DNA from: Planctomycetota bacterium
GTDB taxonomy: Bacteria; Planctomycetota; UBA8108; SXIK01
NCBI GenBank assembly: GCA_965223845.1
Contig: CBDCXR010000004.1
Location: 3,008,001 to 3,072,000 of the forward strand
DNA: 64,000 nucleotides
Direction of reading: 5' to 3'
This document shows, in pieces, positions 1-64,000 of the stretch (its first letter is position 1; the number at the start of each line of letters is the position of its first letter). Made by a program: the position numbers and the translations under genes. The notes below the pieces were generated by a model that saw nothing but the letters and a program-made list of their open reading frames with translations, was not told where the DNA came from and made no database searches.

Positions 1-59
1 GCACGTGACCGTCGGTTTCGTCGCCGGGGCGACATCCGTGCTCGACGACTCGGACTCGT

Positions 60-773
60 TCATCGATCGACCTCGAAATAGCGCGGCGCGAAACTCATGT
101 TCCGAATTCCCGAGCCCGTGTTGTGAAACGCGACGCCCTCGTGGATGTAATCCGCGAACGAAAGGTGAGTGTGGCCGAAGTAGCAGTCGCGGATCGATTC
201 GCGCCAGTCGGGAAGGACGTGATCGAGATAGTGGGCGATCCGCCTCACGGTTCTCTCGCGCGGGAAGTGCATACGATGCACGAGATCGGTGAGCCCGAGC
301 CGGTCCGACAGCTCGTACATCGCCGCACCGAGAGAGCTGCGTTGACGGTCGTGCTCCCACGACCGGCGATAGTCGGCAAGCCCGCTCGCATCCATCCGGC
401 GGTGGGTGCAGTCACCGTGGAGAAAGAGAGATGTCCCGAGGCGAACGCAGCGCTCGTGAACGTGAAGCCGCGCCAGCGACTCCGCGAGCCCGGCGAGTCG
501 GTCCCGAAACGAGTGCAGACAGTCGTGGTTCCCGAGCACGAAGTGAACATCGCAGCTCGGATGATCGCGCACAACGGCGCCCAGCCACTCGAGCGCAGCA
601 CTCTCGGTCGCCGCGTGACTCTCGAGCGTGCTCCAGCGAAAGTCGAACGTATCGCCGTTGAGGACGACGAGATCGACGTCGCGAAGCCCGCTCCGGAGCT
701 CGTCGAAGCGCCGGCTCCCCCGGGATCGCTTCGCGAAGAGATGTAAGTCGGAAATTACGACGCCGCGCGGCAC
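60..773 (-). CDS. Calcineurin-like metallophosphoesterase (LpxH-like)
   Basis: Motifs ISDLH, GDTFD, GNHD, HGD and GHTH occur in the canonical order. Confidence 0.85.
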   Translation of the reverse strand: MPRGVVISDLHLFAKRSRGSRRFDELRSGLRDVDLVVLNGDTFDFRWSTLESHAATESAALEWLGAVVRDHPSCDVHFVLGNHDCLHSFRDRLAGLAESLARLHVHERCVRLGTSLFLHGDCTHRRMDASGLADYRRSWEHDRQRSSLGAAMYELSDRLGLTDLVHRMHFPRERTVRRIAHYLDHVLPDWRESIRDCYFGHTHLSFADYIHEGVAFHNTGSGIRNMSFAPRYFEVDR

Positions 774-968
774 GGGAAGCCCTTCGTCCTTGGATTGCGC
801 GATCGCCTTCTCGTCTTGGTCGTGGAGATTGTCACCCCGTCAGGCGATGATTGCCACTCGTGTCGCGAGGCGGCTCGGCGGAACCGGCCCTCCGGCCGCA
901 TCGGACATCCGGCGAACCGCGCCGCCCCGCGCACCGAGCAATCGCGATTCTCTGCGAGAGGACCTTCC

Positions 969-2636
969 ATGCACCGTTCCATCCTGATCTGTACGACCGG
1001 GCTTCTGATCAGCCTCGCATCGGTTTCGAGTGGCGCGGCGGAGCCAGAGACGAACGACAATCCGCACCTCGTCGTCTGGGAGGGAGAGGACGGCCCGGGC
1101 CGCGGGAAGCACGTCGTTCTCATCGCCGGCGATCACGAGTACCGCGGCGAAGAGACGCTCCCCGCGCTCGCACGCATTCTCGCAAAACACTACGGATTCA
1201 AGACGAGTTGCTTCATCACGACGGATCCGAAGACGGGATTCATCCGCCCCGGAAGCTCGCATCTTTCGGGTCTCGAGACCCTCCGCACGGCCGACCTCCT
1301 CGTCGTGTTCCTCCGCTTTCAGGACTTCAAGGACGAGGAGATGCAGCACATCGTCGACTACCTGGACGCCGGGAAGCCGGTGCTGGGCTTACGGACGTCG
1401 ACGCACGCGTTCAAGATCGGAAAGGGAAAGAAGTTCCACAAGTACTCCGACAACTACCGCGGTGAGGACTACTTCGGCGGGTTCGGGGAGCAAGTACTCG
1501 GCGAGCACTGGGTCGGTCACTACGGTCGAAACCACCGGCAGAGCTCGCGGCTCATTCTCGAGAAGGATCAGCTCGCGCACCCGGTTCTTCGCGGCGTGAA
1601 GGACGTCCACGCTCAGTGCGGCGGCTACAACGCGCATCCGATCGAAGGGAGCACGATCCTCGCGCGCGGGCAGATCCTGAATGGGATGACCGCGGATTCG
1701 GAACCCGATCCAACAAAGGAGATCCTCCCGGTGGCGTGGATCCGAACGCACCGCGGAGCGAAGTCCGGCACGGAAGGTCGCGTGTTCACGACCACGCACG
1801 GAGCCTCCGAAGACATCTTGAACGACGGTTTCCGCCGAATGCTGGTGAACGGCGCGCTTTGGTGCGTCGGCCTCGAGAATGAAATCCGCGCCGACGGCCC
1901 GATCGGCTTTGTCGGTCCGTACCACCCGGTGACGTTTAGCTTCGGCGGATACCGAAAGGGAATTCGCCCGAAGGACCTCGAAGGTTGGGACACGCCGATC
2001 CTCGGTGCGAGCGACCGGACGCATCTTTTTATTCTCTCCGGACAATCCAACATGGCCGGACTCGACCCGTCGGTCTCCTTCACCCCCACCGTCGCGCGAG
2101 CGTTCGCCGGCGACGAGGTCATCGTCGTCAAGGACGCGCAGGGAGGCCAACCCATCCGCCGCTGGTGGAAAGAATGGAAACCCGCGGCCGGAACGGAGCC
2201 GAAAGCGACCGGCGATCTCTACGACCGCCTTCTCGCGAAGGTGAAGTCGAGCGTTGGGGATCGAAAGCCGACCACGATCTCGTTCGTCTGGATGCAAGGC
2301 GAGCGCGACGCGCGCGAGAAGCACGGCGACGTCTACCGCGCGAGCCTCGAAGGCCTCGTCGCGCAGCTCCGCGGGGACCTCGGCCGGGAGGACGTTCAGG
2401 TCGTCATCGGTCGGCTGAGCGACTTCGACAACGAGAACGAGCGCTACCCGCACTGGACGCGCGTCCGCGAGGCACAAACAGCGTTCGCCGAGACCAACCC
2501 GCGCTACGGCTGGATCGACACCGACGATCTCAACGGACCGAAGGACGAGCTCCACTACACGAAGAAGGGATACCGAACGCTCGGACGCCGCTTCGCGCAA
2601 AAGGTCGTCGAACTCGTCGAGAAGAACCGAGAGTGA
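969..2636 (+). CDS. Secreted ThuA-like domain + SGNH sialate O-acetylesterase (SASA/CE6-like) fusion
   Basis: ATG 969 follows GAGGA and starts a signal peptide. N-half has VVLIAGDHEYRGEE...GRVFTTTHG; C-half has FILSGQSNM, WMQGERD and DELHY. Confidence 0.8.
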   Translation: MHRSILICTTGLLISLASVSSGAAEPETNDNPHLVVWEGEDGPGRGKHVVLIAGDHEYRGEETLPALARILAKHYGFKTSCFITTDPKTGFIRPGSSHLSGLETLRTADLLVVFLRFQDFKDEEMQHIVDYLDAGKPVLGLRTSTHAFKIGKGKKFHKYSDNYRGEDYFGGFGEQVLGEHWVGHYGRNHRQSSRLILEKDQLAHPVLRGVKDVHAQCGGYNAHPIEGSTILARGQILNGMTADSEPDPTKEILPVAWIRTHRGAKSGTEGRVFTTTHGASEDILNDGFRRMLVNGALWCVGLENEIRADGPIGFVGPYHPVTFSFGGYRKGIRPKDLEGWDTPILGASDRTHLFILSGQSNMAGLDPSVSFTPTVARAFAGDEVIVVKDAQGGQPIRRWWKEWKPAAGTEPKATGDLYDRLLAKVKSSVGDRKPTTISFVWMQGERDAREKHGDVYRASLEGLVAQLRGDLGREDVQVVIGRLSDFDNENERYPHWTRVREAQTAFAETNPRYGWIDTDDLNGPKDELHYTKKGYRTLGRRFAQKVVELVEKNRE

Positions 2637-5600
2637 ACTCGAGCGTTTCCCTCGCGATCGCGTTCGGCACCGCCTTCGCCGTCGGGTGCGACCGGCGCGA
2701 GCCCGCGCACCAAGTGACGACACCCGCTCCGGTCGACGCCGCCCGCGAAGAGATCGCCGAGCCGGGGAACGAGCTCGTCGCGCTCACGGTCGTCTCGACG
2801 CCCGGATCGCGAACGAGGAGCGATGCGGACGCTTCTCAAGCGAAGACCCCACTCACAATCGCCAGCCGCGGCTCCTCTTCGCGGACAGCGATCGATGCGC
2901 AGCTCGAACACCTCCTTCCGGGCGACGACTGGTCGAGCGAGAGGGAGAGCCAGCGAATCGCCGAGCTCATCCGCAGTCTGATCGCCGCGGAGCAGACCGC
3001 GGCCGCGCTGGCGGATTTCGTCCCGCCGGACTTTCGTACGGAAGCTCTCCGCCCGCGCCCGCTCGATCCCATCTACGAGCGAAACGGTCTCGTCGTGCGG
3101 CGGTTTCGACGAGACGGCGAGGCCGCGAGTGCGCCGCTCGGCGGCGTCTCCGGGCTCGCCCGAGCGCTCGCTTCGCTGCGCGCAGCATTCCCCCGCGAGA
3201 CCAGTCGCTTCGACATTCACGTCACGGAATTCCGCTTTCTTTCCGGGGGCCGCCAGTCGTTCGAGGCGAAGGTCGACATCGACCTCGCACACGAGTCGCG
3301 GGAAGGTGTGAGCCGCGAAGCGACCACGACGTGGCGTTGTACCTGGAGCGCACGCGACGACGATCCGCCGCGCCTCCGCGAGATCCGCGTCGAATCCTAC
3401 GAGGAAACCTCGCTCGAACGCTCCGGCAGTGCCGAGGGGTCCTTTTTCGTCGATGCGACGACCGCCGCGGTCGGAGCTCTCCCAGAGTTCGCCGCCCAGC
3501 AGCGGCGAGGAATCGAATCGTGGGCCGAGCGGATCACGCGACTCGGCGATCTTCACCTCACCGGGCACCACGGGATCGCCGTCGGTGACGTCGATGGCGA
3601 CGGTCGCGACGACCTCTACGTTTGCGACGGCGGCAGCCTCCCCAATCGTCTCTATCGCCAACTTCCGAATGGCGCCGCCGAAGACATCTCCGCTCGCGCG
3701 GGCGTCGACTTCCTCGAGGATTCGCGCAGCGCACTTCTCGTCGATCTCGACGGCGATGCCGATCAGGATCTCGTCCTCGCGACCATCGCGATGATCGTTT
3801 TCGCCGAGAACGACGGCTCCGGTCGCTTCACCGTTCGCGGCGGGCATCCGGGCGCGCCGTATCCCTATTCACTAAGCGCGGCGGATTTCGATCTCGACGG
3901 TGACCTCGATGTTTTCGTCTGCGTCTACGGAGCCGCGGACGAAGGGTCGGGTGCGCGGGGATTCGAGGCGAGCGCGCCCGTGCCGTTTCACGACGCGCGG
4001 AACGGCGGGCGCAACGTTCTCCTCGAGAACCGCGCGGCGTTCGCGTTCGTCGACGCGACGGACGCGGTCGGGCTCGGACGCGAGAACTCGCGCTGGTCGC
4101 TCGCCGCCGCGTGGGAAGACGTCGACTCGGACGGAGATCTCGACCTCTACATCGCGAACGATTTCGGGCCGAACCAGCTCTTCCGCAACGACGCCGCCGA
4201 AGGCGCTCGGAAGACGCGACGCTTCACCGAAATCGCCGCCGCCGCGGGCGTCGAGGACTTCGGTGCCGGAATGTCCGTCGCTTGGGGCGATGCGAACGCA
4301 GACGGGAGAGCGGATCTCTACGTCGGCAACATGTTCTCGTCGGCCGGCCTCCGCGTCGGCGCGCAAGCGAACTTTGTGCGAAATCGCGACGCGGAGACCA
4401 CCGCGCAAACCCAGCGCATGGCGCGCGGCAACTCGCTCTTCGTCCGAAGGAATAACGGGCTCGCCTTCGAGGACACCAGCCTCGCCGCGGGCGTGACGCA
4501 CGGAGGCTGGGCCTGGAGCTCCGGCTTCGCCGACATCAACAACGACGGCTGGGAAGACCTCGTCGTCGCGAATGGGTTTCTCTCGAGCACGCGGCCCGGC
4601 GACCTCTGAAGCTTCTTCTGGCGACAGGTCGTGTCGCCAAGTCCGATGGCCGCCGGCGATGCGTCGCGCGCGCGCGACTACGGCGCCGCCTGGGCTGCGC
4701 TCATGCAGCTCGCACGCGAGGGTCACTCGTGGAGCGGCCACGAGCGGAATCAGTGTTTTCTCAATCTCGGAGGCGGTCGATTCGCGCGGATCTCGGCCGT
4801 GAGCGGACTCGACGCTCGATCCGACGGCCGAGCGCTCGCGTTCGTCGACTGGGACCGCGACGGCGACGTCGACATCTGGTTTCGAGACCGCACGGCGCCG
4901 CGGCTTCGCTTGCTGCTGAATCAGCACGTTTCCGCGCGGTCCGCCGAGGATCGGAGCTTCGTATCTCTCCGGCTCGAAGGGACGAAGGCGAATCGCGACG
5001 CGATCGGCGCTTCCGCCGAGGTCGTCCTCTCGGAGGCGGCAGAACCCCCGAGGCGATTCGTTCGTGCGGTGCGGGCCGGCGATCTCTATCTGTCTCAGTC
5101 GAGCAAGTGGCTTCACTTCGGACTCGGGTCGAAAGCGAAGATCCGCGAGGTCGTCGTCCGCTGGCCGGGCGGGGCGAGCGAGACGTTCGCCGGCGTCGAG
5201 CCGGGGAACCGATACCGACTCCGCGAAGGCACGGGAGCAGCCGAGCTCGCTCGTACAGACTCCGTTCGTCTTCCGCCCAGTAGGCCGGTCGGCATTCCTC
5301 TCGCGAGATCAGGGGGTGCGTCGATCCTTCTCTCGCGCCGCATCCCGTTCCCGCTTGTCAACTACCGCATGCCGGACGGACAGCCGCGCGCACTGGGCGA
5401 GAGCCCACGCGAACGGCTTCTCCTCATCTGGTCGAGCACGTGCGCTCACTGCGTCCGTGAGCTCCGCTCCCTCGCGGCGCAAGCGGCACGAGTTCGAGCG
5501 ACCGGCCTCGATGTTCTCGCGCTCTCCGTCGACCGAAGCCTCGAGAGCCCGGGCGAGGACGCGAGCGCGCGCGACGAACGAGTCATCGCGAACGTCGAGT

Positions 5601-6265
5601 TCCCGTTCGCATGGGGCCGATTGGACTCCGACGCGACCGAGCGCATCGCGACCTATCAGCGCGCGCTCTTCGATCGCACTCCCACATTCGCGGTCCCGCT
5701 CGCGTTCCTCCTCGACCGGGAAGGGAACGCGGTCGCCCTCTATCGGGGCAACATCGGAATCGAGCGCGTTCTCCGAGACGTCGAGCGCACGCGAGACGCG
5801 ACGAACGAAGAGCTGCATCGACTCGCGCCGCCCTTTCCGGGACGGTGGTTCACGCGTGCCGTCGGGGATGCCGCGATGGCGGAGTTCATGGCGCGCCACT
5901 TCGAACGCCGATCGCTCGAAGACGCGCTGCCGTACCTCCACCTCGCCGCGGAGCGTGCGAGCGAACCGCGAAACCTCGCGCTCCGGCGCGAGCTCGGCGA
6001 AAAGCACCATCTTCTCGCGCGTCGCGCGCGAGAAGCGCGCGAACCGGAGCGGGCGGCGTTTCACTTCGAAGCGGCGCTCGGCTCCTCTCCACCGAGCGCG
6101 GAGCTCCTCACGGAATTCGGCTCGCTCCTCGGCTCGTACGGCAATTTGGACGCTGCCGAAAAACAGTTTCGGGCGGCGCTCGAGCTCGATCCCGGTTTCG
6201 GCCCCGCGGCCGAGGCATTGCGACTCGTGAATCGCCTGCGGAACGAATCGGCAGAGTCCGAGTGA
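2633..6265 (+). CDS. FG-GAP/CRTAC1-like repeat + ASPIC/UnbV + redoxin (CxxC) + TPR lipoprotein with one in-frame TGA at 4607-4609 (candidate selenocysteine)
   Basis: GTG 2633 overlaps the upstream stop (GTGA) and is followed by lipobox AVGC and many DxDGDG repeats. ORFs ending 4609 and starting 4631 are in the same frame and read GDL*SFFWRQVVSPSP...SWSGHERN. Downstream are NRDAIGA, YLSQSSKWLHFGLG, VRWPGG, CAHC (5441-5452) and a C-terminal TPR. If not recoded, it is two ORFs (2633-4609 and about 4631-6265). Confidence 0.75.
4607..4641 (+). promoter_or_regulatory. Bacterial SECIS-like hairpin after in-frame UGA
   Basis: TGA-AGCTTCTTC-TGGCGACA(4619-4626)-GGTCG-TGTCGCCA(4632-4639): a perfect 8-bp stem with a G-starting loop 17 nt after the UGA. 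Confidence 0.65.
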
Positions 6266-6398
6266 GCGCTCGGCTCGGCAACTCTGCCCGGATCACTGTT
6301 CGCTCGATGGGAGCAGTTGTCGGAAGCGAGGCGCCTCACACCCCGCTCAAGGAATAGCTTTCGGACGACCGCGATCTCGCGCTCCTCCATCACCAATC

Positions 6399-6444
6399 CT
6401 CTCGCTCCTCTCTTCCTTCGTGCCCTTCCCAAACCCTTCGTGGT
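6399..6444 (-). repeat. Purine-rich CACGAAGG-type intergenic element, similar to 17014-17058
   Basis: Reverse complement reads ACCACGAAGGGTTTGGGAAGGGCACGAAGGAAGAGAGGAGCGAGAG, just 3' of the sulfatase stop. Confidence 0.4.
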
Positions 6445-6494
6445 CCATCTCTTCTCAGCAGCACTTGAGCGGCGCCCGGGTGCAACAACCCGCG

Positions 6495-7991
6495 CTACTT
6501 CACGCGCCGGCGTCGACCCGGCTTCGGCGGTCCGTAGGTCTCGAGCAGGACTCGATCGACGACCGCGCGATCCGTGCGGTGACGGAACGCTTTCAGCATG
6601 GGGTCGCCGGTCCGCTCCATCCATGCGTCGAGCTTCGCGCGTAGCGCGTCGAGTGTCTTCGCGTGCTCGGGTCGGTCGACGAGATTGACGAGACTGTCGG
6701 GATCCGCGCGCAGGTCGTACAGTTCTTCCGGGACTCGATAGCGAAAGAGCTGAATGCGAGCCGCGATCGCCGCGTTCCCGGCGTCCGCTGCGCGCTGCAT
6801 CGCCTTCATGGACTTGCCCTCGTTGTTATTTCGATACCGGTGCCGCCCATCGCTGAAGGGATTGTAGATGTACCCGAATCGCGCGCTCTGAACGCAGCGC
6901 ATGGGGACGCGATCGCCGCCCGCCTTCTTGTCGATCTGCGTAAACACGACGTCGCGTCCGGACTGAGCTTCGCCGCGGAGAAGTGGAACCATCGAGCGGC
7001 CGTCGAGGCCACTCGGACCGGCGATACCGGTCGCCTCGAGAAACGTCGGGAAGAAATCCACACCGGACACGAACGCGTCTCGGTTGACGGTGCCCGCCCG
7101 AGCGACACCGGGCCAGCGAACGAGGAGCGGCGTCCGCGTGCTGTGAAACCAGGCATTACACTTCGCAAACGGAACGGCAATTCCGTTGTCCGAGAGAAAA
7201 ACGACGAGCGTGCGAGCCGCGGCTCCCGATTCTTCCAGAGCATCGAGAACGCGGCCGAATGTGTCGTCGAGCCGCCTCGTCGAGTTGAGATACTGACTCA
7301 GCTCGGCGCGCACTCCGGGAAGATCCGGAAGAAACCCCGGCACCGTCACTTCGTCCGGAGAATACGTTCGTGACGGCATCGCCGCGCCTCTGAGGAGCTT
7401 CGCGGGGTCGCAGTAGGGACGATGCGGATCGTGCGAGTTCACCATGAAATAGAACGGTTTCCCGCGTTCCTTCGCGAGCGCGAAGAATTTGCGGCTCCGC
7501 TCGTAGTAGATCTCGGGGTTCCTCCCGTTGCCGAGATCGCCACGATCGAATTCGTAGTCCCAGCGCATCGAATTCTTCGGCGTCGAGTGCGCTACCTTCC
7601 CGAGGATCCCCGCGACGTATCCCGCTTTCTGGAACGTCGTGACGACGTCGGGAACGTCCTCGCGCGCCTTCATGAATCCCATCGCACCCGAGCGGTGGCT
7701 GTAGAGGCCCGTCGCAATCACCGCGCGGCTCGGAGCGCAGATCGCAGCGTTCACATGCGCTCGCTCGAAGCGCATCGACTCTCCAGCGAAGCGATCGAGG
7801 CGGGGAGTGACACCCTTCGGTCTTCCTCCGAACACTCCGAGCGACTCGGCGTGGAGGTCGTCGGCAGTGAAAAGGAGAATATTGAGTCGCGTCGGCTCCG
7901 TCTGGGCCTCTGCGCTCGGCCGCCCAAGAGTCGAAGCCGATCCAATCGCGAGACCCGCCGCTAAGAGGAGAACCGTCCGCGAGACGTTCAC
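6495..7991 (-). CDS. Formylglycine-dependent sulfatase
   Basis: Signal peptide, NILLFTADD, CAPSRAVIATG, HDPHRP, FLSDNG and EELYDL. Confidence 0.92.
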   Translation of the reverse strand: MNVSRTVLLLAAGLAIGSASTLGRPSAEAQTEPTRLNILLFTADDLHAESLGVFGGRPKGVTPRLDRFAGESMRFERAHVNAAICAPSRAVIATGLYSHRSGAMGFMKAREDVPDVVTTFQKAGYVAGILGKVAHSTPKNSMRWDYEFDRGDLGNGRNPEIYYERSRKFFALAKERGKPFYFMVNSHDPHRPYCDPAKLLRGAAMPSRTYSPDEVTVPGFLPDLPGVRAELSQYLNSTRRLDDTFGRVLDALEESGAAARTLVVFLSDNGIAVPFAKCNAWFHSTRTPLLVRWPGVARAGTVNRDAFVSGVDFFPTFLEATGIAGPSGLDGRSMVPLLRGEAQSGRDVVFTQIDKKAGGDRVPMRCVQSARFGYIYNPFSDGRHRYRNNNEGKSMKAMQRAADAGNAAIAARIQLFRYRVPEELYDLRADPDSLVNLVDRPEHAKTLDALRAKLDAWMERTGDPMLKAFRHRTDRAVVDRVLLETYGPPKPGRRRRVK

Positions 7992-10900
7992 CGCGCTTCG
8001 TCCTCCTTCGAAGTCGAGCCCGCTTTCGGCAGCGGAACCTGCTCCGTTTCCCGCAGGTACGCGACGAGATCGAGCACCTCGCGGTCGCTCAAAGAATCGA
8101 GAAGCCCTTCGGGCATCATCGAAACTTCGTCCAGCTCGCGCGAAGCGATATCGGATTTGGCGATGGGCACGGGCTCCGGCTCACCCGCGACCCAAAGCTT
8201 GATCTGCCGCTCGTTCTCGTCCGCCAAGATTCCCGAATAGAGCCGTCCCTCGTGCGTGAAGACCAGGACCATGCGGTAGTCGTCCTGAATCACTTCGCTC
8301 GGCGTAATCACGTTCCCGAGAACGTACGTAAGATCCGTGCGGTTCGCGCCGGTGAGATCCGGACCGACACGACCGCCGTTTCCGTAGAGCAGATGGCACG
8401 GTGCGCAGGTTTTCTCGAAGACGACGCGACCGCGACTCGCATCCGCCGTACGGATCGCGTCCTCGGTGAGAAGAGCCCGGTACTTCGCGAGGCGCGAGGC
8501 CTGCTCGGCCGGGAGCGCCTCGACCGGCCCCCAAACCTCGACGAAACCGCTTCCGACGACGCGCCGAAGCTGCCGAGCTATATACGCAGGGACGTCACGG
8601 CGCGGAATGGCCCCGCTGCGAATGACCTGCGTGAGCTTCCATCCCGAGCGCGAACGCGAGGCGAGAGTCTGAACGGCTTCGAGCTTCTCGTCCGCGTCGA
8701 ACGTCGCGTAGCGCTCGAGGAGAGCGTCCGCGTAGCGTTCCTCGTCGAACACGGCGAGAGCACGAATCGCGTCGCGCCGGATCGCTGCGTCATCGAGAAG
8801 CGAAAGGAGTTGGGAGCGAAGCGCCGGCAGACGCTGCTGAGCGAGCGCACGCAGAGCCCGGCGGCGCTCCTCGGGCCCTTTCGTCGCATCGCGGAGCGTC
8901 GCGAGCCGAGCTTCCGCCGCCGCGTTGTCTCCGAACTGCTGTGCGAGATCGACGCTCAACCGCCTGACTTCGGGCTCGGCACTCGATCGCAGACGCTCGT
9001 AGGCCGCCGGCCACTCCGCCGGAGCGACGACATCGTAGCGACGGTCGAGACCATCGCGGAGACCGCGCAGGAGGTCGCGCTGAGCTCCACTCGCATCGCC
9101 GAGCGCCGCGACGACAGCGCCAAACTCGCCGGCGTCGGCGAGTCGACGAGCGATGTGGCGCGCGACGAGCGGAATCTTGCTCGCAAGGGCGAGACGCACC
9201 GCGCGGGCGGGGCTTCCGGCGACGAGAGGCTCGACGCCGAACCAAATCATCTTCGGGATGTTGTGGTCGTTCGCGTCTTCTCCGTGCGCGACGAGAGCCG
9301 ATGCGATCGGCCACCGGTCGTCCGTTGCGACACGTTGAAGCGCAGCCGCGAGATAGAGACGGACCACCGCGGAATCGTCGCCCCGCGCCACCGCGACGAA
9401 TCGGTCGAGCGCGGGCCGCGGCGGCGAATGATCCTCGCAGAGGAGCTGAATCGCCCACGCTCGGATGTAGGGATCGGGATCAGCGAGCGCCTCCGTAAGC
9501 GCCTCGGTAGAGAGTGCGCCGATCACGTGGAGCGCCCACATCGCGCGCAGTCGGTAGCTGAATCCATCGCGCGCCGCCAACATTCCGCGGAGGATTTCGA
9601 CCGCCTGCGAGTCGATCGTTCTTTTCGTCGCTCGACCCTGAAGCAGCAGTCGCGCGCGACGGGCGTGCCACGCGCTTCGGCGTCCCTGCACCTGGGCCAG
9701 ATCGGTATCGCTCTTCGTGTTCAGGTCGTCGTAGCGCCCCGGCCAATCGACGGCTTTCGACTCCGCCGGCACGATGCGGTAGACGCGTCCCGTGTCCTTC
9801 TGAAGGACGTCCTTCCCGCAGATATCGGCGTCGTGCCAATCGAGTACGTAGACCGCTCCTTCCGGCCCGATCTCCGTACTGAACCCGATCCACTGCGCGT
9901 TGTTGGCGAGGAGAAAGTCATCTCCGTGGCGCCCGACGAATCCAGAGCCGCGCGGCTCCAGGATGTCGGTGAGGACGGCGTGCTCGTGAATGTTCGCCAT
10001 GAACAGACGGCCGTGATACTTCTCCGGAAACGCGTCGGAGAGATACACGCGAGCACCGCCGTGCGCCGACCGGTGACGGTGATCCGCAATCGTTCGTATG
10101 TCGCTGTAGACGTACGGACTAAAGTGGCGTCCGCCCTGACGGTGATAGATCCCGCCCGGAATCACGTGCCAGAGATGCGGGATCACGCACGCGGTGATGA
10201 AGAGCTGCCCGTTCGCGTCGAAGTCGATCCCCCACGGATTGCTGAAGCCGTGCGCGACGACCTCGAACCGATCCTTCGTGGGGTGGTAGCGCCACACTCC
10301 ACCGTTGATATCGACGGGTTCGTCTGCGAACTCGATCTTCTTTGGGAACGGCTCGCGGTGCTTGTAGAGGCGCCCCTTCCCCTTGGGCTTCCCAACACGC
10401 GACGGCGTCGCGAACCCCTGGCAGCCGTAGAGCCAGCCGTCCGGGCCCCAGTGAAAGCTGTTGAGCGTCTCGTGGCGGTCGCGAATTCCCCAGCCGGTGA
10501 GCCTCACCTCGATGCCGTCTCGATCGGCGACATCATCGCGATCGCGATCCGGCACGAAGAGGAGATTCGGTGGCGCACCGAGCCAGAGTCCGTCGAAGCC
10601 TACCGCGATGGCGGCGGGAAACGGGATTCCGTCGAGAAAGACTTTCCGCGAGTCCGCGACACCGTCGCGATTCGTGTCTTCGAGGATGAGGATTCGGCTG
10701 TCGCCCGAGTTCGAGAATCCACCGCCGCGGCTCTCGTAGTCGCGATTCTCCGCGATCCACATGCGCCCGCGGTCGTCCCAGCAGAACGCCATCGGTTGTG
10801 TGATCATCGGCTCGGACGCGTACGCGTTCACCGCGAATCCGTCCGTGACGGTCATCGCTGCGACCGCTTCCTCGGCGTTCAGAAACTTCGCCTCGCGGCC

Positions 10901-11923
10901 TTCGCGCTGCGCGAGTCCCCAGAGCGCCCAAGTGCCGCCTTGTCCGCTGAACCTAGTCCACCGCGTCGTGAGCTCGGCGTCGTTCAGCTCACCGGTGTAG
11001 ACGAGGAGGCGATGGCGCACGACCGCGCGGCGTCCCTTCTCGATCTTCCAGTCGCCGAGACGCGCCCGCACGGGCCCCACGCCCATCTGCCCGTCGACTC
11101 GCCACGGCTGCGGATAGCCCGAGTTTCTCGAGTGATCAAAGATCGCGATGTGCGCGAGGTCGTCTCTCCCCTCGACCTTCATGCCGACGTCGAGCCACGG
11201 TGCACGCTGGCCTTCGGCGCGGGCGTCTCGTTGCCGCGCCGTGTTGACCACGGCGCCCTCGATTCCTCGGCGCCACGGCATCCGCAGAAAGAGTCCACCG
11301 TAGTCGTAACGCGCGATCGTCACGTCCGTCCGCGCCTCGCCCACCCACTCGAGATCGAGAACGTACTCCTCTCCCTGATCGCGCATCGACCACGTCTGCG
11401 TCTCGGTGAGGACGGTGTTTCCCTTCTCGTCGAGCAGATCGTAGACCGTGCGCCAGCGCACCTCGTCGACGGGTGCCTCGCCGCCGCCTTGAACGATGTC
11501 CGCGGCGATCCGGCGCCAATGCGTTCCCTCCGGATGGTGAAAGTAATCGCGTCCGTTGAGACGCGTGAATCCCCAGTAGAGTCCAGTCTGGTGGCGATGA
11601 TGAGACGGACTGTACTCGGTGAGCACCCCCTTCCCGTCGGGAGCCACGATCGGGTGAACATACGGGCGGAAATCCGCGCGCGCGTGCTGGGTGAGGATCG
11701 GCTCCTCCGCCCCCGGGCGGTAGACGGCGATCGTCTGCTTCTCTTCGTCCTCCACGAGCCGGAGGGGATCCGCCCACGCAGAGGGAAACCCGAACGCGCA
11801 CGCGAGCATCGCCGCGAGGATCCAGGAGTTGACACGACCGAAGCTCGCCGCTCGATCGGTCGAATGAACGCAAGCGTCGCTCGCGCTGAACCGGTCTGGG
11901 TTTCGACCAGAACTCAATGCCAT
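7988..11923 (-). CDS. PmoA-family (DUF6807-like) domain + PVC-type heme-binding CxxCH putative membrane-bound dehydrogenase
   Basis: N-terminal RPYVHPI...HRHQTGLYWG; propeller with WGPDGWLYG and GFSNPWG; HEAT repeats; C-terminal CAPCH...GPDLTG...SMMPEGL. Exact start uncertain. Confidence 0.85.
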   Translation of the reverse strand: MALSSGRNPDRFSASDACVHSTDRAASFGRVNSWILAAMLACAFGFPSAWADPLRLVEDEEKQTIAVYRPGAEEPILTQHARADFRPYVHPIVAPDGKGVLTEYSPSHHRHQTGLYWGFTRLNGRDYFHHPEGTHWRRIAADIVQGGGEAPVDEVRWRTVYDLLDEKGNTVLTETQTWSMRDQGEEYVLDLEWVGEARTDVTIARYDYGGLFLRMPWRRGIEGAVVNTARQRDARAEGQRAPWLDVGMKVEGRDDLAHIAIFDHSRNSGYPQPWRVDGQMGVGPVRARLGDWKIEKGRRAVVRHRLLVYTGELNDAELTTRWTRFSGQGGTWALWGLAQREGREAKFLNAEEAVAAMTVTDGFAVNAYASEPMITQPMAFCWDDRGRMWIAENRDYESRGGGFSNSGDSRILILEDTNRDGVADSRKVFLDGIPFPAAIAVGFDGLWLGAPPNLLFVPDRDRDDVADRDGIEVRLTGWGIRDRHETLNSFHWGPDGWLYGCQGFATPSRVGKPKGKGRLYKHREPFPKKIEFADEPVDINGGVWRYHPTKDRFEVVAHGFSNPWGIDFDANGQLFITACVIPHLWHVIPGGIYHRQGGRHFSPYVYSDIRTIADHRHRSAHGGARVYLSDAFPEKYHGRLFMANIHEHAVLTDILEPRGSGFVGRHGDDFLLANNAQWIGFSTEIGPEGAVYVLDWHDADICGKDVLQKDTGRVYRIVPAESKAVDWPGRYDDLNTKSDTDLAQVQGRRSAWHARRARLLLQGRATKRTIDSQAVEILRGMLAARDGFSYRLRAMWALHVIGALSTEALTEALADPDPYIRAWAIQLLCEDHSPPRPALDRFVAVARGDDSAVVRLYLAAALQRVATDDRWPIASALVAHGEDANDHNIPKMIWFGVEPLVAGSPARAVRLALASKIPLVARHIARRLADAGEFGAVVAALGDASGAQRDLLRGLRDGLDRRYDVVAPAEWPAAYERLRSSAEPEVRRLSVDLAQQFGDNAAAEARLATLRDATKGPEERRRALRALAQQRLPALRSQLLSLLDDAAIRRDAIRALAVFDEERYADALLERYATFDADEKLEAVQTLASRSRSGWKLTQVIRSGAIPRRDVPAYIARQLRRVVGSGFVEVWGPVEALPAEQASRLAKYRALLTEDAIRTADASRGRVVFEKTCAPCHLLYGNGGRVGPDLTGANRTDLTYVLGNVITPSEVIQDDYRMVLVFTHEGRLYSGILADENERQIKLWVAGEPEPVPIAKSDIASRELDEVSMMPEGLLDSLSDREVLDLVAYLRETEQVPLPKAGSTSKEDEAR

Positions 11924-11983
11924 CCGTTTCTACTCCGATTCGACTCTGGGGATTTCTGCCGTCGCGTTGGCGCGCTGCTCGCG

Positions 11984-14437
11984 TTAACGGGCGAGCGATA
12001 AGCAGTACAGTTTGGATGCCGTCCGAATGAACAACCTTCCGCGGCTCACCGCCGGCGTCGCCATGCAGAGCTCATCCAACCGATTCGTGTGAAGGAGCTC
12101 GAAGCCCGGCCCGGCGCTCACAACGTGAGTATCGCCGTCCTCGGTCAGGCAAAAAATGCGACCGTTGTAGGCCCAAGGGGACGACGTGAACGTGGATCCC
12201 GACGGAAATCGCCTCTTCCCGTAGATCTCCTCTCCGGTCGCCGCGTCGTGGCACGTCATGAAACCTCGATCGAGAACGGTGTGGTACCGTCCCCGGTAGA
12301 CGATGGGCGATGTGTTGTACGGCCCCGCCTTCGGCTGGTACCACTTCGTGACGCCCTTCGCCGGGCCGGGCTCCGCGCCGCTGACATCCCCTGTGGCTCC
12401 CGGTCGCACCGCATACACCGGGCGGTGCCGGTCGCCGACGTACCCGGAGGTGATGTACACCATGCCCTCGCTCGACAGCGGCGACGGGATGACGAGATTC
12501 GACATCGCTCCGTCGAACTCCCAGAGGACCGCTCCGCCGAGATCGTACGAGCGGTTCTTCCTCTTCCCGGGAACGACGAGCTCCGTGCGGAGGTCGTTCT
12601 TCCACACGAGCGGCGTCGCCCAAGTTGACTTCTCCTCGCGCGGTGTCCGCCATCGCTCCGCACCCGTCTCCGCGTCGTAGGCCGCGACGTACGACGCCTC
12701 CTGATTGTCGTACACCATGAACACCTGGCCATCGTGGACGACGGGGGACGCCGCCGCGCCGTAGTCGTAGAACGTCGATTTCGGCTCGATCCGTTGCGAC
12801 CACACCGCGTTCCCGTCGAGGTCATAGGCGTAGAGCCCGACGTCGCCGAAGAGAACGTAGAGACGCTCTCCGTCCGTCGCCGGAGTCTCCGACGCAAAGG
12901 TGCTCTTCGGATGTCGGGGCGAGCGCGGGTGATCGCGATGCGCTTCGCGCGACCAGCGGAGATCGCCCGTTTCCGCGTGGTACGAACGAACGACCCAGCG
13001 GTGGAGTCCGTCGGGAAGCTCCTTTCGTCCGCGGCCGAGGTAGAGGCCCTTCTTCGGCTTCGCGTACTCTCCGTCGCTTTCGACGCTGGCGACGAACACC
13101 TGATCCCCCCACACGACGGGAGACGCCCAACCCCAGCCGGGGACATCCGCCTTCCACGCGACGTTTTCCGTCGTGCTCCAGCGCTCCGGGAGCCGCGGAT
13201 CGTCGCGAGCGACTCCCGTCCCGTTCGCACCGCGAAAGCGCGGCCAGTTCCCGTCGGCGTCGGCCGTCGTCTCCGTCGCCGCCGGCGTGCCGAATCCGAT
13301 CGGAGCGATCTCGACCCAGGCTGGACCGGCCGACGTCGGATGCACATCGACGCGTGCGAGCGCGCCGCTCGCTGCGTCGCGCCGGTACACGGTGAGGTCG
13401 TTCGACCGCTGCCCGGCCGCGACGACCCATCCCTCGTCCGGCGAAAGGTTGAACGAGCGTGGAGTGTCGCCGGTCGAGAACTGACCGACCGCGCGCAGCT
13501 CGCCGCTTTCCGGGTCCGTCGCGAACGCGGCGATGCTGTTGTGTCCCCGATTCGACGCGTAGACGAAGCGTCCGTCGCTCGTGATCTCGATATCCGCGCA
13601 GGTGTTTCGCTCGGCGAAACCATCGGGCAGCGTCGAGACCGTCTGGACGGGTTCTACGTGACCTCGCTCCGGATCGTAGCGGTATGCAGTGACGCTCGAG
13701 CCTCGCTCGTCGTCGAAGTAGACGACATCGAGCGCCGGGTGGAACGCGAGATGTCGCGGTTCGAGTCCATCGGCAGGACGAACGATCGCTGGGTCGTTCG
13801 CGCTCAGCGTTCCTGTGTCGGCGTCGAAACGAAATTGATACACCGCATTCGGACAGGTGTGCGGCACGAGAGCGAATCGGTTCGTCCGATCCGGGAGGAT
13901 CGCGTGCGCGCAGCGTTCGGTGTCGATCACGCTCACCGCGGCGCCGATCGCACCGTCCGGTTCGATCGCGTGGGTCGAGACCTTGCCCTCGCCGTACGAC
14001 GCGGCGAGAAGCCACCGTCCCGTGCGGTCGGTGGCGATATAGGCCGCGTTCGACTCGATCGAAGTCAGGCGCAACAGCTCGAGGTCTCCGCTCGCGCGAT
14101 CCCGCCTAAACGCCGCCACGCTCCTCGCAGCGCGCACCGCGACGTAGAGACGGTCGTCGAGAGCGTGGCGACACTGCGGTCCCGGTGCACCCGGAAGCGC
14201 GATCTTCGTCCGCTCGACGAGGGCGCCCGATCCGAGGTCGAGCTCGTAGTGGACGAGCTGGTTCGCCTTCGCCGCGGAGACGTAGACGGCGGCACGCTCA
14301 TCCGCGGCGGCAACGCGCGCTGCGTAAGGAGCCATCGCGAGTAGCGAGAGCGCGGAATAGAGCGCAGCACGCGACGCACTGATCACGGCGCTCGTTCGTC
14401 TACGGCGAACGCGCGCCCGAAAGAGTCTAACTAGCAT
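11984..14437 (-). CDS. Lactonase (Pgl-like 7-bladed propeller) + PQQ-like beta-propeller fusion
   Basis: N-half has EPRHLAFHP, FVYASNRGHNSIA and PRSFNL; C-half has NWPRFRG, WASPVVWG and ATPAV...LFIRT. Start uncertain. Confidence 0.82.
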   Translation of the reverse strand: MLVRLFRARVRRRRTSAVISASRAALYSALSLLAMAPYAARVAAADERAAVYVSAAKANQLVHYELDLGSGALVERTKIALPGAPGPQCRHALDDRLYVAVRAARSVAAFRRDRASGDLELLRLTSIESNAAYIATDRTGRWLLAASYGEGKVSTHAIEPDGAIGAAVSVIDTERCAHAILPDRTNRFALVPHTCPNAVYQFRFDADTGTLSANDPAIVRPADGLEPRHLAFHPALDVVYFDDERGSSVTAYRYDPERGHVEPVQTVSTLPDGFAERNTCADIEITSDGRFVYASNRGHNSIAAFATDPESGELRAVGQFSTGDTPRSFNLSPDEGWVVAAGQRSNDLTVYRRDAASGALARVDVHPTSAGPAWVEIAPIGFGTPAATETTADADGNWPRFRGANGTGVARDDPRLPERWSTTENVAWKADVPGWGWASPVVWGDQVFVASVESDGEYAKPKKGLYLGRGRKELPDGLHRWVVRSYHAETGDLRWSREAHRDHPRSPRHPKSTFASETPATDGERLYVLFGDVGLYAYDLDGNAVWSQRIEPKSTFYDYGAAASPVVHDGQVFMVYDNQEASYVAAYDAETGAERWRTPREEKSTWATPLVWKNDLRTELVVPGKRKNRSYDLGGAVLWEFDGAMSNLVIPSPLSSEGMVYITSGYVGDRHRPVYAVRPGATGDVSGAEPGPAKGVTKWYQPKAGPYNTSPIVYRGRYHTVLDRGFMTCHDAATGEEIYGKRRFPSGSTFTSSPWAYNGRIFCLTEDGDTHVVSAGPGFELLHTNRLDELCMATPAVSRGRLFIRTASKLYCLSLAR

Positions 14438-14671
14438 CGGAATCTCGTTCGGAGGGAAGCTGGCGATCGTCTCAGTCCGAGCCCAGCGAGTGGCGCGGAT
14501 GGCGTCGCCGTTCCACTCTACCCGAACGCGCCGACAGGGGGACGACAAACCGTCGCCGCGCTGACGCTCCCCTTTCCCTCGCTGCGTTCGGGTACACTGT
14601 GTCGCTCAGTCTCGATCGCCGGTGCAGAAGGACGCACGGCCGCGTCTCAAGCGGGAGGAGGAAACCGTAAC

Positions 14672-15682
14672 GTGGGTGCGCTCGTACTCGAGGAGGCGGA
14701 GCGACCGCTCGTTTGGGTCGACGATCACAGCGTACCGCGACCACGTGAGAACGAGGTGCTCGTCTCGATTCGCGCTGCGGCGCTCAATCGACGGGACGTG
14801 TGGATCACTCGCGGGCTCTACCCCGGGATCGAGCTCCCAGCGGTCCTCGGTTCCGACGGGGCCGGTCTCGTGACCCGCGTCGGTCGGAGCGTGACTCGGG
14901 CCGAACCGGGCGACGAGGTCATCATCGACCCCGCGCTCGATTGGGGTCCGAACGACGCTGTTCCGGGCCGCGAGTTTCGCGTGCTCGGCATGCCGGATGA
15001 CGGAACCTTGGCAACGGAGATCGTTGTTCCGGAAGCCAACGTCCACAAAAAGCCCGCGTATCTTTCCTGGCCGGAAGCGGCGGCGCTCCCCCTCGCCGGC
15101 GTCACCGCGTATCGAGCGCTCTTCACTCGCGGAGGCCTCCGCACCGCAGAGCGAGTTCTCGTGACCGGAATCGGCGGTGGAGTGGCGACGTTCGCTCTTC
15201 AGCTCGCGCTGACGGCGCAAGCCGAGGTGTGGGTCACATCTTCGTCGAGCGACAAGATCGATCGCGCGATCGCGCTCGGCGCGAAGGGCGGTGCACTCTA
15301 CACAGAGGAGGACTGGCCTCGCCGCCTCGAACTCGGCGAGCGAAAGATCGACGTCATCGTCGACGGCGCGGGCGGATCGGGACACGGCGCGCTCGTCGAT
15401 CTCGCCGCGCCCGGGGCGAGGATCGTAAGCTACGGCGCGACCGCAGGTGCGCCGCCCCCGCTCCACCTGTTCAAGCTCTTCTGGCGGCAGCTGAGCGTCC
15501 TCGGATCCACACTGGGTTCGCCGATCGATTTTCTTGCCCTCCTTCGTCTGGCTCGCGTCCACGAGTTTCGACCGGTGATCGACTCCGAGTATCCACTCGT
15601 CGATGGCAACCGAGCCTTCGAGAGGATGGCGACACCCGATCGATTCGGAAAAGTCGTCTTGCTCGCGCCGGAGTCGAGCTGA
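14672..15682 (+). CDS. MDR-family zinc-binding dehydrogenase / NADPH:quinone reductase-like
   Basis: GGAGGAGG RBS before GTG; AAALNRRD, LGSDGAG, AAALPLAGVTAYRAL, GIGGGVA and FGKVVL. Confidence 0.9.
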   Translation: MGALVLEEAERPLVWVDDHSVPRPRENEVLVSIRAAALNRRDVWITRGLYPGIELPAVLGSDGAGLVTRVGRSVTRAEPGDEVIIDPALDWGPNDAVPGREFRVLGMPDDGTLATEIVVPEANVHKKPAYLSWPEAAALPLAGVTAYRALFTRGGLRTAERVLVTGIGGGVATFALQLALTAQAEVWVTSSSSDKIDRAIALGAKGGALYTEEDWPRRLELGERKIDVIVDGAGGSGHGALVDLAAPGARIVSYGATAGAPPPLHLFKLFWRQLSVLGSTLGSPIDFLALLRLARVHEFRPVIDSEYPLVDGNRAFERMATPDRFGKVVLLAPESS

Positions 15683-15733
15683 AAGCAGCGCTCGACAAAT
15701 ATCGAACACATCTCTCAAACGATGAGGATCCCT

Positions 15734-16993
15734 ATGCGCGCTCCCCTCCAATACCGAAAGGCGCTCCTACTCGCGGTGATTCTCGCCGCACCGATCTCGC
15801 TCGTCGCACGCGAGGACAAGGAGAGCGATAGCGACGTCAACTACGACGAAGACAAGATTCCGCACTACGACCTTCCCGCGCTCCTCGTGACATCGGAAGG
15901 ACGGGCGGTCCAATCTGCCGACGAGTGGCGCACGCTCCGGCGTCCGCAGATCCTCACTCTCTTCAGCCATCTCGTCTACGGGACCGTCCCGAGTCCCTCG
16001 AAGCCGATCGAGACGACGTTCGAGGTCGTGACATCGGACGACGAGTTCATGGGCGGGAAGGCGACGCGAAAGGACGTTCGCATCCGCTTTCAAAACGAGA
16101 ACGGCACCGTGGAGATGTTGATTCTCGTGTTCGTCCCAAACGGAGCGACCAAGCCAGTGCCGGCGTTTCTCAAGCACAGCTTCAACAACACAAAATCGCA
16201 CGACTTCGACGCGCATCCGACGAAGCCCGGTCACATCCGGAACGGCTGGCCGCTCGGCGAGTTCTTCGACCGCGGGTACGCTTTTGTCGCCGTATACCAG
16301 CAGGATCTCGTCGGTCACAACGAAGTGAGCTTTCTCGGCCGAACCATCCATCGCCTCTTCTACCGAGACGGTCAGAGCTTTCCGAAAGCGCATGAGTGGG
16401 GAGTCCTCTCGACCGTGGCCTGGGGCGGGAGCCGCGCGCTCGACTACCTCGCAACCGACGCCGCAGTCGATCACACCCGGGTCGCCGTCATGGGCCACTC
16501 GAAAATGGGCAAGGCCGCGCTCTGGACAGCGGCGCGCGACGAGCGATTCGCGCTCGCGATCTCAGCGCAATCCGGGTGCGCCGGCGCCGCGCTCTGGCGC
16601 CGGAAGTCCGGCGAGACGCTGAAAAAGATGGTGACGCGCTTTCCCTATTGGTTGTGCCGAAACGCCTGGAAGTTCGTCGAGCAGGAGGACGACCTTCCCG
16701 TCGACCAGCACATGCTGCTCGCCCTGATGGCGCCGCGTCCGGTGTACGTCGCTAGCGGAATTGAAGACACTTGGGCCGACCCTCGCGGTGAGTACGCGTC
16801 GGCGTATCACGCAGGCGAGGTGTACCGGCTCTTCGGGAAGAAGGCGTTGGGTTCACCCGAACTGCCGCCGATCGGAGAAGCCGTCCTCGATCGTCACGTC
16901 GGATACCACGTTCGGGCGGGCGGTCACTCCGTCGAGCTCTACGATTGGCGGAGGTTTATGGACTTCGCGGATCGGCATCTCAAGCGCGACTAG
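15734..16993 (+). CDS. CE15-like (glucuronoyl esterase / acetylxylan esterase-like) alpha/beta hydrolase
   Basis: Signal peptide; NYDEDKIP, WGGSRALDYL, GHSKMGKAA, SGCAGAA, PVDQHMLLALMAPRP, WADPRGE and GGH. Confidence 0.85.
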   Translation: MRAPLQYRKALLLAVILAAPISLVAREDKESDSDVNYDEDKIPHYDLPALLVTSEGRAVQSADEWRTLRRPQILTLFSHLVYGTVPSPSKPIETTFEVVTSDDEFMGGKATRKDVRIRFQNENGTVEMLILVFVPNGATKPVPAFLKHSFNNTKSHDFDAHPTKPGHIRNGWPLGEFFDRGYAFVAVYQQDLVGHNEVSFLGRTIHRLFYRDGQSFPKAHEWGVLSTVAWGGSRALDYLATDAAVDHTRVAVMGHSKMGKAALWTAARDERFALAISAQSGCAGAALWRRKSGETLKKMVTRFPYWLCRNAWKFVEQEDDLPVDQHMLLALMAPRPVYVASGIEDTWADPRGEYASAYHAGEVYRLFGKKALGSPELPPIGEAVLDRHVGYHVRAGGHSVELYDWRRFMDFADRHLKRD

Positions 16994-17013
16994 TGCCTCC
17001 GGCGGGAGATCTA

Positions 17014-17058
17014 CACGAAGGGCGCGAAGGGGGCGCGAAGGAAGAGGAAGGGCGAGAG
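17014..17058 (+). repeat. Purine-rich C(A/G)CGAAGG tandem element, similar to 6399-6444
   Basis: CACGAAGGG-CGCGAAGGG-GGCGCGAAGGAAGAGGAAGGGCGAGAG, just 3' of the CE15 stop. Confidence 0.4.
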
Positions 17059-17080
17059 TGGAGTGAGAGTGCGTGTATGT

Positions 17081-17110
17081 GAAAGAGAAAGAGAAAGAGA
17101 AAGAGAAAGA
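17081..17110 (+). repeat. (GAAAGA)x5 simple sequence repeat in a homopurine tract
   Basis: Five exact copies read directly; the purine-rich run continues to about 17132. Confidence 0.9.
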
Positions 17111-17181
17111 GAGAGTGGAGAGAAGAGAGAAGTTTGTGTGCGAGGAGGGACGGGAATCGAGCGACGTCTTCGGCGGGATGT

Positions 17182-17246
17182 GACGCAAACATTCAAGGAG
17201 AACGGCGCAAGGTCTCATGGCGGCGGCGTCCAGTTCGGCCAAGAAT
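17182..17246 (+). promoter_or_regulatory. Candidate XylR/AraC-type direct-repeat site and -10 box upstream of the GH116 gene
   Basis: GACGCAAACATTCAAG-N6-GGCGCAAGGTCTCATG, then AAGAAT at 17241; same layout as 22050-22113. Confidence 0.5.
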
Positions 17247-17474
17247 TGAGCCGAGCTCCACCGCGAGCAGAGTTCGGGAGCGGCACGGCTTCGCGACGCG
17301 GGTCGTTCGAGGACAGGCGACGGTGCTTTCGCCTCGTGTCGGCCCCCGTTTCCGAGCCGCGTCGAAAGTCCCCGGCTCGAATCGAATCAGAGTTCAGCCC
17401 CGAGACAGGTCCGCGAGACGCGCGGCTGAATCGAGACCGCCCGCTCGCCACAACATTCTTACGAGGCGCACCCG

Positions 17475-20400
17475 ATGGCTTCCGAGATCGAACCGCGAAA
17501 TCCGCCTGCCCCGTCGAGGCCCGAAGACCGTGATTGCTGCTGCGACGACCGCTGTTCTACCGGACGCATCGATCGCCGCGGTTTTCTCGGCGTGATTTCA
17601 GCCGCCGCGACCGCTGCGTTCGCGCCTCCCGGCGAGATCTTCGCCGGCCCCTTCGAGGAGACGGACACCGGGGTGCGCTATCGCTCCGCCATCCCCGCCG
17701 ACAAAAAACTCGCCGACGGGTGGGTTCGCTCGCTTTTCGAGCGCGGCACAAAGGATCGGTATTCCGAGCCCGCCGCGCTCCGCCGCATCGGGATGCCCGT
17801 CGGTGGATTGTTTGCCGGCACCGTCTATCTGGGTGGTGACGGACGACTGTGGCTGTGGGACATCTTGAATCGCGATCAGGAAGGAATCGCACCCCGAGAG
17901 CTGAAACAGCCTCTCCCGATTCCAGGTGCGGTCGATCCTCTTCACCAGCGGATGACGAGAGCCGGACTCAACTACCTCGAACCGGCCGAGCCGTACTCTC
18001 CGTTCGAGCAAGGATTCGAGCTCGAAATCGACGACAAGGTTCGCTCGCTGAATGCGACGGGCTTCTCCTCGGTGACGTTCGACGGCCGCTACCCGATCGG
18101 CCGGGTCGACTACACCGACCCCGACTGTCCGGTCGAAGTCACGCTCGAGGCGTTCTCGCCCTTCATCCCACTCGAAGTGAACGATTCCAGTCTGCCCGCG
18201 ACCGTACTTCGGTTTCGACTGAAGAACCGCTCCGAACGAGCGCTCGATGTCGCGCTGCGGGCCACTCTCGAGAATCCCGTCGGCGCGGACAGCGCGAAGA
18301 GGGGGGTTCGTGGGCTCGCGACCTCCGCCGTCTCGCGCTCCCCGGAGTACACGGCAGTCGTCCACAGCGCGAAGCCCCCCGCCGCTGCCGAACCGTCTTC
18401 GCGCCGTCCGGACATCGTGTACGAGACGTTCGAGTCGGATACCTACGGCGATTGGAGCGCCGAAGGTACCGCGTTCGGAGCCGCGCCCGTGCTGAAGTCC
18501 GAGATCCCCGACTATCAAGGCGATGTCGGGGGCGAAGGAGAGCGCGTCGTGAATTCCCACGCCAGCGCGCCGGGCAGCTCCATCGGCGAGAAGGATGCGG
18601 GGACGGGGACGCTCACGAGCCCCGAGTTCAAGATCTCGCGACGTTTCGTCAATCTGTTCCTCGGCGGAGGCGGACACGCAGGAAAGACGAGCGTCAAGAT
18701 CCTCGTCGACGGCGAGACCGTCGCATCCGCCTCAGGGCGAAACGAGAACCGGATGCGCCCCACCTCCCTGCTTGTCCACCCGTTCGAAGGCAAGATCGCG
18801 CGAATCCAGATCTGTGACCACGTGAGCGGCGGCTGGGGGAACATCGGCATCGATCACATCGTCTTCAGCGACACCCCGGTCGCGACGGACGAGCTGGCAG
18901 AACAGCGAGACTTTGGATCCATCGCGCTCGCGCATGTCGGCGCGGCAGGTTCGGAAATCCGAGCGACTTCGAATCGAGACGCCGAGGGTTCGACCGACCG
19001 CTCCTCGGTCCCGCTGGGTGGATCGCTCGTCGGCCGGCTCGAGCGCTCCGTCCGCGTCGAACCCGGACGGGAAGCGCAAGTGGACTGGATCATCGCCTGG
19101 CACTTCCCGAATCTCGAGATCCGCGGCTTGCCCGGTCGTTCGGTCGGACACGCCTACGCAGCGAGATTCTCCTCGGCCGAAGAGGTGATCCGGTACGTGG
19201 CTCGCGAGTTCGATCGTCTCACTCGGACCACGCGCGAATGGGTCGACTGTTGGTACGACTCGACGCTCCCCTACTGGCTCCTCGATCGGACGATGGCGAA
19301 CACGTCGACTCTGGCCACGACCACGTGCTACCGGCTGCGTGACGGCCGATTCTGGGCGTGGGAGGGAATCGGCTGCTGCCCCGGAACCTGCACCCACGTC
19401 TGGCACTACGCACAGGCGCCGGCGCGGCTCTTCCCGGAGATCGAGCGCGATCAGCGAGAACGTGTCGACTTCGGCGACGCGCTTCACGCCGACGGCGGGG
19501 TCGGACACCGCGAGTACATCGACTCGAAGGCGTTCCCCGCCGTCGATGGTCACTGTGGTCGCATTCTCGGCGCCTTTCGTGAACATCAAATGGCGAAGGA
19601 CGACGCGTTCCTGCGACGAATCTGGCCGCGCGTCCGCAAGGCCGTCGAGTGGCTGATCGCGTTCGACAAAAACTCCGATGGGGTTCTCGAAGGCGCTCAA
19701 CACAACACTCTCGATGCGGCGTGGTACGGCAAGATTCCGTGGCTGATCTCGCTCTACCTCGCCGCCTTGCGCGCCGGCGCCGCGATGGCGCGGGAGCGGG
19801 GCGACCCCGAATTCGCGTCCCGCTGCGACGCGATCGCGTCCCGCGGCGCCGAAAGGATTCTCGACCTCTGGGGCGGCGAGTACTTCATTCACGAAGAAGA
19901 TCCGAAGCATTCGAACGCGATCGGTACGGGAACAGGCTGCCACATCGATCAGCTTCTCGGTCAGACGTGGGCGCACTGGACCCACCTCGGCACACTGTTC
20001 GACCGCGAGAAACAACTCTCGGCGCTGCGCGCGCTGTGGAAGTACAACTTCGCACCGGACGTCGGAGCGTTTCGCGAGCGCTTTCCCCGCGGGCGGTGGT
20101 ACGCGGCCGCGGGTGACGCCGGACTCGTCATGTGCACCTGGCCGCGCGGTGGCGAGAAACCCGGCTACTCGAAGCATTGGCAGTACGGGTACTTCAACGA
20201 GTGCATGACCGGATTCGAATGGCAGGTCGCCGCGCACATGATCTGGGAGGGAGCCGATCAGCCCGACCTCCTCCTCGACGGACTCGCGATCGCACGAGCG
20301 ATTCACGATCGCTATCGCGCGGAACGCCGAAATCCCTACAACGAGATCGAATGCTCGGATCACTACTCGCGCGCGATGGCGAGCTTCGGGGTCTATCAGG

Positions 20401-20753
20401 CCGTGTGCGGACTCGAGTATCACGGACCGAACGGGCACTTGGCGATCGCGCCGCGGATTCGTGCCGAGAACTTCCGGGCGTCGTTCGTCGCAGCCGAGGG
20501 ATGGGGCACGATCGCCCAGACGATCGGCGACGACGAGCTCAGCCTGCGCCTCGACCTTCGCCACGGAGCACTGCGCCTGCAGACGATCGGAGTTCACTGG
20601 AAACAGCCCGACCGCCGCGTCCAGTTGAGCTCAGCGCCCGCCGGCGCTCGCGCCGGTCTCGAAAGCGACGGAGACCGACACCTAGTGCGCTTGGGCTCGA
20701 CGATTCGTCTGGAAGTGGGCGAACCGTTCGAGATCCGGCTCCGCTCGGTCTGA
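17475..20753 (+). CDS. Tat-exported GH116-family glycoside hydrolase with an inserted beta-sandwich domain
   Basis: DRRGFLG Tat motif; IGMPVGGLFAG, EAFSPFIP, WEGIGCCPGTCTHVWHY, QHNTLD, ECMTGFE and NPYNEIECSDHYSRAM. Confidence 0.9.
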   Translation: MASEIEPRNPPAPSRPEDRDCCCDDRCSTGRIDRRGFLGVISAAATAAFAPPGEIFAGPFEETDTGVRYRSAIPADKKLADGWVRSLFERGTKDRYSEPAALRRIGMPVGGLFAGTVYLGGDGRLWLWDILNRDQEGIAPRELKQPLPIPGAVDPLHQRMTRAGLNYLEPAEPYSPFEQGFELEIDDKVRSLNATGFSSVTFDGRYPIGRVDYTDPDCPVEVTLEAFSPFIPLEVNDSSLPATVLRFRLKNRSERALDVALRATLENPVGADSAKRGVRGLATSAVSRSPEYTAVVHSAKPPAAAEPSSRRPDIVYETFESDTYGDWSAEGTAFGAAPVLKSEIPDYQGDVGGEGERVVNSHASAPGSSIGEKDAGTGTLTSPEFKISRRFVNLFLGGGGHAGKTSVKILVDGETVASASGRNENRMRPTSLLVHPFEGKIARIQICDHVSGGWGNIGIDHIVFSDTPVATDELAEQRDFGSIALAHVGAAGSEIRATSNRDAEGSTDRSSVPLGGSLVGRLERSVRVEPGREAQVDWIIAWHFPNLEIRGLPGRSVGHAYAARFSSAEEVIRYVAREFDRLTRTTREWVDCWYDSTLPYWLLDRTMANTSTLATTTCYRLRDGRFWAWEGIGCCPGTCTHVWHYAQAPARLFPEIERDQRERVDFGDALHADGGVGHREYIDSKAFPAVDGHCGRILGAFREHQMAKDDAFLRRIWPRVRKAVEWLIAFDKNSDGVLEGAQHNTLDAAWYGKIPWLISLYLAALRAGAAMARERGDPEFASRCDAIASRGAERILDLWGGEYFIHEEDPKHSNAIGTGTGCHIDQLLGQTWAHWTHLGTLFDREKQLSALRALWKYNFAPDVGAFRERFPRGRWYAAAGDAGLVMCTWPRGGEKPGYSKHWQYGYFNECMTGFEWQVAAHMIWEGADQPDLLLDGLAIARAIHDRYRAERRNPYNEIECSDHYSRAMASFGVYQAVCGLEYHGPNGHLAIAPRIRAENFRASFVAAEGWGTIAQTIGDDELSLRLDLRHGALRLQTIGVHWKQPDRRVQLSSAPAGARAGLESDGDRHLVRLGSTIRLEVGEPFEIRLRSV

Positions 20754-20787
20754 CGAATTCGCTTCGCATACCGAGCTCGGAGACCGA

Positions 20788-21957
20788 TCAGAGCAGCGAA
20801 TTCCGCGCCCGATACTCCGACGGCGTCTCACCGACTTCCCTCTTGAAGACGACCGTGAGGTACTCGGGATGCGAAAACCCGCATTTCTCGCTGATCACCG
20901 GCTGAGACAGATTCGTCTCGATGAGAAGTCGTTTCGCCCGTTCGATGCGCACTCGTCGAATCTCCTCGTGTGGAGTTCGGTCGAGAATCTCCCGAAAGCG
21001 CCGTTCGAGCACTCGCCGGGACACGTTCACGGAGTCTGCGACTTCATCGACCGAGATGTTCTCGGTGGCGTGAACGCGAATGAACCAAAGCGCCCGCGCC
21101 ACGTTTTCGTCCTCCACCGCCGGGACCGCGGTTGATTGGCGAGAGACGAGTCGATCGGGGGCGACGAGGATCCGATCGTTCTCGACCCGCGCTCCGTGCA
21201 TCATCGAATCGAGAAGCTGCGCAGCCCGGTAACCGATCGCATGGGTATCGAGGTCGATCGACGACAGCGTCGGATCGGAGAGCTCGCACAGGGTCTCGTC
21301 GTTGTCGACTCCGATGATCGCGATCCGTTCCGGCACCGGGATGTCGATTTCGCGGCACAGGTTGATCAACTGCTGCCCCCGGATGTCGTTACAGGCGAAG
21401 ATCCCGACGGGTTTCGGGAGTTCGGACAACCACCGACTCAACTCGGGCTCGATGAAGAGTCCGATCTGCTCGATGTCTCGGATGTCCGCTCCGGCGCGCT
21501 CACAGGTCTCGTACACATGGCAGTCGTGGCCCCGGGCCCGGAGATCCTCGACGAACGCGTCGCGTCGGATCTCGGAGTAGTTGAGACCGCCGAATCCGCA
21601 GAACGCGAGATTGCGGTAGCCGTCGGCGAGGAACCGTTCGGCAGCGAGGTGAGCGATGAGTCGATTGTCGGTGTCGATCACGGGCATGCGAACACTTCTC
21701 GTACCTCGAAGATCGATCACGGGTAGGCTCTTTCGATAGAGAGCCTCTTCGAGCTCGGAGCTTTCGACGCGTGCGAGGATCCCATCTCCGTCCCACGCCT
21801 CGAACCAGTCGGGAACGCGATCGACGAGGCCCCTCTCCTCCGCGAAGAGCGTCCACGGTCCGTGGACCCGAGCGTACTGCGCGATTCCGAGGAGCAAGCC
21901 GCGGCCGTACGCGCGGGACATCTCGATGATCAGGGCTACGCGAGGGCGATGTCTCAT
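20788..21957 (-). CDS. xylR: XylR-type transcriptional regulator (periplasmic-binding-protein fold + AraC HTH)
   Basis: RVALIIE...YGRGLLLGIAQY, LPKPVGIFACND, IIGVDND, PTLSSI and a C-terminal SRRVLERRF...GETPSEYR. The effector is not necessarily xylose. Confidence 0.9.
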   Translation of the reverse strand: MRHRPRVALIIEMSRAYGRGLLLGIAQYARVHGPWTLFAEERGLVDRVPDWFEAWDGDGILARVESSELEEALYRKSLPVIDLRGTRSVRMPVIDTDNRLIAHLAAERFLADGYRNLAFCGFGGLNYSEIRRDAFVEDLRARGHDCHVYETCERAGADIRDIEQIGLFIEPELSRWLSELPKPVGIFACNDIRGQQLINLCREIDIPVPERIAIIGVDNDETLCELSDPTLSSIDLDTHAIGYRAAQLLDSMMHGARVENDRILVAPDRLVSRQSTAVPAVEDENVARALWFIRVHATENISVDEVADSVNVSRRVLERRFREILDRTPHEEIRRVRIERAKRLLIETNLSQPVISEKCGFSHPEYLTVVFKREVGETPSEYRARNSLL

Positions 21958-22049
21958 GAACGTGCCGGACCGAACGGGGCGTCTGCGCAAGAACTCATCT
22001 GTGAAGATGATCCTGTGCCGGTGGACCTGACAACTACCGTCCCTGACGA

Positions 22050-22113
22050 GTCGCAAAATTACAAGTGGATCGTCGCGCGATCTCAACGCGCGGTCCGCTC
22101 GCGGAGACTACGA
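22050..22113 (+). promoter_or_regulatory. Candidate XylR/AraC-type direct-repeat site and -10 box upstream of the LamG-dockerin gene
   Basis: GTCGCAAAATTACAAG-N6-GTCGCGCGATCTCAAC, then TACGAT at 22108. Confidence 0.5.
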
Positions 22114-22367
22114 TAGTAGACGGGAATCTGAGCGGGCCCCATCGTTGAGGGGAGCCGAGCGGTTTCGAGCGGGGACCGCGGACGGACGGCGGGACGCGGT
22201 CGCGCCGTTACGATTCTCAAGCGGATCGACTCACGCACGATCCGAAGATCGGACCCGACGTCATCCTGGCCCGGCGGGGCGATGGCGCCGAGTCGAGCGT
22301 GTCCGAGTCTCATCTAACACGACGACCGATTCAGCCGAGTTTCCTGGATCTTCTCAGGAGAGATGCC

Positions 22368-25300
22368 ATGCGTTCATTCGTCCCTGCTTTGACCTTAGTG
22401 TGCTTGATCTCGGGAGGTGCAACAGCCCACGCGCAGCTCCTTCACCACCTCACCTTCGACGAAACGACCGGACTCGTCGCCTCCGACCGCGGCTGCCGCG
22501 GCAACGGAACGCTCGTCGGTTTCGACAACGACGACGACGCCCAGTGGGTCGAGGGGCAGTTCGGCGGGGCCCTCGATCTCGGCTCGGACGAGTTCCTCGA
22601 CAATCGCGTGACGCTCAATCTCGATGCGACGAACGGCGGGGAGGCCGGATTCACCGTCGCCATGTGGATCAAACCGGGCGAGCAGATCGGAGTCCCGGGA
22701 GAGTATCAGCTCCTCTCGACACCGGGTGATGTCGTCGGGTTCACGATCATGAACTTCGCCAACGACACGGTCACGCACGACCGCGTGCTGCTCTTCTGGG
22801 ATGGCAACCTCCCGAACCTCCACGTCGGAACGACGACTCTCGAAGCCGACACGTGGTACCACGTGGCGATCACATCGACCGGCGTCGGCGGCGAGAAGCT
22901 CTACTACGTCGACGGAGTGCTCGAGGAGCAGGCGCTGTTCCTCCCCGATCAGGGCGGAACCGAAGGAATGCACCCGGGCAACGTTGACGGCTGGCCCGGA
23001 GGGGCAGGGCAGATCGGCGCGATCGGCAACGGCGCTCGGACGCACGACACGGTGATCGACGACCTCCGCATCTTCGATTCGGCTCTCTCCGCCGACGACA
23101 TCGCTGCGCTCCTCACCGACGAGCCGCTCCCGGCGCCGGTCATATCGAACCTCAATCCGGAAGACGGCGAGCTCCAGCACTCGGCCGCGGCCGGTCTCAC
23201 CTTCGACGTCGAAGTTCAGGCCGACGGCGCCAGCCTCGCCGACGAGAACATCAAACTGTTCCTCAACGGCGAAGACGTCTCGGCCGGCCTCAGCTTCGGC
23301 GGTCCCGCGACCGCGCGCGAAGTCGAGTTCACGGGCCTCGAGGCGGACAGCGCCTACTCGGCTCGGATCGAAGCGACGGATTCGAACGGCTCGACCGCCT
23401 GCCGGAGTTTCACTTTCGCGACGCTCGAGACGGCGCTCGACGGGCTCGTCCATCACTTTCGCATGGACGAGACGTCGGGGCTCACCGCGGTGGACCTCGG
23501 CTCGGCGCGGAACGGGACCCTCTTCGGTTTCGAAGCCGACGACGACTCGCAGTGGGTCTCGGCCGTCTGCGATAACGGACTCGACCTCGGGAGCGACGGT
23601 ACGATCAACAACTACGTCGAGTTCAACGCGCGCGAAGTCAACGCGCTCGACTCGGGCGGGTTCACCGTCTCCATGTGGGTGAATCTCGGCGAGCAGATCC
23701 TGACCCCGGGGGAGTATCAGCTCCTCTCGACGCCGGGCGATGTGGTCGGATTCACGGTCATGAATTTCGATGGGGAAGAGCGACACGACCGAGTGCTCCT
23801 CTTCTGGGACGGGATTCTGCCGGACCTCCATGTGGGAACGACATCACTCGAGCCGGGTGCGTGGTACCACGTCGCGATCACATCGACGGGTTTCGGCGGC
23901 GAGAAGCTCTACTACCTCGACGGCGAGCTCGAGGAACAGACGCTCTTCCTGCCATCGCAGGGCGGTGTCGAGGGGCAGCATCCGGCGAACCGCGACGGTT
24001 GGGCGGAGGGCATCGCCCGGCTCGGCGCGATCGGGGCCGGCAATCGCGCCCATGACTCGATTCTCGACGACGTGCGAATCTACGATCGCGCGTTAGAAGA
24101 GGACGAAATCCTGGACGTGATCGCCGAGTGTCCACCGCCCTGCGATCCCCTCGAGCTGTCCGATCTCGCCCCCCAGAGCGGAGACTCGTTCTACGATCCG
24201 AATGCGGGGATCGAGCTCGAAGTCGCCACTCCGAACGACGGATTCGGGATCGCTGAAGACGGAATCACGATGATCGTGAACGGAGCGGACGTCTCGGGCG
24301 ATCTCACCATCGGCGGCACGCCGGCGACGCGAACGGTCCGGTACGCGGGTCTCCAAGCGGACACGGCCTACTCGGTCGAGATCTCGGTGACGGACGGATG
24401 CGCCGAGCTCAGCCGTTCGCTGACGTTCGGAACCTTCAGCCAGTGCGAAGAAGCGGTCGAAGACGGACTCGTCCACTACTGGAAGCTCGACGAAACGACC
24501 GGGTTCTCTGCGTTCGATTGCGTCGGCGGCAGTATCGCGTCGCTCTCCGGAATCGACGTGGACGACGACTCGCAGTGGACGACGGGTGTCCAGGGCGGCG
24601 CGCTCGACTTCGGCAATGACGGGACGCTCGACAATCTCTTCGAAGCGCCGATTCAAGGCGTCAACGCACTCGACACCGGCGGATTCACCGTGGCGATGTG
24701 GATTCGCCCGGGCGACCAGATCCTGACGCCGGGCGAGTACCAGCTTCTCGCGACGCCGGGCGATGCCGTGGGATTCACGATCATGAACTTCGACGGCGAG
24801 GAACGACACGATCGCGTGCTCCTCTTCTGGGACGGATCGCTTCCGGATCTCCACGTCGGGACGACGACGCTCGAGCCAGGAGCCTGGTACCACGTGGCCA
24901 TCACGTCGACCGGCTTCGGAGGCGAGAAGTTGTACTTCCTCAACGGTCAGCCCGAGGAGCAGGTTCTCTTCCTTCCCGCGCAGGGCGGCGTCGAAGGGAA
25001 CCACGTCGCGACGCGCAACGGGTGGAACCCAGGCATCGGTCGAGTCGGATCGATCGGAGCCGCCCGCTTCCACGACACCGTGTTCGACGAGATCCGCATC
25101 TACGAGCGAGCTCTCGAGCTAGACGACATCGCCGCGCTTGCGTCCGTGCAGCCCGGCGGGCAGTTCGACCGCGGTGACTCGAACAGCGACGGCGAGTTCA
25201 ACATCGCCGACGCCATCTTCATTCTGAACTCTCTGTTCACCGACCTCGCAGCGGATCCCACCTGCGACGACGCGGCCGACGCGAACGACGATGGCGCCGT

Positions 25301-25439
25301 GAACATCGCCGACGGGATCTTTATTCTCAATCGGCTCTTCGGCGAGGCGGGAGCCCCGCCCCCCGAACCGTTCGGGAACTGCGGATCCGACCCGACCGAC
25401 GACGATCTCGACTGCGCCGAATCGACGGCTGGTTGCTGA
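22368..25439 (+). CDS. Secreted protein with three LamG-like jellyroll repeats, two Ig/FN3-like spacers and a C-terminal dockerin-like domain
   Basis: AGGAG RBS and signal peptide; three copies of GFTVxMW...HDRVLLFWDG...WYHVAIT...(D/E)xRI; C-terminal FDRGDSNSDG...DAADANDDG. Confidence 0.88.
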   Translation: MRSFVPALTLVCLISGGATAHAQLLHHLTFDETTGLVASDRGCRGNGTLVGFDNDDDAQWVEGQFGGALDLGSDEFLDNRVTLNLDATNGGEAGFTVAMWIKPGEQIGVPGEYQLLSTPGDVVGFTIMNFANDTVTHDRVLLFWDGNLPNLHVGTTTLEADTWYHVAITSTGVGGEKLYYVDGVLEEQALFLPDQGGTEGMHPGNVDGWPGGAGQIGAIGNGARTHDTVIDDLRIFDSALSADDIAALLTDEPLPAPVISNLNPEDGELQHSAAAGLTFDVEVQADGASLADENIKLFLNGEDVSAGLSFGGPATAREVEFTGLEADSAYSARIEATDSNGSTACRSFTFATLETALDGLVHHFRMDETSGLTAVDLGSARNGTLFGFEADDDSQWVSAVCDNGLDLGSDGTINNYVEFNAREVNALDSGGFTVSMWVNLGEQILTPGEYQLLSTPGDVVGFTVMNFDGEERHDRVLLFWDGILPDLHVGTTSLEPGAWYHVAITSTGFGGEKLYYLDGELEEQTLFLPSQGGVEGQHPANRDGWAEGIARLGAIGAGNRAHDSILDDVRIYDRALEEDEILDVIAECPPPCDPLELSDLAPQSGDSFYDPNAGIELEVATPNDGFGIAEDGITMIVNGADVSGDLTIGGTPATRTVRYAGLQADTAYSVEISVTDGCAELSRSLTFGTFSQCEEAVEDGLVHYWKLDETTGFSAFDCVGGSIASLSGIDVDDDSQWTTGVQGGALDFGNDGTLDNLFEAPIQGVNALDTGGFTVAMWIRPGDQILTPGEYQLLATPGDAVGFTIMNFDGEERHDRVLLFWDGSLPDLHVGTTTLEPGAWYHVAITSTGFGGEKLYFLNGQPEEQVLFLPAQGGVEGNHVATRNGWNPGIGRVGSIGAARFHDTVFDEIRIYERALELDDIAALASVQPGGQFDRGDSNSDGEFNIADAIFILNSLFTDLAADPTCDDAADANDDGAVNIADGIFILNRLFGEAGAPPPEPFGNCGSDPTDDDLDCAESTAGC

Positions 25440-25465
25440 TCGAACCGCAGAGTAGAAGAGAGCAC

Positions 25466-25506
25466 GCGGAGCGTATCCCGTCGCGAATGGACGGGCTACG
25501 CTCCGC
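25466..25506 (+). terminator. Strong GC-rich hairpin after the LamG gene (terminator or mRNA-stabilising stem; no U-tract)
   Basis: GCGGAGCGTA-T-CCCGTC-loop7-GACGGG-C-TACGCTCCGC. Confidence 0.45.
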
Positions 25507-25562
25507 AGCACTCTCGCGAATCCCCGGATTTAATGCGCGCGGAGATCTAGAGACCTTTGCTT

Positions 25563-28500
25563 ATGATGTCGCACCTCTCTCCAGCTCCGAGGCGTACACG
25601 GAGGGAGAAACCGAGGACCTACCGGCTGGGGTTCCGTTGCGTCCCCCTGGCCGTCTGGTCTGCGGGTCTGACGATCGCGCTCGCCCTCGCGGTGGCCCGA
25701 CCCGCGCACGGCTTGGTGATCTCGGAGATTCACTATCATCCGGTCGGAGAAGGCGCGGACGGCGGTCGACTCGAGTTCGTCGAGATCGCGAACGACTCCA
25801 CGACGCCTGAGGACTTGAGTGGTTTTCGGTTTTCCGAAGGAATCGAGTTCGAGTTTCCGCCCCAAACGATTCTCCTCGGACGAAGCTACATCGTCGTCTG
25901 CGCCGACGTGGATGCCGTCCGCGCCGAGTACGGAATCGACAACGCGATCGGGAACTTCACGGGGCGATTGGATTCGAGCGGCGAACGGCTGACGCTCGTG
26001 AGTCGTGTCGGCGTCGAGGTCGTCAGCGTGAGCTACCGCGACGAAGGCAAGTGGCCGGTCGCGCCGGACGGGACCGGACACACGCTCGTACTTCGTTCTC
26101 TACGCTCCGATCCGTCGGAGCCGGAGAGTTGGCGAGGAAGCCCGGAGATCGGCGGCTCGCCGGGCGCTCCGAATCTCCCCGAAACCGGCGCGGGAGGCCG
26201 TGAGGACGTCGTCCTCATCGGCGAGGGCGATCTCTGGCGATTCGCGCGCGGCGACGCACCGTTCTCCTCCGGCGAGCCGGCGTGGTACGAATCCGAGTTC
26301 GACGACGCGGCATGGTCTACCGGTGCCGCTGGGTTCGGATACGGCGACGGGGACGACGCGACGGAGCTCGGAGACATGCGAGACGGTTACGGGTCCGTCG
26401 CGTGTCGAGCCACGTTCGAGCTGACGAACGCCGATGTCGAGCGAGGGAAGGTGCGCCTCTCCATCCGCTACGACGACGGCTTTTGTGCGTTCGTGAACGG
26501 GGCCGAATTCGCGCGAGCGAACTGCCCGGACACGATCGATCACGACTCCACGGCAACCGGCGGACACGAGGCCTCGGATCCCGAGGAGTTCGAAGTTCCC
26601 CCGGAACTGCTCCGCGAGGGCACGAATCACATCGCGGTCGTTGGCTACAACGTCACTGTCGATTCGACGGACTTCAGTCTCGCCCCGAGCATCGTCCTCG
26701 AGCGACTCGAAGCTCCGCCCACCGAAGAGACCGTGATGTTCAACGAGCTGCATCGCTCGGTCGGAAACGCATCGTGGGTCGAGCTCTTCAACCCCGGGGC
26801 GAGCGCGATCGATCTCAGCGGATACAAACTCGCGACCGAGCCCAACTCGGACGGCTTCTCCTTGGGAGCGGACACGAAGATCGCCGCCCAGGGATTTCTC
26901 ACCATCACGGACGAGGAGAGCGGCCTCGACTTGAGCTCGCCGGAGGTACGGGTCTTTCTCCGCGACGTCAACGGGCTCGTCGTAGCCGCGTTCGCGTTCG
27001 ATCGCGATCCGCCCGCCGAGTTCGCCGACGAGTCGTTTTCCGAAGCCCTCTTCCCCGACGGGGGCACGAAGACCTGGATCACGCCGATAGCGACGCGGGG
27101 AGAGCCCAATCGTGTCGATCGCGCAACGGCGATCGTCATCAACGAGATCTTCTACCAGCCGCCGGAGGATCGATCGGGGGAATTCGTCGAGATCTACAAC
27201 CGCGAGTCGTCGAGCGTCGATCTGACAGGATATCGCTTCGAGCGCGGCATCGACTTCGAGTTCTCGAACGGAACGCTGATCGGCCCCGGCGAGTATCTCG
27301 TCGTCGCAAAGGACCCGCCGCTCATCCGAGAGATCTACGGGATCGAAAACGTCGTCGGTCCCTACGACGGCAAGCTGTCGAATCGCGGCGAGAATCTCCG
27401 TCTCGTCGATTCGCGGGGAAATATCGCCGACGAGGTCCGGTACTTCGACGGCGGGACGTGGTCGCGTTGGGCGGACGGCGGAGGAGCGAGTCTCGAGCTC
27501 ATCGATCCGGAGCAGCGAAACGACGTGGGAGTGGCGTGGGCAGCGAGTGACGAATCCGAGAAAGCCGATTGGGAGCGTCTCAGCTACCAGGTCGACGACT
27601 ATGTACCCGCCCGCGAAACCGAACTGCACCTATTCCTGGTCGCTCGAGGAGAGTGTCTCATCGACGACGTATCGGTGCGGCGAGGGGCCGGTGACAATCA
27701 CATACCGAATCCCGGTTTCGAAGATTCGACGTCGCCCTGGCGAATCGAAGGGACGCACATCGATTCCCGGCGGGTCACTTGGGACGCGCATTCGGGGGAG
27801 GCCTGCCTGGAGCTCGTCGCTTCGGGGAAGGGCGACAGCTCGGTGAATCGGATCGAGATCGATGCGTCGCCTCGTCTCACCTCCGGTCCCTACGAGGTAT
27901 CGCTCTGGGCGCGCTGGCTTCGCGGGGCGAGCGTGATCGTCGGTCACGGCGAGTTCACCGCCGGCCCCTGGGGCGGTCGACCGGCGCCGTCGGTCAATCA
28001 ATCGGGAAACACGCTCGGGGGAAAGGCCCGGTTGACGGTTCCTCGCGATCTGGGAACGCCCGGTCGAGAGAACACCGCGCGAGCGCGCCTTCGCGATGAA
28101 ACGGGTTCGACCAATCTCGGCCCGCTCATTTGGGCCGTGACTCACTCCCCGGCCACGCCGGAATCGGGCGACCCGGTAACGGTGTCGGCGAGGATCGACG
28201 ACGCCGACGGCGTTGCGTCGGTCACCGTTCTCTATCGCGAAGGAAACGCGAACGGACCGTTCGAACGCGTTCCGCTCACCCGGTCGCCCGGGCGAGGACT
28301 CGACGCGGTGGACGGTCCCGGCGAGCAGCATCGCGCCGAGTTACCGGGATTCTCGGCGCGCGACAAGATCGTGTTCTACCTCGAAGCGACCGATGCGACC
28401 GGGAGAACGAGTCGATTCCCGGCTACTGCGCCGGCGGAGACGCTGCTCTTCATGGTGTCCGGCCCTCAGGAGAGCGATCTCGATTCCGTCGCCATCGCAC

Positions 28501-30092
28501 TCGACGACGCGCGCACGGCCGAGTTGTCGACCCGTCGACTCCACTCGAATCATCTCCTGCACGCGACGTACATCTTCAACGACCGCGAAATCCGGTACAA
28601 CGTCGGGATTCGCTACCGCGGCAGCCCGTGGGGACGACCGGAGCGCTCGAGTTATCGCGTGCGGTTCGAGGAGGATGCGCGTCCCCCGACCGGCCTGGGT
28701 GCGGTCAACTTGAGCTCGCGCGTCGACGGCGCGGCGGAGAAAGCGTCGTACTACCTCTCGGAGCAAGCGGGGACGCCGGAGAAGCCGGTATCCGTGCCCA
28801 TCTACCGCTTCGTGAGGACAACATTCAACGGCGGCGGGCGCCGGACGCAGCGCTTCATTCAGCCGGTCGACAACACCTACCTCCGCCAGTGGTTTCCAGA
28901 CTCGGACGGACCCGGATTCAAGGCGGTCGCACGGCTCGCGTTCAACGACCGGGGAGAACGGACCGCCTACGACGGCGCGTCGTTCGATTACATGAACGAG
29001 AACAGCGAGAACTACCGCTTCTACTACATGCCGTTCACGAATCGAAATCGCGACGAGTGGGAGGACCTCACTCGATTGATGCGTCTCCTCGACCCCCGGG
29101 CGACGGACAACGATCAGCACGACGCCGAGATCGAGTCGATCCTCGACGTGGAAGGCTTCCTCCGCACGATGGTCGCGCGCGTGTTCGTCAGCGACTGGGA
29201 CACGCTCGGCATCGGACAGGGGCACAACGCGTACCTCTATCTCGATTCGAGAGACTCTCGGTGGGAGACGATTCCGTTCGATTTCAATCAGGCGATGCCG
29301 ACGTCGCAAGTCAGCTATCCCGTATTCCCCACCTTCGATCGTGGCTGGCGCCGACTCATCGCTCGGCCCAAGGCTCGCCGCCTCTATGTTCGCATCGCGC
29401 GCGAGTTCCTCGATACGGCCTGGTCGATCCCCGCGGCGCGTCCCTATCTCGACGCAGTGGAAGACGCGAGTCGAGTGTCATTCGCTGGAGTTCGGAGCTT
29501 CATCTCCGCTCGGGCGCGCGTGATCGAAGGAGCGATCCGCCCGCTGCTCGACGTCGACTTCGAGATCTCGACCAATGACGGCGCCAATTTTTCGACGGAA
29601 GCCGCGTCGGTCGAGCTCACCGGGACCGCGAGCGCCGCGATCGCATCGATCCTCGTCGAACGAAACGGCGCGGAAGCGGTCGAACTAACCCCTTCGTGGA
29701 GCACACCGATCCGCTGGACGGCGACTTTCGACACCTCGTCGAGGACGAACGCCTTCGAGCTCTCAGGAATCGACGGCGCCGACAGTCGGATCGCTTCCAC
29801 GTCGATCGAGATCACGAACACGAGCCAGGTCGCCGGATTCGTCCGCGGCGACTCCAACGGCGACGGCGAGGTCGCGATCAGCGATGCGGTGAAGACGCTC
29901 CTCTATCTTTTCGTCGGCGACACGATCGATTGCGAAGATGCGGCCGACGCGAACGATGACGGCCGCCTGAACCTCGTCGATCCCGTCGGCACGCTCGAAT
30001 ACTTGTTTCAAACCGGCGCGCCACCACCGGCGCCCTTTCCCACTCCCGGCGAGGACACGACCCCGGACGAGCTCGGCTGCACGCGCGGGTGA
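25563..30092 (+). CDS. Secreted lamin-tail-domain x3 + CotH-like kinase + dockerin-like protein
   Basis: LTD starts LVISEIHYHP, VMFNEL and IVINEIFYQP; CotH-like VGIRYRGS, DWD...HNAYLY...IPFD; C-terminal FVRGDSNGDG. Confidence 0.85.
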   Translation: MMSHLSPAPRRTRREKPRTYRLGFRCVPLAVWSAGLTIALALAVARPAHGLVISEIHYHPVGEGADGGRLEFVEIANDSTTPEDLSGFRFSEGIEFEFPPQTILLGRSYIVVCADVDAVRAEYGIDNAIGNFTGRLDSSGERLTLVSRVGVEVVSVSYRDEGKWPVAPDGTGHTLVLRSLRSDPSEPESWRGSPEIGGSPGAPNLPETGAGGREDVVLIGEGDLWRFARGDAPFSSGEPAWYESEFDDAAWSTGAAGFGYGDGDDATELGDMRDGYGSVACRATFELTNADVERGKVRLSIRYDDGFCAFVNGAEFARANCPDTIDHDSTATGGHEASDPEEFEVPPELLREGTNHIAVVGYNVTVDSTDFSLAPSIVLERLEAPPTEETVMFNELHRSVGNASWVELFNPGASAIDLSGYKLATEPNSDGFSLGADTKIAAQGFLTITDEESGLDLSSPEVRVFLRDVNGLVVAAFAFDRDPPAEFADESFSEALFPDGGTKTWITPIATRGEPNRVDRATAIVINEIFYQPPEDRSGEFVEIYNRESSSVDLTGYRFERGIDFEFSNGTLIGPGEYLVVAKDPPLIREIYGIENVVGPYDGKLSNRGENLRLVDSRGNIADEVRYFDGGTWSRWADGGGASLELIDPEQRNDVGVAWAASDESEKADWERLSYQVDDYVPARETELHLFLVARGECLIDDVSVRRGAGDNHIPNPGFEDSTSPWRIEGTHIDSRRVTWDAHSGEACLELVASGKGDSSVNRIEIDASPRLTSGPYEVSLWARWLRGASVIVGHGEFTAGPWGGRPAPSVNQSGNTLGGKARLTVPRDLGTPGRENTARARLRDETGSTNLGPLIWAVTHSPATPESGDPVTVSARIDDADGVASVTVLYREGNANGPFERVPLTRSPGRGLDAVDGPGEQHRAELPGFSARDKIVFYLEATDATGRTSRFPATAPAETLLFMVSGPQESDLDSVAIALDDARTAELSTRRLHSNHLLHATYIFNDREIRYNVGIRYRGSPWGRPERSSYRVRFEEDARPPTGLGAVNLSSRVDGAAEKASYYLSEQAGTPEKPVSVPIYRFVRTTFNGGGRRTQRFIQPVDNTYLRQWFPDSDGPGFKAVARLAFNDRGERTAYDGASFDYMNENSENYRFYYMPFTNRNRDEWEDLTRLMRLLDPRATDNDQHDAEIESILDVEGFLRTMVARVFVSDWDTLGIGQGHNAYLYLDSRDSRWETIPFDFNQAMPTSQVSYPVFPTFDRGWRRLIARPKARRLYVRIAREFLDTAWSIPAARPYLDAVEDASRVSFAGVRSFISARARVIEGAIRPLLDVDFEISTNDGANFSTEAASVELTGTASAAIASILVERNGAEAVELTPSWSTPIRWTATFDTSSRTNAFELSGIDGADSRIASTSIEITNTSQVAGFVRGDSNGDGEVAISDAVKTLLYLFVGDTIDCEDAADANDDGRLNLVDPVGTLEYLFQTGAPPPAPFPTPGEDTTPDELGCTRG

Positions 30093-30158
30093 GGGACACC
30101 ATCGAGTACCGGAGCCGCCCTCGACCCCGGTGGACCGGTTAGCGCACGTCGAGGCCGT

Positions 30159-30767
30159 TCAATCCTCGCGAAACGTTCGCGCTCGTCCCCACTCTCCCGT
30201 AAACACCAGCTCGCTCAGAGCGCGGCGCGATCGCGGCGCTTCGTCGCGCTCGCGCAGGCCGTCCGGCAGAGCTGACACATCCTCCGCCGGGTAGCCGATC
30301 GCGATGCCGGTGACGGCTTCGTGGCCTTCGGGGATCCCGAACTCCTCCACCGCGCGCTCGGGGAGAATCCCGGCCATCTGGTGTACCGAGATCCCCCGCG
30401 CCGTAGCTTCAACCGAGAGATTGGCGACCGCCAGGCCGACATCGTGGAACGAGTGGCGATTGTCCCGCCCGTTTCGCGCGAACCGCGTACTCGCCACCGC
30501 GAGAGCGAGGACGGACGCATCCTTCGCCCACGCCTGATTCGGCTCGACGAGACACGAGAGAATGCGGTCGAACTCGGAGCCCTCCGCTCTCGTCGCGACG
30601 ATGAACCGCCAGGGCTGTTCGTTGAACGACGACGGCGCCCAGCGCGCCGCTTCGAACAGCGAGCCGAGGTCCGACGCCGAAATAGCACGCGAGCTGAAGC
30701 CGTAGGGGCTCCAGCGGCCGGAGATCACCGCGTGCACGGGATGGGTGGTGTCCGGATCCTTGCTCAT
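30159..30767 (-). CDS. Nitroreductase family protein
   Basis: RWSPYGF, LFEAARWAPSSFNEQPWRF and HQMAG; AGAGGAGG RBS. Confidence 0.92.
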   Translation of the reverse strand: MSKDPDTTHPVHAVISGRWSPYGFSSRAISASDLGSLFEAARWAPSSFNEQPWRFIVATRAEGSEFDRILSCLVEPNQAWAKDASVLALAVASTRFARNGRDNRHSFHDVGLAVANLSVEATARGISVHQMAGILPERAVEEFGIPEGHEAVTGIAIGYPAEDVSALPDGLRERDEAPRSRRALSELVFTGEWGRARTFRED

Positions 30768-30792
30768 GTCGCCTCCTCTGTCGCGTGATCGC

Positions 30793-32073
30793 TCACGCGC
30801 CCGACTGACGTCGAAGCTCCGCGATCACTTCGGCGACCTTGGCTGGATCCTCCGCCGCCTTCACTTCCGTATTCTTGTACGCGAGCTTGCCGTCGGGTCC
30901 GAAGACGAACGTCCAGCGGGCGGCGCTTCCGCCCCGAACGAGAACGTGTTCCTCGCCGCCGACGTTCCGAACGAGCTCTCCGCCCTTTCCGAACGGGACT
31001 CCGAACGAACGTGCGATCCGCCCATCAAAATCGGCGAGCAGGGTGAAATTGAGATCGTGAGCTCGCTTGAACACCTGATGGTTGTAGACCGAATCGCCGC
31101 TCACTCCCACGACCTCGACACCGCTCTTTCGGAGGGCATCCATCCCGTCTCGAAATCCGCAGGCCTGCTTCGTGCACCCACCGGTCATGTCCGCCGGGTA
31201 GAAGTAGACGACGAGGATCTTTCCGGCGTGATCCTTTGAGCGCCAGATCTTACCCGCGTCATCGAGCGCCACGATGCGGGGCATCTTCTTTCCGAGCGGA
31301 AGCTTCTCCTTCTTCGGCTTCTTTTCCTTCTTCTTTTGCTTCGCCTTCTCGTCGCCAGCGACTTGCGCCTGCTTCGCGCCCGCCGGGGCCGCACCGTCGC
31401 GCTCTCGCAGAAAGGCGACGAGCTCCGCGAGCTGCTCGCTCGAGTAGCTCGGCTTCTTCTCGTACTTGATCCCACAGCCGAACTGACGGGTCTCGGACTC
31501 CGCCGGAGCCTCGCTCGCGAGCACCGCGCGAGTCGCGTCGCGGAGATACTCTTTCGTTACTTTGTCGGGCGACTGGTTGTCGTCGAACGCCCCCATGTAG
31601 GCGATTTTCCGCTCGCCGTCGAGCAAGAAGAAGTGGGGCGTCACCGCAGCGCCGTACGCTCGCGCGATCTTTTGCGACGGATCGTAGAGGTACGGGAAAT
31701 CAAAGCCCTTCTTCTTCGCGCGCTCCACCATCGCTTCGAGGCGATCGCCCTTCTTGTTGTTGACGTTGATCGCGACGAGCGCGACACCTTTTGAGCGGTA
31801 CTCCTGCGCAAACTTCGCGATGCGGTCCTCGTATGCCACCGCGACCGGACAACCGTTACAGGTAAAGACGACGACGACGGCCTTCGCCTTCTTCAAATCC
31901 GCTAGGCTGTGCTCGCGGAGATCCGTCCCGACGAGTCCGCTCCACGCCGGCGCGGGCGCGCCGATCTCGAGGACGTCGTTGAACTTTCCGGCGCGCGACT
32001 CGCCCGGAACGAGAGTTACTGCCAAGACGGCGACGAAAAAACCGAGCTGAAACGAGCGATGATCGTGACGCAT
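30793..32073 (-). CDS. Secreted AhpC/TSA thioredoxin-like domain + peroxiredoxin (BCP-like) fusion
   Basis: FTCNGCP...FGCGIKY domain, Lys-rich linker, then YFYPADMTGGCTKQACGFRD. Confidence 0.85.
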   Translation of the reverse strand: MRHDHRSFQLGFFVAVLAVTLVPGESRAGKFNDVLEIGAPAPAWSGLVGTDLREHSLADLKKAKAVVVVFTCNGCPVAVAYEDRIAKFAQEYRSKGVALVAINVNNKKGDRLEAMVERAKKKGFDFPYLYDPSQKIARAYGAAVTPHFFLLDGERKIAYMGAFDDNQSPDKVTKEYLRDATRAVLASEAPAESETRQFGCGIKYEKKPSYSSEQLAELVAFLRERDGAAPAGAKQAQVAGDEKAKQKKKEKKPKKEKLPLGKKMPRIVALDDAGKIWRSKDHAGKILVVYFYPADMTGGCTKQACGFRDGMDALRKSGVEVVGVSGDSVYNHQVFKRAHDLNFTLLADFDGRIARSFGVPFGKGGELVRNVGGEEHVLVRGGSAARWTFVFGPDGKLAYKNTEVKAAEDPAKVAEVIAELRRQSGA

Positions 32074-32186
32074 GAATGAGTCTCCCGGCGATAGAATCAC
32101 TCTCGGCTCGCGCCGCAGGGCGCGAGGCCTGAAGGCATGCCCGGATTCTCGACCGAGACGTTCCACCGATCAAGCGAGATCGACTC

Positions 32187-33335
32187 ATGCGTAGAGATTC
32201 TCTGAGAGCAGCGACCTCGTGGAGCGCGGCTCTCGTCGCCGGGATCGGGGCCTCGCTCCTTCTTCCGGCCCACGCGGCCGAGCCGGGCGCTCCCGCCGAC
32301 GGACTCGGCATCGGCGATACCGCTGTCGACTTCGCCCTGCCCGGCGTCGACGGCAAGATGTATCGGCTCCGTGACTTCGCGGGGACGAAGGTCCTCGTCG
32401 TCGTCTTCACCTGCAATCACTGTCCGACCGCTCAGCTCTACGAGTCGCGTATCCAGGGACTCGCCCGCGAGTTTCGCGCGCGAGGTGTCGCTCTCGTCGC
32501 CATCTCCCCGAACGACCCGGAGGCGGTTCGCCTCGACGAGCTCGGCTACACGGACGTGGGCGACTCGCTCGCCGACATGCAGGTTCGCGCGCAGGAGCGG
32601 CGATTCGATTTTCCGTATCTCTACGACGGCGACTCGCAGGCCGTCTCGCGAGCGTACGGCCCGGCCGCGACTCCGCACGTCTTTGTATTCGACCGCGCAC
32701 GGAAACTCCGCTACAGCGGCCGCATCGACGATTCGGAGAGCGGACGAGACATCGGCAGCCGCGATGCGCGCGACGCGATTCTTGCGCTGCTCGACGGAGG
32801 CGCACCACCCAAGGAGAAGACACGCGTTTTCGGCTGCTCGATCAAGTGGTCCGACAAGCGCGGAGACAACAGGAGATTCCTCGCGAAGCTCGCCCGGCTT
32901 CCGGTGAAGTTGGATGATCTCTCAATTGCGGATGTCCCGCGTCTCCGCGAGAACAAAAGCGGAAAGCTCCGGCTCGTCAATCTCTGGGCGACGTGGTGCG
33001 CGCCCTGCGTCGCGGAGTTCCCCGAGCTGGTCACGACCGATCGGATGTACCGCCACCGCGACTTCGAATTCGTTTCGCTCTCCATCGATGCGATGGACGA
33101 CCGGGACCGTGCGCTCCAGATGCTCAAGAAGTTCGAGGCCTCGAACCGGAACCTCATCTACAGCTCGTCGAGCCGTGATGCGCTCGCAGACGCGATGGAT
33201 CCATCGTGGTCGGGAGCGCTGCCACTCACTCTTCTCATCGCTCCGGGCGGGAAAATCGTCTACCGCCGCGTCGGTCGGGTGGATGTGCTCGATCTTCGGC
33301 GGACGATTGTGCGTGAGCTCGCGCCCTGGAAATAA
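32187..33335 (+). CDS. Secreted tandem redoxin protein (AhpC/TSA + TlpA-like)
   Basis: FTCNHCP...FGCSIKW, then VNLWATWCAPCVAEFP. Confidence 0.88.
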   Translation: MRRDSLRAATSWSAALVAGIGASLLLPAHAAEPGAPADGLGIGDTAVDFALPGVDGKMYRLRDFAGTKVLVVVFTCNHCPTAQLYESRIQGLAREFRARGVALVAISPNDPEAVRLDELGYTDVGDSLADMQVRAQERRFDFPYLYDGDSQAVSRAYGPAATPHVFVFDRARKLRYSGRIDDSESGRDIGSRDARDAILALLDGGAPPKEKTRVFGCSIKWSDKRGDNRRFLAKLARLPVKLDDLSIADVPRLRENKSGKLRLVNLWATWCAPCVAEFPELVTTDRMYRHRDFEFVSLSIDAMDDRDRALQMLKKFEASNRNLIYSSSSRDALADAMDPSWSGALPLTLLIAPGGKIVYRRVGRVDVLDLRRTIVRELAPWK

Positions 33336-33385
33336 ACGGATCGGCGTGCCCGGGAGTCTGGCAGAGGGCTCTTCTCGAGACGACG

Positions 33386-33483
33386 CTAGCGCGGATTTCT
33401 CACCAGATTCCGTGAGCGACACATCCGATGCTCGATTCGCGCTTGCGGTGGTGCAGCAGAATCTGGTGAGAAGTCCGGGCTAG
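33386..33483. mobile_element. MITE-like element or long inverted repeat bounded by CTAG
   Basis: Arms CGGATTTCTCACCAGATTC (33392-33410) and GAATCTGGTGAGAAGTCCG (33459-33477) are 18/19 complementary; CTAG at 33386 and 33480. Confidence 0.45.
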
Positions 33484-35273
33484 GTTCGAGTCAGAAGCAG
33501 AAGGCGGAATTCGAGAATCTGTCCCCCAGGATTGTCGATGGCGCGAAGAACTAGCGGCCCGCGCCCGGGTGCGAGGTCGATGGTCCCGACGTGCCATTGG
33601 CGAAAGTCCTTCACGTAGGACTCCACACGCTTGACGCGATCGTGCTCCGCGCCGCGAATCGGCGGATCGTGAGCCTCCTCCAGCTTTCCTCGCAGCTTCG
33701 CGTCGCCAAACGCTAGCTCGATCGTCGCGCCTTCGTCTCCGGCCGGGCACGCATAGTAGATCTCGACTTCGTACCGACCGGCCTCGAGAACCTCGACGTC
33801 CCACGCGATCTCGTCGCCCACGCGAGTCCAGTTCGTGAAGTAGGAACAGTTCGGGAATCGGTTCGAGCGTCGAATCTCGCCGCCCGCCTTCGCGTCTCGC
33901 GCGGGAAGCTGCGTGTAGCGAAAGTTCGGATGTCCCACGACGAACGGCCGGCGGTCGACGCGGCCTGCCGGCGCGTCTTCCATGCCGACGTCGCGACGAA
34001 ACGCCGCGACCGCACTCCGCAGCCGGCTCGCGATCTCCGGGTTGGTCTCCGCGAGGTCGCGGTCCTGTCCCGGATCCGTCGACAAATCGAAGAGCCGTCC
34101 GCGGTGATCGAGCCGATACCGTCCGCTCCGCACGCTCACTCGGTTCCGCCAGGAGGAGAACAGATTCCGTTCCGGCTCGGTCGTCCTCGTCCCGAGAATC
34201 GCTCCCGCGAGACTGGTTCCGTCGAGGGGCTTCGCGCTTGCGATGTCGACGCCCGCGAGCTCGGCGAGCGTCGGAAGGAGATCGATCGCACCTCCGTACG
34301 CGGAGACGACCGTCTCCGGGCGGATCCGCGCCGGCCAACGGACGAGGAGCGGTGAACGCACGCCGCCTTCATCGGTCGATCCCTTGCGCCCGCGCATTCC
34401 CCCGTTCCATCGCCACCCGTTCGGACCGTTGTCACAGAAGTAGACGACGATGGTATTGTCACGGAGGGACAGCGCCTCGATTCGCGCGAGCAGCCTCCCG
34501 ACGTTCCAGTCGATGTTTTCGCACATCGCGAGCGCGGCGCGTTGATGCGGCAGGTCTTCCTTCTCCGGATCGCGATGGCGCCGTTCGAGCTTTCGATCTT
34601 TGAATTTCTTCCACCACCGCTCCGGCACCTGCATCGGCGAGTGCGGGGTGTTGTAGGCGAGGTAACAGAAGAACGGACGTTCGCGATTCGTCTCGATGAA
34701 CGCCATCGCGCGCTCGGTAAAATCGTCGATCACAAACCCCCGCCCACGCACCATCCGCCCGTTGTGCTCGAGCGGAGGACTGAAGTAGTTCCCCCAGTGG
34801 CCGGAGCAGAACCCGTAGAACTCGTCGAATCCGCGGCCGTTCGGGTGGTAGGGATACTGCATGCCGTTGTGCCACTTCCCGAACGCTCCGGTGGCGTAGC
34901 CCGCGGACTTGAACGTGTCCGCGATCGTGCGTTCGTCGAGATCGAGCCGCTCTCCGCCCGCCGAGGTCGAGTAAACGCCGCACCTCTGGTGGTACCGACC
35001 GGTGAGAAACTCGGCCCGGGTCGGCGAACAGACTGGCGCGACGTAGAAGCGTTCGAAGCGCGCACCGTCGCGCGCCAGTCCGTCGATGTTCGGCGTAGAG
35101 AGATCGGTGTTCCCGTTCAGGCTGAGGTCTCCCCAACCCTGGTCGTCGGTGAGGATCACCACGACGTTGGGCCGGGGGGCATCCCGCGCGGCGAGCGGAA
35201 CTCGTGGTAAAGCCGCCCCCGTGAGGACGACCAGCAGAAGAACGACGCGAGGATGGTGAGGTCTGCGCGGCAT
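33480..35273 (-). CDS. Arylsulfatase with a C-terminal beta-sandwich extension
   Basis: [34 protein letters not shown] and CDNGP. Confidence 0.92.
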
Positions 35274-35329
35274 CGGGTATCTTTCCTGAACGGAGAAAGG
35301 ATAGAAACTAACACAAAGGAATTGAATCG

Positions 35330-36565
35330 ATGCGCATCCAGATCGGAGTGGTCTTACTGGGGCTCCTCGCACCCCCTTCTCTCGCGCTCTCTAAGGACGA
35401 GTCGACACTCGCGCTCGACCCGTCACGTCAGTGGCAGAAGCACACCATCAACGACCGCTCGCCATACGAAGCCGCGGGGGTTGGAGATTTCAACCGCGAC
35501 GGAAAGCTCGACGTCTTCAGCGGCGACTCGTGGTACGAGGCTCCCTCGTGGAAGCGCCACAAGGTGCGCGATCTCCCGGCGAGCCCGAACCCGCACTACG
35601 CGGAGGATTTCGCCGATCTTCCTCTCGACGTCAACGGCGACGGCTACACCGACATCGTGACCTGCACGTACTTCACGAACCGAATCGGCTGGGTCGAGCA
35701 TCCCGGTGGCGATCCGACGATGCCGTGGATCGAGCACACGATCGACACCCCGTCGTCGAGTGAAACGGGGCAGCTCGTCGACATCAACGGCGACGGCGCG
35801 CTCGACTTTCTCCCAAACACCGTCAGCGTAGTGACGTGGTACGAGCTGGCGGCGAACAAGCCGACCGTCGCGTGGAAGAAGCACGATTTAGGCAGGAAGG
35901 GTGCCGGCCACGGCATAGGCGTCGGGGACATCAACAGCGACGGTCGCACGGACATCATCACTCCGAAAGGCTGGTACGAGCAACCCGCCGACGCGACGGT
36001 CGACGATTGGCCGTTTCATGCTGAATTCGGTCTCGGTGGTGCGAGCATCCTCATCATCGGGAAGGATTTCGATGGCGACGGGGACACCGACATCCTCTCC
36101 GGCATGGGACACGCCTACGGACTTAGGTGGCTCAAGCAATCGAAGAAACCGTCCGGCGAACGGGAGTGGACGGACGAGTGGATCGACAAGTCGTTCTCGC
36201 AGGTCCACACGCTCCATCTCGCCGACCTCGACGGTGACTCCCGGCCGGAAGTGATCACGGGAAAGCGGGTGTACGCCCACGAGGTCGAGCCCGGCGCGAC
36301 CGACGCCCCGTGCGTCTACACGTTTCGCTACGACCGGGAGAAGGCGCAGTGGGTGAAACGAGTTCTTTACGAGGGAAAGCCCGCGGTCAACGCACCGAAA
36401 GAAGCGAAGGACCGCTGGGCGCTCGAGGATTTCGAGCGTGGAAGCGCCGGCACCGGACTCCAACTCGACGCGCGCGATCTCGACGGCGACGGCGACATCG
36501 ACGTCGTCTGTCCGGGAAAGTCCGGACTCTATTGGCTCGAGAATCCGCGCATCTCCGGAAAGTAG
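35330..36565 (+). CDS. Secreted FG-GAP/VCBS repeat protein
   Basis: Signal peptide; repeated DFNRDG, DVNGDG, DINGDG and DLDGDG motifs; GLYWLEN end. Confidence 0.88.
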
Positions 36566-36602
36566 CGAACGACGAGCGCGGGACGACCTTCGCGCGCCGC
36601 GA

Positions 36603-37523
36603 TCACTCGTTCAAGGTCATCCAGTCGAACTCGCCGCCGGATTCGTCCGCGAGGCCGAGGAGAAACTCCTCGTGAATCGGGTTCCGAGAGGCTCGAGGGT
36701 GCGCGAAGACCTGAATCGGAATTCCCTTCATGAAGGCGAGGTCGAGGACTTCGACCGACGCTCGACGAAGGTAATCGCTCTCGCGCGCGCCCCGGCAAGT
36801 CCCGACTCCGTCCGACACGTAGACGAGTCCCGGGAATCCCCGTTCAGCCGAGTCGAAGTAGGGAAACGCGCGGGTGAATCCGTCGATGGGACAAGTACTC
36901 ACGCCGAGCTCGACACCACTCAACCACCGAATGAGTGCTTCGGCGTCTTCGGGAGTTAGAGCGCGGACGGACGGGCCGCGCGGCCAGCGCGGAGGCTCGT
37001 CTCCGGAGAAAACGATCGCGACTTCGCGGCCCTCTTCCGCGAGACCGCGAATCAGTTGCGGAAACTCCTCTCGAACTCGCTCGAATCCACCGTTTTGGAA
37101 GAACGTGGGGGTACGGTCGACGAGGAAGACGATCGGATCGTACTCGATCTCCACGCCGAAGAACTTCGTGGACGACGAGGCGTCTTCACAAGGGGAAAAC
37201 CGTTCGCAACTGAGCCCGGACCGATCCTCGCCGCACTGTGCGAAAGGATCCATCGGCGGCCGTCCGCCCGCAAACAGGTAAAGCAGGATTGAAACCGCAT
37301 CGTCGATGGCGATCCCCCCTGAATCGTCGAAATCGGCGGCGGCGAGGCACGCCGGCGCCTCGCCGCTGTCGAATAGATAAGTCAGAGTGAAGATCGCGTC
37401 CGTGAATCGGAGAGCACCGTCTCCGTCCACGTCGCCGCGGCGAAACGGGTCGGCGCTGGCGCTCGAGAAGATTCCGAGCACCAGAAGCGCGCACACCAGA
37501 CTGAGACAACATACGCGTTTCAT
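36603..37523 (-). CDS. Secreted N-terminal dockerin-like domain + vWA-like domain protein
   Basis: FRRGDVDGDG...CLAAADFDDSG; IVFLVDRTPTF (degenerate MIDAS), YVSDG and LADESGG. Confidence 0.72.
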   Translation of the reverse strand: MKRVCCLSLVCALLVLGIFSSASADPFRRGDVDGDGALRFTDAIFTLTYLFDSGEAPACLAAADFDDSGGIAIDDAVSILLYLFAGGRPPMDPFAQCGEDRSGLSCERFSPCEDASSSTKFFGVEIEYDPIVFLVDRTPTFFQNGGFERVREEFPQLIRGLAEEGREVAIVFSGDEPPRWPRGPSVRALTPEDAEALIRWLSGVELGVSTCPIDGFTRAFPYFDSAERGFPGLVYVSDGVGTCRGARESDYLRRASVEVLDLAFMKGIPIQVFAHPRASRNPIHEEFLLGLADESGGEFDWMTLNE

Positions 37524-37645
37524 TCGCAGCTCTCCGTTCGCGCACTCCTCCCCGTTTAGATCAGGCCGGCATCACATGACCGATCCGTTCGCCGGGATAT
37601 AGGAAACTGCTATGGATCGAAAACGGACGGAAGACCGGCTCGTTC

Positions 37646-39004
37646 TCACAGAGTCCAACCCGACCGGTACTCCGGGCTGACCCACTTGTTCGCCGCCTCG
37701 ACGTTCGTCACCTTCATCGCCTTCGCATCCCACTTGAGCTCCTGCCCCGCGAAGCGAATCGCGACGGCTCCGAGGAGCGCGACCTCCGTGAGCGGTCCGC
37801 CGAAGTCCGCGAAGTCGGATCCGGCCTTGCGGCCGTTCCGGATTCCCTCGAGCCAATCTTGATGGTGGCCCTTGACGCGCGGAATCTTCTTGAGCGGCTG
37901 CTTGTAATCGTCGGCCAGTTCCTTCGGAATGATGCGCCGGCCGCCCGCACCGTGCGAGCCGTGGACGATCTTTCCCTTCGTGCCGTAGACGACGGCGCCG
38001 GTGCCGGGGAGATTTCCGTCGAGGCCTTCGGGACGCGGCGGACGCATCTTGCCGTCGAACCACGTGAGCTTGATCGGACCGCGCCTTCCCTTAGCCGGGA
38101 ACTGATACGTGATCTTCGATCCCGGCGGGTAGACGAGCACGTGCTTCTCGGGGTCGTAGCCCGGATCGACCTCGGCCTTGACCGACGTCGGCGCTCCGAG
38201 ATCGAGCGCCCAGAACGAAGGATCGAGGACGTGGCAGCCGAAGTCCCCCACCGCGCCCGTCCCGAACGGCATCCACCCACGCCAGTTCCACGGTACCCAA
38301 AGCGGACTGTACGCGATCTGCTGCGCGGGCCCGAGCCAGAGGTCGTAGTCGAGACCGTTCGGGACGTCGTGCTTCTCGGCTAGCTTCGGTAGCTTGTCCA
38401 TCTGACAATAAACGTGCGGGAAGGCATCGCAGCTCGCGTGCACTTCCGTCACGTCGCCGATCGCCCCGTCCCAGACCCACTCACAGAACGAGCGAATCGA
38501 CTCCGACGAGTGTCCTTGGTTCCCGAGCTGCGTGACGACGCGCTTCTCTCGCGAGAGCTTCCGAATCGCGCGGACCTCGTGGATCGAGTGCGCGAGCGGC
38601 TTTTCGCAGTAGACGTGCTTCCCGCGCCGGAGCGCATCCATCACGGCGACCGCGTGCGTGTGATCGGGCGTTCCGACCGTGACCGCGTCGATCTGCCCGT
38701 CGACCGCGTCGAGCATCTTGCGGAAGTCCTTGAACTTCGCCGCCTTCGGGTAGTCTTTGTAGGTTCCCGCGGCGCGCCCGTCGTCGACGTCGCAGAGCGC
38801 GACGATGTTGTCGTTCTTGCAGGCGTTCACGCTAGCTCGCCCGCGTCCACCGATGCCGATGCAGGCGACGCCGATCTTTTCGTTCGGCGTCGGCCGATTC
38901 GGCCCGCCGAGGATCGAAGCGGGCGCGATGCTGAAGAGCGCAACACCGCCGGCCGTGCCGCTCAAGAACTGTCGCCGATTGACGCGTTTCGGGGTCTTCG
39001 ACAT
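37646..39004 (-). CDS. Tat-exported Gfo/Idh/MocA family oxidoreductase
   Basis: NRRQFL Tat motif, IGIGGRG, TPDHTHA, HVYCEKP and GDFGCH. Confidence 0.92.
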   Translation of the reverse strand: MSKTPKRVNRRQFLSGTAGGVALFSIAPASILGGPNRPTPNEKIGVACIGIGGRGRASVNACKNDNIVALCDVDDGRAAGTYKDYPKAAKFKDFRKMLDAVDGQIDAVTVGTPDHTHAVAVMDALRRGKHVYCEKPLAHSIHEVRAIRKLSREKRVVTQLGNQGHSSESIRSFCEWVWDGAIGDVTEVHASCDAFPHVYCQMDKLPKLAEKHDVPNGLDYDLWLGPAQQIAYSPLWVPWNWRGWMPFGTGAVGDFGCHVLDPSFWALDLGAPTSVKAEVDPGYDPEKHVLVYPPGSKITYQFPAKGRRGPIKLTWFDGKMRPPRPEGLDGNLPGTGAVVYGTKGKIVHGSHGAGGRRIIPKELADDYKQPLKKIPRVKGHHQDWLEGIRNGRKAGSDFADFGGPLTEVALLGAVAIRFAGQELKWDAKAMKVTNVEAANKWVSPEYRSGWTL

Positions 39005-39235
39005 TTCTGAATCTCCGTCGTATCTCCGCGTTCGTCGTTCCGCCGAGAGGGCAAGGAAGCGTTCGAAAGAGCTACCGCTGATTCTGAACGACCGGCGAGA
39101 GCGGATCAACGCTAACCTGAACCTCAGGCGCGCGTACCTGCCAGCAGATCGCGCGTTCGGAGCGGCCACCTCTCGTTACAATGGTGCGAACACGGGCGCG
39201 CCGTCTCTCGCGAACGCTGCCATGATCGGAGGACC

Positions 39236-40255
39236 ATGCTCGAATCGTGTAGGTCGATCCAACCGGTGCCGGAGCGAGCTCTATCGGCCGCATCGCTCGT
39301 CGCGGTCGTGCTAGCGCTCGCCCTTCCGAGTGCCTGCAGTCCCGCGCACGAGCGCTCTCGCAGCGGCTCGCCCCCCTCAGGGGCGACTCGACGATCCGAG
39401 ACGATCGCACTCGGCCGCGATCTCTTCTTCGACCCGCGCTTATCTCGAACCAATCGCGTCGCGTGCGCGACGTGCCATCGACCCGAGCTCGCGTTTACGG
39501 ACGGCAGGCGGTTCGCGGTCGGAGTCGAGGATCGTCGCGGAACGAGAAACACACCGAGTCTCCTAGGGGTCGCCGAGCAGTCGTCGTTCTTCCTGGACGG
39601 ACGCGCGAGCTCACTCGAAGCGCAGGCGCTCCTCCCGATCGAGAACCCGCGCGAAATGGATTCCCGGCTCACCGACGTGATCGCAGCCATCGATGACGAC
39701 TCGGAGTATCGTCGCCGGTTTCAGACTGTGTTCGGCGGTCGAGTCACGTCCGCGCGCATCGCCGAGGCGATCGCCGCGTTCGAACGAACTCTGACGGCGC
39801 CCGAGACACCATTCGACCGCCATCTCGCGGGCGACTCCGACGCGCTGTCTCCAGCCGCTGAGCGAGGGATGGCGCTGTTCTTTTCCGACGCGCGCTGTTC
39901 AGAGTGTCACCCGAGTCCGCGATTGACCGACGGCGAGTTTCACAACGTCGGTGCGGCCGACCCCGCACTTCCCGTCGACGAAGGTCGGCGCGCCGTCACC
40001 GGTCGCCGGGAAGATGAAGGCGCGTTCAAGACTCCGGCGCTTCGGAACGTTTCGCAGACCGCACCCTACATGCACAATGGTCGCTTCAAGACGCTGCGCG
40101 AAGTTGTCGAGCACTACAACTTCGGCGCGGTGAACCCGCTCGGGAACGAACACCGCGACGAGCGCCTCGAAGTGCTCTATCTGAGCGAGGACCAGGTCGA
40201 CGACCTCGTCGCGTTCCTCACCCAAGGACTCACGAGCTCGCCCGAATCCAACTAG
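39236..40255 (+). CDS. Di-heme cytochrome c peroxidase / MauG-MbnH superfamily lipoprotein
   Basis: LGRDLFFDPRLS, CATCH, RNTPS, CSECH, FKTPALRN and PYMHNG; lipobox LPSAC. Confidence 0.88.
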   Translation: MLESCRSIQPVPERALSAASLVAVVLALALPSACSPAHERSRSGSPPSGATRRSETIALGRDLFFDPRLSRTNRVACATCHRPELAFTDGRRFAVGVEDRRGTRNTPSLLGVAEQSSFFLDGRASSLEAQALLPIENPREMDSRLTDVIAAIDDDSEYRRRFQTVFGGRVTSARIAEAIAAFERTLTAPETPFDRHLAGDSDALSPAAERGMALFFSDARCSECHPSPRLTDGEFHNVGAADPALPVDEGRRAVTGRREDEGAFKTPALRNVSQTAPYMHNGRFKTLREVVEHYNFGAVNPLGNEHRDERLEVLYLSEDQVDDLVAFLTQGLTSSPESN

Positions 40256-40272
40256 GAAGATAGGACTCTCCG

Positions 40273-42522
40273 ATGCCCAAGACCTACTTCGTGACTGCCG
40301 TCGTCCTCGCCGCAGCTGCTTTGGCCGGTACCGCTGCGCGAGCGGATGCACTGGGCGAGACCGAGCTGAGGCGCCTCGTTTACGTGACGTCGCTCGACGG
40401 TGCGGGTGGGCAGGGCGCGCCGGGCATCTATGTCTACGACATCGATCAGGCTCACGAGCTCGTCCGCTTCGTGCCGATGCCAAACCTCGGCGGAACGCGC
40501 GGCGCTTGCGCGAACGCCGCGACAGATCGGATGTGGATCAGTCACGCGAACTCGAAGCTCCTCTGTCTCGATCTCCGCACGGAGAAGGTGCTCTGGGAAG
40601 TCGAGTATCCGGCCGAAGAGGGCGGCGCGGATCGGATCGGGGTCACACCGGACGGGAAGAAACTCTACGCCCCGAGCGGATGGTGGAGTCGCGATCCGCA
40701 CATCAAGGTGGTCGACGCGGTCAGCGGGACGCTCCTGAAGCGGATTCTCGTCGCTCCGTCCGGCGGCCTTCACAACCTCATCGTGAGTCTCGATGGCGGC
40801 ACGGTGTTCGCGGGATCGACTCGCTACAACATGCTCTCGGTGATCGACACGGCGAGCGACGAAATCGTCGGGCGCGTCGGACCGATCATCGGCGTCATCC
40901 AGCCTCTCACCGTCAACGGGTCGCAGACGCTCGCCTACATCAATTCACACCTCTACCGCGAGGGACACGGTCCCGGATTCGAAATCGGTGATCTTCGGAC
41001 CGGCGAAATCCTGCACGTCGTCGGGAGACCCGATCTCTCCGAGCGGCGAAGCCGCTGCCACGGGATCGGGATCACGCCGGATGAGAAAGAGGTCTGGGTC
41101 GTCGATCAGGGGCATCGCGAGCTCCACGTCTTCGACAACACCGTGATGCCCCCACGCTTCAAGGTCGCGCTCCCGATGGCGGCGAAGACTCATGGCTGGA
41201 TTTGCTTCAGTCGCGACGGAAAGTTCGGTTGGTGCGACACCGGAGAAGTGTTCGACGTCGCAACGAAGAAGGTGATCGCGCGATGGACGGACGCTCGCGG
41301 CGGCGAGGGGAAACCCGTCATGAGCAGCAAGTTCTTCGAGATCCATTTCCGCGGCGAAGACGCGATCTGGGTCGGAAGACAGATGGGGGTCGGCTACGTG
41401 GGAGCCGACACCGCTCGCGCCGTCTCCGCTGACCGAACGGCACTCTCGAAAATCGATGCGTCGATGCGCGAGTTCGTCGCGAGTGGGACCATCTCGGGCG
41501 CGGTGACGCTCGTCGCCGTCGATGGCCGCGCCGTCCACCACGGCGCGGTCGGTCACGCCGATCTCGAGGGGAACGTAGCGATGGCGAAGGATACGATCTT
41601 CGCGATCGCCTCGATGACGAAACCGATCACCGCGACGGCGATCGCGATCCTCGAGGACGAAGGCCGGCTCTCCGTCGACGATCCGGTCGCGAAGCACCTT
41701 CCCGCCTTTGCAGACATCAAGCTTGCGAACGGTTCCGCTCCCGCGCGCAAGATCACGATTCGCGATCTTCTCACTCACACCTCGGGAGTGGGCGATGGCC
41801 CGCGGCGTCCGATTCCGACGGAGATGACGCTCGCGGACTTGGTCGATGGAATCGCGAGCCAACCGCTCAAGTTCGAGCCGGGTTCGAAGTGGAGCTACGG
41901 GAAGGGGCTTACCGTCTGTGGGCGGATCGTCGAGGTCCTCGCCGACCAGGCATTCGAAGCGTTCTTGAAGACGCGGATTTTCGAGCCGCTCGGAATGAAG
42001 GATACGTCTTTTCGTCCCACGGGAGATCAGCGCGCGCGAGTAGCGAAGATCTACAAACCGTCAGCCGATGGAACATCACTCGAATCGACGGCCGTGTCGT
42101 GGGCGAATCCCGATCGAAAGCGCGCGCCGAATCCCTCGGGTGGACTCTACTCGACCGCTCGCGACATGATGCGCTTCTACCAGGCGATCCTGAACGGCGG
42201 GGCGCTCGACGGCGTTCGCGTCGTGTCGCGGCGTGCGTGCGAAACGATGCTCTCGATTCACACGGGCGATCTGGTCACCGGATTCACCCCCGGAAACGGC
42301 TGGGGGCTCGGCTGGTGTGTCGTCCGCGAGCCCCAGGGCGTGACCGCGCGGCTCTCGCCGGGCACCTTCGGCCACGGCGGCGCGTTCGGGACACAAGGTT
42401 GGGTCGATCCCGAGCGGCGGTTGATCTCGATCCTGATGATTCAGCGCACCGAGCTGGGGAACAGCGACGGCTCGAAGATTCGGCGCGCATTCCACGAGCT
42501 CACGTCGGCCGCGCTCCGATAG
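40273..42522 (+). CDS. YncE-like beta-propeller + serine hydrolase (beta-lactamase-related) fusion
   Basis: Propeller repeats (GVTPDGKKLY, HGIGITPDEKEVW); FAIASMTK (SxxK), LLTHTSG, IFEPLGM and FGHGG. Confidence 0.82.
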   Translation: MPKTYFVTAVVLAAAALAGTAARADALGETELRRLVYVTSLDGAGGQGAPGIYVYDIDQAHELVRFVPMPNLGGTRGACANAATDRMWISHANSKLLCLDLRTEKVLWEVEYPAEEGGADRIGVTPDGKKLYAPSGWWSRDPHIKVVDAVSGTLLKRILVAPSGGLHNLIVSLDGGTVFAGSTRYNMLSVIDTASDEIVGRVGPIIGVIQPLTVNGSQTLAYINSHLYREGHGPGFEIGDLRTGEILHVVGRPDLSERRSRCHGIGITPDEKEVWVVDQGHRELHVFDNTVMPPRFKVALPMAAKTHGWICFSRDGKFGWCDTGEVFDVATKKVIARWTDARGGEGKPVMSSKFFEIHFRGEDAIWVGRQMGVGYVGADTARAVSADRTALSKIDASMREFVASGTISGAVTLVAVDGRAVHHGAVGHADLEGNVAMAKDTIFAIASMTKPITATAIAILEDEGRLSVDDPVAKHLPAFADIKLANGSAPARKITIRDLLTHTSGVGDGPRRPIPTEMTLADLVDGIASQPLKFEPGSKWSYGKGLTVCGRIVEVLADQAFEAFLKTRIFEPLGMKDTSFRPTGDQRARVAKIYKPSADGTSLESTAVSWANPDRKRAPNPSGGLYSTARDMMRFYQAILNGGALDGVRVVSRRACETMLSIHTGDLVTGFTPGNGWGLGWCVVREPQGVTARLSPGTFGHGGAFGTQGWVDPERRLISILMIQRTELGNSDGSKIRRAFHELTSAALR

Positions 42523-42550
42523 CGGCGGAGAAAAACGGAGACTTTGCACG

Positions 42551-43342
42551 ATGAATCGCGCCACGCCGATCCTTTGTATTGCCTCCCTCGTTGCCGCCTG
42601 TTCCTCGTCGGGTGGACCGACCCGAGACTCGCGGGAGCTCTCTCTCTGGTCCTGGAACGTCCTCCACGGAGCGAACGCGGCCGGTGAGCTCAACCTCGCG
42701 GCGAAGGGCGAGTATCTAGCCAGCACCGACGCCGACATCGTTTTTCTGCAAGAAATCGATCACACGTGCGAACGCTCGGGCAAGGTCGATCAAATGGCTG
42801 CGCTCGCGCGCGCGACATCGATGGACGCGGCGTTCGGCGCGTTCATGCCGTTTCAAGGAGGAGAGTACGGGCTCGGGACTCTCAGCGCCGTTCCCGTCCG
42901 GTCGAGTCACGCGCTCCGCCTTCCCGACGGCGACGAACCGCGCGTTGCGCTCTTCCGTGAGCTCGAGGTCTTGGGGCACCCCCTCTTGGCCGTCAACGTC
43001 CACTTCAATTGGACTCGCGACGATCGGGCGCGATTCGCTCAGGCCCGGGCCCTTCTCGACGAACTCGCATCGCGAGGCGCGGCGACGATCGTCGCGGGCG
43101 ACTTCAACGACGTCCCCGCCAGCCGAACGATGCAGGCGTTTTACGAGGCCGGCTTCACCCACGTCGAAGCTCCCGGACCGAGCTGGAACGCAGAGGCGCC
43201 GAGCGTCGACATCGACCACATCCTCATCCGAGACGGCGGAAGGCTGCGCATCGAGTCGCTCGGCGGCGAAGTCGTCGTCGAATCCTCCCTCTCCGATCAC
43301 CGTCCCGTTCGCGGCCGAGTTCGCGTGCGAGTCAACCCCTGA
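42551..43342 (+). CDS. Endonuclease/exonuclease/phosphatase family lipoprotein
   Basis: WNV, LQEID, GDFN, IDHI and SDH motifs; lipobox VAAC. Confidence 0.88.
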   Translation: MNRATPILCIASLVAACSSSGGPTRDSRELSLWSWNVLHGANAAGELNLAAKGEYLASTDADIVFLQEIDHTCERSGKVDQMAALARATSMDAAFGAFMPFQGGEYGLGTLSAVPVRSSHALRLPDGDEPRVALFRELEVLGHPLLAVNVHFNWTRDDRARFAQARALLDELASRGAATIVAGDFNDVPASRTMQAFYEAGFTHVEAPGPSWNAEAPSVDIDHILIRDGGRLRIESLGGEVVVESSLSDHRPVRGRVRVRVNP

Positions 43343-43364
43343 GTGATCCTCTCGTCCGCCACCC

Positions 43365-44936
43365 ATGGACATCGCCCGTTCCCTTTCTTCGAGCTCAACC
43401 ATGATGATCTCGCCCCGAGTCCTTTGCGCCGTCGTCGCGTTCGCTTGCTTCTCCGCTCGCGGTGAGTCCGCGGAGCGTCCGAACATCGTGTTCATTCTCG
43501 CGGACGATCTCGGCTTCGGCGACGTCGGCTGCTACAACTCCGAGTCGAAGGTCCCCACTCCGAATCTCGACCGTCTAGCCCGCGAAGGGATGCGCTTCAC
43601 CGATGCGCACAGTCCCTCCACAGTGTGCACGCCGACGCGCTACAGCCTCCTCACGGGCCGCATGGCATTTCGAACGGGGATGCGCGGGGTGTTCACCGGC
43701 GTCGGCGGTCCCTGCATGATCGAGGAGGAGCGCCTCACTCTGCCGCAGCTCCTTCGCGACAAGGGATATGCGACCGCGATGTTCGGCAAGTGGCACGTCG
43801 GAATGACGTTCTTCGACAAGAGCGGTGCGCCGATCAACAAGAACGGTCTCGAGGCGGTGAAGCGAATCGACTACTCCCGAGCCGTCCCGGACTCGCCGAT
43901 TCACCGCGGCTTCGACCGTTTCTTCGGAACCGTTTCGTGTCCGACGACCGATTGGCTCTACGCGTACGTCGACGGCGATCGGATCCCCGCACCGCCGACA
44001 GAACTCCTCGATCGTTCCCCGCTCCCGAAGCACCCGTACTCGCGAGACAATCGGCGGGGCATGATCGCGCCGGGGTTCGATCTCGAGCGCGTCGATCTCG
44101 TCTTCCTCGAAAAGAGCCGAGAGTTCCTCCGCTCCCACGTCGAGAAGAAGAAAGACCAGCCGTTCTTCCTGTTTCACTCCGCGCAGGCCGTGCATCTTCC
44201 GTCCTTCCCTGCGGACGAGTTCAAGGGGAAGACGAAGGCCGGTCCCCACGGTGATTTCATCTTCGAGCTCGACTGGATCGTCGGCGAGCTCATGAAGACC
44301 CTCGAGGAGCTCGGCGTCGCCGAGCACACGCTCGTCCTTTTCTCGAGCGACAACGGTCCCGAAGTGACATCGGTGATCCACATGCGGAGCGACCACGCGC
44401 ACGACGGCGCGCGGCCGTGGCGTGGGATGAAGCGCGACCAATGGGAGGGTGGTCACCGCGTGCCGCTCATCGCGCGCTGGCCGGGAAAGGTGCGCCCGGG
44501 AACGACGAGCGATCAGACGGTTAGCCTCACCGACCTTTTCGCGACGTGCGCCGCGATCGTCGGAACGGAGATCCCCCAGAGCGCCGGGGAAGACAGCGTG
44601 AGCTTTCTCCGCGTTCTCACCGGCGAGCAGGGCGACGAGCCGGTGAGACAGTACACGCTTCAGCAAACGATCAGTCTCGCTCTCTCGATCCGGCGCGGCC
44701 CATGGAAGTATCTCGATCACAAGGGATCGGGCGGGAACAACTACCAGCGCGGGAGACTCAAGGACTTTGTCCTTCCGGAGAAGAATCCGGACGCACCGGG
44801 ACAGCTGTACCATCTCGGCGACGACCCCGGCGAGACGACGAACCTCTACTCGAAACATCCCGGGATCGTGCGCGAGCTCAAATCGAAGCTCGACGCGTTC
44901 GTCGCGAGCGGGCGGAGTGCACCCGCACGCAAGTAA
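43365..44936 (+). CDS. Arylsulfatase
   Basis: PNIVFILADDLG, CTPTRYSLLTGR, FGKWH, SSDNG and WEGGHRVP; alternative start at 43401. Confidence 0.92.
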   Translation: MDIARSLSSSSTMMISPRVLCAVVAFACFSARGESAERPNIVFILADDLGFGDVGCYNSESKVPTPNLDRLAREGMRFTDAHSPSTVCTPTRYSLLTGRMAFRTGMRGVFTGVGGPCMIEEERLTLPQLLRDKGYATAMFGKWHVGMTFFDKSGAPINKNGLEAVKRIDYSRAVPDSPIHRGFDRFFGTVSCPTTDWLYAYVDGDRIPAPPTELLDRSPLPKHPYSRDNRRGMIAPGFDLERVDLVFLEKSREFLRSHVEKKKDQPFFLFHSAQAVHLPSFPADEFKGKTKAGPHGDFIFELDWIVGELMKTLEELGVAEHTLVLFSSDNGPEVTSVIHMRSDHAHDGARPWRGMKRDQWEGGHRVPLIARWPGKVRPGTTSDQTVSLTDLFATCAAIVGTEIPQSAGEDSVSFLRVLTGEQGDEPVRQYTLQQTISLALSIRRGPWKYLDHKGSGGNNYQRGRLKDFVLPEKNPDAPGQLYHLGDDPGETTNLYSKHPGIVRELKSKLDAFVASGRSAPARK

Positions 44937-44957
44937 CTCCGCCGTTCCGAGCTCGCG

Positions 44958-45320
44958 CTAGCGGATCTGGTCGTTCACCGTCTCGACTCCGGCCGCGGTC
45001 ACCCGCAGGTCGAGTCGCCCCTTGCTGTGACGCGCGAGATAACAATCGACGGTCAGGGTCTCTCGCCGGCCGGTCGAATCGGTGAGTTCGATCTTCAGAT
45101 CCGAATCGCTCGTAGCCCGGATCCTCGTGGACACGACGGAACCGGGAGCGATGTTACCGAGGGAACGCGTCGCTCCCGTCGCTCGGAGCACGACGTTCTC
45201 GAGTGCCGCCGCATGGCGATTTTCGATCGACACGAGCACGCCGCCGCTTCGCCACCACCACCACGCGAGCATCGCCACGGCGAAAACGATGAGTGCGATG
45301 CGAGTCGCACCGAAGCGCAT
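44958..45320 (-). CDS. Small membrane-anchored hypothetical protein
   Basis: N-terminal hydrophobic helix plus a beta-rich domain; GGAGA RBS; co-oriented with the DUF1501 gene. Confidence 0.6.
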   Translation of the reverse strand: MRFGATRIALIVFAVAMLAWWWWRSGGVLVSIENRHAAALENVVLRATGATRSLGNIAPGSVVSTRIRATSDSDLKIELTDSTGRRETLTVDCYLARHSKGRLDLRVTAAGVETVNDQIR

Positions 45321-45371
45321 CGGGTTCTCTCCGCGAGTCATCCCTCGTTCTTTTCTCGTACGATCGGGATT

Positions 45372-46745
45372 TCAGGCGAAAAGCGGTAGTGGTGCGCCGT
45401 CCGCGATTGGAAACGGTCGCCCGAGCCGGTCGTGGATCTCCGAATCCGGAGGGATCCCGAGAGCGGAGAAGACCGTCGCGAGCAAGTTCGCCGGACCACA
45501 CGCGGCACTCGCCGGGTGCGCCCCGATGCCATCGGAGCTGCCGTACACCTGTCCCCCGCGAATACCGCCGCCCGCGAGCGCGACGCTGTAACACCCCGGG
45601 TAATGATCCCTTCCCGCCGCTCCGTTGATCTTCGGCGTCCGACCGAATTCCGTGAGGAATACGACGAGTGTCTCGTCGAGCATGCCTCTCTCGGAAAGGT
45701 CGTCGAGGAGTGCCGACGCGCTTCGGTCGAATACGGGGAGCATCGTGTTCTTCAGGCGATTGAAGTTGTTCCCGTGCGTATCCCAGTGATCGCCGACCGA
45801 ACCGTTCAAGTCACCCGCCGAACACACCACGGTAGCGAGCGGGACTCCCGCCTCGACGATGCGCCGCGCGAGCAGCATGCTCCTCCCGCAGATGTGATCG
45901 CCGTAGGCTTCGAGGGTCCGCTTCGGCTCCTTCCCGACGTCGAAGGCCTCCCGCACCGCAGGCTCGAGGAGCATGTCGACGGCGAGCTGGCGAAAGTGAT
46001 CGCTCTCGGCGAAGGCGTCCTCTGCGGGTAGAGGCGCTTCGAGTCGGCGGAGAAGCCGAAGGCGTGACTCGAGTCGCTCGGCTTCGGTCGTCAGAGTCGG
46101 ATCGATGCTCGAAGCACCGAGCCCGCGGGACACACCACCGAACGGTTTCCCGCTTTTCGACGAGATGACGATCGGGTCGTGCTCCATGCCGAGCCACCCG
46201 GAGTACTCTCCCGCCTGCAGCGTCCCGTTGTCGACGAGCGGATAAGGAAGGCGCACGGCCGCCGGCAGACCTCGCGGCGCGCGGCGAAACTTCGTCACGA
46301 CAGCTCCGAACGAAGGCCAATCGTCCGCGGAAGGCGGGAGGTTTTGCGCCGTCGTCGCTCGAGGCGGCGGGCGACCGGTCATATTCCAGTACATCGCCTT
46401 CCCGTGCGCGGAGCTCTCGTGGTGCATCGAGCGCACGATCGCGAGACGCTCGGTTTGGCGCGCAAGGAGCGGGATGTGCTCTGAGACGTGGACTCCCGGA
46501 GTAGCCGTTCGAATCGGCCGAAACTCTCCGCGATATTGATCCGGTGCGTCGGGCTTCGGGTCCCAGGTATCGATGTGACTGATGCCGCCCCAACAGAAAA
46601 GGACGATGCACGACTTGGCTCTCGGCGACGCATCGACGTCGCTCGCACGCGCCCGTGACGCGAGAAGCTGCGGGAGAGTCAGCCCCGCCATCCCTACTCG
46701 AAGAAAACCACGCCGGTTCAAGTGGAGCGCAGTGCGATCTCGCAT
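45372..46745 (-). CDS. DUF1501 family protein (Tat signal)
   Basis: NRRGFL, WGGISHIDTWDPKP, WDTH, EFGRTP, GRDH and LAGGGIRGG. Confidence 0.92.
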   Translation of the reverse strand: MRDRTALHLNRRGFLRVGMAGLTLPQLLASRARASDVDASPRAKSCIVLFCWGGISHIDTWDPKPDAPDQYRGEFRPIRTATPGVHVSEHIPLLARQTERLAIVRSMHHESSAHGKAMYWNMTGRPPPRATTAQNLPPSADDWPSFGAVVTKFRRAPRGLPAAVRLPYPLVDNGTLQAGEYSGWLGMEHDPIVISSKSGKPFGGVSRGLGASSIDPTLTTEAERLESRLRLLRRLEAPLPAEDAFAESDHFRQLAVDMLLEPAVREAFDVGKEPKRTLEAYGDHICGRSMLLARRIVEAGVPLATVVCSAGDLNGSVGDHWDTHGNNFNRLKNTMLPVFDRSASALLDDLSERGMLDETLVVFLTEFGRTPKINGAAGRDHYPGCYSVALAGGGIRGGQVYGSSDGIGAHPASAACGPANLLATVFSALGIPPDSEIHDRLGRPFPIADGAPLPLFA

Positions 46746-46958
46746 CGATCCTCCGCCGGTCGTCTTCACCTCGCTTCGAACTCTCGCGCCGCCCGCGGCG
46801 AGCATCACACGAGCGCTCTTTAATTCTTCGCGCCAGTTCATGATCTCCGCCCGCGGGTCTCGCCGTCAACCTCGGGATCCAAGATCGCTTTTCGACGATC
46901 TTGCGGTTTCCGCATCCACTACAATGACCGCCACGAAAGCTGGGAGAAGGACTCGGAC

Positions 46959-48101
46959 ATGATTCGCGCCCACAAGGCTCTGATGGTGTTGTTCACCGTT
47001 GCGGCGACGCTTGACGTCAATGCAGATCGCGTCGAACTCCGTCGAGTCCCGGACGGTGGAATCCAGCCGCAGGTAGCGCTCGACGCGGAACATCGCGTGC
47101 ACCTCGTGTACTACAAGGGGCAGGACACAGCCGGAGATCTCTTCTACGCTTATTCGGAGAACGACGGCGAGACTTATTCTTCGCCCGCACGGGTCAATTC
47201 GACGCCGAGTTCCGCGATCGCCGCGGGAACGATCCGTGGGGCTCACATCGCGCTCGGACGCAACGGCCGGGTACACGTCGCGTGGAACGGATCGGGACGC
47301 GTGGGCGGGGAGCACGGTTCGCCGATGCTCTACGCTCGCTTTGATCCCGCGACCCGGGCGTTTTCCCGGCAGCGCAACTTGATGACGAAGACCGGCACGC
47401 TCGACGGGGGCGGATCGGTCGCGGCCGACGGCGAGGGCAACGTCTACGTCGTTTGGCACGCGGCGGCGATCGGAGCCCCGCCGGGCGAGCAGCACCGGGC
47501 CGTCTGGGTGGCGAAGTCGGAGGATGACGGGAAAACGTTCACTCCCGAGGTGCGAGCAAATCTGACGGACACGGGCGCGTGCGGCTGCTGTGGGCTCCGA
47601 GCGTTCACTCGCCGGAGGGGCGATCTGCTCATCCTCTACCGGACCGCGACCCGTGTCGTGACTCGAGACATGCACCTCCTCACTTCAAGCGACCGCGCCG
47701 CGAGCTTCTCCGGGAATCGCATCCACGCGTGGAACGTTCCGACCTGCGTCATGAGCATGGCATCGTTCTGCGAAAGCGAACGCGAGGTGTACGCCGCGTG
47801 GGAAACCGAGGAGCGCGTCTACTTCGGCCGACTCTCGCCCGGCGGCGAGCCGATCGCGGTGTCAAGTCGGCGGAAGACCGGGCAGAAACACCCGGTGATC
47901 GCCTCGAATTCGCGCGGCGAGATTCTCATCGCGTGGACGGAGGGAACGGGATGGAAGCGAGGCGGCGCTCTCGCGTGGCAAGCTTTTGATTCTGGCGGTC
48001 AGCCGATCGTCGACGCCGGAGGCACTCGCGATGGGACACCGGTTTGGAGCTTTCCCGCTGCGTTCGCCACGCGCGACGGGAAGTTCGTCGTCGTTTACTG
48101 A
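46959..48101 (+). CDS. Secreted BNR/Asp-box (sialidase-fold) protein with CGCC motif
   Basis: Asp-boxes SENDGETY, SEDDGKTF and SSDRAASF; GACGCC. Confidence 0.75.
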   Translation: MIRAHKALMVLFTVAATLDVNADRVELRRVPDGGIQPQVALDAEHRVHLVYYKGQDTAGDLFYAYSENDGETYSSPARVNSTPSSAIAAGTIRGAHIALGRNGRVHVAWNGSGRVGGEHGSPMLYARFDPATRAFSRQRNLMTKTGTLDGGGSVAADGEGNVYVVWHAAAIGAPPGEQHRAVWVAKSEDDGKTFTPEVRANLTDTGACGCCGLRAFTRRRGDLLILYRTATRVVTRDMHLLTSSDRAASFSGNRIHAWNVPTCVMSMASFCESEREVYAAWETEERVYFGRLSPGGEPIAVSSRRKTGQKHPVIASNSRGEILIAWTEGTGWKRGGALAWQAFDSGGQPIVDAGGTRDGTPVWSFPAAFATRDGKFVVVY

Positions 48102-48149
48102 TTCAAACGAGAAGAACTCTACTCACGTCATTTCACCGGAGCGAAAAGC

Positions 48150-49577
48150 ATGACGAACTACCGATGCATCGGCAGCGTACTGCTCGTGGGCCTATTCGTA
48201 CTCTGCGCGCAGACGGCGACACTCGGCGATCTGGGGGTCGGAGCTCCGGCCGAAGAAGGAGCGACCGTACTGTTTGACGGAACTCGCGAGAGTCTCGACG
48301 AAAACTGGACCTACTGGGAGGGCCCGCGGTTCGCGTCGTCGCTCCCGATCAAATGGAAGATCGTCGACGACCCGGTGGATGATGGCACGGTTCTCATGAC
48401 TCACGATCCGGCCGCGGCCGGGGGCAAGTACGGGACGGCCGACGTCGTCACCAAAAAGAAGTACCGAGACTTTCGTCTGCACGTCGAATTTCTCGTGATG
48501 AAGCCGAGAGGAAACAGCGGAGTCTACCTGCAGAACCGCTACGAGATTCAAATCCTGGACGGTGATCGCTCGAGCCACGGGATGGGCGCCGTGATCAACG
48601 AATCGCCGTCGCCCTACTACGCGTACAACGGCGTCGGCAAGTGGAATTCATACGACGTCGTCTTCCGTGCCGCTCGATTCGAGGATGGAAAGAAGAGCGA
48701 GAACGCGCTCGTCACGGTCTTCTTCAACGGGAAACCGGTTCACATCAACCAGTCGATTTACCGCGTCTGGGGCGGAAAGAACTCGGGAATCGACGGCGGC
48801 AATCAAAACGGCGTCGGCATCACAGACACCCCCGGCGGTCTCAAGCTCCAGTGCGAGGGACACGACGTCCGCTACCGAAATATCTGGATCAAGGAGCTCG
48901 AGCTCGAGAAGCCCGACACGCGATTCGAGCTTCCGACCCACGATGCCGTCACCGGCGCACCGCGGGGCGGCGGCTGGATGAATCGTCACCAGAGTTTCAA
49001 CAAGCGAGTTCAGAAGGGAAACGTCGACGTGATCTTTGTCGGCGACTCGATCACGCAGGGCTGGGAGGGAGCCGGAAAGGCCGTGTGGGCCGAGCGCTAT
49101 GCGCCGCGAAACGCCGTCAATCTCGGCATCGGCGGCGATCGAACGCAGCACGTCCTCTGGCGGCTCGACAACGGCAACGTCCACAAGATCGCGCCGAAGG
49201 TAGCCGTCGTGATGATCGGGACGAACAACTCGCGGAAGAACTCTCCCGAAGAAATCGTCGACGGCGTCACCGCTGTCGTCGAGAAGATCCGGGCGAAGCT
49301 CTCGAGCACGAAGGTCCTTCTCCTCGGCATCTTCCCGCGCGGCGAGCGCTTCAACGATCAACGTGGAAAGATCACTCAGGTGAACCAAGCGATCCAGAAA
49401 CTCGACGATGGCGAGTCGGTCTTCTACCTCGACATCGGTCACCAGTTTCTCGAGCGCGACGGGAGCCTAAGTCGCGAAATCATGCCCGACTTCCTCCATC
49501 TCTCGCCGAAGGGCTACGCGATCTGGGCCGAAGCGATCGAGGAGAAGCTCGCTGCGCTCCTCGGCGCGGACGGCTAA
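48150..49577 (+). CDS. DUF1080 (3-keto-glycoside hydrolase-like) + GDSL/SGNH esterase fusion
   Basis: DFRLHVEF, GNSGVY, YEIQILD and VRYRNIW; then GDSIT, GIGGD, GTNN and DFLH. Confidence 0.88.
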   Translation: MTNYRCIGSVLLVGLFVLCAQTATLGDLGVGAPAEEGATVLFDGTRESLDENWTYWEGPRFASSLPIKWKIVDDPVDDGTVLMTHDPAAAGGKYGTADVVTKKKYRDFRLHVEFLVMKPRGNSGVYLQNRYEIQILDGDRSSHGMGAVINESPSPYYAYNGVGKWNSYDVVFRAARFEDGKKSENALVTVFFNGKPVHINQSIYRVWGGKNSGIDGGNQNGVGITDTPGGLKLQCEGHDVRYRNIWIKELELEKPDTRFELPTHDAVTGAPRGGGWMNRHQSFNKRVQKGNVDVIFVGDSITQGWEGAGKAVWAERYAPRNAVNLGIGGDRTQHVLWRLDNGNVHKIAPKVAVVMIGTNNSRKNSPEEIVDGVTAVVEKIRAKLSSTKVLLLGIFPRGERFNDQRGKITQVNQAIQKLDDGESVFYLDIGHQFLERDGSLSREIMPDFLHLSPKGYAIWAEAIEEKLAALLGADG

Positions 49578-49679
49578 GCCCTCCCGAATCCGTCGCGCGA
49601 ACGACCGTTCGCCGCGCCGACAGACTTCGCGCATCAAGCGGAACGGCTGCCCCTCGCGGTTACGGGGAGGGTTCGGCGT

Positions 49680-50750
49680 TCACGCGCAGGACCCGCTCGT
49701 CACGCAGCTCAGTCCGTCCGGCGTGGGATCCGGTCCGCACGCGCGCCCCGGACTCGGCGGCGCGGGCCCCTGGCGATACAGATGAAAGAGGAGGAACAAG
49801 GCGTCGGAGACGCCGATGGCGCCGTCGTCGTTTGCATCGAGAGAGCTCGCGCAGACGACGATGGTGTCCACCTGGAAGAGACTGTTCAGGATCACGAGCG
49901 CGTCGGCGAGATCGATCGCGGAATCACCGTTCGTATCCCCGCGGACGAATCCACCCCCGCCGCAATCGACCGTGAGCGAGTACGCGCCCGTCTGGAGCGG
50001 CGTGAACGAGCTCACGAGTACATCGTACGTGCCCGCGGAGAGTGGAAGTTCGAGCGCCGCGGGAAAACCGGCGTCGGCGTCCGGCCTCGTGGCAGCGTCG
50101 ATGGGCTCGCAGTCCGCGCCGATCAATACGAGAAATGGGTCGAACTCTGCCGACCGGAGCTCGAACTGCACGCTTCCCGCCTCCGGGAGCACGACCCGGT
50201 ACCGGTCGAACGATTCACCGTCGGGAAGTCGACAGTCTTCGAGGCTGAGTGTCCCCTCGATCGACTCGCCGCACTCGAGCGCCTGTGACGGACAGATCGC
50301 GCAGGGATCGACGTTCGGCTCGCACTCGAGCGAGAGCTCGTACGCGCCGCGTACTCCCGGGTCCGAATTCGCGACGAGCACTACGTAGGAGCCCGGCTCG
50401 AGCTCTCCGCGAATGCACGCCGAATCGCCAGATTCTCCGCAGCGAGTGCTCGCATCGAGTTCGGTGCAGCTGTCGTCCGTGAGGAAGAGAATCGGATCGA
50501 ACGCTTCGGAACGCACGGAGAGCTCGTAGAAACCGGCGGCATCGATCTCGATCGGCCACGCGTCGAGAAAGACCCCGTCGTCCGGCTCGCAGCCGTTGCC
50601 TAGTTCCCGGACGGCGAGCTGTCCGCACTCGAGTGACCCGACGCCGCAGTCCGCGCAAGAGGTCACCCCACCCGTCGCCGGACGCAGAAAGGCTATGAGA
50701 GCCGCGATGGCGAACGCCGGTGTCGTCGAGCGGCGAACGACGGCGCTCAA
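49680..50750 (-). CDS. Secreted protein with two PPC (pre-peptidase C-terminal)-like domains + dockerin-like domain
   Basis: Two copies of SxxFDPxLxL...GxYxL; C-terminal FVRGDTNGD; the TTG start overlaps the upstream TGA (TTGA). Confidence 0.75.
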   Translation of the reverse strand: MSAVVRRSTTPAFAIAALIAFLRPATGGVTSCADCGVGSLECGQLAVRELGNGCEPDDGVFLDAWPIEIDAAGFYELSVRSEAFDPILFLTDDSCTELDASTRCGESGDSACIRGELEPGSYVVLVANSDPGVRGAYELSLECEPNVDPCAICPSQALECGESIEGTLSLEDCRLPDGESFDRYRVVLPEAGSVQFELRSAEFDPFLVLIGADCEPIDAATRPDADAGFPAALELPLSAGTYDVLVSSFTPLQTGAYSLTVDCGGGGFVRGDTNGDSAIDLADALVILNSLFQVDTIVVCASSLDANDDGAIGVSDALFLLFHLYRQGPAPPSPGRACGPDPTPDGLSCVTSGSCA

Positions 50751-51658
50751 GACTCAGCTCCTCGACCACGGAGGATCTCGTCGAGCGACACCTCGAACGC
50801 GTTTGCGATCTTCATGAGCGCGCCGATCGATACGTTCTGAGTGCCGCGTTCGATCATGCTGATGAAGGACCGCTCGACGCCAGCGGCTTCGGCTAGATTT
50901 CCTTGGCTCCAGCCCCGTCGCTTGCGGAGGGCGCGAATCGAATGACCGATGCCCGCGAGGTACTCGGACAAGGTCGGCCGCGTCGAGGAGACGCGAAATC
51001 GTTCCGACAGCAAATCGATCGCCTCGGCGAAGTTCTTCGCCCAGAGATCGACGCCCGGCAGTTCGTTTCCTCGCGCGACGAGAGCCGCGACCGCGCGCCC
51101 CCCCACCATCACGGCCGGAGCCTTTCGCGGCGCGGCCACGCGCCGCGTGAGCTCGGCGAGCCCTCCGATGTGTTCGTCCATCGTCACGGAAACCGCGACG
51201 AGGTCCGGCGACCGCTTCTCGGTGAATCGTTCCAGATCAGCGGCCGGGACGTCGCCGCCGAGGAAGTCCACGGTCCAGCCCTCCGAGCGGAGAATTCCCG
51301 CTAGCGCACGCGCACCGAATTCATGCGTTTCCCCCGGCGCCGCACAACAAACCGCGCGGAGTCCCGTGCGTCGGGACGCCGGGAACATCTCAGCGAGGCG
51401 ATCGACGTGGCGCGCACCGATCTCCGTGGAGCGATGCTCCTCCGCGACGGTGATTTGGTTCTCTTCCCACATCTTCCCGATGCGGGCGTGGGCGCGAGCG
51501 AGGATCGAGTCGCAGATGGCGGCGAGTCCGAGGCCGGCGTCGACCGCGCCGCCGAGAACCTGAAAGCCGGCGTCGAATCCACCCGCGAGCAGGGTGTCGG
51601 CGTACCGAATCGCAGTCCGATCGAGGTCCTCGGAGGCAGGGGAGCTGGAGTCATTCAC
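50747..51658 (-). CDS. Cobalamin-binding (CarH-type) sensor with C-terminal XRE HTH
   Basis: W-x9-EH (WEENQITVAEEH), ETHEFG, VSVT and VMVGG; C-terminal IRALRKRRGWSQGNLA...ISMIERG...IANAFEV. GTG 51658 is the likely start. Confidence 0.88.
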   Translation of the reverse strand: MNDSSSPASEDLDRTAIRYADTLLAGGFDAGFQVLGGAVDAGLGLAAICDSILARAHARIGKMWEENQITVAEEHRSTEIGARHVDRLAEMFPASRRTGLRAVCCAAPGETHEFGARALAGILRSEGWTVDFLGGDVPAADLERFTEKRSPDLVAVSVTMDEHIGGLAELTRRVAAPRKAPAVMVGGRAVAALVARGNELPGVDLWAKNFAEAIDLLSERFRVSSTRPTLSEYLAGIGHSIRALRKRRGWSQGNLAEAAGVERSFISMIERGTQNVSIGALMKIANAFEVSLDEILRGRGAES

Positions 51659-51684
51659 GGGCCGAATCCTGATTAATAAATTCT

Positions 51685-51701
51685 TCAGATTGACAGTCTG
51701 A
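51685..51701. promoter_or_regulatory. Palindromic operator candidate overlapping a TTGACA -35
   Basis: TCAGA-t-TGACA-g-TCTGA in a locally AT-rich spacer between divergent genes. Confidence 0.55.
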
Positions 51702-51789
51702 TTTAAATATGGCACAAAAGGGCCGCTGGGGGAAGAGGAATCCCCCCTTTCGTTTCGCTTCGGCCGGTCTGGCCTTCAAGGAGGTTGGG

Positions 51790-53112
51790 ATGAAACCCAC
51801 GCTCTCGTATTTCGGGGCTTTGTTGGTAGTTGGCTTGCTCAGTGCGCCCGCGTTCGCGCAAACGGGCACCGTAACCGTAGTCCACGGAGTACCGGGACTG
51901 ACCGTGGACGTCTACGTCAACGGCGATCTGACGTTCGAGGATTTCGCCCCGGACACGATCACCGATCCCATCGAGCTTCCCGTCGGTGACTACGACATCG
52001 CGATCACGGCACCCGACGCGGACATCGCGGACGCCGTCATCACCGGCTCCGCGGCGCTGACCGAGGGCGCTTTCGTTTCGATCGTCGCGCACCTCGCGGC
52101 CGACGGCAGTCCGACCCTCTCCCTCGTGCCGCTCGACCTGACGCCCTCGGACGAGGGAAGCCGACTCACCGTCGCTCACCTCGCCGCGGCTCCGGCGGTC
52201 GACATCTCGCTCCGCCGGGTCTTTCGCCGGATCGGAAAGGTCGAAGGCGCCGAAAACGGCGACAGCGCGACGCTCGATCTGCGCGCGGGCCTCTACTTCG
52301 CCAAGATCTTCCCGGCGGGATCGGACGACGCGGTGTTCGGCCCCGCGAAGCTCATCCTGCGCACCGGGTACCACCACGTCGTTTACGCGGTGGGTTCCCT
52401 TGCGGACGAGACGTTCAGGGTCCTCACGCAGAAGATCGAGATTCCCCCGGAGGTTCCGGCGACCAATCAAGTCTCGGTCGTTCACGGCGTGCCCGGAGCG
52501 ACGGTCGATGTCTTCGTGAACGGCGCTCTCACACTCGACGATTTCACGCCGGGCACCATCACCGATCCGCTCGCCCTCCCGGCCGGCGACTACGAAGTCG
52601 CGCTCACGGGGGCGGAAGGCGGCGATCCGAGCTCGCCGCTGATCTCCGACACGTTCACTCTGGGATCAGGACAAAACGTTTCGATCGTCGCGCACCTCAC
52701 CGAGGACGGTGCGCTGGCTCTCACCGCCTACGCAAACGACGTGTCGTCGATCGGCTTCGCACGAAGTCGCATCGTGGTGCGGCACAACGCAGCGGCGCCC
52801 GCCGTCGACGTCGCACTGCGACGATGGTTCTGGCGAGCCGCAAAGATCGAAGGACTCGCGAATCCCGACGAGGCCCAGGCGGACGTGATCGCTGGTCGCT
52901 ACTCGGCGACCGTCTTTCCGGCCGGATCCGACGATGCCGTGCTCGGCCCCGCTCGGCTCACTCTCCGCACGGGTGACGTCCAGGTCGTCTACGCGATCGG
53001 CTCGCTCGCCGACGAGAATCTCGGCCTCCTCGTTCAGCGGATTCCGGTGAACGACTGGCGCTCGAGCCTCTTCGATCTGCTAGCATCGCTCCTCGCTCGA
53101 CTCGCTCGGTAA
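51790..53112 (+). CDS. Secreted DUF4397 repeat protein
   Basis: AAGGAGGT RBS and signal peptide; duplicated VVHGVPG.TVDV(Y/F)VNG and H.AAAPAVD units. Confidence 0.88.
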   Translation: MKPTLSYFGALLVVGLLSAPAFAQTGTVTVVHGVPGLTVDVYVNGDLTFEDFAPDTITDPIELPVGDYDIAITAPDADIADAVITGSAALTEGAFVSIVAHLAADGSPTLSLVPLDLTPSDEGSRLTVAHLAAAPAVDISLRRVFRRIGKVEGAENGDSATLDLRAGLYFAKIFPAGSDDAVFGPAKLILRTGYHHVVYAVGSLADETFRVLTQKIEIPPEVPATNQVSVVHGVPGATVDVFVNGALTLDDFTPGTITDPLALPAGDYEVALTGAEGGDPSSPLISDTFTLGSGQNVSIVAHLTEDGALALTAYANDVSSIGFARSRIVVRHNAAAPAVDVALRRWFWRAAKIEGLANPDEAQADVIAGRYSATVFPAGSDDAVLGPARLTLRTGDVQVVYAIGSLADENLGLLVQRIPVNDWRSSLFDLLASLLARLAR

Positions 53113-53208
53113 CGAGCGGTGCGAGCACCGAGGCGCGAATGCACCCCAGCGAATGAGAATTCCAAGGGAGATTTCGCGCTCGCGCCTCGGTCGTCAATCA
53201 TTTCGCGT

Positions 53209-53248
53209 CCGGGGAGAGGATCGATCGAACGATCGCCCCTCTCCCCGG
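53209..53248 (+). terminator. GC-rich hairpin downstream of the DUF4397 gene (no U-tract)
   Basis: CCGGGGAGAGG-at-CGATCG-aa-CGATCG-cc-CCTCTCCCCGG. Confidence 0.45.
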
Positions 53249-53351
53249 TGGCGCGGTTCCCCCGAGCCGCCGCGGCTCAGCTTGAAAGACTCGCGGCCGG
53301 CGCGGGTGACCTTGAAGACAACTCTTCCCCACAAGCGTCGTTCGTACTCCC

Positions 53352-55538
53352 ATGCGACCAGCTTCCTTGATCTCGAGTGCGCTTCTCGGCGCCCTGCTCG
53401 CCGCCGGCGCCTGGTGGCTGTTGTCGAGATCGCTCGAGTCCGATTCGAGAGAGGTCGACACCGGAAACCGGGAGCCCGAGGTGGTCGACGCGCCGACCGG
53501 CGCGCCGGATGCGCCGATTTCGGACGCGCACGTCGGATCGGATTCCGTCGAGCCCCTCGATTCCGACGCACGGACGCTTCCGGTCGCTCCGCTCAGCCGT
53601 TCTCTCGTCGGCCGCGTGGTATCCGCGGAGGACGGCGCGGCGATCGAAGGCGCTCTCGTCGAGATCGCGCTCGATCTCCCCGGCGTACCGATCGACTCGC
53701 GTCCGCTCGCGCGGACCGAAACCGCCGGAGACGGACGGTTCGAGTTCTCGAGCTTGCCGGGACTTGGTTTTCGCGCGCGCGCATCTCACGACGGGCACCT
53801 CGATGCGACGCTCACGGGACTTCGGATCGGAAGCGAGATCGAGTTTCGCCTCGAGCCCGGCGCCCCGCTAGCCTGCCGAATCGAGCGACGTTCGGCCTAT
53901 GGCGTCGAGCCGATTCCGGAGTGCCGCGCTCGACTCCAGATCGCCGGTTCCGGCTGGACTCGAACCATCGAGAGCGATCGATCGGGAATGGCGACGATCT
54001 CGGGCGTCACGCGGGAGCAACTCGCTCGAGCCGCAGAGCTCGGTGAGCTCGAGCTCGCGGTTCCGGGGTACGTCGCTGCCGCGATCGAGCTGCCGCAAGA
54101 CCCGACGGGCCCGGCCGTACTTCTTTCTGCGGCGCGCGGTACGACCATTGCGGGTCGAGTCGTCGATTCGGTAACGGGAGCGGGGATAGAACACTCGAGC
54201 GTCACTACCGACGGGAACGCCGAGGTCGAAACGGATCACCGCGGAAGGTTCCGGATCCACGGAGCGGAGCGGTGGCTGCTTGCGAGCGCCGCCGGATACA
54301 CCCCGGCCGGAATCGATCTCCTCGCGCGAACCGATCTTTCCGATCTCTCGGATCCGCCGGTGGAGATCCAAGTGACTGTCGAGCTCGACGCGGGACTCAC
54401 TCTCCACGGCCGCGTCCTTCGACCCGACGGCACCGGAGTCGGCGGTGCGGAGGTCCTCGTCGATCCTCGCATGCTCTCGCGCCACGAGCTCCAGTCGGAG
54501 TGGACGGAGAGCGCCCTTCGATCCGGCTCTTGTCGCACGGACGCGAACGGGAACTACCGTCTGGACGGCATCGCTCGAAAGTGGATCAACGCGTCCGGAA
54601 ACCTCGCCCTACGAGTACGACCCGCGAGCTCCCACGGCTGGGTCGTTCACTATGTCCACCTCGATCTCACCTCCGCCGAATTCGCCCACGACGTCGTTCT
54701 TCCCCTCGGGAACGCAACGGGTTCCGTGCGAACGGCCGGCGGCGAGCCCGCGTCGGGTGCACGAGTTTCGGTCGCGTCCCTCGACGGACGCATCGGCCAG
54801 AGCGCGATCGCGGACGAGAGCGGCGATTTTCAACTGATCGATCTTCCCGCCGGACGGTTTCAAGCTGCCGTCGAGCACGCCGGTGCCACTCGAGTCGTCA
54901 CGACGCTCAGCGTTCCGTCGGAGCGACTCGAGTTTTCGCTCGATCCTACCCACGCGGTACGCGCTCGGATCGGCCTCGGCGCTCACCCGCTCCCTCCCGG
55001 TTTCTCGGTAGCGATCCCGCTTCTCGACCGAAAGATCCGCATCGAGCTGAAGCGCGCGCCCGACGATCGGGGGATCGTCGAGTTCGGCGACGTCCCTCGG
55101 GGGGCGTACCCGCTCCGCGTTCTGGCTCCGAGTCCGCACGCACCGTTTCTCCCTTACCCGGAGCAGTTCGAAACGCGGATTCACGTCGGAGACCAAGACT
55201 GGGAGGGCGACGTCGAGTATCCCATCGAGCCCGCGGGGACGGTCCTCTTCTCGTTCGCCGCAGAGGGCGGCGCGTCCCTCGAATCCGTAGAGATCGCAGT
55301 CCTCCATTTCCGGGGAGGATTGCATCGATACGGGTCGCCGTCGAGCTCGAGCAAGCGTTCGCACCGCCTCGCGATCGCTCGCGAGGAGTATCGCGCGCTC
55401 CTTCGCCCGGGCGACTACCTTTTCCGCTTCCGCTCGATCGATCCATCCGCAACGAGCCTCGAGTCGCGAGAGCGAATTGTCGTCCGTCGCGACGAACAGG
55501 CCGAAGCCGCGGTCGTGCTTCGTGCGCGCTCGCGCTGA
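53352..55538 (+). CDS. Membrane-anchored carboxypeptidase-regulatory-like (Cna-B-type) repeat protein
   Basis: N-terminal TM segment; repeated GRVV..G..I.GA.V...T...G.F units. Confidence 0.75.
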   Translation: MRPASLISSALLGALLAAGAWWLLSRSLESDSREVDTGNREPEVVDAPTGAPDAPISDAHVGSDSVEPLDSDARTLPVAPLSRSLVGRVVSAEDGAAIEGALVEIALDLPGVPIDSRPLARTETAGDGRFEFSSLPGLGFRARASHDGHLDATLTGLRIGSEIEFRLEPGAPLACRIERRSAYGVEPIPECRARLQIAGSGWTRTIESDRSGMATISGVTREQLARAAELGELELAVPGYVAAAIELPQDPTGPAVLLSAARGTTIAGRVVDSVTGAGIEHSSVTTDGNAEVETDHRGRFRIHGAERWLLASAAGYTPAGIDLLARTDLSDLSDPPVEIQVTVELDAGLTLHGRVLRPDGTGVGGAEVLVDPRMLSRHELQSEWTESALRSGSCRTDANGNYRLDGIARKWINASGNLALRVRPASSHGWVVHYVHLDLTSAEFAHDVVLPLGNATGSVRTAGGEPASGARVSVASLDGRIGQSAIADESGDFQLIDLPAGRFQAAVEHAGATRVVTTLSVPSERLEFSLDPTHAVRARIGLGAHPLPPGFSVAIPLLDRKIRIELKRAPDDRGIVEFGDVPRGAYPLRVLAPSPHAPFLPYPEQFETRIHVGDQDWEGDVEYPIEPAGTVLFSFAAEGGASLESVEIAVLHFRGGLHRYGSPSSSSKRSHRLAIAREEYRALLRPGDYLFRFRSIDPSATSLESRERIVVRRDEQAEAAVVLRARSR

Positions 55539-55614
55539 CGTGCCGCACGGCGAGGGTCGCTGCGGGATGATCGCCGGCAGCTCGCGATCTTCAGCAACGA
55601 TCGCGACGAAAGGA

Positions 55615-56505
55615 TCACCGTCGCGAGCGATCGGGCCGATGGTACAGCGCACGCGCGAACTCAGCGAGTTGCTCCATTGTATCGCAGTGCGCAGTCGATC
55701 GAATTCGTGCGCGCGTCCGGTCGTCGATCGCTCGCCCGCCGACCACGACGGCGACATCGAGCTTTCGTGCGCTGTCGTAGAGACGGGAGTATTCCCCGAC
55801 GAATTCCTCCACCGATTGGAGGTGAGCGACACTGATCCAGACAAGGGACGGTCGTTCCGTGCGAATCGCGTTCTCGAGGCTGGCCGGCGGCAAATCGACG
55901 CCGTAGGCCTCCGCGCGCCACCCGAGATCGCGAAGAGTCAGCTCCGCCATGGCCGAACCGATCGAGTACGGATCGCCGGAAAGGGATCCCCCGATCGCGT
56001 ACGGCGCGTCTGGGGCGGGCGCGTCGATCATTCCCCGCAGCTCGTGAAGAAAACGGGAGCAGATCTCGCAGGCGCGACGCTCTTGGTAGACGTCGACGCG
56101 ACCGTGTTCCCACGCGTCTCCGATCGCAACGAACGCGGGCGCGATCTCACGGTCGAAGAGCTCCGGAAGTGCGACTCCGGCTACGAACCGTGCGAGAGCG
56201 AGACTCCGAAACGCGCTCTCGTCGCCGGACTCGAGCGCCGCCCGAAACGAGTCGCTCGCGAGATCATCGCGGGACCCCGAGTCCTCGGTCTTCGGAAACG
56301 CGTCGGCGATTCCGAGGCGTTCGGGGTCCTCGGCGCTCCGTCCGCTCGCGCGGAGGAACGAAATGACACTCGCGGTGGTGATTCGACGGTGTCCGCCCAC
56401 GGTCCGCGTCGTGGCGAACACTCCCTTGTCGCACCAACGCTTGATCGAAGCCTCGCTCACCCCCAGAGCGATCGCCGCCTCCCGCGGCGAGAGCGAGTCC
56501 CTCAT
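55615..56505 (-). CDS. MerR/HTH_17 + B12-binding-fold regulator (CarA/CarH/LitR-like) lacking both His ligands
   Basis: N-terminal SPREAA.ALGVS..SIKRW...TVGGHRR; W-x9-ER; GDPYSIG; VVVGGRA. Confidence 0.85.
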   Translation of the reverse strand: MRDSLSPREAAIALGVSEASIKRWCDKGVFATTRTVGGHRRITTASVISFLRASGRSAEDPERLGIADAFPKTEDSGSRDDLASDSFRAALESGDESAFRSLALARFVAGVALPELFDREIAPAFVAIGDAWEHGRVDVYQERRACEICSRFLHELRGMIDAPAPDAPYAIGGSLSGDPYSIGSAMAELTLRDLGWRAEAYGVDLPPASLENAIRTERPSLVWISVAHLQSVEEFVGEYSRLYDSARKLDVAVVVGGRAIDDRTRARIRSTAHCDTMEQLAEFARALYHRPDRSRR

Positions 56506-56676
56506 TCGTCTCGCCCCCGAAGATCGAGTTCGTCCCCAACCGCACGCCTCGCGGCCCCGCGCTCGCCCCTCGGCTTCCGATCGCGGCCGTCTCCCCGACC
56601 GCTATGAGCCGGCGGCAGACGCCCCGAGTCCACGTGCGCGCACCGGCGCTCAGCATCGCGCAGCGACCAGACCATC

Positions 56677-56696
56677 AAATCGTTCAATACGTTCAC
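56677..56696 (-). promoter_or_regulatory. Operator candidate (tandem 9-bp TGAACG repeat), left copy
   Basis: Reverse complement GTGAACGTATTGAACGATTT is 18/20 identical to 56818-56837. Confidence 0.6.
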
Positions 56697-56774
56697 AGCT
56701 CGCCTGATCTCGAGGTCCACAGCGACCATGTTCGCTTCCGTTTTCGATTTTTCAAGACATCTTCGAGAATCGCA

Positions 56775-56803
56775 TTGACACCCACCTCTCCCGCCTTGAT
56801 AGT
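56775..56803 (+). promoter_or_regulatory. Sigma70-like promoter of the fatty-acid modification operon
   Basis: TTGACA (56775-56780), 17-nt spacer, GATAGT. Confidence 0.5.
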
Positions 56804-56817
56804 AATCGTCGTCTCGA

Positions 56818-56837
56818 GTGAACGTTTTGAACGTTTT
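56818..56837 (+). promoter_or_regulatory. Operator candidate (TGAACGTTT x2), right copy
   Basis: GTGAACGTTTTGAACGTTTT lies between the promoter and the desaturase ATG. Confidence 0.6.
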
Positions 56838-56841
56838 TGTG

Positions 56842-57834
56842 ATGGGCCACCCGACGTTGTCTGCCCCGAATCATGCCCCGAAATCCCGTACGCGGGAAGG
56901 CTGCCTCGCGCGGTGGCTCGTGAGCGATCCACCCGTTCCGACGCCAAGCGCGGACGACGATCGCATCGACTGGCTCCGCTGCGCGCCCTTCTTCCTCGTT
57001 CACGCCGCCTGCCTCGGCGTCTTCTGGGTCGGCGCGAGTGCGTTCGCGGTCGGAATCGCGATCGGCCTCTACGTCGTGCGCATGTTTTTCATCACCGCGT
57101 TCTATCACCGTTACTTCTCGCACCGATCCTTCAGAACGAGCCGCTGGGTGCAGTTACTAGGGGCCGTAGGAGCCTGCACCGCAGCCCAGCGCGGCCCGCT
57201 TTGGTGGGCCGCGCACCATCGCCACCACCACGCTCACTCCGACGGCCCGTCGGACAAGCACTCCCCGCGGCACCGGGGCATGATCTTCAGTCACATCGGC
57301 TGGTTCATGACACGCGGAAACTTCTCGACCGATCACCGTTACGTGCGGGACTGGGCCCGTTTCGCGGAGCTCCGCTTCCTCAATCGGTTCGACTGGGTTC
57401 CGTTTGTCGTTCTCGGCGCAGTTCTGTTCGCCGTCGGCGAGCTGCTCGAAGCTCGACGGCCTCACTGGAACACAAACGGCGCTCAGCTTCTCGTGTGGTA
57501 CCTGATCTCGACCGTGGCTCTCTACCACGTCACGTACACGATCAACTCGCTCGCCCATCGCTTCGGGTCGCGGCGATTTGAAACGCGGGACGACAGCCGG
57601 AACAACGCGATGCTCGCGCTCCTCACGCTGGGGGAGGGCTGGCACAACAACCACCACCACTATCCCGCTTCGGCGCGTCAGGGCTTCTATTGGTGGGAAA
57701 TCGATCTCACGTTCTATGTCCTACGATTCTTCGCCGCCCTCGGAATGATCTGGGGCCTTCGCCCGGTGCCGGAGCACGTGCGCGCCGCCGGCCGACCCGG
57801 CAAAGCAGCGCCGGCGCTCGAGGAGGCGCGATGA
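56842..57834 (+). CDS. Acyl-CoA (delta-9-like) fatty acid desaturase
   Basis: His boxes HRYFSH, HRHHH and HNNHH; GEGW; TM segments. Start 56842 or 56872. Confidence 0.92.
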   Translation: MGHPTLSAPNHAPKSRTREGCLARWLVSDPPVPTPSADDDRIDWLRCAPFFLVHAACLGVFWVGASAFAVGIAIGLYVVRMFFITAFYHRYFSHRSFRTSRWVQLLGAVGACTAAQRGPLWWAAHHRHHHAHSDGPSDKHSPRHRGMIFSHIGWFMTRGNFSTDHRYVRDWARFAELRFLNRFDWVPFVVLGAVLFAVGELLEARRPHWNTNGAQLLVWYLISTVALYHVTYTINSLAHRFGSRRFETRDDSRNNAMLALLTLGEGWHNNHHHYPASARQGFYWWEIDLTFYVLRFFAALGMIWGLRPVPEHVRAAGRPGKAAPALEEAR

Positions 57835-59111
57835 CGAGGATCACCGTAGCCAGTCCGCGTCCTCGCATCGCCATCGTGGGAACCGGAATTTCGGGTCTGG
57901 TCTCCGCCTACCGGCTTCACGACGAGCACGAGATTACGGTGTTCGAAGCGAGCGATCGCATCGGCGGGCACACCAACACCGTCCCGATCGAGCTCGACGG
58001 GAAGGACTATCGGATCGACACCGGGTTCATCGTATTCAACGAGCTCCACTACCCGAAGTTCACGCGGCTGCTCGCTGAGCTCGGCGTCGCGTCGCGGCCG
58101 ACCTCGATGAGCTTCAGTGTACGCTGCGACCGCACTGGGATCGAATTCAACGGCACGTCACTCCGAACGCTGTTCGTGCAAAAGCGAAACCTTCTTCGCG
58201 CCGGGTTCTGGCGGATGCTTCGCGACATCGTCCGGTTCGGTCGGACCGCGCCGAAGCTTCTCGAGGCGCCGGATTCGCTCTCGGTTCGCGCGTACCTCGA
58301 GAGCGCCGGATACAGCGAAGGATTCCGCGAGCGGTACCTCCTCCCGCTCGGTTCGGCGCTCTGGTCTTGCTCGAGCGAGACTTTCTCGTCGTTTCCGATT
58401 CGATTCGTGGTGGAGTTTCTTCACAACCACCACATGCTCCAGCTGCGCGATCGACCCGTGTGGCGGGTCATCGAAGGCGGATCGCACCGGTACGTGAGCG
58501 CGCTCACGCGTCCGTTTCGGCATCGCATTCGAACTCGCTGCGCCGTGCGGTCGATTCGCCGCTACGACGACCACGTGAAGCTCATCGGCGCGACCGGCAG
58601 CGTCGAACGCTTCGACGAGGTCGTCCTCGCCTGCCACGCCGATCAGGCGCTTCGACTCCTCGAGGATCCATCTCGCGATGAAGAGCGGATCCTCTCCAGC
58701 TTTCCGTACCAACGGAACGAGGTCGCGCTTCACACGGACACGTCGGTCCTTCCTCGAGACCGGCGCGCGTGGGCGAGCTGGAACTATCACATCCGCACGG
58801 ACCGTCCGCGATCGGCGACCGTCACGTACGACATGAATCTGCTTCAAGGGCTCGTCGCCCCAAACGAGTTCTGCGTGACGCTCAACGATACCGAAGGAAT
58901 CGACCCCGCGAAGATCCTCCGGCGCATCAGCTACGACCACCCGACCTTCGATCACCGACAGTCCGCGGCGCAAAAGCGACACGCAGAGCTGATTCGCAAC
59001 CGGAGAACGTCCTATTGCGGAGCCTACTGGGGCTACGGGTTCCACGAAGACGGCGTGCGCAGCGCGACTGCGGTCACCGAAGCGTTCGGGAGGCAGTATG
59101 TCCCGCAATAG
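57831..59111 (+). CDS. FAD-dependent oxidoreductase (COG2907 type; UfaD-like)
   Basis: [26 protein letters not shown] and GFHEDG; ATGA coupling to the desaturase. Confidence 0.9.
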
Positions 59112-59871
59112 CTGCGTCTACTCCGGACGGGTTCGGCACCGGCGGCATCGTCCCGTCGAGCACGAATTCAGCTACTCCGTATTCATGGTCTATCTCGATC
59201 TGGCCGAGCTCGACGACGTCTTCCGCGGACGTTGGCTGTGGTCCGTCGAGAAGCCCAACCTCGCCGCATTCTTTCGGCGCGACCATCTCGGACCCCGCGG
59301 GGAGACGCTCGAAGAGTCCGTTCGTGAGCTCGTCGCGGAGCAGACCGGACGCCGTCCGAGCGGCCCGATTCGGCTCCTCACGCATCTCCGCTACTTCGGC
59401 TACACGATGAATCCGGTGAGCTTCTACTACTGCTGGAACACCGAAGGAACGGCGGTCGAGTACCTCGTCGCGGAAGTGAACAACACTCCGTGGGGCGAGC
59501 AGCACTCCTACGTCGTCGATCGCACCAAGGCCGAGGTTCGGCGGGGTTGGACCCGCGCCGCCTTCGGAAAGGAGTTCCACGTCTCTCCGTTCATGGCGAT
59601 GGACCAGACGTACAACTGGAGCTTCTCGGAGCCCGGACCGGAGCTCTTCTTTCAGATGGAAAACCGCGAGTCCGACGAAGTCGTGTTCGACGCATTCCTT
59701 CACCTTCGCCGGCGCGAACTCACCGGACGAACGCTCGCCGCGACTCTCGCTCGTTACCCGCTCATGACGACGCAAGTCGTCGCGGCGATCTATTGGCAAG
59801 CGTTTCGGCTGTGGCTGAAACGCTGCCCCTTCCACCCTCACCCGAAACACTCGGAGGGAGTCAGCCCGTGA
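59098..59871 (+). CDS. DUF1365 family protein (UfaO-like)
   Basis: [32 protein letters not shown] and IYWQA. Confidence 0.92.
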
Positions 59872-61163
59872 CCACGAGCGAGACCATCCGACCTCAAGAA
59901 ATGGACCGGACGGTTCTGGGCGAGAGCCCGAATCCCACGCGTCTCGAGCCGATGGGCGCCGCGGATCGACTCGCGAAGCGCGTCGTCGAGCAACGATTGT
60001 CGGCCCTTCCCGGCGGCGGCATCACCGTTGTGAGCGAAGCTGCGAGCATCCCCGACGATCGTCGCCCGAGAATCCGAGTTCGCGATCCGAGGTTTTACCG
60101 TCGCGTCATCCGCGGAGGAACGATCGGCGCCGCCGAGGCCTACATGAACGGCTGGTGGGAATGCGATGATCTCGCGGCCCTGATCCGGGCCCTAGTCCGT
60201 CACATCGAAGTCGCGGACGGACTCGACACGGGCACGACTCGGATCCGGCGGCTCGCCGAGCGCGCTGGACATTGGCTTCGCCGAAACACGCGACGCGGCA
60301 GTCGGCGAAACATTCATGCGCATTACGATCTCGGGAACGATTTCTTTCGTCTCTTCCTCGACCCGAGCCTCACCTACTCGTGCGGAATCTTCGAGGAGGC
60401 GACCTCTACCCTCGAAGAGGCATCTCAGGAAAAACTGGATCGCATCTGCCGAAAGCTCCGCCTCGCTCCACACGACCGCCTGCTCGAGATCGGTTCCGGC
60501 TGGGGAAGTTTTGCCCTTCACGCAGCGGCGAACTACGGCTGCCGGGTGACAACCACCACGATCTCAAGCGAGCAGTTCGAGCTGGCTCGCGAGCGCGTTG
60601 CGAAGGCGAATCTCTCCGAACGCGTGACGGTTCTCCTCGAAGACTACCGCCAACTGACCGGTCGTTACGACAAGATCGTCTCGATCGAGATGATCGAAGC
60701 CGTCGGTCACGAGTTTCTCCCGGAGTACTTCGGAAAGTGCAGCGCTCTTCTCGAACGACATGGCGCGATGCTCCTTCAGGCGATCACCATGCCGGATCAC
60801 CGTTACGAGCGATATCGGCGATCGGTCGACTTCATTCGAAAGTACATCTTCCCCGGAAGCTGCGTCCCATCGGTCGCCGCGATGAGCTCAGCCATCGCGA
60901 AATCGAGCGACATGCGCTTGACGCACCTCGAAGACATCGGGATCCACTACGCGACGACGCTTCGGCACTGGCGCGAGAGGTTTCTCGCGCACCGAGAAGA
61001 CGTGCGCGCTCTCGGGCATTCCGAATCCTTCGTTCGGCTCTGGGAATTCTATCTCGCCTACTGCGAGGCTGGTTTCGCCGAACGATATCTCGGTGACGTG
61101 CATATGCTTCTCGTCAAGCCGGGATGGTCGCCGAGCGTGGTCTCGAGTCCGGGCGAAGGATAA
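59868..61163 (+). CDS. cfa: Cyclopropane-fatty-acyl-phospholipid synthase family SAM methyltransferase (UfaM-like)
   Basis: [31 protein letters not shown] and YLAYCEAGF; GTGA coupling. Confidence 0.9.
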
Positions 61164-61166
61164 GTC

Positions 61167-61715
61167 GTGATTCGCTCCGGCGTCTTCATCAACGCGGGTC
61201 TATTCCAAGCGAGCTGGTTCACGGCCGTCATCGGAGCCGCGCACGGTCGAAGCGGGATCGGGCCGATCGCGATCGCGACCTGGGTCGCGTTCCACCTAGC
61301 TCTGAGCCGAGAGCGGGTCAGCGAGCTCGCTACGATCCTCGCGGCGATCGCCGTGGGCTACGTCACGGATTCCCTGCTCGTCTCGGTGGACGTCTATCGG
61401 TTCCATGACGACAACGGAATCGTCCGACCCACGCGAATCTGGATGCTCGCGCTCTGGGCGAATCTCGGAGCGACCCTTCGCTCCTCCCTCGCTTGGCTAC
61501 GCGGCCGAACCGCACGTGCGGCCGCCAGCGGCGCACTCAGTGCCCCGCTCGCGTACTACGGCGCGGCGAAGATCGGCGCGATTGCGATACCCTCACCCCT
61601 GCCGCCGCGGTTCACCGCGATCGCCACGGGTGGAGCCCTCGCGGTGGCGGCGATCGCGGCGTTCGCTTCGGCGTGGGACCGGCCACGCGGCGCCTCGACG
61701 GAGTCTCCGCCATGA
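61167..61715 (+). CDS. DUF2878 family membrane protein
   Basis: N...FQ..W start, LW.N and PLAYYGA; hydrophobic; typical operon position. Confidence 0.78.
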   Translation: MIRSGVFINAGLFQASWFTAVIGAAHGRSGIGPIAIATWVAFHLALSRERVSELATILAAIAVGYVTDSLLVSVDVYRFHDDNGIVRPTRIWMLALWANLGATLRSSLAWLRGRTARAAASGALSAPLAYYGAAKIGAIAIPSPLPPRFTAIATGGALAVAAIAAFASAWDRPRGASTESPP

Positions 61716-62521
61716 CTCTCGTCATCACTGGAGCGATCGGCTGGATCGTCACCGCGCTCGTGATGGTCCTTCTCTGGTTACGGCAGAAGCGAACGAAGAA
61801 CGCAGGGATCGTCGACGTGACGTGGGCGACCGGCGTCGGCGCTCTCGCCATCGCGTTCGCCGCCGTCGCCGATGGCGAGCCGATCCGCCGGTCTCTCGTC
61901 GGCCTGTGTGCGGGCGTTTGGTCCCTTCGGCTCGCGCTCCATTTGCTTCGGCGTATGACCGGACGCCCTGAAGACGGCCGTTATGCCGACCTTCGCACTC
62001 GTTGGGGAACCCGCACCGAGGTGTATTTCTTCGCCTTCTTCCAAATCCAGGCTCTCTGGGTGGTCCTCTTCGCGGTTCCGATGGCGGTCGCCGCGCGCAA
62101 CCCATCCGCCCTGGGGTGGACCGATCTAGCCGCAGTGCTCGTGTGGCTCGTCTCGATCGCGGGAGAGAGTATCGCCGACCTACAACTCGGACGCTTCGTG
62201 TCCCGGGAAGAGAACGCGGGGAAAGTGTGCCGGGCGGGACTTTGGCGCTATTCACGCCATCCGAACTACTTCTTCGAATGGCTCCACTGGTGGGCGTATG
62301 TCCTCTTCGCGATCGGGTCGAACGGAGTTTGGTTCACTGCAGCGGGAGCCCTCGTCATGCTCTACTTCCTCCTTCGAGTCACCGGGATTCCGCCGACCGA
62401 GGCCAGAGCCCTCTCGAGTCGAGGTGAAGCCTATCGTGAGTACCAACAGACGACGAGCGCGTTCGTCCCCTGGCCGCCGAAAGAGAGAGGATTCGCAAGT
62501 GGGAACGAAACTGATCATTGA
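61712..62521 (+). CDS. DUF1295 (steroid 5-alpha reductase-like) membrane protein
   Basis: [34 protein letters not shown] and TGIP; ATGA coupling. Confidence 0.92.
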
Positions 62522-63584
62522 CTGCATCGAGCGGGGCTGGGTGCCCGATGCGCTGGTTCGAGCAGGAATTCGTCGACTGTGTCGAGAGCGACTCAAGCAG
62601 GAGCGAAGCTCCGCGTGCGAAGAACGACGCGACCGAGCACGACAATTCCTGTCCGAGATGGCGGCGGCGCCGATCGCCCCGTTGCCGCATGCGGCGAACG
62701 AGCAGCACTACGAGCTCCCGGCCGAGTTCTTCGGACTCGCACTCGGTAGCCATCGAAAGTACAGCTGTGCGTACTGGCCGAAGGGAGTGACCTCGCTCGA
62801 CGACGCAGAGGAGGCGGCGCTCCGAATCACTTGCGAGCGGGCGGAGCTCGCCGACGGGCAAGACATACTCGAGCTCGGCTGCGGCTGGGGATCGCTGACT
62901 CTGTGGATGGCCGAACGCTATCCACGCTCGCGGATCTTGGCGGTCTCCAACTCGAGCTCGCAGCGACGGTTCATCGAGGGTCTCGCACGCGCTCGAAGTC
63001 TGCCAAACGTCGAAGTCGTCACTTGCGACATCAACCGGTTCTCCACCGATCGCACCTTCGATCGCGTGGTGTCCGTAGAGATGTTCGAGCACCTCCGGAA
63101 CTACGAGCTGATCCTACGGCGTATTTCGCAGTGGCTGCGTCCGCAAGGCCGTTTGTTCATTCACGTCTTCTGCCATCGCGATTCCGCCTACACGTTCGAG
63201 ACGGATCGCGACGACGACTGGATGGGTCGTCACTTCTTCACCGGCGGAATCATGCCGAGCGACGACCTCCTCCTCCACTTCCAGGACGACATGCGAGTGG
63301 CAAATCACTGGCGCTGGAATGGAATCCACTACGCGAAGACCGCGAACGCCTGGCTGCACCGGTTCGACCGACACGAATCCGAGATTCGTGAGCAGCTCGT
63401 TCGCACCTACGGACCTACCGAGGCCGAACGCTGGCGCCACCGCTGGCGCATTTTCTTCATGGCCTGCGCCGAGCTGTTCGGATTCCGCAGCGGTGAAGAA
63501 TGGTGGGTCGCGCACTACCTCTTCGCCGCGCCTCGCGAGAGAGTTGCGACAGCGAATCCGAGTGCGCGAGTAGCGGTGAGCTGA
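62499..63584 (+). CDS. Second Cfa-related SAM-dependent methyltransferase
   Basis: [31 protein letters not shown] and [10 protein letters not shown]. Confidence 0.9.
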
Positions 63585-63694
63585 CCGGAGCCGGACGAAC
63601 CACGCCGAAGACGAATCTTCGCCGCTCACCGACGCAGCGACCGCAAGCGATCAGGCCTCTACGCGACTTCGGTTCCGGCGTTCGTTCTCGTTCT

Positions 63695-64000
63695 CTACGC
63701 GAGGCGTCCGGACGCTTCGATCGGCCAGACGTCCACCACTCGCCCGTCTTCGTGCACAAACATCTCGCGGTAAAGATTGCAGGTCGTGCAGGCGTGACTC
63801 GAGATGAGCTCGAGCGCGTCCCCCATTCGCCACTCGGGGGCATTCCGGACGACGAGGTGCTCCTCGGCGAGAAAAAACGGTACGTCCACGCCCGAGTGCC
63901 CGCGAATTCGCGGCGGACCGAACTCGCCGCCCGCGCCCTTGACGCCGACATCAAGTACGGCTTCGCCCGGACGCTTGCTGATCACGCGAGTGAGTACGGA
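63695..64000 (-). CDS. DSD1 / D-threonine aldolase-like PLP enzyme, C-terminal part (truncated by window edge)
   Basis: LDVGVK, EEH, HACTTCNL and WPI...G. Confidence 0.78.
   Translation of the reverse strand, partial: SVLTRVISKRPGEAVLDVGVKGAGGEFGPPRIRGHSGVDVPFFLAEEHLVVRNAPEWRMGDALELISSHACTTCNLYREMFVHEDGRVVDVWPIEASGRLA

What the first reader, a model, noticed from the sequence alone, without database searches (positions are those of the whole stretch)
2633..6265. Candidate large selenoprotein: in-frame UGA plus SECIS hairpin in an FG-GAP/ASPIC-UnbV/redoxin/TPR lipoprotein
Seen: the two ORFs are in one frame separated by a single TGA (4607-4609, codon 659 of about 1210). The sequence reads VANGFLSSTRPGDL*SFFWRQVVSPSP...SWSGHERN, continuing the FG-GAP repeat series, and the downstream half has no clear RBS or signal peptide. 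A perfect stem TGGCGACA/TGTCGCCA starts 9 nt after the TGA, with loop GGTCG. Established: bacterial SECIS elements are stem-loops just 3' of the UGA with an apical G, and the E. coli fdhF element has the similar apex GCAGGUCUGC. Inference: Sec is inserted in a loop of an exported beta-propeller protein that also carries its own CxxC redoxin domain (CAHC, 5441-5452). That would be a self-contained periplasmic Se-redox module outside the classic selenoprotein families, and gene callers would split it in two.
Basis: partly seen in the sequence, partly recalled or inferred. Interest (0 to 1): 0.9.

Follow-up and report, generated by a model that had tools for sequence, protein, structure and literature searches.

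The report
Uncatalogued beta-propeller selenoprotein family
The stop codon in the middle of this large exported protein most likely encodes selenocysteine, and the same signal recurs in over a hundred related genes from several bacterial phyla, a selenium-protein family that I did not find in published lists and that gene callers cut in two.

Summary
TGA 4607-4609 joins two halves of one 1210-codon gene (2633-6265, +). An 8-bp hairpin with loop GGUCG starts 9 nt after it.

- **Conserved codon:** the TGA is not private. It sits at the same column in 106 homologous genes that I examined, including 8 paralogues in this genome. 77 of 80 named loci from Verrucomicrobiota, Planctomycetota, Acidobacteriota and one Bacteroidota MAG carry it.
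- **SECIS:** the hairpin meets all four criteria of the published bacterial SECIS model. It shows compensatory changes, some of which force amino-acid changes. It is missing from all four sense-codon homologues whose DNA I could read.
- **Machinery:** the genome has tRNA-Sec, selA, selB and selD.
- **Novelty:** the family is absent from the 119-family 2026 catalogue and has no NCBIfam model. Public annotation splits it.
- **Unusual column:** sense-codon homologues mostly carry E, D, S, A or N here, and rarely Cys.
- **Model:** Sec is the first residue of an alpha-helix in an insert of a CRTAC1-like propeller.
- **Co-occurrence:** Sec goes with an intact CxxCxxE motif in the fused ResA/TlpA-like domain (97 of 101 Sec rows against 12 of 91 others).

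A redox relay between the two sites is my inferred mechanism. I could not measure distances in the model. Confidence that this is a selenoprotein is about 0.9. Confidence in the relay is about 0.5.

The parts
2633..6265 (+). One gene of 1210 codons read through TGA 4607-4609. Start GTG 2633 overlaps the stop of the upstream gene by 4 nt (GTGA); final stop TGA 6263-6265.
   Evidence: sense-codon homologues are continuous across the junction
2633..2689 (+). Putative lipoprotein signal peptide (residues 1-19, ...LAIAFGTAFAVG-C19)
   Evidence: Sequence pattern only. Paralogues have lipobox-like LVGGC, FGSAC and LASC. Not tested with a predictor.
2885..3427 (+). N-terminal alpha+beta domain (residues about 85-265; helices followed by four long strands)
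   Evidence: secondary structure of the AF2 model; no Pfam family
3530..4942 (+). FG-GAP beta-propeller with DxDxDG-type loops, CRTAC1-like
   Evidence: Pfam FG-GAP_3 and FG-GAP; Foldseek top match murine CRTAC1 9etn_A, E 3.7e-23, TMt 0.73
4607..4609 (+). UGA read as selenocysteine (U659)
   Evidence: Same column in 106 loci; Sec machinery in the genome
4619..4639 (+). Bacterial SECIS hairpin: 8-bp stem (6 bp conserved, 4620-4625 with 4633-4638), apical loop GGUCG 4627-4631, 17 nt between UGA and loop
   Evidence: criteria from PMC13188914 section 5
4607..4717 (+). Two-helix insert between propeller strands (residues 659-695). Sec is the first residue of the first helix (U-SFFWRQVV).
   Evidence: DSSP of the model: H575-583 and H593-611 in model numbering, which is residue number minus 84
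4754..4756 (+). Cys708 in ...SGHERNQ-C..., candidate partner of Sec
   Evidence: Cys at column 707 or 708 in 86 of 106 Sec rows against 24 of 130 other rows; proximity not measured
5000..5215 (+). UnbV_ASPIC domain (residues 790-861)
   Evidence: Pfam E 1.3e-14
5318..5854 (+). ResA/TlpA-like thioredoxin-fold domain (residues about 896-1074)
   Evidence: Foldseek: ResA 2f9s and 1st9 TMt 0.80-0.81; TlpA 1jfu and 4txo TMt 0.66; E 4e-8 to 1e-7
5441..5461 (+). Active-site motif C937-A-H-C940-V-R-E943 (CxxCxxE)
6029..6220 (+). C-terminal TPR-like region (weak here, strong in paralogues)

Best explanation
Window 2633-6265 is one gene for an exported, probably lipid-anchored, selenoprotein of 1210 residues.

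Shown or strongly supported:
- UGA 4607-4609 is decoded as selenocysteine by the standard bacterial route. SelB with Sec-tRNA(Sec) is recruited by the hairpin 4619-4639, which lies inside the codons for WRQVVS.
- The protein belongs to a large family that I did not find in the published catalogue or in NCBIfam.
- Family architecture: N-terminal alpha+beta domain, CRTAC1-like FG-GAP propeller, UnbV_ASPIC domain, ResA/TlpA-like thioredoxin domain with CxxCxxE, and usually TPR repeats.

Inferred:
- Sec sits at the N-terminus of a helix in an insert of the propeller, where a helix dipole would favour the selenolate.
- It is the substrate-facing redox centre, possibly paired with Cys708.
- It is recycled by the fused CxxC domain, which would itself be reduced from the membrane by a CcdA/DsbD-type protein.
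- This would make a self-contained periplasmic selenium-dependent reductase or peroxidase. Its substrate is unknown.
For: Sec decoding:
- The best 78 matches to the junction peptide in 41 related genomes each contain exactly one TGA. At least 22 of the 41 genomes have such a gene.
- The TGA aligns to U659 in 22 of 22 well-matched loci, in 8 paralogues of the own genome, and in 77 of 80 loci from named MAGs of four phyla.
- The genome has tRNA-Sec with anticodon TCA at 68 bits, selA at 536 bits, selB at 353 bits and selD at 308 bits.
- selA was found in 40 of 41 relatives.
- selA, selB and selD carry no internal stops, so TGA is not a general sense codon.

SECIS:
- All four criteria of the consensus model are met.
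- In 27 loci the 6-bp helix is paired in every cell. The covariation score is 0.184 against 0.093 in shuffles (0 of 500 reach it) and at most 0.065 when the partners are slid.
- In 105 loci in the same register all six pairs are standard in 88. Pair 4 reads AU 44, GU 36, GC 14, CG 3, UG 2. Pair 6 reads AU 96, GC 7, GU 2.
- The pair-6 GC cases pair a Gln-to-Arg change with a Val-to-Ala, Ser or Thr change.
- Synonymous sites are constrained. CGC is 43% of Arg codons in the genome but 4 of 105 at this Arg. GTG fills the paired Val in 100 of 105, although GTC is the preferred Val codon.
- L041 and L061 have another peptide and another stem but keep a GGUC or GGUU loop.
- The 4 sense-codon homologues with DNA (L051, L081, L097, L102) lack the hairpin while largely keeping the WR..V.. 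peptide.

One gene:
- Sense-codon homologues run straight through the junction.
- The AF2 model of the read-through protein has mean pLDDT 92.5 and pTM 0.95.

Redox relay:
- CxxC is intact in 97 of 101 Sec rows, 12 of 91 other rows and 1 of 2 Cys rows.
- Glu at +3 is present in 96 of 101 Sec rows and 16 of 91 other rows.
- Across 9 phylogenetically independent pairs the two traits go the same way in 5.5 and the opposite way in 0, median p 0.03.
- The domain superposes on the reductases ResA and TlpA.
- Sec is the first residue of a helix.
- One DsbD_TM/CcdA gene is in the genome.
Against: - No physical evidence of selenium in the protein.
- Homologues at the Sec column are mostly E (40), D (25), S (21), A (17) and N (10), with Cys in only 4 of 134. 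This is unlike most selenoprotein families and weakens the idea of an ancestral catalytic residue.
- These are also the residues expected at the first position of a helix (my recall of helix N-cap preferences), so the site could be structural.
- I could not obtain model coordinates, so no Sec-to-CxxC or Sec-to-Cys708 distance supports the relay.
- 12 of 91 non-Sec rows keep CxxC and 4 of 101 Sec rows lack it.
- The link between Sec and Cys707/708 is not significant on independent pairs (median p 0.125).
- 17 of 105 Sec loci have one or more non-standard pairs in the fixed register.
- The hairpin alone has z of only -2.16.
- No conserved neighbour points to a substrate. The neighbours are an esterase and a sulfatase.
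- A co-occurrence test with selA had no power, because the sense-codon genomes also have selA.
Confidence: 0.85

Rival explanations
1. The gene is a genuine selenoprotein, but Sec is a metal or ligand-binding or structural residue on the propeller. It is not a redox centre served by the CxxC domain, and the thioredoxin-like domain acts on other periplasmic clients.
For: - Sense-codon homologues carry carboxylates or small polar residues at the column (E 40, D 25, S 21, N 10). That fits a ligand or helix-capping position.
- The propeller is rich in DxDxDG loops.
- 12 of 91 non-Sec rows keep CxxC, so the domain can work without Sec.
- No measured contact links the two sites.
Against: - Sec goes with CxxC and Glu+3 (97 of 101 against 12 of 91, and 96 of 101 against 16 of 91). 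On independent pairs the traits never go the opposite way.
- Cys707/708 is also enriched in Sec rows (86 of 106 against 24 of 130).
Confidence: 0.3
2. The UGA is mainly a selenium-dependent switch. Without Sec insertion translation stops and gives a 658-residue N-terminal product with its own role, and the full-length form is made only when selenium is available.
For: - Every Sec-UGA competes with release factor 2 (established knowledge).
- Public gene calls contain N-terminal halves that end at the column: P0139, P0141, P0148.
Against: - The truncated product would end inside the propeller, before its last blade and the ASPIC domain, and is unlikely to fold.
- The C-terminal half is conserved in frame in all Sec loci.
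- The N-terminal halves in databases are gene-caller output, not observed proteins.
Confidence: 0.05
3. The feature is a private nonsense mutation or pseudogene, a sequencing error, or two adjacent genes.
For: - Default gene calling gives two ORFs.
- The hairpin alone is only mildly better than shuffles.
Against: - TGA is at the same column in 106 loci of several phyla, with a conserved peptide on both sides.
- No variant letters appear in the run contigs.
- Sense-codon homologues are single ORFs.
- The model of the joined protein has pTM 0.95.
Confidence: 0.02
4. TGA is read as an ordinary amino acid (Trp, Gly or Cys) because the organism uses a changed genetic code or efficient near-cognate suppression.
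For: The frame is open under any code that reads TGA as sense.
Against: - The gene itself and its upstream neighbour end in TGA.
- selA, selB and selD here, and selA in 40 relatives, have no internal TGA.
- Frames bounded only by TAA and TAG run through several genes and pick up 2-18 TGAs.
- The TGA is tied to a SECIS-type hairpin that sense-codon homologues lack.
Confidence: 0.02

Closest known systems
Bacterial selenoprotein genes with an in-ORF SECIS (E. coli formate dehydrogenase type; consensus bSECIS model as given in PMC13188914)
   Same: - In-frame UGA followed by a stem-loop inside the coding region.
- 5-nt apical loop starting GG, 17-nt spacing, MFE -15 kcal/mol.
- tRNA-Sec, selA, selB and selD in the genome.
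I did not test it.
   Different: - The protein family is not among the 119 families and subfamilies of the 2026 catalogue and matches no NCBIfam selenoprotein model.
- There is no UxxC or CxxU motif around Sec.
- Homologues rarely carry Cys at the column.
- There are 8 paralogues in one genome.
CRTAC1 / ASPIC-UnbV FG-GAP proteins (murine CRTAC1 structure 9etn; bacterial 'CRTAC1 family', 'FG-GAP-like repeat-containing' or 'VCBS repeat-containing' proteins)
   Same: - FG-GAP propeller plus UnbV_ASPIC domain.
- Best structural match is 9etn_A, E 3.7e-23, TMt 0.73.
- Databases give these names to the sense-codon homologues.
   Different: - It has a two-helix insert that carries Sec.
- It has an N-terminal alpha+beta domain, a fused thioredoxin-like domain and TPR repeats.
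- Classic CRTAC1-type paralogues in the same genome have a gap where the insert lies.
Extracytoplasmic thiol-disulfide reductases ResA / TlpA / CcmG / StoA
   Same: - The C-terminal domain superposes on them (TMt 0.66-0.81).
- It keeps W..CxxC..E. A Glu three residues after the second Cys is, from my recall, the position of Glu80 in ResA; an E80Q ResA structure (2h1b) was among the hits.
- A DsbD_TM/CcdA gene is in the genome.
   Different: It is fused behind a 900-residue propeller protein and is not a small membrane-anchored protein. Its client is proposed to be the protein's own Sec site, which is not shown.
Fusions of a periplasmic thioredoxin-like domain with the redox enzyme it recycles (Neisseria PilB: Trx-MsrA-MsrB; named from recall, not tested here)
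   Same: Same logic of a DsbD-fed thioredoxin-like domain fused to a catalytic domain that it reduces.
   Different: The catalytic fold is different, the catalytic residue would be Sec on a propeller insert, and no sequence relationship was tested.

Membership tests
Bacterial selenoprotein gene | In-frame UGA conserved at one column among homologues | tested here: met
   The best 78 matches each carry 1 TGA. 22 of 22 loci, 8 own paralogues and 77 of 80 named loci have it at the column.
Bacterial selenoprotein gene | bSECIS: 3-9 nt apical loop, 4-16 bp stem, G in the first two loop positions, 16-37 nt from UGA, MFE <= -7.5 kcal/mol | tested here: met
   Loop GGUCG, 8-bp stem, 17 nt, -15 kcal/mol. 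Criteria read in PMC13188914 section 5. Covariation.
Bacterial selenoprotein gene | Sec insertion machinery in the same genome (tRNA-Sec, SelA, SelB, SelD) | tested here: met
   all above curated cut-offs
Bacterial selenoprotein gene | Homologues with Cys at the Sec column | tested here: met
   P0005, P0011, P0016 and L051 have Cys. That is only 4 of 134 non-Sec rows; E, D, S, A and N dominate.
Bacterial selenoprotein gene | Selenium physically present in the polypeptide | not testable with these tools
   Needs 75Se labelling or mass spectrometry.
Any of the 119 catalogued prokaryotic selenoprotein families, or an NCBIfam selenoprotein model | Match to a listed family domain or model | tested here: not met
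   Table 1 of PMC13188914 was read in full and has no FG-GAP, ASPIC or propeller entry. Six search terms gave 0 hits there. NCBIfam gave only two sub-threshold hits, PilW and TlpA.
CRTAC1 / ASPIC-UnbV FG-GAP family | FG-GAP repeats, UnbV_ASPIC domain and a CRTAC1-like fold | tested here: met
   Pfam above cut-offs; 9etn_A E 3.7e-23
TlpA/ResA-like thiol-disulfide oxidoreductase domain | Thioredoxin fold with CxxC at a helix N-terminus | tested here: met
   Foldseek TMt up to 0.81. C937/C940 are model residues 853/856, at the start of helix 854-865. The Pfam AhpC-TSA score here is below its cut-off.
TlpA/ResA-like thiol-disulfide oxidoreductase domain | Extracytoplasmic location and reduction by CcdA/DsbD | not tested
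   There is only a signal-peptide-like N-terminus and one DsbD_TM gene in the genome.

The most novel reading that the evidence does not exclude
This is the first beta-propeller selenoenzyme. It would belong to a very large family of exported proteins, missed by annotation, in Verrucomicrobiota, Planctomycetota and Acidobacteriota, with up to 8 copies per genome. A selenocysteine at a helix N-terminus on a CRTAC1-like propeller, a nearby Cys (708) and a fused ResA/TlpA-like CxxCxxE domain would form a three-centre relay. The relay would carry electrons from the membrane to an external substrate such as a peroxide, a disulfide or another oxidised compound. If so, this family, not formate dehydrogenase or SelD, may be the main use of selenium in these phyla. 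The D/E/S homologues that lack CxxC would be its non-redox descendants.
Probability: 0.4. Interest if true: 0.9.

Novelty: new member of a known kind. Interest (0 to 1): 0.8.

Why it matters
- **Annotation:** genes of this family are filed in public databases as two unrelated proteins, an 'FG-GAP repeat protein' and a 'tetratricopeptide repeat protein/peroxiredoxin'. Selenoproteome sizes of Verrucomicrobiota, Planctomycetota and Acidobacteriota would therefore be undercounted. This one genome gains 8 selenoproteins.
- **Biochemistry:** Sec lies outside a thioredoxin-like or metal-cofactor site. It sits on a propeller insert whose homologues carry Asp, Glu or Ser. That gives a natural series (Sec, Cys, Ser, Asp/Glu) for asking what selenium adds.
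- **Function:** bacterial CRTAC1/ASPIC proteins have no function assigned in the names that databases give them. A redox centre would be a first functional lead.
- **Method:** the nearly invariant 30-nt UGA-plus-SECIS block is a simple search key for finding the family in metagenomes.

Tried and rejected
- **Pseudogene, error or two genes:** rejected on conservation.
- **Changed genetic code:** rejected.
- **Co-occurrence of the TGA form with selA:** no power. selA was found in 40 of 41 relatives (the miss, G024, is 84% complete) and also in the three genomes with sense-codon genes. It was not found in the 1.7-Mb Flavobacteriaceae MAG that holds L117.
- **Rfam scan of 4500-4750:** only a chance raiA-hairpin match, E 8.7. 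No Rfam family matched this hairpin.
- **Gene neighbourhood:** a ThuA+SASA esterase upstream and a sulfatase downstream give no functional link.
- **Model coordinates:** not available in the script box, so I measured no Sec-CxxC or Sec-Cys708 distance.
- **Complex prediction:** no result (see below).
- **Literature.** The searches were:
  - selenoprotein + FG-GAP: 4 papers;
  - selenocysteine + ASPIC: 6 papers;
  - selenocysteine + Planctomycetes + SECIS: 6 papers;
  - selenoprotein families + bacteria + metagenom + new selenoprotein: 8 papers;
  - selenoprotein + CRTAC1: 18 papers, 8 listed;
  - selenoproteome + Verrucomicrobia: 27 papers, 10 listed.

  None of the papers listed describes this family.
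  - In PMC13188914 I read the outline, section 5, and parts 1-2 of section 7 with Table 1, and ran a term search.
  - In PMC12013277 I ran a term search only.
  - In PMC4807772 I read passages only. It may list members of this family.
- **Sampling bias:**
  - The P-set cannot hold full-length Sec forms.
  - The 80 loci are the best of 583 relatives of a Sec protein.
  - Neither set gives the true share of Sec forms.
- **Rows dropped:** the tree kept the 252 rows with an alignment spanning residues 600-760 at E <= 1e-20. The CxxC and Glu counts used only rows that cover the motif, 194 of 240.
- **Weak rows:**
  - L042 shows a U in a weak, differently placed match (63 bits). I did not count it.
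  - L043, L044 and a second alignment of L039 have a gap at the column.


Full report
**1. The observation**

The window has TGA at 4607-4609, in frame between an ORF that ends there and ORF 4631-6265. Reading TGA as U gives one frame of 1210 residues from GTG 2633, with U at codon 659 in ...NGFLSSTRPGDL-U-SFFWRQVVSPSP....

The start overlaps the stop of the upstream gene by 4 nt (GTGA). The inverted repeat TGGCGACA / TGTCGCCA (4619-4626 and 4632-4639) with loop GGTCG begins 9 nt after the TGA.

As RNA the hairpin folds at -15 kcal/mol. Against dinucleotide shuffles the z-score is -2.16, and 7 of 200 shuffles fold as well. Taken alone it is only mildly unusual.

Pfam finds FG-GAP_3, FG-GAP and UnbV_ASPIC above their cut-offs. 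AhpC-TSA and TPR are below theirs. CAHC is residues 937-940, at 5441-5452.

**2. The TGA is conserved, not private**

I searched 41 related genomes in six frames with the 300-residue junction peptide.
- 39 of the 41 genomes had matches.
- The best 78 rows (E <= 4e-28) each contain exactly one TGA and no other stop.
- At least 22 of the 41 genomes hold such a gene. A further 415 weaker matches were not listed.

In the 22 well-matched loci fetched (L020-L041), the TGA aligns to U659 in 22 of 22, inside the motif D-[LT]-U-S-[FV]-[FY]-W-R-[QH]-V-V.

The window's own genome (7.9 Mb, 65% G+C) has 8 paralogues with TGA at this column. More distant CRTAC1-type paralogues have a gap there.

A scan of one genome per GTDB species found 583 relatives. 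Of the best 80 (L063-L142), 77 have TGA at the column and 3 have sense codons: Tyr in L081, Ser in L097 and Ala in L102. The record titles name:
- Verrucomicrobiota: Roseibacillus, Akkermansiaceae, Limisphaerales;
- Planctomycetota: Phycisphaerae, Pirellulaceae, Mariniblastus;
- Acidobacteriota: Holophagales, Thermoanaerobaculia, Polarisedimenticolia;
- one Flavobacteriaceae MAG.

Those 80 are the loci most like a Sec protein, so the share is biased upward.

Contigs of four runs from one study, probably the source sample, show no other letter and no indel over 4500-4720.

**3. The genome can insert Sec, and TGA is otherwise a stop**

The genome has:
- tRNA-Sec at 68 bits, above the Rfam cut-off, with anticodon TCA by ARAGORN;
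- selA at 536 bits, selB at 353 bits and selD at 308 bits, all above curated cut-offs and without internal stops.

selA is found in 40 of 41 relatives. The one miss is a genome that is 84% complete.

The gene and its upstream neighbour both end in TGA. Frames bounded only by TAA and TAG run across several genes and collect 2-18 TGAs. A code with TGA as a general sense codon is therefore excluded.

**4. The hairpin behaves as a SECIS**

The consensus bacterial model is quoted in the 2026 review (PMC13188914, section 5 and the legend of Fig. 2A). It asks for four things:
- a 3-9 nt apical loop on a 4-16 bp stem;
- 16-37 nt between the UGA and the loop;
- MFE of -7.5 kcal/mol or lower.

Here the loop is GGUCG, the stem is 8 bp, the spacing is 17 nt and the MFE is -15 kcal/mol. 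All four criteria are met.

On an ungapped alignment of 27 loci (A2), the six inner pairs are standard in every cell. Pair 24-34 reads AU 17, GU 5, CG 2, GC 2, UG 1. Pair 26-32 reads AU 26, GC 1. The covariation score is 0.184, against 0.093 +/- 0.013 in shuffles (0 of 500 reach it) and at most 0.065 when the 3' partners are slid. The outermost pair, 20-38, holds in only 6 of 27.

Of all 106 Sec loci, 105 are in the same register.
- All six pairs are standard in 88 of the 105, and most of the rest have five.
- Pair 4 reads AU 44, GU 36, GC 14, CG 3, UG 2, with 6 non-standard.
- Pair 6 reads AU 96, GC 7, GU 2.
- The loop is GGUCG in 81 of 105, and every loop has G at its second position.

The hairpin lies inside the codons for W-R-Q-V-V-S, so peptide conservation could mimic structure. 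Three results argue against that.
- **Forced amino-acid changes:** the GC variants of pair 6 pair a Gln-to-Arg change with a Val-to-Ala, Ser or Thr change (for example L024, L082, L099, L111, L122, L125, L141). The protein changes on both sides while pairing is kept.
- **Constrained synonymous sites:** CGC makes up 43% of Arg codons in long ORFs of this genome but only 4 of 105 at this Arg. The paired Val is GTG in 100 of 105, although GTC (55%) is preferred over GTG (25%).
- **Sense-codon homologues:** the four with DNA (L051 Cys, L081 Tyr, L097 Ser, L102 Ala) keep W-R-[QRH], mostly followed by V-V, but have mismatches in the stem and no comparable hairpin.

L041 and L061 carry a different peptide after U and a different stem (CCGGUGC/GCACCGG and CCGUGC/GCACGG). 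Their loops are still GGUC and GGUU, about 20 nt from the UGA. L117 uses a shorter loop.

No Rfam family matches the element.

**5. It is one protein, with a confident fold**

Sense-codon homologues are single proteins of 1000-1400 residues that run through the junction.

AlphaFold2 on residues 85-1090, with C at the Sec position and an 80-sequence alignment (A1), gives mean pLDDT 92.5 and pTM 0.95. The domains, in order, are:
- an N-terminal alpha+beta domain;
- a propeller whose best solved match is murine CRTAC1 (9etn_A, E 3.7e-23, TMt 0.73);
- the ASPIC domain;
- a C-terminal domain that superposes on ResA, StoA and TlpA (TMt 0.66-0.81).

Sec is residue 575 in model numbering. It is the first residue of helix 575-583, directly after strand 570-573. 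With helix 593-611 it forms an insert between propeller strands. C937 is model residue 853, at the start of helix 854-865, as in thioredoxins.

**6. What is unusual about the family**

I scored the junction against 1.84 billion representative proteins. This gave 18,980 hits at E <= 1e-3 and 732 at E <= 1e-30.

Among the best 150 are:
- N-terminal fragments that end exactly at the column (P0139, P0141, P0148);
- C-terminal fragments that begin just after it, including the window's own half, P0003.

Gene callers therefore split the Sec forms.

In a set of 252 aligned rows the column reads U 106, E 40, D 25, S 21, A 17, N 10, M 6, Q 5, C 4, a gap in 12, and six single residues. Cys homologues exist but are rare. 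This is unlike most selenoprotein families. The common residues are those favoured at the first position of a helix (my recall).

On a FastTree tree with the column masked, Sec against non-Sec needs at least 14 changes.
- Sec rows fill clades of 43 (40 Sec), 26 (26), 20 (18), 5 and 3 rows.
- These clades mix Verrucomicrobiota and Planctomycetota.
- Ser forms are nested inside them: P0004, P0017, P0018, P0025.

I did not test rooting or the direction of change.

**7. Link between Sec and the thioredoxin-like active site**

The columns that best separate Sec rows from the others are listed below.

| Column | Sec rows | Other rows |
|---|---|---|
| C937 | 0.92 | 0.13 |
| C940 | 0.92 | 0.19 |
| E943 | 0.91 | 0.13 |
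| S701 | 0.99 | 0.22 |

A Cys at column 707 or 708 also separates the two groups.

Counts:

| Feature | Sec rows | Other rows | Cys rows |
|---|---|---|---|
| CxxC intact | 97 of 101 | 12 of 91 | 1 of 2 |
| Glu at +3 | 96 of 101 | 16 of 91 | 1 of 2 |
| Cys at 707 or 708 | 86 of 106 | 24 of 130 | 3 of 4 |

Related rows are not independent, so I also used phylogenetically independent pairs.
- Sec with CxxC: 9 pairs, 5.5 going the same way, 0 the opposite way, 3.5 unchanged; median p 0.03.
- Sec with Cys707/708: 10 pairs, 4.5, 0.2 and 5.3; median p 0.125, not significant.

All 8 paralogues of this genome have CxxC, and 6 of the 8 have strong TPR repeats. The genome has one DsbD_TM/CcdA gene. That family is common: 10 of 14 control genomes have it.

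**8. Mechanism**

Shown or strongly supported:
- UGA 659 is recoded as Sec through a SelB-type SECIS within the ORF.
- The product is one multidomain protein.

Inferred:
- The protein is exported. It has a signal-peptide-like N-terminus with Cys19, and paralogues have lipobox-like sequences.
- Sec at a helix N-terminus is a reactive selenolate.
- It cycles through a Se-S bond with Cys708 and/or C937.
- It is reduced by the CxxCxxE domain, which is in turn reduced by a CcdA/DsbD-type membrane protein.

The substrate is unknown. The neighbours, a ThuA+SASA esterase and a sulfatase, give no lead.

I put about 0.9 on Sec insertion and about 0.5 on the relay. The main rival is a real selenoprotein whose Sec is a ligand-binding or structural residue.

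**9. Novelty**

Table 1 of the 2026 review lists 119 prokaryotic selenoprotein families and subfamilies. None is an FG-GAP, ASPIC, CRTAC1 or propeller protein. Six search terms gave no hit in that review or in the deep-Sep paper.

NCBIfam release 20 has no model for the protein. The names sources give to homologues are 'tetratricopeptide repeat protein', 'FG-GAP-like repeat-containing protein', 'CRTAC1 family protein', 'VCBS repeat-containing protein' and 'TadD/peroxiredoxin'. None is 'selenoprotein' (94 hits).

Six literature searches found no description of the family.

I file this as a new family within a known kind, bacterial selenoproteins. Its unusual traits are its size, its copy number, the location of Sec and the residues that replace Sec in homologues.

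**10. Verdict**

- Interest is 0.8.
- The Sec assignment is about as firm as sequence analysis alone can make it.
- Function remains an inference that simple experiments can test.

Noticed in passing
window 4604-4638: In the contigs of runs X1-X4 the summed depth jumps from about 5-30 to 120-700 over the TGA+SECIS block, and contigs break there with loose ends that read like the flanks of paralogues. The roughly 30-nt block is so conserved at the nucleotide level that it acts as a repeat in assembly graphs, so it may fragment MAG assemblies at these genes.
   Followed up: partly
window 795-2636 (+) and 6495-7991 (-): The upstream gene is a ThuA plus SASA (sialic-acid-specific acetylesterase) fusion whose stop overlaps the selenoprotein start by 4 nt. 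Downstream, on the other strand, is a sulfatase. This is a polysaccharide-degradation setting. I did not check whether it is conserved.
   Followed up: no
G000:C4:5317241-5318161 (L017): The selD match lies in an open frame of 809 aa, far longer than a plain SelD and with no internal stop. It may be a fusion protein.
   Followed up: no
L066, L067, L070 and L023: Four Sec loci have a degenerate thioredoxin motif (SxxS, CxxS, SxxN, SxxC). L066 and L070 also have mismatches in the hairpin. They may be decaying copies or a different subtype.
   Followed up: no
L024, L082, L099, L111, L122, L125, L141 (codons 6-8 after the TGA): Gln to Arg in WRQ always comes with Val to Ala, Ser or Thr two codons later. 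This amino-acid covariation is explained by keeping RNA pair 6 of the hairpin.
   Followed up: yes
P0004, P0017, P0018, P0025 (tree): Ser-bearing homologues are nested inside Sec clades. UGA to UCA is one base change, so these could be recent replacements of Sec. I had no DNA for them.
   Followed up: no
G000:C4:2831533-2832165: The only DsbD_TM/CcdA match in the genome lies in a 788-aa open frame, longer than a plain CcdA.
   Followed up: no
L050, L052, L053 (G001, G016, G014): A related subgroup lacks five residues including the Sec position (GFVSSGQ-----QTYWEDL) but keeps the S-[LW]-SGHE motif after the insert.
   Followed up: partly
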